DNA from: a virus
Lineage: Duplodnaviria > Caudoviricetes
Length of the DNA: 33,109 bases
IMG/VR virus record: IMGVR_UViG_3300032328_000054
Coordinates: 1-33,109 of that record
Reading direction: 5' to 3' (one strand)
The translations under genes and the position numbers were made by a program. Positions 1 to 33,109 of this stretch are shown here, in pieces (the first letter of the stretch is position 1; every line of letters starts with the position of its first letter). The notes beneath the pieces were generated by a model that did not search any database, was not told where the DNA came from, and saw only the letters and a list, made by a program, of their open reading frames with translations.

Positions 1-27
1 AGGGGGATTGCCGCCACCCCGTAATCA

Positions 28-771
28 TTATAGTTTGTTTTTAGCCCTATAAAACGCTAACAAATGGGTAAAACATTCCCACCCAATTCTCAGGTCATCT
101 TCAGGTATCTCTACTAGTTTAGCCTTATTTTGTAAGGCGTTGACATAAACAATTGCGCATCGCGCTGTAGGCATTTCAAACCCTTGCCGGTAGGCTGCCA
201 ACTGCATTTGATGGTCAAAAAAGTAATCAAGTTTGTCTAGGTCCTTTTCTGTTGTTTTAAAGTCAACCACAAATCCTGACTTGGCAACTAGATCGCATTT
301 GCCGCCAAAACCACCATAAGCAAAGGACTTCTCAGAAATCCATAGCTGTGAGCCAAAATGCTCGTTTATGGCGTTTTCTACGGCTCGGACATATGGTGGT
401 AGTTCAGGAATGTAAATACCCTCGTAGAAGGCTTCTATGACCCCATGTATTTGCGTTCCCCGTTCCGCAGCTTGCTTGGCGGTTTCTTTGCTATCAGCAA
501 CGACCCGACTTAGCCAATCTTCTTCCGATTCACCCTCTAAGCGAGGTAATGTAAGAGCGGACAATATGGCTTGTTGTTGTTTCCATACATCCAATGCGGG
601 TTTTGCCGCACAACCAATAATTGTGGTAACTGAGGGCAATAAGCCATGTTCTCTTGCGTCTTTGACAGTTGAGTTTCTTTCTTTGCCGTTCTTGCCAACG
701 ATGCGATAGGCTGGACTGCCATCGGGTAAGTACCAATGACCGCTCTCACTTGTATTCTCTTTCACTAACAT
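28..771 (-). CDS. PD-(D/E)XK-family phage exonuclease
   Basis: Motifs LPSVTTII, RGTQIH, SE..., GKCDL, VDFKT, QLAAY; RBS GGGGGAAG upstream. Confidence 0.8.
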   Translation of the reverse strand: MLVKENTSESGHWYLPDGSPAYRIVGKNGKERNSTVKDAREHGLLPSVTTIIGCAAKPALDVWKQQQAILSALTLPRLEGESEEDWLSRVVADSKETAKQAAERGTQIHGVIEAFYEGIYIPELPPYVRAVENAINEHFGSQLWISEKSFAYGGFGGKCDLVAKSGFVVDFKTTEKDLDKLDYFFDHQMQLAAYRQGFEMPTARCAIVYVNALQNKAKLVEIPEDDLRIGWECFTHLLAFYRAKNKL

Positions 772-789
772 ACTTCCCCCTGGTAAACA

Positions 790-987
790 TTACATTAACT
801 GTAGTATCGCGATTCTATCGTCTGAGTTTCTAACCCTATCAGCGCAGGCTTGAACCACCGTTTTAATGACAGTTTCCAAATCATCTTGGGCAAATCCGAT
901 GATGGGTACTTCTTCATCGTAGCCTCGTTCTTGAAAAGTTTTGACCGTATATTTTTGGTCAATCACATCTTTAATTAAGTGGTTCAT
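790..987 (-). CDS. hypothetical phage protein (65 aa)
   Basis: AGGAG RBS; fills the gap within the leftward operon. Confidence 0.7.
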   Translation of the reverse strand: MNHLIKDVIDQKYTVKTFQERGYDEEVPIIGFAQDDLETVIKTVVQACADRVRNSDDRIAILQLM

Positions 988-1010
988 AGCTCGCTCCTAA
1001 AAGTTACCCC

Positions 1011-1628
1011 CTAAAATGGAACATCATCATCAATAATTGCTGCGTCTTGCAACTTCTTATTTACATCGGTAAAAGTATTGCGGTACTCGGCTGACAGCAT
1101 GATTTGGTCTTTTAGACCTTGCGATAAGCTGTCAAATACTTCTTGGTCAAACTTCTGCAAGTCAAACAATACGCATGGGTTTATGCCCTTTGGCATACCC
1201 GCTTTTTGTACAATTGCCGGAACTGGTGTAATAGCCACCGCATCTGCATAGGTATTGCCGTTATTAGCAGTTCTATGTTGAACAGTAACCATGCACCATT
1301 TATCTAGTAGATTTTTAAGATCAAAGCCACGCAACTCGTCATCGGTAAATGATTTGCCACGCCAGGATTCCAAGTCTTTCCGTAACGAAGCCTTATCGCC
1401 CAGAGACAGCGTGTAATTGCGTGTTTGGATTAGGGGTTTGCCCTCAATTAATAAGTCATCCCCATGCAATTCCCAAAAGAACTTGACCTTGCGTAGCATC
1501 TTGACTTGACCCATGTACTCAGACTTTTGTGTTCCAAGGTCAATGATGCGATATAAGCGCCCAGGCCAGCTACCTGGTGGTGCAATTTTAAATTCACGCT
1601 TTTCTGTAGTTGTGCCTGTCACAATCAT
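1011..1628 (-). CDS. putative single-stranded DNA-binding / replication accessory protein
   Basis: Beta-rich core (IDLGTQ, LRKDLESWRG) and acidic aromatic C-terminus DDDVPF typical of SSBs; near the exonuclease. Confidence 0.6.
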   Translation of the reverse strand: MIVTGTTTEKREFKIAPPGSWPGRLYRIIDLGTQKSEYMGQVKMLRKVKFFWELHGDDLLIEGKPLIQTRNYTLSLGDKASLRKDLESWRGKSFTDDELRGFDLKNLLDKWCMVTVQHRTANNGNTYADAVAITPVPAIVQKAGMPKGINPCVLFDLQKFDQEVFDSLSQGLKDQIMLSAEYRNTFTDVNKKLQDAAIIDDDVPF

Positions 1629-1837
1629 TGTTTCCCCCCAAAAATATTAGAAAAATCATCCACAACAGCAGTCAATAATGGATTAACCCTACGCTTGTTA
1701 GGGAGTCCACAATGAAACCTGATTAGGTCAATTTCTGCCAATGTCAACATATCACCATCCTCTGCCTTATCTAAGGCTATCTCAAGGCGTTCTTGATCTG
1801 CCATCATTTCATTATTTAATTGCTGTAAGTCATCCAT
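1625..1837 (-). CDS. hypothetical early protein
   Basis: GGAG 6 nt before the ATG at 1837; ATGA overlap with the next gene. Confidence 0.7.
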   Translation of the reverse strand: MDDLQQLNNEMMADQERLEIALDKAEDGDMLTLAEIDLIRFHCGLPNKRRVNPLLTAVVDDFSNIFGGKQ

Positions 1838-1875
1838 AATCATCTCCAAAAGTAAACAGCTTATGCTGTACCACC

Positions 1876-1904
1876 ATATTAAGCCAAATTAAAAAAAAGT
1901 GCAA
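1876..1904 (-). promoter_or_regulatory. leftward sigma70-type promoter (PL-like)
   Basis: TTGCAC-17 bp-TAATAT on the minus strand. Confidence 0.6.
1879..1892. promoter_or_regulatory. operator-like palindrome 1 (TTAAG-N4-CTTAA consensus)
   Basis: TTAAGCCAAATTAA overlapping the leftward promoter. Confidence 0.55.
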
Positions 1905-1909
1905 ACTAT

Positions 1910-1938
1910 TTGAATCTGCGTTGTTTATTTGGTAAGAT
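1910..1938 (+). promoter_or_regulatory. rightward sigma70-type promoter (PR-like)
   Basis: TTGAAT-17 bp-TAAGAT with TGn extension; predicted +1 at the ATG (1945). Confidence 0.65.
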
Positions 1939-1945
1939 AGCTTAA
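1932..1945. promoter_or_regulatory. operator-like palindrome 2
   Basis: GTAAGATAGCTTAA covering the -10 and +1 of the rightward promoter. Confidence 0.55.
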
Positions 1946-2181
1946 TGAAGAAAAAAGTGTTTACCGATAGCCAAATTATCGAGTTGCTGGGTGGGCCTAC
2001 CAAAATAGCCAAAATCTGCAAAATTAGCGTACCTGCGGTGTCTATGTGGAAAAACTCAGGTATTCCTGCCGATAAGATGGTTTATTTGGGGGCCTTGTTA
2101 GAACAGGAAAGCAAGGGATTAGTAACCCGCAAAGACTTATTTCCTGAAAGTTACCAGTTAATATGGCCTGAGTTGCGTTAA
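1945..2181 (+). CDS. Cro-like HTH transcriptional regulator
   Basis: IIELLGGPTKIAKICKISVPAVSMW...GIP HTH and C-terminal LFP...IWPEL; first gene of the rightward operon. Confidence 0.85.
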   Translation: MKKKVFTDSQIIELLGGPTKIAKICKISVPAVSMWKNSGIPADKMVYLGALLEQESKGLVTRKDLFPESYQLIWPELR

Positions 2182-2193
2182 TTGGTGTTATAC

Positions 2194-2320
2194 TGCGAAT
2201 GTCTGGTCTGGAAAACTCGACATTGAATCGCACAAGGCTCTATTCACATGGGCTGGATTGACTACATTGCGTTTCTTTGTCATCTTTCCAGACCCCAGCC
2301 CAGTTGAATGGAGCTTTTTT
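2194..2320 (+). ncRNA. C4-like antisense/attenuator RNA element (two hairpins, loop-bulge complementarity, U-tail)
   Basis: Extended -10 TGtTATACT at 2186-2194; stem AATGTC/GACATT with loop GGTCTGGAAA (2205-2214) complementary to TTTCCAGACC (2285-2294) bulged from long hairpin 2234-2317; T run to 2320. Confidence 0.65.
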
Positions 2321-2321
2321 C

Positions 2322-2598
2322 ATTAGGGCTTGACCTAGCCCGCACACAGGCGTGATGATGCGGTAAAGGCCGTAAATACTTCAGAAGCGAAACGGCAGCA
2401 ATGCCCCATATTTTGCGGATAAATGAGCAAAAATTATGGAACTGTCCTATTGCCAAACGGCAGGGGAAACTGGGTAGTCTTGGTAATACATAGACCTGAA
2501 CAAGCAAAAGAACCCATCATTTATTTACAACCGATTTCCGAAACATCCGAACTCGAATAATTCATCCTATCTTCGGATAGGAGTATTACGCCCCTAAT
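2322..2598 (+). ncRNA. putative large multi-branched structured RNA, family not recognised
   Basis: Nested long-range helices ATTAGG/CCTAAT, GGCGT/ACGCC, AATACT/AGTATT, ATAAATGA/TCATTTAT, TGGGT/ACCCA; hairpins with GCAA and C(UUCG)G tetraloops. Confidence 0.6.
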
Positions 2599-2700
2599 CC
2601 TCACAAACCGACCCGAATACAAAAAGTCACATAAAAGTTACATTATCTGACTTTATGTAACATATATAACCCATAGGGAAAGTACCTATATAATTAATTA

Positions 2701-2714
2701 TTAAGTAAACTTAA
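2701..2714. promoter_or_regulatory. operator-like palindrome 3
   Basis: Perfect-arm TTAAGTAAACTTAA upstream of the ORF at 2738. Confidence 0.55.
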
Positions 2715-2737
2715 CCTACAGTCTTTACGGGGGATTT

Positions 2738-2899
2738 ATGACTACATTTACAACTGAAGATAGGATTAGTGCGGAAAAGCTGATTGAAGAAAAAGACGCA
2801 ATTATTAAAAAACAAGCTGACCGCATTAAAGAATTAGAAGTTAAGTACAAACAAGAGTTTGACTATGTTGAGTATTTGTTAAAAGAACGCAAAAAATGA
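2738..2899 (+). CDS. small coiled-coil hypothetical protein (53 aa, MTTFTTEDR...)
   Basis: Read manually; RBS GGGGGA; ATGA coupling to the next gene. Confidence 0.7.
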   Translation: MTTFTTEDRISAEKLIEEKDAIIKKQADRIKELEVKYKQEFDYVEYLLKERKK

Positions 2900-3042
2900 G
2901 TTCTTGGTTAATCATCGTTACAGGTGTGATTTACGGATACATAGCTGCTGAACAAGCCTTTAAAGGTAATGTGCCTATGGCGGTGGTGTATAGCGGTTAT
3001 GCTTTTAGTAATGTTGGACTTTATATACTTGCAACAAAATAG
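2896..3042 (+). CDS. small membrane protein (48 aa, MSSWLIIVTG...)
   Basis: Read manually; two hydrophobic segments; translationally coupled. Confidence 0.7.
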   Translation: MSSWLIIVTGVIYGYIAAEQAFKGNVPMAVVYSGYAFSNVGLYILATK

Positions 3043-3050
3043 GGGGATGT

Positions 3051-3425
3051 GTGGATTTTGAAAAGTTCTGGATAAATTGGCCTAAAAAGGTCGCAAAGAA
3101 AAAAGCTGAAATTGCCTGGAAAAGATTGTCTGATCTTGAAAAGCGTGAAGCATTAGAAGCCTTGCCAAAACACCTTAGACATTGGCAACTTAAAAGAACC
3201 GAAATAGATTACATTCCGTACCCCGCATCGTGGATTAATGGCCTAAGATTTCAGGATGTTTTGGACATGACTCCAGCCAAAGAAAAGGTGGATAGGTCCT
3301 GGATGTTTAGCCAACAAGGTATTGAGAACAAGGCTCGTGAACTAGGAATACTGGGTAACGGGTACGATAGCTACGATACTTTAAAGAAGAAATGTATGAT
3401 GCGAATGGGTATGGAGATTGACTGA
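3051..3425 (+). CDS. replication protein, initiator C-terminal-type domain only
   Basis: FEKFW..WPKKVAKKKAEIAWKRL and YIPYPASWING.RFQD motifs characteristic of C-termini of phage replication initiators; GTG start with GGGGG RBS. Confidence 0.7.
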   Translation: MDFEKFWINWPKKVAKKKAEIAWKRLSDLEKREALEALPKHLRHWQLKRTEIDYIPYPASWINGLRFQDVLDMTPAKEKVDRSWMFSQQGIENKARELGILGNGYDSYDTLKKKCMMRMGMEID

Positions 3426-3594
3426 ACATCAATACCAATGTGCAGTACGGCAGTTATGCAAGTGGCGTAGTCAATGGGGGTTAGCAAAGTTTAGAGAATA
3501 TCTATCAAAATACCAAATTGATAGTAATTTACTAACAGGCTTTGCAGATCAATGGAAAAAAGGTAATAAGGGGGAATGGAACTTATGGAAGTAA
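3418..3594 (+). CDS. hypothetical protein (58 aa, ...QWKKGNKGEWNLWK)
   Basis: Read manually from TTG; overlaps both neighbours as in a packed operon. Confidence 0.6.
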   Translation: MTEHQYQCAVRQLCKWRSQWGLAKFREYLSKYQIDSNLLTGFADQWKKGNKGEWNLWK

Positions 3595-3911
3595 ATCCAC
3601 ACGATGCAATAGACTTTATATTTAAAACATCACCGCAATATGCGAAGGCTTGTGGTGAACTTGCCCAATTGGAAGCATTTAGACATAGTTTAAAAGCTAT
3701 CAAAATGGCACAAACAGATGAACAAAGTCTAGGCGCTCAAGAACGGGAAGCATACCGCAGTCAAGACTACCAAGACTTATGTAAAGCTATAGGTGTGGCA
3801 ACTGAGCAAAAAGAGGCCCTACGATGGCAATTAGAAAGTGCCAAGATGCGTTTTGAAGCCTGGCGTACCCAACAAGCTAATGACAGAAATATAGAAAGGT
3901 TGACACGATGA
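3576..3911 (+). CDS. helical hypothetical phage protein
   Basis: Coiled-coil-like, C-terminal FEAWRTQQANDR; start may be 3585. Confidence 0.75.
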   Translation: MELMEVNPHDAIDFIFKTSPQYAKACGELAQLEAFRHSLKAIKMAQTDEQSLGAQEREAYRSQDYQDLCKAIGVATEQKEALRWQLESAKMRFEAWRTQQANDRNIERLTR

Positions 3912-4075
3912 GAGGATATGCAGAAATATTTCTAGATTTAACCCGTACTATTAAACGGGTGCATGAACTTAAACTTAAAAATGACCATACCGAAGCCTAT
4001 TTATTAAGCTGCGATATAACTGACTATGCCCAAGAATTAGAGGATGTATTGCAAAAAGATGCAAGTATCCAATAA
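3908..4075 (+). CDS. hypothetical protein (55 aa)
   Basis: Read manually; GAAAGG RBS; ATGA overlap. Confidence 0.65.
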   Translation: MRGYAEIFLDLTRTIKRVHELKLKNDHTEAYLLSCDITDYAQELEDVLQKDASIQ

Positions 4076-4502
4076 AGGCGACAACACTTACGCTGAACGC
4101 CAAAGCGTTAGAAATACAGCTGAATTTTTGTTTGAATACTATTGTGCTGAAAAAGAGTACGAGGTAAAACGCATAGGATTTGATGAAAAAAACAATGCTG
4201 TCAGTAATTTTTTTAGGCTTAACAAATGTTTAAGAAATATTCCTGATTATGTTGTAAACACCAAAGACAAGACTTTTGTGGTCAATGTTAAAGGTACAGG
4301 TAATTTTAAAGCTAAAGAAATAGCATTAATTGCTGAACTTGAATCTATGTATGGGTCTAATGAGGCCCCATTAATTTACGCTTTTTGTTTTTTAGGACAA
4401 GAACCCAAACTAATATATCCCAATAAAATTGTAGAGTTATACAATAAGGCCCAAGACAAAAGATGGTCGGATGGTGTTACCTACAGAAATTTGGGGTTAT
4501 GA
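4059..4502 (+). CDS. putative PD-(D/E)XK-fold endonuclease
   Basis: AE.LFE helix, IPDYVV, VNVKG; start 4044 or 4059. Confidence 0.55.
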   Translation: MQVSNKGDNTYAERQSVRNTAEFLFEYYCAEKEYEVKRIGFDEKNNAVSNFFRLNKCLRNIPDYVVNTKDKTFVVNVKGTGNFKAKEIALIAELESMYGSNEAPLIYAFCFLGQEPKLIYPNKIVELYNKAQDKRWSDGVTYRNLGL

Positions 4503-4771
4503 ATAAAAAAGAAAGAAAATATTATGACGATGTTGCAAGACTTGGTTGCGTCTTATGCTACCACATGGGCTTCAATGACACCCCCGCAGAGCTTCACCAT
4601 GTCAGACGCTTTGGGGGAAAACGGTCACAAGCACCAATACTCCCCTTATGTACCGAGCATCACCGAGGTGCTACAGGTGTGCATGGACTCGGAGCAAAGG
4701 CTTTCGAGAGATACCACCAGATTGAGTTCGATACCTTACTAGGTATAGTCAAGGCTAGGCTACAACTCTAA
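4499..4771 (+). CDS. Ref-like (recombination enhancement) Zn-binding HNH-type nuclease
   Basis: GCVLC...ELHH...LPLCTEHH...GVH pattern; start at 4499 by ATGA overlap. Confidence 0.75.
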   Translation: MNKKERKYYDDVARLGCVLCYHMGFNDTPAELHHVRRFGGKRSQAPILPLCTEHHRGATGVHGLGAKAFERYHQIEFDTLLGIVKARLQL

Positions 4772-5113
4772 TGGGTCTAAGCCAAATTCGTCTGCCACAG
4801 CTTTACAGCGCATTTTAAAAACACGATCATGGTGATTCCAACGCTCTCTTGAGTGCGCCCATCTAGACATATGTACGGCTTCATGGCAAAGACTTCTTAG
4901 AACCGTCATGAAATGACCACACAATGCCCTAGATATTTGTATTTTATGAGCGTATTCTTCTCCTTCATCATAGGTGTAGTATGCGTATGCTGACGGGTCC
5001 TCAATTACCTCAAACTTGATTTCTTCAGGCAATGGCATATTCCATTTTGTAAATGGATGACAACAATAAATAGTTGCATACAAATTACGAAGCATTGCAG
5101 GAGTAATGTTCAT
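4760..5113 (-). CDS. SprT-like zinc metalloprotease
   Basis: LCHEAVHM (HExxH) followed by H.D..F. Confidence 0.7.
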   Translation of the reverse strand: MNITPAMLRNLYATIYCCHPFTKWNMPLPEEIKFEVIEDPSAYAYYTYDEGEEYAHKIQISRALCGHFMTVLRSLCHEAVHMSRWAHSRERWNHHDRVFKMRCKAVADEFGLDPLEL

Positions 5114-6069
5114 ACTTTTATTAATTGACCCCTAAAGTAAATTAAACCCTCATCCTCATTAACAACCTCTGCCAACTCTGGGGGCATTAGTTTGCCATTG
5201 ATAAAGGTCAATATTGCAAAACCGGCCCTCCAGTTGACCGGGTTATTTTCTGTATAACTAAATTGATTATCTTTAATACAAGCCATTGTGCCTGTATCAA
5301 CTCCATACCTTGTGCCTGTGTAATCTGTCCAAGGTGTTACTTTAAGGGAATGTAGGTGGCCAGACACAAAACTGGTGCCTGACTTTATTGTATTGTTGTA
5401 CACAGCATGAACTCCGTTGTGCCAGCGATGTTTAATCATGCAAGTCTGATTGACCATGATTGACCAGTACCACTTCCAATGAATTGTGTGATCAGCAATA
5501 TCAAAACCCTTGATGCCCTCGTACTGGGGCAGTATGTTGGATAGCTTGCCTGAAAATCGTAGATCATGGTTACCAATCGTAATCATCAATTTGCAACCAG
5601 CTGGTCGCACAGCTTCTATATCACCAAGTCTTTCTTGAATCTCGTCAAGTTCTTCTTTGACTGTCGGGCTTTTTTGCCAGCCAATGCGATGATGTTTTGA
5701 AATACTAGCAAAATCTGCTATATCTCCATTGAGAATAACAATCTTTGGTTTTAGATGCTTTACAAATTGAACAAAGCCTCGATGAGCCGTAGTTACATAC
5801 TCTGGGTTGTAATGGCAATCAGAGCCAACTAAGATGACACCATTGTCAATCGTAACATTGGCTTGCATTTGCTCATCGGGAATATAAATTTTAGGCATTC
5901 CATTTGGAGTCAATGCATCTAAAACAATGTCATATTGTTTTTCTAGCCTTCTTCGCCTTTTTAAAACATTGCGAGTGCTTATATCAATAATTTGGCTAAC
6001 CTTTTCAGGAGATTGGTGTTCTCTCCAAAGAGCAATAAATTCTTCGTCACTACACGCTTTTCGTTCCAT
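5110..6069 (-). CDS. calcineurin-like metallophosphoesterase with N-terminal HTH-like segment
   Basis: SDCH, NGD..D, GNHD, KH, GHLH motifs. Confidence 0.85.
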   Translation of the reverse strand: MERKACSDEEFIALWREHQSPEKVSQIIDISTRNVLKRRRRLEKQYDIVLDALTPNGMPKIYIPDEQMQANVTIDNGVILVGSDCHYNPEYVTTAHRGFVQFVKHLKPKIVILNGDIADFASISKHHRIGWQKSPTVKEELDEIQERLGDIEAVRPAGCKLMITIGNHDLRFSGKLSNILPQYEGIKGFDIADHTIHWKWYWSIMVNQTCMIKHRWHNGVHAVYNNTIKSGTSFVSGHLHSLKVTPWTDYTGTRYGVDTGTMACIKDNQFSYTENNPVNWRAGFAILTFINGKLMPPELAEVVNEDEGLIYFRGQLIKV

Positions 6070-6125
6070 GACATACCTTATAATGATAAAGTTAGCCTAT
6101 ATTAACTGAATATCATTAAAAAACA

Positions 6126-6425
6126 ATGGCATACGCCAAAAGAATTGACGCAAATCAAACAGAAATAGTAGAAACCCTCAGAAAAGCGGGGGCAGATGTC
6201 TATATTTTATCAATGGTAGGGCGTGGAATACCTGACTTAATGGTTTGCTTTAACGGAGAAACTATTTTGATGGAAGTAAAGGCAAATGCTAAGAGTCGTT
6301 TTACCCCTGATCAACTCAAATTTATAGCCAATTGGAAGGGTGGGCCACTAAGTCGGGTGGATAGCCCAGAAGCTGCATTAAGAGTAATTGGGTTAATTCC
6401 AGCCCATCAAAACGATATTATGTAA
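6126..6425 (+). CDS. VRR-NUC-like nuclease / resolvase
   Basis: KRIDANQ.EIV..LR, G.PDL.V, LMEVK, TPDQ..F. Confidence 0.75.
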   Translation: MAYAKRIDANQTEIVETLRKAGADVYILSMVGRGIPDLMVCFNGETILMEVKANAKSRFTPDQLKFIANWKGGPLSRVDSPEAALRVIGLIPAHQNDIM

Positions 6426-6515
6426 ATTTCAACGAAATAAAATTGCTACAAAAGTTGCAAAAACAGATAAAATTACAGAGCGTGAGGTCATTAATATGTA
6501 CTGTTTAAAGGAATT

Positions 6516-6872
6516 ATGAAAGACATTGAAGCATTTTCTCTGGCGTTACTTAATTCTGCAACCTGCGCTCATTTGCAGCATTGGCAGACTAAAAGCTATT
6601 CGCAGCACAAAGCCTTGGCAAAATACTATAACGCCGTCCCAGACTTGGTAGACCGGCTAGTAGAATCGTGGATGGGTAAGTATGGCCCAATAGGTGATTT
6701 TGAAGAAGAATTTGAGATAGAAAAAGACCCTATCAAATACTTTAAAGCGTTACAAAAGTATGTCAAAGAGAATAGAAAACACTTGCCAAAAGACACCGAA
6801 TTACAGAATACTATTGATGAAATTACCGATTTAATTGACTCTTTGCTGTATAAACTGCAACAACTCTCCTAA
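6516..6872 (+). CDS. ferritin/Dps-like four-helix protein
   Basis: HLQHWQT.SYSQH.AL...Y...D.LVE ferroxidase-like ligand spacing. Confidence 0.7.
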   Translation: MKDIEAFSLALLNSATCAHLQHWQTKSYSQHKALAKYYNAVPDLVDRLVESWMGKYGPIGDFEEEFEIEKDPIKYFKALQKYVKENRKHLPKDTELQNTIDEITDLIDSLLYKLQQLS

Positions 6873-6883
6873 AAGGAACCAAA

Positions 6884-7057
6884 ATGAACACATTTAACTG
6901 CCCAAAAGACTGCAACGACAATCCTGGTCGTAAAGAAAAGACCAAAAATGCCGTAATGCAAGAAGGCAAAAACAAGCCAATGGGCGAAAAAATGGCTATG
7001 AAAGGCCGTGATACCAAAATGGCTACAAACAATTCTGGCGAAATGTACCAGAAGTGA
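6884..7057 (+). CDS. small Lys/Met-rich hypothetical protein (57 aa)
   Basis: Read manually; AAGGA RBS; GTGA overlap. Confidence 0.65.
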   Translation: MNTFNCPKDCNDNPGRKEKTKNAVMQEGKNKPMGEKMAMKGRDTKMATNNSGEMYQK

Positions 7058-7251
7058 ATTGCGGTAATTGCCAGTTTTTTCAAGGTACGCAGTTTGGCCA
7101 TTGCCGGCGTTACCCTGAAACAGTAACAAAACAAGCTGGGATGTGGTGCGGTGAACACCAAGTCGTGGTGCCGCCGCAGCCAATATTCACGGAATTGGCA
7201 GCCACTCCAGCACCTAAAAGGCGCAAAAAAAATGATACGACCGCTGCGTGA
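7054..7251 (+). CDS. small Cys-rich, probably metal-binding protein
   Basis: CGNC...CRRYP...WCGEH. Confidence 0.7.
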   Translation: MNCGNCQFFQGTQFGHCRRYPETVTKQAGMWCGEHQVVVPPQPIFTELAATPAPKRRKKNDTTAA

Positions 7252-7534
7252 TCGAATTGTTGTAAGACCCGTAGAGCGGGTTAAGAGCCAGGTGATTGAA
7301 GTCATCATGGATGAACTGCCTAACATCGGCGAGGTATTGGCCGTAGGTCCTGGCGAAATTGATAAAAAAGGCCGGTTAATTCCTAATCCTATAGAAATAG
7401 GGCAAAGAATTCGATTTGGGGGCGCGGAGGACTATCTGTCTTACCCTAGATTTGAGATAGATGGCGAGGAATTACTCGTAATGTCTTGGAAGGATGTCTG
7501 TTTTGTGGAGGCCGATCATGCCCAAAACCACTAA
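7232..7534 (+). CDS. groES: co-chaperonin GroES-like protein
   Basis: IRPLRDRIVV, GEVLAVGPG, G.RI.F, EIDGEELLVM...DV; true start probably 7232. Confidence 0.9.
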   Translation: MIRPLRDRIVVRPVERVKSQVIEVIMDELPNIGEVLAVGPGEIDKKGRLIPNPIEIGQRIRFGGAEDYLSYPRFEIDGEELLVMSWKDVCFVEADHAQNH

Positions 7535-7802
7535 TAAACCCATTGCGCGCACTACTACTGGTAAGGGTAAGAACTACAAACCCACCGAAGCTGGTGCAGG
7601 TATGACCGCTAAAGGTAGGGCTGCATACAATGCAAAAAATAATGCAAACCTTAAAGCACCTGCTCCAAACCCTAAAACAAAAGCAGATGAAGGCCGTAAA
7701 AAGTCTTTTTGTGCGAGAATGAGCGGAATGCCTGGGCCGATGAAAGATGAAAAGGGTAGGCCCACCCGAAAAGCAGCATCTCTTAAAAACTGGAATTGTT
7801 AA
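7518..7802 (+). CDS. basic phage protein (GMTAKGR...SFCARM...WNC type)
   Basis: GGAGG RBS before the ATG at 7518; K/R-rich. Confidence 0.75.
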   Translation: MPKTTNKPIARTTTGKGKNYKPTEAGAGMTAKGRAAYNAKNNANLKAPAPNPKTKADEGRKKSFCARMSGMPGPMKDEKGRPTRKAASLKNWNC

Positions 7803-7818
7803 CTAAAAGGAATTAATC

Positions 7819-8442
7819 ATGTCAAATTCAAAATCAATCGGTGTAGCATATGCCGACCCACTATTTGAAAGCCTAGATGTTTCGGGCGCTGTCAACTTAA
7901 CTGGCGGTGATTTTAATATCACCACAACATCAACTAGCACCGATGGAGCAACTAGCGTTGAACCAGTATTAGTTAGCACAACAATGACCGGCACTGGTGG
8001 CGTTGGTGGTCGTGCTAAATTTTTAACAACCATTAACTCGGTTCTTGGTAGCTATTCAAACGCCCTTAAAGGTGAAGTTGTATATGGAACCTCTGGCCGT
8101 ACTACTGGCTTGGGTTCTGCCGTTTTAGCTGAAATGACGCTATCGGCTGGAACTTCTGCTGGTAACTATGCCCCAGTTGAAATTGAATTAAATTGCGCAT
8201 CTGGTGCGTCTACTGGAACGACAACTGCCCTAATTTATGCCAGCGTTAATGGCACAGGCGCTGCAACCGTAGACACTAATGGTTACCTATTGAATCTAGC
8301 TGGTGTAACCGTGGCAGGCGCTAAATTGGCTGCAACAGGCACAATTACCAATGTCAACGAAATTACGCATGGTTTGCGCGTAAAAATCGCTGGTAGTGAC
8401 TATTACCTGTTAGCTGCAACTGCCGCTAACTTTAACGCATAG
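7819..8442 (+). CDS. hypothetical G/T/S/A-rich protein, possibly a virion fibre/decoration
   Basis: Strong RBS; beta-repeat-like composition; C-terminal LRVKIAGSDYYL. Confidence 0.6.
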   Translation: MSNSKSIGVAYADPLFESLDVSGAVNLTGGDFNITTTSTSTDGATSVEPVLVSTTMTGTGGVGGRAKFLTTINSVLGSYSNALKGEVVYGTSGRTTGLGSAVLAEMTLSAGTSAGNYAPVEIELNCASGASTGTTTALIYASVNGTGAATVDTNGYLLNLAGVTVAGAKLAATGTITNVNEITHGLRVKIAGSDYYLLAATAANFNA

Positions 8443-8594
8443 TGATTACTAAGGACTATTTATTACAGTTGAGGCAGGCATCCGTACTAGAACTTCAAGC
8501 GGCTCTAGAGCGGGTGCAGCAACAACGGGGCGCAATTGCGATTATTGATGCTTTATTAATAGAAATTGACAAGGAAAAAGACAATGGCAGCTAA
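8442..8594 (+). CDS. small coiled-coil protein (50 aa)
   Basis: Read manually; GTG overlapping the upstream TAG; ...RGAIAIIDALL... Confidence 0.55.
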   Translation: MITKDYLLQLRQASVLELQAALERVQQQRGAIAIIDALLIEIDKEKDNGS

Positions 8595-8751
8595 ACCCGG
8601 CTTGTATGCCAATATCCACGCTAAAAGGGAGAGGATCGAGCGCCAAAAAGCTGCTGGAAAGACTCCTGAGAAGATGAGAACGCCTGGCACCAAGGGCGCG
8701 CCAACTGCCAAAGCATTTAAAGAATCGGCTAAAACTGCGAAGAAAAAGTAA
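8584..8751 (+). CDS. small basic protein (KPGLYANIHAKR...)
   Basis: AAGGA RBS; TAATG coupling. Confidence 0.75.
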   Translation: MAAKPGLYANIHAKRERIERQKAAGKTPEKMRTPGTKGAPTAKAFKESAKTAKKK

Positions 8752-8894
8752 TGCCACTTATTAAAGACATTGGCAAAAAAGCATTCCAAAAGAATGTGAA
8801 AGCTGAGATTGCTGCGGGCAAGCCAGTTAAGCAGGCTGTTGCTATTGCGTATTCGGTTAAGCGTGAGGCTGCAAGCAAGAAGAAGAAGAAATAA
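8751..8894 (+). CDS. small basic protein (MPL...KQAVAIAY...KKKKK)
   Basis: Read manually, 47 aa; TAATG coupling at both ends. Confidence 0.75.
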   Translation: MPLIKDIGKKAFQKNVKAEIAAGKPVKQAVAIAYSVKREAASKKKKK

Positions 8895-10582
8895 TGCCTC
8901 GATTGTCAGACATATTCGACCCGAATGTAGAGAGGCTATCCATTCTGCCCCGTCCGCGGGGTAGTTTGCCATCTGAGGGGCGTGGCTCTGTTATGAGCCC
9001 ACCAATAAACTATAAAGATTGGATTGCGCCACAGTTCTTGGTAGACATAGTTAAAGCCTTTGAAACACCAAAAAGGGCGGCACAAGGCGAGGAAATCACC
9101 CCGCAAGAGGCAATTAATGTTGCTACCAATATTGCCGGAGGTGGATTTGCTGCCAGCGGTTCAGCGCCAGCAAACGCATTGGGAATGTTCATTGGCCCTA
9201 AGTCATCTGCCTGGAACAAGCCAGCTTACGAAAAAGCCGTAGAAATGGAAAAAGCTGGGGCGCGACCCTCTGACATCTGGCGTGAAACTATGACCGCCCG
9301 CGGCCTAGACAATAAATGGCGGCAAGAAATACCAGATACAAACGCTATTTTAAATGTAGACAAAATACCAAAACTGCCAAGCAGAATTGATATTGCTAAC
9401 GATTTTTTATTTCAAAGAGGATTTATTCCTCCAGAAAAAAAAGGAATTTTAGGTGTTGGATCAAGCGACAATTTGATACCATCTAGCGCACAAAAACAAG
9501 CGTTAGATTATGCCGATAACTATTTATTGGGCATGGAACCGCCTACAGTAAGACTTACATCTGCATTTCAACATAATGCGCTAGAGGAGGCCTATCCAAA
9601 TTTAGTGAACAATCTAAAACTTGGCCAAGAAATGAGATCAGATGTGCGGGGCTCATTTGATCCTTTGGCCAAAAAAGTAACTACTGGTGGAGCAACCAAT
9701 ATAGGTCAAAGCCACGAACAACGAGTAAATGCAGCCAGATCAACCTTGTTGCATGAAATCCAACACGCCATTCAAGAAACAGAAAATTGGGGACGCGGTG
9801 GCAGCCCTGAATCAGCAAAAATGATAGCAGCTGCACAAATTAAGTCAGAAATTGCACCACTTGTTGCGCCATTTCATCAAAACCGTAAATATTGGGATGA
9901 ATACGGCGCAGCTGCCAGATCAGAATATATGGTCCGGCTCGGTGACATTGCTACCAAAGACAACATCAAACCAAGGACTATTTACAGTCTGCAAGATTGG
10001 TATAAATACGGGAATGACTACCGCCGTGAGGCAGGCCCACAACCTAAAAAGCCAGGATTTGAGAGGGATGAATGGTTTAGGGGCGCGGCTCAATACATTA
10101 AAAACCGCACTTTCTCATCAGATGCTAAGTATCAAGACCTGCCGTACAACAACCTGCGGGATGCTAAAAACGCACAAAAACGGGCGATGACCCAGATCAA
10201 AAAAACCGATGAAGCTGCGCGTAAGTTCCAAGAATTAGGGGCAAAACAAAAATCATTTGAAGAAATGTCTGACACAGAGGCCTACAGGCGATTAGCTGGT
10301 GAAGCTGAATCTCGGTTAACTCAGACCAGAGAAAAGCTGACTATGGATGAGCGCAGGGCTAATTACCCGTTTGCGGAACAGTATCAAAGAACTATGTATG
10401 AAAACGGCAGACCTGGCACTCCAGAGCGCTTTAATCAATATGGATTGGATGTACCCCGTGATGAAACCGTTGCGTATACCCAATTTGGGGATATATTTGG
10501 TGACCCTTTAATGAAGTTTTTGGGTGCAGAAAAAGCCCAAGACCCATTACAAATGTTTATTGGATTTCCAAAGAGTCGATAA
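8894..10582 (+). CDS. polyvalent-protein-type effector: LPD23-like domain plus zincin metallopeptidase
   Basis: DNKWRQEI.D, L.EAYP.L, TLLHEIQHAIQ..E...GG, Y.RLAGEAESR..Q.R. Confidence 0.7.
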   Translation: MPRLSDIFDPNVERLSILPRPRGSLPSEGRGSVMSPPINYKDWIAPQFLVDIVKAFETPKRAAQGEEITPQEAINVATNIAGGGFAASGSAPANALGMFIGPKSSAWNKPAYEKAVEMEKAGARPSDIWRETMTARGLDNKWRQEIPDTNAILNVDKIPKLPSRIDIANDFLFQRGFIPPEKKGILGVGSSDNLIPSSAQKQALDYADNYLLGMEPPTVRLTSAFQHNALEEAYPNLVNNLKLGQEMRSDVRGSFDPLAKKVTTGGATNIGQSHEQRVNAARSTLLHEIQHAIQETENWGRGGSPESAKMIAAAQIKSEIAPLVAPFHQNRKYWDEYGAAARSEYMVRLGDIATKDNIKPRTIYSLQDWYKYGNDYRREAGPQPKKPGFERDEWFRGAAQYIKNRTFSSDAKYQDLPYNNLRDAKNAQKRAMTQIKKTDEAARKFQELGAKQKSFEEMSDTEAYRRLAGEAESRLTQTREKLTMDERRANYPFAEQYQRTMYENGRPGTPERFNQYGLDVPRDETVAYTQFGDIFGDPLMKFLGAEKAQDPLQMFIGFPKSR

Positions 10583-10730
10583 CCTCACCAGTTTTGGCTA
10601 TGATTAGGTCCATCGTGCGATTAAGAACCGCTAATTGTTCCTTACCAGTAAGCATTTCAAAGTTTAAGGAATAAACAATATCCTCTGAACTAGATAAGTA
10701 AAGATATATATCATTCTTAATTATTTCCAT
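10557..10730 (-). CDS. small acidic hypothetical protein (57 aa) convergent with the metallopeptidase gene
   Basis: Read manually; GGGGGA RBS; AT-rich upstream region. Confidence 0.6.
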   Translation of the reverse strand: MEIIKNDIYLYLSSSEDIVYSLNFEMLTGKEQLAVLNRTMDLIIAKTGEVIDSLEIQ

Positions 10731-10832
10731 GAATCCCCCATTAATGTAAATAGTTACACCATAAGATTAACACAAACTTCAAGAAACAATTTATCATTAT
10801 GAAACTGGAACTTATTGATTGAGTTAATCACT

Positions 10833-11102
10833 ATGGCCGCACCGATAGGAAATTCTAATGCTGTAAAAGGCAAGATGTTTTATGACAAGCTGAGAAAGGT
10901 TCTAACTCAAGAACCTCAAAAGCTAGAAAACATTGTTAAGCAGCTGGTTACGCAAGCTGAACAAGGCGAAGCGTGGGCTGTAAAAGAGGTTATTGACCGA
11001 TTGGATGGTAAAGCCGTTCAAACAAACCAAGTAGAAAACGCCGATGGAACTCCGCTCTTGTCTGGCATTCAGGTCATGTTTGTAAAACCACAAGATGCTT
11101 GA
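10833..11102 (+). CDS. terminase small subunit
   Basis: AAPIGNSNA start, DRLDGK motif; immediately before TerL. Confidence 0.75.
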   Translation: MAAPIGNSNAVKGKMFYDKLRKVLTQEPQKLENIVKQLVTQAEQGEAWAVKEVIDRLDGKAVQTNQVENADGTPLLSGIQVMFVKPQDA

Positions 11103-12375
11103 GACTTTAGATAAAGCAGTAGCTAACGCAGAATTCCCCGTAAAACTGGCTTTTTTGTTTGAGCCAAAGAGATACAAGATTCTTTATGGTGGGCGCGGAG
11201 GCGCTAAGTCTTGGGGAGTTGCCAGAGCGTTATTAATTAAGGCAGCAAAAGACCCCATCCGCATCCTTTGCGCCCGTGAGTTTCAGGTCTCTATCAAGGA
11301 TTCTGTACACAAATTACTGACAGACCAGATTAACAGTCTAGGATTAGAGTCCTTTTACGAGGTCACACAGACCAGTATTCGGGGTAAGAATGGCTCAGAG
11401 TTCTTCTTTATTGGCCTTAAAAACAATATTACCAATGTCAAATCCTTTGAGGGCGTGGATATTTGTTGGGTTGAGGAGGCGCAGACTGTTTCTAAAACAA
11501 GCTGGAATGTCCTTATTCCTACGATCCGTAAGGACAACTCCGAGATATGGATTACTTTTAACCCTGAACTTGAGACCGATGATACTTACCAGCGGTTCGT
11601 TATCTCGCCGCCTACCAATGCGGTGGTGCAAAAGATTACCTGGCGCGATAACCCTTGGTTTCCACAGACTCTGCGGGAGGAAAAAGACAGCCTCCAAATG
11701 CGAGATACTGAGGCTTATAACACCGTTTGGGAGGGTATCTGCCGTAAGACCGTGGATGGTGCAGTATTTGGTAACGAGATTACCCTTGCTGACCTTGAGG
11801 GACGGATTACAAAAGTCCCTTACGATCAAATGAAAGGGGTTCATGCTGTTTTCGACCTCGGTTGGTCGGACAATACGGCCATTTGGTTCGTGCAGTTCAT
11901 TGGATTTGAGATCAGATTAATTCGATACCTTGAGGATAATCAAAAAACAATGTCCTATTACATGGCCGAGATGCAGAAGTTTGGCTATCATTACGACACC
12001 ATTTGGCTACCGCATGATGCCGAAAACTCAACCCTAGCAGCTGCTGGGCGCTCGATTGCCGATATTGTCAGGGCAGCGGGTTACAAGGTGCAGATTGTGC
12101 CAAGAACCCCAACTGCGGACGCTATTAATGCAGCCAGGACAATATTTAACAAGTGTTATTTTGATAGAGAAAATTGCCATCAAGGTTTACAATGTTTAAG
12201 ACATTACCGATATGATGTGGACCCAGATACCAAGCAATTTAGTAAAACGCCCTTGCATGACATATTTTCCCACGGTGCGGACGCGTTTAAATATCTAGGT
12301 TTAGTGGTGAATGAGCCCCGCAAATCGGTAGTAAAACGAGCCGCGTATCAACCGGCTGGATCATGGATGGGATGA
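11095..12375 (+). CDS. terminase large subunit (PBSX-type)
   Basis: Walker A GGRGGAKS, Walker B CWVEEA, TFNP, nuclease DLG.SD and H.ADAFKY. Confidence 0.95.
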   Translation: MLETLDKAVANAEFPVKLAFLFEPKRYKILYGGRGGAKSWGVARALLIKAAKDPIRILCAREFQVSIKDSVHKLLTDQINSLGLESFYEVTQTSIRGKNGSEFFFIGLKNNITNVKSFEGVDICWVEEAQTVSKTSWNVLIPTIRKDNSEIWITFNPELETDDTYQRFVISPPTNAVVQKITWRDNPWFPQTLREEKDSLQMRDTEAYNTVWEGICRKTVDGAVFGNEITLADLEGRITKVPYDQMKGVHAVFDLGWSDNTAIWFVQFIGFEIRLIRYLEDNQKTMSYYMAEMQKFGYHYDTIWLPHDAENSTLAAAGRSIADIVRAAGYKVQIVPRTPTADAINAARTIFNKCYFDRENCHQGLQCLRHYRYDVDPDTKQFSKTPLHDIFSHGADAFKYLGLVVNEPRKSVVKRAAYQPAGSWMG

Positions 12376-12377
12376 CT

Positions 12378-14624
12378 ATGGCAAACGACCAGCGTATACA
12401 AGACGCACAGAAATTCTTAAGATTCGCAAATGATGCGGACTCTTACAACCGCCAGGATGCTCTGGATGACCTTAAATTCTCCTCTGGGGATCAATGGCCA
12501 GTAGAGGTACAAAACTCTCGTAACCTTGAAGCAAGACCCTGCTTGACGATTAACAAACTTGACGGCTTTATCCGCCAGGTCTGTAACCAGCAGCGCCAAG
12601 CCAGACCACGCATGAAGGCTCACTCGATGAACTCGGCTGCCAATGCTAAGGTTGCGGACATCCTGACAGGCATTTTTAAGCATATTGAGGTTAACTCAGA
12701 TGCAGACACCGCCTACGATACGGCCTTTGAGTTTGCCGTGCGCATGGGTTGGGGTTATTGGCGAGTTCTTACCGACTACACTCGGGCAGACTCATTTGAC
12801 CAAGAAATCTACATTAAACCAATTGCCAACCCTTTTACCGTCTATTTTGACCCTAACAGTCAGATGCCAGACGGCTCAGATGCCGAATGCTGCCTAATTA
12901 CTGAGGTAATGAGCAAAAAAGAATTTAAGGCCCAATACCCTAACGCAGACGATGGCGGTAACTTTAATATGCGTGGTACTGGCGATGCGGACGCTGATTG
13001 GATTATGAAAGATGACATCCGGATCGCTGAATGGTGGTACACCGAGCGCAAAAAGACCAAATTGCTCATGCTTTCAGACGGTACGCAAGTCTATAAAGAG
13101 GACGCGCCCAGCGATGAAATGATGATGGCAGCAGGTATTGAGGTGGTTGCCGAGCGTGAAACTATGCGCAAAACCATCAAATGGGCCAAGCTGACAGGCT
13201 TACAAATTTTAGAGGAATCTACTTGGATTGGTAAGTACATTCCCATTATTCCCGTCTATGGCCAGCAACTGGTTGTTGACGATAAGCGCAAAAAGTACGG
13301 CATTGTGCGCATGGCTAAAGACCCGCAGCGGATGTATAACTACTGGCGTACTGCCTTAACCGAGTCGGTGGCTCTCGCGCCCAAGGCTAAATGGCTATTG
13401 GCAGAAGGACAGGACGAAGGCCATGAGAATGAATGGAACTTGGCTAACATTAAAGCCACGCCTGTATTGCGTTACAAGCAAAAAGACATTGAGGGACAAC
13501 CCGCGCCCCAGCCAACCAGACTGCAACCAGAGCCACCAGCTGCCGGAATCGTTGAAGCCACAAGCGCTATTAACAATGACCTGCAGACCGTAGTTGGGAT
13601 ATTTGACCCAAATATGATGGCCCAAGGCAATATGTCTGGTAAGGCTATTCGTGGCCAGCAGATGCAGATTGATATGTCGAACTTCCATTATTACGACAAT
13701 CTAACCCGTTCCCTCAAGCAAACTGGGCGCGTAATCCTAGACCTAATCCCCAAGATTTACGACAAAGAGCGTGTCATGCGGATTATTGGCTACGATAACC
13801 AGCCAGAGATGGTAACGATTAACCAGCGCGCCGTGGATGAAAGCGGTACGGAAAAGATACTCAACGATGTAACTGTGGGCGAATACGATGTTTACATGGA
13901 TACAGGCCCAGGCTATCAATCCAAACGCCAGGAGGCAGTTGAGTCTATGGTTCCGCTCCTACAGGCTAACCCTGAACTATTCCAAGCTGCGGGTGACTTA
14001 GTGTTCCGCAACATGGACTTCCCAGGCGCAGATGTGATTGCTGACCGCTTGGCTGCTATGAACCCATTGGCTAAGATTGATGAGAAATCGGACATTCCGC
14101 CACAGGTCCAAATGCAGTTGATGGCCAGCCAAAAGATGGTTGCCGACTTGCAACAACAAATTGCAGCTTTGACCTTGAATCTACAGCACCAGACCGATGT
14201 GCAGCGCATGAAAGAAGAAGGCCAGACTAAGCGCAAACTCATGGATGTTACCTCTAGGGCGTACAACACCGAGACCATCAATGAGGCAAAGGTTAACCAA
14301 ACTAATATGAAAGCAGTAACCGACCAAAACCGAACCGAGTTAGATGCTATTACCAAACTGTTACTAAAGGGCATGGATTCTCGCGCCCTACAGCAAGAAA
14401 TGTCCCGTAGAGATGCGGAACAGGGCCAAGTTGCCTCATTTGCTGAGAGCGAAGTGAATATGAATGAGTCACCATTCTTGCGTGAAGAAATGGCGATTGC
14501 CCAGCAACCGATGACTAACCCCGCGATGGATGACCAGTTGGCGGCGCAGTTTGCAGCACAAGAGATGCAACCGCAGCCGTTAGAACAACCTGCAATCCCT
14601 GGCGTACCAATGGGACCTCGTTGA
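12378..14624 (+). CDS. P22-like portal protein
   Basis: GDQWP, RPCLTINKL, KDPQRMYNY, SGKAI..QQ; long helical C-terminal barrel; position after TerL. Confidence 0.93.
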   Translation: MANDQRIQDAQKFLRFANDADSYNRQDALDDLKFSSGDQWPVEVQNSRNLEARPCLTINKLDGFIRQVCNQQRQARPRMKAHSMNSAANAKVADILTGIFKHIEVNSDADTAYDTAFEFAVRMGWGYWRVLTDYTRADSFDQEIYIKPIANPFTVYFDPNSQMPDGSDAECCLITEVMSKKEFKAQYPNADDGGNFNMRGTGDADADWIMKDDIRIAEWWYTERKKTKLLMLSDGTQVYKEDAPSDEMMMAAGIEVVAERETMRKTIKWAKLTGLQILEESTWIGKYIPIIPVYGQQLVVDDKRKKYGIVRMAKDPQRMYNYWRTALTESVALAPKAKWLLAEGQDEGHENEWNLANIKATPVLRYKQKDIEGQPAPQPTRLQPEPPAAGIVEATSAINNDLQTVVGIFDPNMMAQGNMSGKAIRGQQMQIDMSNFHYYDNLTRSLKQTGRVILDLIPKIYDKERVMRIIGYDNQPEMVTINQRAVDESGTEKILNDVTVGEYDVYMDTGPGYQSKRQEAVESMVPLLQANPELFQAAGDLVFRNMDFPGADVIADRLAAMNPLAKIDEKSDIPPQVQMQLMASQKMVADLQQQIAALTLNLQHQTDVQRMKEEGQTKRKLMDVTSRAYNTETINEAKVNQTNMKAVTDQNRTELDAITKLLLKGMDSRALQQEMSRRDAEQGQVASFAESEVNMNESPFLREEMAIAQQPMTNPAMDDQLAAQFAAQEMQPQPLEQPAIPGVPMGPR

Positions 14625-14649
14625 CAACTATCGAAAAACAGTTTCTAAT
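14621..14649 (+). promoter_or_regulatory. internal promoter before the scaffold gene
   Basis: TTGACA-17 bp-TCTAAT. Confidence 0.5.
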
Positions 14650-14655
14650 AGATTT

Positions 14656-14680
14656 AACCTACCGATGGGTTCATCGGGTT
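14656..14680 (+). promoter_or_regulatory. leader hairpin of the scaffold mRNA
   Basis: CCGATG-GGTT-CATCGG with AAC/GTT outer pairs, just upstream of the GGAG RBS. Confidence 0.55.
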
Positions 14681-14698
14681 TATTCTTGGAGTTAATCC

Positions 14699-15625
14699 AT
14701 GTCCGATGCAGAAGTAGTACAGGAACCAGTAAGGAAACAAGCTGCGAACCTGGTAACAAATGAGAATTTAGCTGAGTTTAATGCACAAAAACTTGGTTTA
14801 GCCACTCAGGAAACTCCAACTGAGGCCGCAGAAGCGGAGCCGGTTGTTGAGCAAGAGCGGAGTGAACCAGAGGCAGAAACAGAGGCTGCTGCAGGTGAAA
14901 AGAAGCACAACCCGAAACTTGAAAAGCGGTTTTCGGAACTGACCAAGCAGCGCGAAGCGGCCCGCCAAGAAGCGGATCGTGAGCGTACTGCTCGTGAGGC
15001 TCTTGAAGCGCGATTGAGGGAAATGGAAGCTAAGGTTAATCCGCCGAAATCGGAAGAACCAGACCCTAAACCAGACCCATCGCAATTTAATGATGCCCTA
15101 GAGTATGCTGAGGCTCTGGCCGAGTGGACTACTGATCGAAAGATGCGGGAGCGGGATCAAGCAGAACTTGCTCGTAAAGCCGAAGAAGAACAGTCGCGTA
15201 TGCGGCAGAAGTTCCAAGAGCGGTTAGACAATGCAAAGCAAGATTTGCCGGATTATGAGGAAATGATTGCGTCAAGCGATGTTTCGGTATCACAACCGGT
15301 CACCGATGCAATTATTGAGAGTGATGTAGGCCCACAAATCCTATATTACTTAGCCGAAAATCCAGAGTTCGCTCGTGATTTGGCGGATAAATCCATCACT
15401 TCACAACTCCGTGCCATCGGGCGTTTAGAGGCTAAATTTGAGAAATCAGAGCCAACTAAACCGAGCGTAAGAGAACCTGTTGCGAAGAAGTCAAATGCTC
15501 CGGCACCGATTAACCCATTGAAAGCCGGCGGTAATCCTAGCGATATTGCGTTAGATTCCGACCGTAAGTTTCATGGCACCTACCAGCAATGGAAAGCTGC
15601 AAGGGCCTCTGGGAAGATTAGATGA
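14699..15625 (+). CDS. scaffolding protein
   Basis: Acidic coiled coil, KRFSELT, GPQILYYLAENPE, IGRLE, APAPI.P; between portal and coat. Confidence 0.88.
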   Translation: MSDAEVVQEPVRKQAANLVTNENLAEFNAQKLGLATQETPTEAAEAEPVVEQERSEPEAETEAAAGEKKHNPKLEKRFSELTKQREAARQEADRERTAREALEARLREMEAKVNPPKSEEPDPKPDPSQFNDALEYAEALAEWTTDRKMRERDQAELARKAEEEQSRMRQKFQERLDNAKQDLPDYEEMIASSDVSVSQPVTDAIIESDVGPQILYYLAENPEFARDLADKSITSQLRAIGRLEAKFEKSEPTKPSVREPVAKKSNAPAPINPLKAGGNPSDIALDSDRKFHGTYQQWKAARASGKIR

Positions 15626-15658
15626 CGGATAACTTTAAAATTAATTTGGAGAATTATC

Positions 15659-16906
15659 ATGGCAAATAACTTGCTAACCATCTCCATGATCACCAACGAG
15701 GCGTTGATGGTCTTGGAAAACAGTTTGACCTTTACTGGTCGTGTAGACCGTAACTATGATGACCAATTTGCGGTTATTGGTGCAAAGATTGGTAACACAG
15801 TCAATGTACGCCGTCCTGGTCGTTTTATCGGTACTACCGGCCCAGCGCTGAATGTTGAGGACTTTAACGAGACTTCATCACCAGTAACTTTATCAACCCA
15901 GTTCCATGTGGATACACAGTTCACAACACAAGATTTGACCTTATCGTTAGATATGTTCTCTGACCGTGTATTGAAGCCAGCAATTGCAGCAATTGCCAAC
16001 AAAATTGACTTTGACGGCACCACAATGGCAGTAGATAACACAGCTAATACCGTTGGTACAGCTGGTGTAGTTCCATCTGACATCGCAACATTCCTAACCG
16101 CCCAGGCTTATTTGGATGGCGAAGGCGCGCCCCGCGATGGCAAGCGTTCTTGCGTGGTTGATCCCTTTACAGGTGCCTCAATTGTTGGCTCCTTAAAAGG
16201 TCTCTTTAACCCACAAGGCACTATTTCTGGTCAGTACGAAAAGGGAATGATGGGTCGCGACACTATTGGTATGAACTGGTATATGGACCAAAACATCGTG
16301 TCCCATACTTATGGTTCTTACTCAACCGCCACATTGTCTACCAACACCAGCACATTTACTGGTTCGTTGACAACTGGTTGGGCTCAGACCTCTACTATTA
16401 CCATTTCAGCTGCAACCGCTAACGCCAACTTAAAGCAAGGCGATACGATTCAGATTGCTGGTGTATTCGCAGTCAACCCACAGAACCGCCAGCCATACGG
16501 TGGTAATGTATTGCGTAACTTTGTAGTTACTGCCGATACAACCATCACTTCCGGTGGTTCAGCATCTGTAACTGTTTCCCCAGCGATTATTACTGCTGGC
16601 CAGTTCCAGAATGTGAGCGTATTGTCTACCTCAGCAAGTGCGGTTGTTACACCATTTAATAAGACCGGTGTAGTTAGCCCACAGAACTTGGTATTCCATC
16701 GCAATGCGTATACCCTAGCTACTGCTGATTTACAGTTGCCAGACGGTGTACATTTTGCAGGCCGTGCAAGCGATAAGGACAATGGTTTGTCGATTCGTGT
16801 GGTGCGTCAATACACCATTAACAACGACTCCATCCCAACCCGTTTAGATGTTTTATACGGCTGGGCTCCGCTTTATCCAGAACTCGCCTGCCGCGTTGCA
16901 GCTTAA
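15659..16906 (+). CDS. P22-type major capsid (coat) protein
   Basis: MAN.LLT..MIT.EAL, KIG.TV..R.P, NL.FH.NA..LA, RLDVLYG. Confidence 0.95.
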   Translation: MANNLLTISMITNEALMVLENSLTFTGRVDRNYDDQFAVIGAKIGNTVNVRRPGRFIGTTGPALNVEDFNETSSPVTLSTQFHVDTQFTTQDLTLSLDMFSDRVLKPAIAAIANKIDFDGTTMAVDNTANTVGTAGVVPSDIATFLTAQAYLDGEGAPRDGKRSCVVDPFTGASIVGSLKGLFNPQGTISGQYEKGMMGRDTIGMNWYMDQNIVSHTYGSYSTATLSTNTSTFTGSLTTGWAQTSTITISAATANANLKQGDTIQIAGVFAVNPQNRQPYGGNVLRNFVVTADTTITSGGSASVTVSPAIITAGQFQNVSVLSTSASAVVTPFNKTGVVSPQNLVFHRNAYTLATADLQLPDGVHFAGRASDKDNGLSIRVVRQYTINNDSIPTRLDVLYGWAPLYPELACRVAA

Positions 16907-16924
16907 TAGGAAAGGAACCTAATC

Positions 16925-17164
16925 ATGCCAAATCCAGGACCAGCAACTACCCAAACAGACAATTTTCTCTTTAACGGTGATTCAACAGACGGTATTCAAA
17001 TTGCCGGTGCCGCTACAGACAAATTGGCTTTTCATGGGAAAACTCCTGTAGTACAAGCAGCTGCAATTACCAACATTAGTAATAGCGCTACTGGTACAGA
17101 AATTGCAACCGCAGTAAATAGCATTTTGGTTGCATTGCGTAACAAAGGTATTATTGCGACCTAA
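16925..17164 (+). CDS. putative head fibre/decoration protein
   Basis: KLAFHG.TPV and VNSILVALRNKGII motifs; directly after the coat gene. Confidence 0.55.
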   Translation: MPNPGPATTQTDNFLFNGDSTDGIQIAGAATDKLAFHGKTPVVQAAAITNISNSATGTEIATAVNSILVALRNKGIIAT

Positions 17165-17180
17165 TATCGCATGAGACCTG

Positions 17181-17216
17181 AAAAGGCCATTCTCCAAAAG
17201 AGGTGGCCTTTTTTTT
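17181..17216 (+). terminator. intrinsic terminator after the head genes
   Basis: AAAAGGCCATTCTC-CAAAA-GAGGTGGCCTTTTTTTT stem-loop with T tract. Confidence 0.85.
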
Positions 17217-17280
17217 GTTTTTATGGTGTAAAAACCTAAAAACATAGGATAATTTAAACATCTCTATTACGAGGATAATC

Positions 17281-17613
17281 ATGGACTCTTTAAAGATTCT
17301 TTCCCCAACTTATCGGTTGGACCTTACTAGTTCCGCGTCAGCTGCTCTGCAACTAATCCCAGATACGCCAACCCTTGCATTTCGTGTGGCTATCCTAAAT
17401 ACTGGAACGGGTACGGCGGCTATTACTTTTGGCACAACGGATTCCAATATGGCCACGCCAGCGATAGCGTCAACAGGTGGCAGCGGCTCATTTATCTTGG
17501 CTCCAAGTATGTTTTTGCCAATTATTATTGATTGCCCAAGACCCAACTTTTTTATTAAGGCTATTTCGTCAACAACAAACACGCTTTATTTGACGCTCGT
17601 AGCTAACGAATAA
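17281..17613 (+). CDS. hypothetical virion protein
   Basis: GAGGA RBS; beta-sandwich-like sequence. Confidence 0.7.
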   Translation: MDSLKILSPTYRLDLTSSASAALQLIPDTPTLAFRVAILNTGTGTAAITFGTTDSNMATPAIASTGGSGSFILAPSMFLPIIIDCPRPNFFIKAISSTTNTLYLTLVANE

Positions 17614-17623
17614 GGGATTTACC

Positions 17624-19642
17624 ATGTCCAACGACACCGCAAAGACTATAACAACCAATATAGTGCCGGTCCAAGGGACTTTTGAGCCCTTGCCGCCGTA
17701 TGAGTGCATTAACTTAATTGGACCTGCTGGAACGCCGTTTTTTGCCCCTACAAACCCTAATTTGGATGGGGTAAGCATTACCAATAGCACGATTAATAGC
17801 ACTACGATTGGGGCAACAACCCCTTCAACTGCGGCGTTTACAACGGCCAGCGCAACAAGTTTGCCTGTTGGCGGTAATGACCTAACCAATAAAACCTATG
17901 TTGACGCGGCATTAGCTGGTATTTCTTGGAAAGAGCCGGTTCGTGCCGCAACAACGGCCAACATTACCCTATCTGGCGCACAAACAATTGATGGCGTGGC
18001 AGTTGTTGCCGGTGACCGAGTATTGGTAAAAGACCAAACCAATGCAGCACAAAACGGTATTTATGTAGCAGCTGCTGGCGCATGGTCAAGAGCAGAAGAT
18101 GCAAACACTTGGGATGAATTGGTCTCGGCTTTGGTCTTTGTAACCTCTGGTGGATTATCCGGTTCAGCTTGGTATTGCTACATTCAGCCAGGCGGTACTC
18201 TTGGAGTAACCGCGGTCAATTGGTCAAACTTCCAAGTAGCTGGTGCGTACTTTGCTGGCACCGGTTTATCCTTAGCAGCCAACACATTTAGCATTACCAA
18301 TACTGGCGTATCAGCCAATACTTATGGATCAGCCAGCACGGTTCCAGCCATTGCAGTCAATGCCCAAGGCCAGATTACTAGCGCAACTAATACAAGTATT
18401 GCTATTGCAGCATCCCAAATTACTAGCGGAACTATTGATACTGCCAGAATTTCAGGTTCTTATACAGGCATTACCGCGGTTGGAACTCTGTCTGGCCTAA
18501 CGGTTAGCAGCACAATTTCTGGATCAATTTCTGGTAACGCAGCCACCGCAACAACTGCAACCACGGCTACAACGGCTACCACGGCAACTAATATTGCAGG
18601 TGGCGCAACTGGATCAGTCCCATATCAAAGCGGTGCCGGCGCAACTACTTTTGTTGGAATTGGATCAACTGGTCAGGTTTTAACAGTTGCAGGCGGAGTG
18701 CCAACCTGGGCAACTCCATCGGCTGGAACGGTAACTTCTGTAGGCGGAACTGGAACGGTATCAGGCATTAGCCTGTCTGGAACAGTTACAAGCAGCGGGA
18801 ACTTAACTCTTGGCGGAACTTTAGACTTATCCGCGCCCCCAGCAATTGGTGGAACAACTGCCAACACGGTGCGTGGAACAACTATTACCGCAACTACTGA
18901 TTTTGTAGGTACTAATTTTGATGCTGCAGGATCAGCCGGTGGTAATTTAAGAAATTCTAGTGGAACCCCTCAAATTCAATGGGGCGGCGGTGGTGGTAAC
19001 AATGTTTCTATTGATGTAGCAACTAACATCAATCCAGCAAATGCTGCGGTAGCAATTAGTCCTACAGGAACTGGAACTGTTGCAATTTCACCTGCGGGCG
19101 CGTTGACTGTAAACCCAACAACCGCATCAACCATGAACAATGTGGCTATTGGCGGAACAACGCCGTTGGCTGGCACATTTACTGATTTACGGGTAAATAA
19201 CACTATTTCTTTGGCTGGTTCAACTGGAACCGCTGGATATGTATTGACCTCGAATGGCGCATCGGCTCCAACTTGGCAGGCCAATGCATCTGGCCTAGGT
19301 ATTGTTGACGATACAACTACCAACGCAACCCGGTACATTACTTTTACCGATGCGACAACCGGCAATATTACAACCGGCAATGTCTCGTCCACCAAGCTGC
19401 GTTATAACCCATCTACTGGAACTTTATCTTCTACAGCATTTGTCGGCGATGGATCAGGTTTAACTGGTGTTGCTGGTGGTCAATATTTTGGAACTGCAAA
19501 CCCTAAAGCGATTGCTTACAACGCATCTACCATAGCGGAAAATATTACTGTTACCTATCCTAGTATGTCTGTTGGCCCTATCACTATTAATAGCGGATTT
19601 GCGGTCACAGTTAATGCTGGTGTGCGGTGGTTAATTCTATAA
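17624..19642 (+). CDS. long fibre protein
   Basis: NKTYVD, VRAATTANITLSG...GDRVLVKDQ...NGIY domain, VNAQGQIT, GQVLT..G..PTW repeats, GDGSGLT, C-terminal GPITI..G..VTV..G..W.IL. Confidence 0.8.
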   Translation: MSNDTAKTITTNIVPVQGTFEPLPPYECINLIGPAGTPFFAPTNPNLDGVSITNSTINSTTIGATTPSTAAFTTASATSLPVGGNDLTNKTYVDAALAGISWKEPVRAATTANITLSGAQTIDGVAVVAGDRVLVKDQTNAAQNGIYVAAAGAWSRAEDANTWDELVSALVFVTSGGLSGSAWYCYIQPGGTLGVTAVNWSNFQVAGAYFAGTGLSLAANTFSITNTGVSANTYGSASTVPAIAVNAQGQITSATNTSIAIAASQITSGTIDTARISGSYTGITAVGTLSGLTVSSTISGSISGNAATATTATTATTATTATNIAGGATGSVPYQSGAGATTFVGIGSTGQVLTVAGGVPTWATPSAGTVTSVGGTGTVSGISLSGTVTSSGNLTLGGTLDLSAPPAIGGTTANTVRGTTITATTDFVGTNFDAAGSAGGNLRNSSGTPQIQWGGGGGNNVSIDVATNINPANAAVAISPTGTGTVAISPAGALTVNPTTASTMNNVAIGGTTPLAGTFTDLRVNNTISLAGSTGTAGYVLTSNGASAPTWQANASGLGIVDDTTTNATRYITFTDATTGNITTGNVSSTKLRYNPSTGTLSSTAFVGDGSGLTGVAGGQYFGTANPKAIAYNASTIAENITVTYPSMSVGPITINSGFAVTVNAGVRWLIL

Positions 19643-19652
19643 GGAATAAATT

Positions 19653-20219
19653 ATGTCTCTTGTTTTAGTAGGTTCAACTAGCGGAAGCGTTACATTACAA
19701 GAACCAGCCGTTGCTGGTACTACTGTATTAGACTTACCAGCCGTATCAGGAACAGTTCTTACAACAGGTTCTAGCGGTCAGTCCATTCCTAAAGCCGCAT
19801 TACCTACTGGTTCTGTGTTGCAAGTGGTTAATACAACTTTAAATGGCAGCCAAACAAGCACAACTAGTTCAAGTTTTGTATCAAGCGGTTTTAGTCTAGC
19901 TATTACACCAACAAGTTCTACAAGCAAAATATTAATTTTTGCGTCTTTAGCCGCAACAAACACATCTTCTACAGGTCGAGCAGTTTTTACTCTTTATCGT
20001 GGTGCAACACAATTAAATTCAAACGGATTAGGGCTTTATGAAAATTATAGTACTACGGGCTATGACCAAGTTCAAATTGCTTTTAATTATTTAGATTCTC
20101 CAGCAACAACCTCATCAACTACATATACTATTTATTTTAAACAGTCTACTACTGGAACTGCATATTGTGGAAATTCAGACGGAAATCAAATGATTACTCT
20201 TATGGAGATTGCAGCATGA
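19653..20219 (+). CDS. adhesin/receptor-binding module 1
   Basis: GSVLQVV, ITPTSSTSKILI, YLDSPATTS..TY, ITLMEIAA. Confidence 0.7.
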   Translation: MSLVLVGSTSGSVTLQEPAVAGTTVLDLPAVSGTVLTTGSSGQSIPKAALPTGSVLQVVNTTLNGSQTSTTSSSFVSSGFSLAITPTSSTSKILIFASLAATNTSSTGRAVFTLYRGATQLNSNGLGLYENYSTTGYDQVQIAFNYLDSPATTSSTTYTIYFKQSTTGTAYCGNSDGNQMITLMEIAA

Positions 20220-20488
20220 ACCACGAAGCCCTATACAAACTGAATCCATCTGTAGTTACCATTCGTGGTGATGTAGCTTATGACAAAGATGAGAACATTG
20301 TTGCATACGATAAAGCCGCAGTACAGGCTTATGTAGATGCTCATGCTTATATTGCTAAAAGAGCCGCAGAATACCCAAATCCAGCCGAATATTTGGATGG
20401 TGTAGTAAAGGGTGACCAAGCACAGATTGATAAATACATTGCTGACTGCTTGGCGGTCAAGGCTAAGTATCCGAAGGGAGTAGCATAA
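20216..20488 (+). CDS. fibre assembly chaperone-like protein 1
   Basis: Y..KR..EYP...VKAKYPK; ATGA coupling (start 20216). Confidence 0.65.
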   Translation: MNHEALYKLNPSVVTIRGDVAYDKDENIVAYDKAAVQAYVDAHAYIAKRAAEYPNPAEYLDGVVKGDQAQIDKYIADCLAVKAKYPKGVA

Positions 20489-21033
20489 TGGCATCAATTA
20501 TTACAGCCACAGTCGCATCGGGGTTGACCCAGTCAGCCGATAACTCTGGTGTATTACAGTTAGCATCGGGAACTGGTAACTTAGTTACTGTTCCATCGGT
20601 AACAGGCACAGCAATGGTTAGCGGTAATATGCCAGCGTTTGGTGCTTATCAAAATTCAGCACAAACACTTTCAACTGGTGCATTTAATAAACTACAAATA
20701 GACACAGAAGAATTTGACACAGCAAATTGTTTTAATACAGGCAATTACAGATTTACACCTAATGTTGCTGGATATTACCAAGTAAATGCTGTTTATAATT
20801 TAAGCGGAAGTGGAACAACACTTGCTGCTATATTTAAAAACGGTTCTGCATTTAAATATGGTGTAAATTCAACTGGTTCTGTTCCGTATGGTAATTCAGT
20901 TAGCTGCCTTATGTTTATGAATGGAACTACTGACTATATTGAATTTTATGGATTCACCAATGGAATTGGATATACAGTTACAACTGGTATTTTAAATACT
21001 TGGTTTCAAGCAGTTTTAGTGAGGGCTGCATAA
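20488..21033 (+). CDS. adhesin module 2, C1q/TNF-like jelly roll
   Basis: PAF.AY, EEFDT..F, RFTP.VAGYYQV, IFKNG, NGTTDYIE. Confidence 0.75.
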   Translation: MASIITATVASGLTQSADNSGVLQLASGTGNLVTVPSVTGTAMVSGNMPAFGAYQNSAQTLSTGAFNKLQIDTEEFDTANCFNTGNYRFTPNVAGYYQVNAVYNLSGSGTTLAAIFKNGSAFKYGVNSTGSVPYGNSVSCLMFMNGTTDYIEFYGFTNGIGYTVTTGILNTWFQAVLVRAA

Positions 21034-21197
21034 TGTACGAAAAAATTAAATCTTTGTACCCATCATTGACTGATGCAGATTTTGACCCAAGCAAAGGCAC
21101 AATTCTTTTACAAAACGATTCAGACGGCAAAGGCGATTACATTGCTAAGTGGGAACACCCAACCTTGCCAAGACCAACAGATGAGGAGTTAGCATAA
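21033..21197 (+). CDS. XkdW-like fibre chaperone 2
   Basis: LQNDSDGKGDYIAKWEHPTLPRPT; start 21033 by TAATG. Confidence 0.7.
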   Translation: MYEKIKSLYPSLTDADFDPSKGTILLQNDSDGKGDYIAKWEHPTLPRPTDEELA

Positions 21198-22321
21198 TGC
21201 CTATAACTTTAGACGGCACAAACGGAATAACAACTCCCATGTACAACGGGAGTATTACTGCTAATGCGGTAACTCCATCCGTTAATATGAAGAATCGCAT
21301 TATCAATGGTGCGATGGTGATTGACCAGCGTAATGCTGGTGCTAGTGTTTCTAATTTAGCTGGTGCTTTAACTTATTCAGTAGATAGATGGCCCGTTAAT
21401 TGTTCTGCGGCTAATAAATTTACTATGCAACAAAACGCTGGCTCTGTAACACCGCCAGCAGGATTTGCTAACTATTTAGGTCTTACTTCATCTTCTGCAT
21501 ATTCTTCAGGTTCTTCTGATTATTTTCATTTATATCAACCTATTGAAGGCTATAACATAGCAGACCTAAACTGGGGTACTGCTAATGCTAAAACTGTTAC
21601 AGCTTCTTTTTGGGTAAGAGCAAGTGTTACAGGAACTTATGGTGGAATAATAATAAATAGTGCGGCTACTGCTAATTATCCGTTTACTTATACTGTAAAT
21701 TCCGCAAACACATGGGAACAAAAAACATTAACTATTGTAGGCCCTACAATCGGAACATGGAACTCAACAAACGGCACAGGTCTTGAATTTAGATTTGATT
21801 TAGGCAATGGTTCTGATTACACAACTGGAACGGCTGGTGCTTGGTCAGCTTCTTTTGGTTATCCTTCAGGAACAGTTAAATTTGTAGCTACTAATGGCGG
21901 AACGCTATATCTAACAGGAGTTCAAATTGAGGTAGGCTCTACAGCTACTAGCTTTGATTACAGAAGTATTGGAACTGAGTTACAGCTTTGCCAACGCTAT
22001 TATGTTCAATATGGTGGAACTTCTACTAATGAACATTTACCAATGGTTGCTCAAGTTCAAGGTACTACTAATGCAAATACAAGTTTGCAATTCCCAGTTC
22101 AAATGAGAACAACTCCTAGTATCACTCAAGCAAGCACTTGGCAAGCTAATATATATGGTGGCAGTTCACAAAACATAAGTTCTTTTGCTATATCTGACTC
22201 AACTCCATTGGTTGCTCGATTAGATATAACATTGGCTGGTAGTCTTGGTTCTGCTGGACAATGTGCAAGAATGTTATCAACTAGCACTGCAGCAAGATTA
22301 AATTTTAGTGCGGAACTTTAA
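21197..22321 (+). CDS. adhesin module 3, carbohydrate-binding-like
   Basis: KNRIING.M.IDQR, YSVDRW, Q.IEG, TGVQIEVG..AT.F, EL.LCQRYY. Confidence 0.75.
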   Translation: MPITLDGTNGITTPMYNGSITANAVTPSVNMKNRIINGAMVIDQRNAGASVSNLAGALTYSVDRWPVNCSAANKFTMQQNAGSVTPPAGFANYLGLTSSSAYSSGSSDYFHLYQPIEGYNIADLNWGTANAKTVTASFWVRASVTGTYGGIIINSAATANYPFTYTVNSANTWEQKTLTIVGPTIGTWNSTNGTGLEFRFDLGNGSDYTTGTAGAWSASFGYPSGTVKFVATNGGTLYLTGVQIEVGSTATSFDYRSIGTELQLCQRYYVQYGGTSTNEHLPMVAQVQGTTNANTSLQFPVQMRTTPSITQASTWQANIYGGSSQNISSFAISDSTPLVARLDITLAGSLGSAGQCARMLSTSTAARLNFSAEL

Positions 22322-22322
22322 T

Positions 22323-22526
22323 ATGAAAACATATCGTTTATTTAAAAATGAATTTAATAATATCAGTTCAGTATCAATAGATAATATGTCTATCCCTATT
22401 TGTGCTGACAACACCGACTACCAAACATTCAAAAAAGAAGTCTTAGCTGGTGCAGAACTGCAAGATGCCGATGGGAATGTGATGACACAAGAACAAGCAG
22501 ATGAATTTATAGCGACTTTGCCATGA
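22323..22526 (+). CDS. fibre chaperone-like protein 3
   Basis: IP...DNTDYQ.F motif following an adhesin. Confidence 0.6.
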   Translation: MKTYRLFKNEFNNISSVSIDNMSIPICADNTDYQTFKKEVLAGAELQDADGNVMTQEQADEFIATLP

Positions 22527-22834
22527 CTAATTACCAAGTAAAAATATTAGAAACTCTCATTATTGATGGGGTTCTTAAATCGGTTAAATATTGGTGCAAA
22601 GCAACAAATGATAAACATTCTGTTGAGACCGAAGGTAATTGGAAAATGCTTACTCCGCACATGGTAGATGAAGATACAACCGAACACCAGGTATCGCATT
22701 GGCTTGATTTAGATGCTACCCAAGACGGTAAACATCTTATAAAATACAGATTACAAGAGCAACTGGATGCGCTTAGTTCCGCAACAACAACTAAACCGCC
22801 CTGGGCCGTGGACACATTTAAGGTGACGATATGA
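22523..22834 (+). CDS. hypothetical tail-associated protein
   Basis: TE.QV..W and PPW motifs; ATGA overlaps on both sides. Confidence 0.65.
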
Positions 22835-23796
22835 CACAACCAATCGACATCATCTCTCGCGCCCTTAAAGATATTGGGGCTCTTGAGGCTGGTGAAACCC
22901 CTGCGCCTGCTGACTCGCAAGACGCATTTGATATGCTCAATGACATGGTTGACCAATGGTCAAACGAGCAAATGATGGTCTTTTATAAGACTGAGATCAT
23001 TTTTACCCTAACCTCTGGCCAAACCCAATACACCATTGGTGCTGGTGGACAAATTGGCGGGACTATAACCGGATCAATCAGCGGCACAACCTTAACCGTT
23101 ACTAATGTTTCTAGTGGCGCTATTGCCCTTGGCATGACCATATCAGGTTCTGGCGTAACAGCTGGCACAAAGATTACTGGATTTAAATCGGGCGCGGGCG
23201 GTAATGTAAATTCCAATGGAACTTACACCGTCAACATCTCGCAGACTGTAGCTAGTACGACAATAAGTGCGTATTACGAGCGCCCTTTATCCATTAATTC
23301 GGCATTTGTTAGGGTAAACACTAACTCCAACGGGCAGCCTATTTTGAACGGTGGCTTAGATTACCCTGTTGCCATTCTCAATTTAGAAAACTATGAATTG
23401 ATTGGTTTAAAGACCCTCAACGGTCCGTGGCCTCGCGCCCTGTACTATCAACCAGGCGAATCTTTGGGAACCATTACCGTATGGCCAAATCCATCCCAAG
23501 GCGAGATGCATATTTTTGCCGATACCCTGTTCCAGCGCTTTGCCTCCATTAATGATGAGATAGTCATACCACAAGGCTATTTAATGGCCCTTAGATGGTG
23601 TTTAGCCGAGCGTTTGATGCCAATGTATGGAAAAGCCAGCCCAACGCAAATACAGATGATTAACGGCTTTGCTAACCACGCCAAGGCAACCATTAAACGC
23701 AACAATATGAAACCAATGCAAGTAGCTCGATTTGAGGATTCATTAATTGTAGGCAAGAGAGCAGACGCTGGCTGGATTCTGACCGGAGGCTTTTAA
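22831..23796 (+). CDS. head-tail adaptor (P22 gp4-like) with inserted beta module
   Basis: DII.RAL..IG.L..GETP...D..DA..MLN.M...W; AL.W.LA.RL.P.YG. Confidence 0.75.
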
Positions 23797-25667
23797 TGCC
23801 AGACTTTGGATTCGTTGGTGCAGCTTACGAGGCTCCCTCTATTTATCAGGATGCTCAAGAATGCATTAATTTTTATCCTGAAATAGACCCTACTAAGCCG
23901 CAAGGTGACCGTGGAATCATAGCGCTTTATCCAACACCAGGCTTAGAAACTGTAGCAATTCTTCCCAATCAAGAAGAAGTGCGTGGTATTCGTACTCTGT
24001 CAGGCGGAACTCAGGTCGTGACCGTCTGCGGTGACTTTGTCTATGTTATGGAGTCTGACTATACGCCCAAAATGATAGGCCAGATGAATACCGCATCCGG
24101 CCTAGTCGGGATTGTGGATAACGGGGTCAATGTCTACATAGTTGATGACACTTACCGCTATTGCTGGTTTATTTCTAACCCATCCGCAGCAACCTTTACC
24201 GGATCAATATCAACAACGACCCTGACAGTCACTTCCGTATTGAGCGGAACCATAGCAGTTGGCCAAGCTATTTTTGGAAATAATGTTTCTCAAAATACCG
24301 TCATTACCGCACTAGGCACCGGCAGCGGTGGAGTTGGAACTTACACAGTTAGTAACTCCCAAACAACTGCGTCAACCTCCATTAATTCAGTTGCATCGCC
24401 TGCTATCGTTACTGGTGCTATATCTGGAACAACCCTTACTGTCTCTGCGGTCACTAGCGGAACTCTGCGGATAGGTCAAACAATTGATGGTACTGGCGTA
24501 ACCGATGGAACTATTATCAAGGCGTTTGGGACAGGGTCTGGCGGTGTTGGAACCTACACAGTTAGCGCGTCCCAGACGGTTAGTAGCACAACTATATTTG
24601 CTATGAATTGGACCGTATTACCAGTTAATGACGGGCCTTTTGAGGGTGGCGGTACGGTTGACATTACCGACAATTACTTTGTTTATAACAAACCTGATTC
24701 GCAATTATGGGCTGCATCGGACTTATTAAGCCCTATTACCGACCCATTATCCTTTGCTAGTAAGGATGGCTCACCAGATGACCTAGTGTCTATTATTGTA
24801 GATCGCCGCGAAGTTTATTTACTTGGTGAGATGTCCTCCGAAGTCTGGATTAATTCGGGCGCGGTGCCATTTCCCTTTACCCGCATTCCTGGTACATCCA
24901 CCCAACAAGGTATTGCAGCGCAATATTCCATGTCTAGGATGGGTAACTCGTTTGCGTATGTCTCCAAGAACAATCGCGGTGAGGCCATGATTGTGCGTAT
25001 GAATGGATATTTTCCTGAAAGAATATCAACCCATGCGGTAGAAACAACCTTAGTGAATCAGAATGTGTCTAATGCAATAGCGTGGACATATCAGCTTGAA
25101 GGCCATGAAGTCTATGTGGTGACCTTTCCCTCAATTGGGACTAACGGCTTAACCTGGGCGTATGACAATACAACCGGCTTATGGCATAAGTGGTTGTACC
25201 GTAATAATCAGAACGAATACGAGCGCCACCGCGGTAATTGCTGCGCATTCTTTAATCAACAAGTATTGGTTGGGGATTACGAAAACGGCAAGATTTATCA
25301 ATTAAGCCGTAACTATTACACAGACGATGGCCAGCCAATACGCCGAATTCGCAGAGCCCCACATATTACAAGCGACTTGCAGCGCCAGTATTTCCATGAG
25401 TTGCAGATTCAGTTCCAGCCAGGCGTTGGCCTATCAACCGGCCAAGGCGAGGACCCCCAAGCTATGTTGCGCTGGTCTAATGACGGCGGTTCTACTTGGT
25501 CTAACGAATATTGGACAACCATTGGAAAACAAGGAAAATACTTAAATCGTGCTATTTGGCGGCGGTTAGGGTTTTCCCGTGACAAAGTGTTTGAGGTTTC
25601 TATTTCAGACCCCGTCAAGGCAGTCATTATTTCTGCAAATTTAAAAGCCGAAGCTGGAGAAAACTAA
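23796..25667 (+). CDS. tail hub / DNA stabilization protein (P22 gp10-like)
   Basis: [50 protein letters not shown]. Confidence 0.88.
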
Positions 25668-25885
25668 TGTCTACACCGCAAAACCAACGGCTGCCAACGA
25701 GCCCATTAATTGACAATACGGGACGGCCAACACGCGCCTGGCAGCTGTTTTTGTTAAACTTGTTGAACTTTTCAAGCGCCACAACGGCTACGGCTGGATC
25801 GGCTACTTTGCCAGCAAACCCAGAGGGTTTTATTGAAGTTACCGTAAACGGCGAATCTAAAAGAATTCCCTATTACAACCTATGA
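25667..25885 (+). CDS. small tail-associated protein
   Basis: TRAWQLF and LPANP.GFI.V.VNG...IPYY; TAATG coupling. Confidence 0.7.
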   Translation: MSTPQNQRLPTSPLIDNTGRPTRAWQLFLLNLLNFSSATTATAGSATLPANPEGFIEVTVNGESKRIPYYNL

Positions 25886-26313
25886 ACGCACAATTACTTG
25901 CCCCTCTTAGTTTGCCGCCGACTGCGCAACGGTGGCTTTTGGACTTTTTTGATGTTATTCAAGGGCTAGATGATTGGCGCGATGATGACCCAGTAGACCC
26001 AAAACAAAAAGAAAAGGTCATTTATCAGGTTATGGTGGAATTACCCCAAAACCATTTTTTTCAAACCAACTCCCACAATTTACTGCCATTGGTAAGTATT
26101 CTTGTTTTGAAGTGGATTGGTGCGAACAAATTGGAAGATAATAGAGAGCAATTACACAAGGCCTATATGTGGCGGGCATCGTACTACGATTTAATTTTGG
26201 AGGTAGTGCGTTTAGTCCACGGGTTTGATGGGGCAGCAAGTGCTGCTGAGTATGTTGCCAAATTGTATGGCGAGACTTATGAAGATTATGTAAAGGAGTT
26301 TGAGAATGCCTGA
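25882..26313 (+). CDS. helical DDxxD-motif protein of unknown function
   Basis: IQGLDDWRDDD; LPQNHFF; between the tail and ejection genes. Confidence 0.65.
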   Translation: MNAQLLAPLSLPPTAQRWLLDFFDVIQGLDDWRDDDPVDPKQKEKVIYQVMVELPQNHFFQTNSHNLLPLVSILVLKWIGANKLEDNREQLHKAYMWRASYYDLILEVVRLVHGFDGAASAAEYVAKLYGETYEDYVKEFENA

Positions 26314-27064
26314 TCCAGTAACCGGTACTATTGCAGCTGTTTCTGTTGGAAGCGGCTTAATGCAATCACGCGCCTCAAAAGATGCGGCAAGTATACAGGC
26401 TAGAGCCGCTGCTGACGCTATGGACCAAGAGCGGGCTATGTATGAGCAATCCAGAGAGGATTTAGCCCCATACAGAGAACAAGGTTATGCTGCTTTAAAA
26501 GACATAGAACGGATGAAACCGTTTTTAACCGGTCAATTTGGACCAGAACAATTTGGACAATATTTAGACCCTAGCATGGCGTTTCGCCAGCGTTTGGGAA
26601 CTCAAGCCACCGAGCGTTTAGCTAATATTGGCGGTGGAGCAATCAGCGGTAATACCTTACGCGCTTTAACAGATTATGGTCAAAACCTTGCATCTACTGA
26701 ATACGGTAACGCATTTAATCGTTTTCAAACCGAGCGTGGCAATATTTATAACACCCTAGCCAATATTGCTGGAATGGGACAAGGCGCGGTTAATACTGGC
26801 GTAACTGCTGGGCAAAATTTTGCAGCTGGCCAAACTGGATTAATAACTGGTGGCGCTGCTGCACAAGCAGCTGGTACAGTTGGATCAGCAAATGCTCTTG
26901 CTGGAGGGTTTGGCGGTGCTACTAATGCATATTTACTTAATCAATTTATGAGGCCTCAAACTCCAGCCGTGACACCGCCGGGAGGTTATGGCAATTATTC
27001 ATCCATGAATCAAGATTTTGGTAACTTTGGCGGCGCTAGACTGCCAACAGTCGGCCCAGGTTAA
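26306..27064 (+). CDS. DNA ejection protein (P22 gp7-like)
   Basis: Hydrophobic G/A-rich N-terminus, DLAPYR..G..AL, SG.TL.AL..YGQ.LA..EY. Confidence 0.8.
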   Translation: MPDPVTGTIAAVSVGSGLMQSRASKDAASIQARAAADAMDQERAMYEQSREDLAPYREQGYAALKDIERMKPFLTGQFGPEQFGQYLDPSMAFRQRLGTQATERLANIGGGAISGNTLRALTDYGQNLASTEYGNAFNRFQTERGNIYNTLANIAGMGQGAVNTGVTAGQNFAAGQTGLITGGAAAQAAGTVGSANALAGGFGGATNAYLLNQFMRPQTPAVTPPGGYGNYSSMNQDFGNFGGARLPTVGPG

Positions 27065-27085
27065 TTAAGAAAGAAAAGGCTAATC

Positions 27086-28459
27086 ATGGCAGTTAATATA
27101 AAACCAGACATCTCATTAAGCGCTAAACCACCGACAATGATGACATTGCCGGAAATGGTTAACATGGCTCGTAGTGCGCAAGCATACCAGCGTGAGCGTG
27201 AAATATTCCCTGAGTTGGTTCAGCAAGCTAAAACTCAGACGCAACAATCTCAATTTACTTTAGACAAAGACCAAACCGCAGGCATCATGTCTTTGGTTGG
27301 CGGTTACCGAAACGACCCAAGAATTAATAGCGGAAATGCCGATCAAGCTATAGAGGCTATGTCAGAAATCCGCGCAAAAGCCGTGGCTATTGGAATTCCT
27401 GAAAAACGAGTAGACGATTTAATGCGCATGGGCAACGCAATTGCGGTACGCAATCCTAAAAACCTTGGCCAATATTTTGACAATGTGATCCAATCTCAGA
27501 TTGGGCCTACTGGCCAGCAACAATTACAAACACCTCAATTAACAACATCTGGTGGCGCGCCTGCTATGTTCCAAACTGGCCCACGCACATTAACGCCATT
27601 TGCTCAATTTTCTGAACAAGCACCTCCTGTCACATCCACAGCGACACCCCCAGTTCCCGCTGCGGCACCAGCGGCAGCCCCCGCACCACAAGTTGGAACT
27701 ACGCCCAAAGGTGTTACGAGTGCTGACATGGTTGCAAGCAGAAATGACCCTGGCTTTCCATTACCATACCCAGTACGCAGAGCAGGTGATATTCGCCCAT
27801 TTGCTCCTGGCGAAGAATCAGCAACTGTTGAGGGTCAAGCCTATATTAAAAACCTATCAACCGTTGGATCAACTGCGCCAATGGCTTTAGACCGTGTAGA
27901 TAGAGTAATGCAAACAATTGCCAAAATTGAATCAAGTAGGGATTTTCAAGCTGGTAAGGTTGGCGAATTAGAGGGTAGATTGCGAGCAGCCCTTGGAGAT
28001 GCTGATTACAAATTGTTAGAAAAAGAATTGGCTGACCTTACAATTGCTACCAATCAAGCTATTGGCGGAAAAACGGATGCATCAACTGCATTAGTTGCGC
28101 AGTCAATGGGAAATACAAGTTTTCCACCAGGAACATTAAGAAATGTAGTAACCAAACTGCGCGGCGATGCGTATGGCGCAATGTTAGAGGCAAAAGGCGC
28201 TAACAAGTTTTTACAACTTGGATTAAATGAAGCTAACCTGCCACGGGGCTATAAAGCAGCGTGGGACGAAAATAAAGATGTTAGGGTATATGAAGCGATG
28301 GCAATTTTTGCCTCGGACAGACTAACGCCTAAAGAAAAAATAGAAGCCTACAATAAGATCAAGCCAACCGATTTAGAATCCTTAAATGAGTTTGAGCGCA
28401 AGGCTCGAAACATTGAAAGTCTTGCTAATACCGGTACTTTGCCAAGGCAAAAACGATGA
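27086..28459 (+). CDS. DNA ejection protein (gp20-position)
   Basis: Helical, Q/A/P-rich; gene order. Confidence 0.6.
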   Translation: MAVNIKPDISLSAKPPTMMTLPEMVNMARSAQAYQREREIFPELVQQAKTQTQQSQFTLDKDQTAGIMSLVGGYRNDPRINSGNADQAIEAMSEIRAKAVAIGIPEKRVDDLMRMGNAIAVRNPKNLGQYFDNVIQSQIGPTGQQQLQTPQLTTSGGAPAMFQTGPRTLTPFAQFSEQAPPVTSTATPPVPAAAPAAAPAPQVGTTPKGVTSADMVASRNDPGFPLPYPVRRAGDIRPFAPGEESATVEGQAYIKNLSTVGSTAPMALDRVDRVMQTIAKIESSRDFQAGKVGELEGRLRAALGDADYKLLEKELADLTIATNQAIGGKTDASTALVAQSMGNTSFPPGTLRNVVTKLRGDAYGAMLEAKGANKFLQLGLNEANLPRGYKAAWDENKDVRVYEAMAIFASDRLTPKEKIEAYNKIKPTDLESLNEFERKARNIESLANTGTLPRQKR

Positions 28460-30732
28460 GCGATCCATATGTCCATGAAAATTTAAGTGCGGATGCTAGG
28501 ACTAAAGCATTAGAAATTGCCCGCGGCATTAGTTTTGGTAATGTGCCAATGAATACTGGGCCATTAGAAAGAGTCTTATCTAATCCAGCCGAATTTAATA
28601 AGTTACCAATTACTAGCCGTCAAGCATTTTTTGAGCGCATAGGCGTACAACCCGCTATGGCAGCCACAGAATCAAAAGGCGGTATAGGGTTTGGCAGTTT
28701 ATTTGATGCTATAAACACTACCAAACAAGAATATCAAAAAGAACAAAAAGCCGAACCAGCCAAGCCAGCAGCGCAGACAACCGATTTATTTGGTGCAATT
28801 AACGCTACTAAGCGAGAATACGAAAAACAAAGAAACACCCAAGCAATGGGTAATATAACCCAAGAGGCAAAACTAAGAGAAACCCTGGTTGCTGGTGTTC
28901 CAGAGGTTGTTAAAAAAGACGCATCTGGGCGCGTAATTGAAGAACCCCAACCACGCAAAGTGCGTAATGTTAGAGAATTCTTAATGGAAGCCCCTGTAGA
29001 AACCGCATTAACATTAGCTACGGGCGCGGTGACTGCCCCATTTGCCGCTGCGGAACAATTGGGTTCTGACATCTATGGAAAGATAACTGGCAAACCAAAT
29101 GTTGGCCAAGATGTATTTAAGGCAAGAATGAAAGCCGGTACTTATGTACCCCGTACAGAGTCTGGTAAGGAAATGGTAGAAACGGTTGGCAAGGCATTTG
29201 AAGCTACAAAACTGCCACCAGTATTAGCCCCAGAGTTGACTGCCGTGACCGCGGCGGGTCGATTGCCTCCTCCTAAACCAGAGGGCAAGCCAAAGATGTC
29301 GGTTAAAGAGTACGAAAAGGCTAAAGCAACCATTGAGACACAAGACCCACCCGCATTACCAGGTTTAGCAAGTGTTGGCGCAGCTGGTCGGCGTGACCCT
29401 GTGGCGATTAGGGCGGCCATTGATGCATTGCCAACTGAACTGCAAAATCAAGTTCGCAATATTCCAATTAACCGCATTAATTTGCCAGCGCTAGAGTCTC
29501 ATGTTCAGGCTTTAAATTTGCCCGTACCCATTAATCTGACCCGTGGCCAAGCCACAGGCGATTTAGTAGCCCTTAGTAATGAATTAAACCGCCGTGGCGA
29601 GTTGCAGAATATTGCATATCGCATGGGCGAAACAAACAAAGCATTAATTGAAAACTTATCTGCTATCAGAGACCGCGCAGCCCCTGATCTGCCAGGTTCT
29701 AAACCGTCAGATTTTGGTCAAATTGTTATTGATACTTACAAAACTATTGATAACGACCGGCGCACCGTTATTGGCAACCTGTATAAAGATTTAGAAGCAG
29801 CGGCAGGCGGTAATTTTCCAATTGATTCTCGTACATTTGTAAATAATGCCGATAACCAATTAAGCAAAAAACTTAAAAGCGAGTTTGTGCCACCAACAAT
29901 TCAAAGGCAGTTACAAGCATACCGTGATGGTGGCAAGATGGATTTTGAGCAGTTTGAGGCATTGCGCACCAATCTAGCAACTGAAATACGCAAAGCTGAA
30001 CGCGCTGGAGATGGAAACGCATCAATGGCCCTTTCTATTATTAGAGACTCATTAGAGGCTTTGCCATTAACTGGTGAAGCCGCCGCATTAAAACCATTGG
30101 CAGATGCTGCAAGAACGGCTGCTAGAGAGCGTTTTGAGGCTTTAAAACGAGACCCAGCCTATAAAGCAGCAGTTGACGATAAGGTTGCCCCAGAAAACTT
30201 TGTAGAGACTTTTGTACTAAGCAAAGGCAAGGGAACTGAGAAGAATGTACAAACAATGATGGAAGCGCTTGGCAAAGGAACCGATGGTCAATACGCCGTA
30301 GCTGCCAATATTATTGATTATTTAACAAACAAATCAGTAGACCGCCAAGGTAATTTTTCGCAAGCCGCATACAATAAGGCGTTAAAAGAATTAGACCCTA
30401 AGCTGCAAAACATTTTTGATGGCGCAACAGCACAAACCCTTAGAGATTTGGGCGAAGTATCTAAAAAAGTAATGGCCCAGCCACAAGGCAGTTTTGCTAA
30501 CAATAGCAATACATTTGTTGCTGGATTGGCTCAAAGGGTTGGCGGTGCAATTAGCAAGAGCGCAGAGCAAGGTTTAAATGTATTGGTTCCAGGTGCATCT
30601 CTTGGCTCAGGCGCAGCAGAGATTCGCGCCCGCCGTGCAGGACGGCAATTTGAACAACAGGCTTTAGAACCATTAGCTGGCGTTAAAGGCAAGTCAAACT
30701 TAATTAGAGACATTCTAAGTAAAAAGGAATAA
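28456..30732 (+). CDS. large DNA ejection protein (gp16-position)
   Basis: LTRGQATGD motif, long helical protein, NNSNT motif; gene order. Confidence 0.65.
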   Translation: MSDPYVHENLSADARTKALEIARGISFGNVPMNTGPLERVLSNPAEFNKLPITSRQAFFERIGVQPAMAATESKGGIGFGSLFDAINTTKQEYQKEQKAEPAKPAAQTTDLFGAINATKREYEKQRNTQAMGNITQEAKLRETLVAGVPEVVKKDASGRVIEEPQPRKVRNVREFLMEAPVETALTLATGAVTAPFAAAEQLGSDIYGKITGKPNVGQDVFKARMKAGTYVPRTESGKEMVETVGKAFEATKLPPVLAPELTAVTAAGRLPPPKPEGKPKMSVKEYEKAKATIETQDPPALPGLASVGAAGRRDPVAIRAAIDALPTELQNQVRNIPINRINLPALESHVQALNLPVPINLTRGQATGDLVALSNELNRRGELQNIAYRMGETNKALIENLSAIRDRAAPDLPGSKPSDFGQIVIDTYKTIDNDRRTVIGNLYKDLEAAAGGNFPIDSRTFVNNADNQLSKKLKSEFVPPTIQRQLQAYRDGGKMDFEQFEALRTNLATEIRKAERAGDGNASMALSIIRDSLEALPLTGEAAALKPLADAARTAARERFEALKRDPAYKAAVDDKVAPENFVETFVLSKGKGTEKNVQTMMEALGKGTDGQYAVAANIIDYLTNKSVDRQGNFSQAAYNKALKELDPKLQNIFDGATAQTLRDLGEVSKKVMAQPQGSFANNSNTFVAGLAQRVGGAISKSAEQGLNVLVPGASLGSGAAEIRARRAGRQFEQQALEPLAGVKGKSNLIRDILSKKE

Positions 30733-30735
30733 ATT

Positions 30736-31458
30736 ATGGCAGTCAATCTATCCCCCATAGGCAATGGTTTTCAGTTTTTTAACAATGATGGCCTGCCTTT
30801 AAACGCCGGTAAGATTTTTACCTATCAGGCTGGGTCAACCACGCCGCTTACAACCTACACCGATTCCAGCGGATTAATTGCTAATACCAACCCTATTATT
30901 CTGGGAACGGATGGACGGCCACCCTCAACCATTTGGTTAACAGAAGGATTTTTCTATAAATTTGTATTAAAAACTTCTGCGGATGTAACCATACAGACCT
31001 ATGACAATTTGTATGGCATTATTGGCGCAACGCCACCGGCTGCAACGCCAATTCCTGCCGGTGGTATTTTATTGTGGTCTGGCTCAATTGGCTCTATTCC
31101 TGCTGGCTATGTTTTGTGTAATGGCTCAAATGGCACACCAGACTTGCGTGACCGATTTGTTGTAGGCGCTGGATCAACTTACGCAGTAAATGCAACTGGC
31201 GGCTCTGCTGATTCAGTTGTTGTAAGCCATACCCATGCTGCAACCGTAACTGATCCTGGACACACGCATACATTTACCGCATCGGTTACTAACTTTACCT
31301 CCCCAACAGGCAGCCCAGCTTGCGGTGCAGCAGTTCAAAGTTCTACAACTGCTTCTGCGGTTACTGGAATTTCTGTAACTAATGCATCTACCGGTGTAAG
31401 TGGAACAAATGCTAATTTGCCTCCTTACTATGCTCTCTGCTACATAATGAAAACTTAA
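30736..31458 (+). CDS. tail appendage: head-binding-type N-terminus plus tail-collar domain
   Basis: G.PL..GK..TY.AG.TTP..TY.D...NTNPIIL...GR; IPAG..LCNG.NGTPDLRDRFVVGAG; NLPPYYAL.YIMK. Confidence 0.8.
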   Translation: MAVNLSPIGNGFQFFNNDGLPLNAGKIFTYQAGSTTPLTTYTDSSGLIANTNPIILGTDGRPPSTIWLTEGFFYKFVLKTSADVTIQTYDNLYGIIGATPPAATPIPAGGILLWSGSIGSIPAGYVLCNGSNGTPDLRDRFVVGAGSTYAVNATGGSADSVVVSHTHAATVTDPGHTHTFTASVTNFTSPTGSPACGAAVQSSTTASAVTGISVTNASTGVSGTNANLPPYYALCYIMKT

Positions 31459-31469
31459 AAAGGCTAACT

Positions 31470-31631
31470 ATGTTTATTATTGATTGGGTATTTGACAAAA
31501 TGGGTTACACCAAAAAGGTGTACTGGGCTGATGTATTTAAAAACTGGGATTGCCCAAAACCCGTTAAAAAAGTCGCGACTAAACGGAAAACCGTTGCAAA
31601 AAAGTCGCAGAGCCGAGCGAAAAAGGTGTAA
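31470..31631 (+). CDS. small basic hypothetical protein (53 aa)
   Basis: Read manually; AAGG RBS. Confidence 0.6.
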   Translation: MFIIDWVFDKMGYTKKVYWADVFKNWDCPKPVKKVATKRKTVAKKSQSRAKKV

Positions 31632-31633
31632 TT

Positions 31634-31801
31634 ATGGCTAACGAAATTGAAAAAGAGGTCGTTAAAGAAGCCATTAAAGAATGGTTAAATGAGAAAGTAA
31701 CTCAGTTTGGTTGGTTCTCTATACGAACATTGTTTTATGTCTTTGTAGCTGGTTTAGGCTATGCCTACTTAACTACTCATGGATGGTCTTTGCCAAAATG
31801 A
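31634..31801 (+). CDS. small single-TM membrane protein (55 aa)
   Basis: Read manually; VKEAIKEWL..K...FG.. followed by a hydrophobic helix. Confidence 0.65.
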   Translation: MANEIEKEVVKEAIKEWLNEKVTQFGWFSIRTLFYVFVAGLGYAYLTTHGWSLPK

Positions 31802-31804
31802 AAT

Positions 31805-32239
31805 ATGGAAATTTTAGAAGGGGCAAAGTCCCTATCGAGTAACCTTGATGCAAGCCGAGCAAGTGCTAAAGAACTTTCTAAAAGCATTGAGAATGTTCAA
31901 AAAGAAGCTACAGATATTGCTGCACAACGGAATTTAGATAGGCGCAGAGAGTTAAAAGAAAATGAAGTCCGCAAAGAATTATTTCTAAAACGGGTATTAA
32001 TTCAATGGGAACACGAAGAACGAGTTAGACGAGAAGAAGCACAGATTAGGGCAGATTTTTTAAGAAAGTATGGCAAACGATGGGCAGAAGTTGAGGCCTT
32101 GAAAGCCAAGCTAGAGAAGCAAGAAAAAGAGTTTCAGAAAGAATTTAACAAAGATTTAAACAAGGCTAGAAATGCACAGTTTTGGTGTTTTGCAATAGCT
32201 GGCGTAATAGCTTATTTTTTAGTATGGGGTTATAAATGA
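31805..32239 (+). CDS. coiled-coil protein with C-terminal TM anchor
   Basis: E/K/R-rich helix then FWCFAIAGVIAYFLVW. Confidence 0.7.
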   Translation: MEILEGAKSLSSNLDASRASAKELSKSIENVQKEATDIAAQRNLDRRRELKENEVRKELFLKRVLIQWEHEERVRREEAQIRADFLRKYGKRWAEVEALKAKLEKQEKEFQKEFNKDLNKARNAQFWCFAIAGVIAYFLVWGYK

Positions 32240-32640
32240 TACCTTTAATGGCACTATTTGATGTTGGGATGAAAGTCCTGGACAAGTTTATTCCTGATCC
32301 AGAAGCTAAGGCTAAGGCTCAAAAAGAACTTTTACAAATGCAACAAGAAGGCAGATTAGCTGAACTTAATGCTGACAATATTGAAGCCCAAGAATTAACT
32401 AAACGCCAGCAAGCGGATATGGCTAGTGATAGCTGGTTGTCTAAAAACATTCGCCCTATGACGCTTGTTTTTATTTTGTTTGTATATACATCATTTGCAA
32501 TTATGAGTGCGGTTGAAATAAATGTGCATAAACCCTATGTAGAACTTTTAGGCCAATGGGGTATGCTAATTATGTCTTTCTATTTTGGCGGACGCACGCT
32601 GGAGAAGATAATGGATATGAAAGTCAAGAATGACAGGTGA
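32236..32640 (+). CDS. holin (3TM, gene-transfer-agent type)
   Basis: LDKFIPDP, D..SDSWLSKNIRP, FYFGGRTLEK. Confidence 0.85.
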   Translation: MIPLMALFDVGMKVLDKFIPDPEAKAKAQKELLQMQQEGRLAELNADNIEAQELTKRQQADMASDSWLSKNIRPMTLVFILFVYTSFAIMSAVEINVHKPYVELLGQWGMLIMSFYFGGRTLEKIMDMKVKNDR

Positions 32641-33109
32641 GTTTGAAAAGGCTTTAAAACGCATCCTAAAGCACGAGGGCGGTTTTGTTAATGATCCCCT
32701 AGACTCAGGTGGAATGACCAACCTAGGCGTTACTAAGCGTGTTTGGGAAGAATTTGTAGGGCATCCTGTATCCGAAGCTGATATGCGAGCCTTAACCCCT
32801 GAAATAATCGCCCCAATGTATAAAATGAAGTATTGGAATTCTAGTTATTGTGAAGTCCTACCAAAAGGCTTAGATTATGTGGTATTCGATTTTGCCGTTA
32901 ATGCAGGCACAGGCAGAAGCGTTAAGACGCTACAACAGGCAATCGGATGCGTTAGTGATGGAGTTATCGGGCCTAAGACTATGGCAGTCATTAATGATGC
33001 AAACCCTAAAGACCTTATTGCAAAGTTTTCAGACGCTAGGGCAGACTTCTATCAAGGCATAGTGGCAAGAAAACCCGACCAAGCTCGCTTTATTAAAGGG
33101 TGGCTTAAT
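32630..33109 (+). CDS. glycoside hydrolase family 108 endolysin (truncated by window end)
   Basis: Read manually: HEGGFVNDPLDSGGMTNLGVT, FDFAVNAG, DGVIGPKT, FIKGWLN; no stop before the end. Confidence 0.9.
   Translation, partial: MTGEFEKALKRILKHEGGFVNDPLDSGGMTNLGVTKRVWEEFVGHPVSEADMRALTPEIIAPMYKMKYWNSSYCEVLPKGLDYVVFDFAVNAGTGRSVKTLQQAIGCVSDGVIGPKTMAVINDANPKDLIAKFSDARADFYQGIVARKPDQARFIKGWLN

Follow-up and report, generated by a model that had tools for sequence, protein, structure and literature searches.

So far, RNA priming of replication has been described chiefly in ColE1-type plasmids and in some mycobacterial prophages. ColE1-type replicons have an antisense RNA I that overlaps the 5' end of the pre-primer, need a G-rich stretch upstream of the origin for hybrid formation, and are marked by a persistent RNA-DNA hybrid, RNase H processing and dependence on Pol I. 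According to the parts of PMC5043065 and PMC6317783 considered here, the ColE1 pre-primer RNA II is a folded non-coding RNA, and in the former part the trigger of persistent hybrid formation is called speculative. RNA-based origins are also found in mycobacterial extrachromosomal prophages (Wetzel et al. 2020, PMC7157519), for which the part of that paper covered here contains no conserved fold or mechanism. On plasmids, the ARRPOF, GEBRO and PAGEV motifs of 223-349 nt lie in replication regions, one of them in a segment sufficient for Rep-less replication (PMC5737381, in part). In the ColE1 record NC_001371.1, G6 runs are found at 928-933 and 1175-1180 and an A5 run at 1193-1197, all on one strand. 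Masukata and Tomizawa are said to have found in 1990 that the upstream G run pairs with the template of the downstream run. No account of this pairing was found in the consulted parts of PMC3167613, PMC3770058 and 10.1101/2021.11.25.470029.

In our study, a stretch of 33,109 nucleotides (IMG/VR record IMGVR_UViG_3300032328_000054, called the window hereafter) was analyzed, which is a 33-kb record of a freshwater phage with a completeness rating of 96%. Judged by its homologues, the segment 2335-2620 is a conserved, uncatalogued, doubly pseudoknotted phage RNA. On a slight balance of the evidence, this RNA is probably a ColE1-like replication pre-primer, standing in place of the missing DNA-binding half of the initiator. 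Like RNA II, it would be a folded non-coding transcript replacing an initiator, with a proposed persistent RNA-DNA hybrid at its 3' end, and the want of an intact origin-binding initiator (five of five complete relatives, and the ORF scans of the window) is shared with ColE1-type replicons. Unlike RNA II, it has half the length, contains pseudoknots and has no sequence similarity to RNA II or RNA I; its mixed-sequence repeats are 52-60 nt apart, whereas the G runs of ColE1 are 247 nt apart, and the phage has an attenuator and a retained initiator C-terminal domain, whereas ColE1 has RNA I/Rop. As in the mycobacterial prophage origins (PMC7157519, in part), a non-coding RNA would replace the Rep protein of related phages, but those origins adjoin parABS and serve prophage maintenance, and no parABS pair was recognized in the phage of the window. 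From ARRPOF, GEBRO and PAGEV the RNA differs in having no Rfam match and in its phage, not plasmid, context. Betaproteobacteria-1 (RF02932) occupies the same slot in near-identical phages and also has co-varying end repeats, but its helices are different. We take this motif to have come from Weinberg et al. 2017. The main text of PMC5737381, in the part covered, does not contain its name.

The literature searched, with the supplements of Weinberg 2017 outside the search, held no description of RNA 2335-2620 and no function for Betaproteobacteria-1. Five contig names were without match in six supplementary files of Fremin 2023 (PMC10690425), files 1, 2 and 4 being outside the search; the candidates described in the part of that study considered here are 29-151 nt long and could cover pieces of the RNA.

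Gene content of the window

The window carries a cro-like gene, leftward exonuclease genes, P22-like head genes and a 124-aa ORF at 3051-3425. The features at the start of the early region are:

1932-1945, unstranded: palindrome of the TTAAG-N4-CTTAA type over the cro start, likely an operator, one of exactly two copies in the window
1945-2181, + strand: cro-like repressor gene, 78 aa (PHROG35, E 1.8e-12; Pfam P22_Cro, E 5.9e-6, below cut-off)

The protein binding the two palindromes (1932-1945 and 2701-2714) is likely to be Cro. No CI and no integrase were found in the phage of the window, and an integrase is also missing from five relatives rated 100% complete, in which the initiator model is matched over its C-terminal half only. 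Neither helicase, primase nor polymerase was found among the ORFs scanned, nor among the 48 that were scanned of the 70 ORFs of two complete relatives absent from the window; the annotation of the complete genome MW202674 is likewise without these three. GC skew tracks gene orientation and carries no independent origin signal.

Before the packaging genes of the window, 6516-6872 and 7151-7534 have matches to the starvation-inducible regulator family (PHROG858) and GroES (PHROG3188). In five related loci (L005, L010, L018, L021, L028), a PAPS-reductase-family gene separates cro from the attenuator promoter (PHROG424 in the two that were scanned). In L319 (1612-4957), the cassette of cro, attenuator and RNA is inverted relative to the two early arms, and a headless initiator gene is found upstream of it on the opposite strand.

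Promoter, attenuator and transcription

2186-2194, + strand: likely extended -10 promoter, TG-n-TATACT (from the sequence; RNA contigs start at 2210-2216)
2201-2320, + strand: attenuator-like RNA of type att1 (z -3.79, 0 of 200 shuffles as good)

An attenuator just upstream of the RNA had been part of the original prediction, and the attenuator-like element at 2201-2320, with its folding score and its co-varying leader and partner blocks, bears this out. The leader block 2205-2214 can pair with 2285-2294, and a long stem (2237-2256/2295-2314) is followed by U6. The promoter at 2186-2194 was not reported by a consensus promoter scan, which requires a -35, and a TATACT/TATAAT-like hexamer is present 5' of the attenuator in 63 of 66 cro-downstream intervals. 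Attenuator-like elements were found in 63 intervals, seven of the window's type and 56 of another (att2), and the leader and partner blocks co-change in both types. In C4/CI-type antisense attenuators, leader sites are complementary to the loops of a downstream stable RNA. We presume the element 2201-2320, which has no Rfam match, to be reminiscent of the P1 C4 and P4 CI immunity RNAs. The two attenuator-like types are unrelated and recombine freely with the slot RNAs.

Contigs from RNA runs cover part of the RNA in seven of seven runs (six studies), which were chosen for holding the stretch and whose contigs show neither strand nor level. Several contigs bridge attenuator and RNA, and in one run the sole contig on 12 kb is 2210-2515; stretches without RNA contigs say nothing about expression. 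Most contigs end at 2511-2558, 5' of the repeats, and since strain variation there can break contigs, these ends were not used as evidence. No intrinsic terminator was predicted 3' of the RNA, and a simple consensus scan showed no leftward promoter-like site over it, such as an RNA I-like transcript would use.

The RNA lies just after cro, as do the lambdoid nut and put sites (PMC8632103, in part), and may be a put-like processive antiterminator acting in cis or another leader that licenses the long rightward transcript. Like HK022 put, it would then be a cis-acting nascent RNA in a lambdoid early region; an essential, interchangeable, one-per-phage role would suit such an element, and no N or Q antiterminator was found among the ORFs scanned. 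This explanation is nevertheless quite unlikely. The RNA sits downstream of the attenuator that would have to be overridden, the genes behind it have their own operator-bearing promoter region, and the L319 cassette faces the other gene arm. Moreover, put has ~65 nt and two hairpins in the part of PMC8632103 considered, whereas the present RNA is four times longer (285 nt), pseudoknotted and placed behind an attenuator, and the repeats and the headless initiator described below would be left unexplained.

Extent and distribution of the RNA

2335-2620, + strand: structured RNA of family A (subfamily A1), ~285 nt (ends taken from relatives; 84 distinct modules; covariation)

The original prediction had placed the RNA at 2322-2598. 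In relatives with a Cro 91-99% or a 124-aa protein 73-98% identical, the conserved unit extends from 2335 to ~2620 whatever precedes it, so the predicted ends were wrong, the 5' end being 13 nt too far left and the 3' end ~22 nt short. The predicted segment folds better than its shuffles on the + strand (z -3.26, 1 of 200 as good) and less markedly on the - strand (z -2.36, 2 of 200), in agreement with what had been expected of it. For the true unit, nested folding gave only z -1.73 (8 of 200), with a score that cannot count pseudoknots.

The claim that the RNA is new was upheld by the comparison with Rfam, as there was no match at gathering and the four weak matches at E <= 10 are all outside 2322-2598. 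In Rfam 15, no match was obtained to known self-cleaving ribozymes, group I/II introns, GOLLD/ROOL or other families, and the homologues L144, L055, L147, L141, L273 and L304, distant family A members included, were also without a match. No sign of ribozyme activity, one option of the original prediction, was found. BLAST of the RNA against plasmids gave six matches, all with E >= 0.3 and over at most 14% of the query; its BLAST against annotated phages and that of family C (see below) against plasmids yielded chance matches or none. Scans with exact motifs returned close relatives and four chance matches, and nothing else.

A degenerate pattern from the 5' end of the RNA matched 113 viral loci, with two by chance. 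Most matches of a looser pattern were spurious, the real loci numbering 49 of 120 from metagenomes and 1 of 120 from genomes, and the sole genome match, a 2-kb contig in a Bacteroidetes bin, is too weak for naming a host. In all, 236 loci with a full-length module were collected, of which 234 were parsed into 84 distinct modules, 26 of the window-like subfamily A1 and 58 of subfamily A2. The 5' positions fixed by the search pattern are invariant by selection and were given no weight.

2423-2560, + strand: 45-codon ORF within the RNA, not a conserved gene

This ORF had been mentioned as a caveat to the RNA prediction, and the region could be kept for the encoded peptide, the folds being incidental. 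The reading frame is intact in 14 of the 26 A1 modules, which is what speaks for a peptide, but it is frameshifted in four and cut to 5-15 codons in eight, and the start codon is absent in all 58 A2 modules. With the helices kept, the peptide reading is refuted, and we assign it a negligible probability; the caveat, once checked, turned up no conservation of the ORF.

Fold and covariation

2336-2372, + strand: helix P1, with 2336-40/2368-72 (P1a) and 2341-44/2359-62 (P1b) around a GUAAA bulge, from the pair counts over 84 modules
2380-2500, + strand: pseudoknot 1, 2380-2384 with 2496-2500, within the loop closed by P7 (2479-82/2501-04)
2406-2439, + strand: hairpin P4 with a 10-nt loop (2417-2426), preceded by hairpin P3 (2394-2405)
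2419-2524, + strand: pseudoknot 2, P4 loop 2419-2426 with 2517-2524, adjoining P6 (2471-75/2512-16)
2565-2582, + strand: hairpin P9 between the repeats, with a cUUCGg loop (cUACGg in many A1 relatives; not UNCG in A2)

Six helices, two of them long-range pseudoknots, are kept by compensatory change across the 84 distinct homologues. In P1b all four pairs are kept in 84 of 84 modules, three of them with compensatory pair types; P1a and the GUAAA bulge are invariant partly because the search pattern demanded them. The five pairs of pseudoknot 1 are also kept in 84 of 84, in five sequence variants with three pairs changing on both sides, and they are 100% paired in the tool alignment of 31 rows. 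In pseudoknot 2, all eight pairs differ between A1 and A2 and yet are paired in 76-84 of the 84 modules. P4, P6 and P7 behave like P1b and pseudoknot 1, apart from one terminal pair each, and both sides change at four of the five counted pairs of P4 in the tool alignment. The family A RNA also has invariant unpaired bases.

Over 22 pairs in the MAFFT register of 31 rows, 99.0% of the cells are paired against 84.0 +/- 0.8 in shuffles, and controls in which the pairing was slid reached at most 43.8%. The covariation score for these rows and pairs is 0.432 against 0.142 in shuffles (0 of 500 as good), much of the covariation resting on the single A1/A2 split, and two of the five measures (those counting pairs or types) are not beyond the shuffles (42 of 500 and 466 of 500).

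All eight pairings for which the original prediction had named both arms are present in the window and fully paired where it had placed them, and their fate in the homologues varied. The homologues (84 modules) confirm 2471-75/2512-16, and they also keep 2419-26/2517-24 as a helix, but not as the nested closure of an inner domain, because it is a pseudoknot formed from a hairpin loop. The hairpins 2394-2405, 2445-2465 and 2565-2582 are visible in the alignments, though not part of the pair counts. The outer helices 2349-53/2588-92 and 2375-80/2582-87 and the hairpin 2359-74 are not retained (65% of cells paired, 456 of 500 shuffles as good), and the outermost pairing 2322-27/2593-98 is complete in only 3 of 26 A1 homologues.

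The exchange of UUCG and UACG loops in A1 and the kept G-U pairs point to an RNA on the + strand, as had been predicted. Covariation alone cannot separate RNA from single-stranded DNA, a point made by Weinberg et al. for plasmid motifs (PMC5737381, in part). The structure might act in the displaced DNA strand, as a signal for loading a primosome or helicase, in which case transcription would serve only to open the duplex. A DNA signal of this kind would have the same link to headless initiators. The loop exchange, the kept G-U pairs and the two long-range pseudoknots suit RNA, however, and the element stands behind a promoter and an attenuator and is present in RNA libraries, which makes the DNA reading highly improbable.

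Interchangeable RNAs behind cro

In near-identical phages, the slot behind the attenuator-like element holds one of five modules. Of the 66 cro-downstream intervals, 63 were classified, with module A in 19, B in 29, C in 11, E in three and F in one. Module C was identified as RF02932 (Betaproteobacteria-1) with 101.6 and 95.0 bits; it extends ~100 nt past the Rfam model and forms long-range pairings absent from it. The window RNA has no match to RF02932 at gathering (49.4 bits) or at E <= 10, and a profile cross-search of A against C was no better than shuffles. Modules A, B, C and F, which may share a deep fold, show no sequence similarity to each other by profile search, and separate sets of covarying helices are seen in C and in F. 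B and F are without an Rfam match. The family A RNA moves between phage groups and between attenuator types.

Family C is seen in L009 (3171-3370), L142 (1720-1950) and 19 non-redundant rows and ends in co-varying direct repeats. Families B (region of L002, 741-951) and F (L091, and L223, 2301-2537) are uncatalogued structured RNAs of ~200-240 nt, and the module F of the complete genome MW202674 is annotated there as tiny reverse-strand hypothetical genes. Slot type E (L023, 1950-2747) contains pyrimidine-rich hairpins, a G7-TA-G7 tract and a gene for a 208-aa HNH endonuclease, and a G-run route to an R-loop is conceivable for it.

A headless initiator downstream

3051-3425, + strand: headless initiator 'RepC', 124 aa (PHROG270, positions 178-261 of 383, E 1.4e-13)

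The original prediction had put the RNA where a replication initiator would normally sit. The O-like DNA-binding half is indeed absent, but the truncated initiator gene at 3051-3425 is present and had been missed, along with the exchangeable slot and the co-varying repeats. RepC has the C-terminal domain found in O-like replication initiators but no N-terminal HTH, and the window lacks the lambdoid O-like initiator/iteron origin, in which this HTH is joined to the C-terminal domain and iterons lie within the gene. It is a stand-alone family, as 228 of 228 ORF matches have at most 40 extra N-terminal residues, whereas long homologues bear an N-terminal HTH_36 or Phage_rep_O (HTH_36 in 8 of 15 full-length proteins); a 278-aa full-length homologue is found in Pseudomonas phage JBD68. 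No solved homologue of RepC was found by sequence. Its fold model has a pLDDT of 84, with a best structural match at Z 5.1 and the SPP1 G39P loader/inhibitor at Z 4.1, and its Atlas neighbors Phg_2220_C, DnaB_2, DnaT and gp59 (0.83-0.90) are leads only. The helicase-loading role proposed for RepC below is based on its homology to initiator C-termini.

A slot module is found upstream of 89 of 94 headless initiator genes and of none of 41 full-length ones, counted after removal of duplicates and of rows with less than 2.6 kb upstream, and with module models built largely from headless loci. Three of the 89 matches are weak (21-25 bits), and every positive locus carries one module type only. Among headless loci outside the model building, 9 of 10 also carry a module. 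In a model-free comparison of hand-picked loci (41 headless, out of the 94, and 37 full-length, out of the 41), an ORF-free gap of at least 300 nt lies upstream in 37 of 41 headless and 14 of 37 full-length loci, and a segment with z <= -2.5 in 26 and 8 of them, respectively. The full-length set comes from other lineages, and the contrasts between headless and full-length loci are therefore not independent. The slot type does not follow RepC: 80 of 157 pairs of RepC proteins with an identity of 95% or more have unlike slot types, and A and C, or A and B, occur even with the same RepC sequence.

Terminal repeats and AT-rich DNA

2540-2559, + strand: repeat copy R1, which co-changes with R2
2600-2625, + strand: repeat R2 (2600-2619) followed by an A5 run (2621-2625), the predicted hybrid site and primer end
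2626-2720, unstranded: AT-rich tract containing two palindromes, TAGG-N7-CCTA at 2674-2688 and the second operator-like copy at 2701-2714

R1 and R2 flank P9, are 52-60 nt apart across family A and change to the same letters. In A2, a module's own R1 and R2 give 157 of 190 matches against 122.7 +/- 4.4 for copies of other types (0 of 20000), and in family C the corresponding values are 164 of 187 against 135.8 +/- 3.7 (0 of 20000). The signal in A1 is weak, with only four types (13 of 16 against 7.0, 817 of 20000), and no clear co-varying repeat was seen in F or in B, the latter with only six distinct rows. A run of at least four A is found at the R2 end in 70 of the 84 modules, and 2335-2625 contains no G6 run.

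The two copies resemble each other and are not complementary, which implies one common partner for both. A search of the module and its flanks gave no consistent same-strand complement for the terminal block. The slot type is not tracked by any phage protein; RepC cannot be the partner, since pairs of nearly identical RepC so often differ in slot. The complement of R2, i.e., the template DNA strand, is a partner by construction. The mismatches between R1 and R2 favor pairing of R1 with this complement (17 against 3; 10 against 1 distinct events, p 0.012), counting G/A and U/C mismatches that R1 could wobble-bridge, an asymmetry which is confounded by the A-richer R2. In family C, the first repeat block has a pairing partner within the RNA and can thus be a folding switch, and the repeat block of family A may have an RNA partner like that of C. 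One repeat block of family C has two competing helices sharing one partner.

These repeats also bear on the possibility of a stand-alone early RNA acting in trans, as a scaffold, an anti-defence decoy or a ribozyme, in which they would be internal switches or protein-binding elements and the link to headless initiators would reflect shared clade ancestry. The compact double-pseudoknot fold with invariant unpaired bases, the movement of the RNA between phage groups and attenuator types, its presence in metatranscriptome contigs and the internal pairing of the family C repeat block would all agree with such a role. We regard it as unlikely, as it leaves unexplained why a single site takes only one of several unrelated folds in each locus, why the initiators there lack the origin-binding domain, and why the terminal repeats co-vary without an RNA or phage-protein partner; a terminator that would end such an RNA was also not among the intrinsic terminators predicted.

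Behind family A, the GC content drops from 0.45 to 0.27, and it falls to about 0.25 in all four families. An operator-like palindrome follows the module in 46 of 62 cases for A, 26 of 31 for B, 13 of 29 for F and 3 of 32 for C, with at most 0.12 expected per family. The tract 2626-2720 is likely the promoter region of the downstream genes, and the palindrome behind the RNA suggests that these genes are not dependent on the RNA as a leader. TAGG-N7-CCTA was seen in the 150 nt that follow modules of A (20 of 62), B (11 of 31) and F (10 of 29), and behind none of 32 modules of C.

Proposed mechanism

As the slot RNA lies upstream of an initiator gene without the DNA-binding half, it likely opens and primes the origin, and the idea of a primer gains comparative support from the homologues. 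From the anatomy and associations observed above, we infer the following course for the pre-primer. Transcription from the 2186-2194 promoter would read through the attenuator, which may set the frequency of the event. The 5' domain would fold and position R1. While the polymerase copies R2, R1 could pair with the exposed R2 template, P9 bringing the repeats close, and this pairing would nucleate a persistent RNA-DNA hybrid (R-loop) that opens the duplex at the AT-rich tract. RNase H may then trim the hybrid near the A run, after which the RNA would prime the host Pol I, and the 124-aa C-terminal-domain protein would help to load the host helicase.

Several observations stand against the pre-primer reading. 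Lineage confounds the headless contrast; a structured gap occurs in 8 of 37 full-length loci too; F and B are without clear co-varying repeats; neither a ColE1-like G-rich tract nor an RNA I-like antisense promoter was found; and two loci carrying the family A RNA, L284 and L329, have neither RepC nor a recognized helicase within 3 kb.

A wider proposal is that a large group of freshwater phages has split the lambda-O-type initiator between RNA and protein, so that any of at least four unrelated RNAs, the orphan Betaproteobacteria-1 included, would find and open the origin through capture of its own template by its repeat, the protein being reduced to a helicase-recruiting domain compatible with each of them. 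We put this forward tentatively, as possible but somewhat doubtful. If the pre-primer reading is true, a function would be given to an uncatalogued RNA family and to the orphan RF02932 together, and RNA-primed replication would be routine among abundant freshwater phages, which would have arrived at it several times through different folds. Natural single and double mutants for testing the hybrid trigger at RNA-primed origins would then be available in the co-varying repeats. Even if the primer reading is wrong, swappable ribozyme-sized RNAs tied to headless initiators still want explaining.

Family A loci in other gene contexts

Among the 73 family A loci, a headless gene was found within 3 kb in 54, flanks are short in 10, and neither RepC nor cro is present in nine. 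Of the loci without RepC and cro that were scanned, three, from other phage groups, have a DNA helicase gene downstream (one of them with a primase), and two have an HNH gene and ORFs of no recognized function. In L273, L304, L309 and L346, which belong to a different phage group, an A2 RNA with other leaders precedes a helicase gene; a primase follows the helicase in L273, and in L304 and L346 a ParB-like gene lies between the RNA and the helicase.
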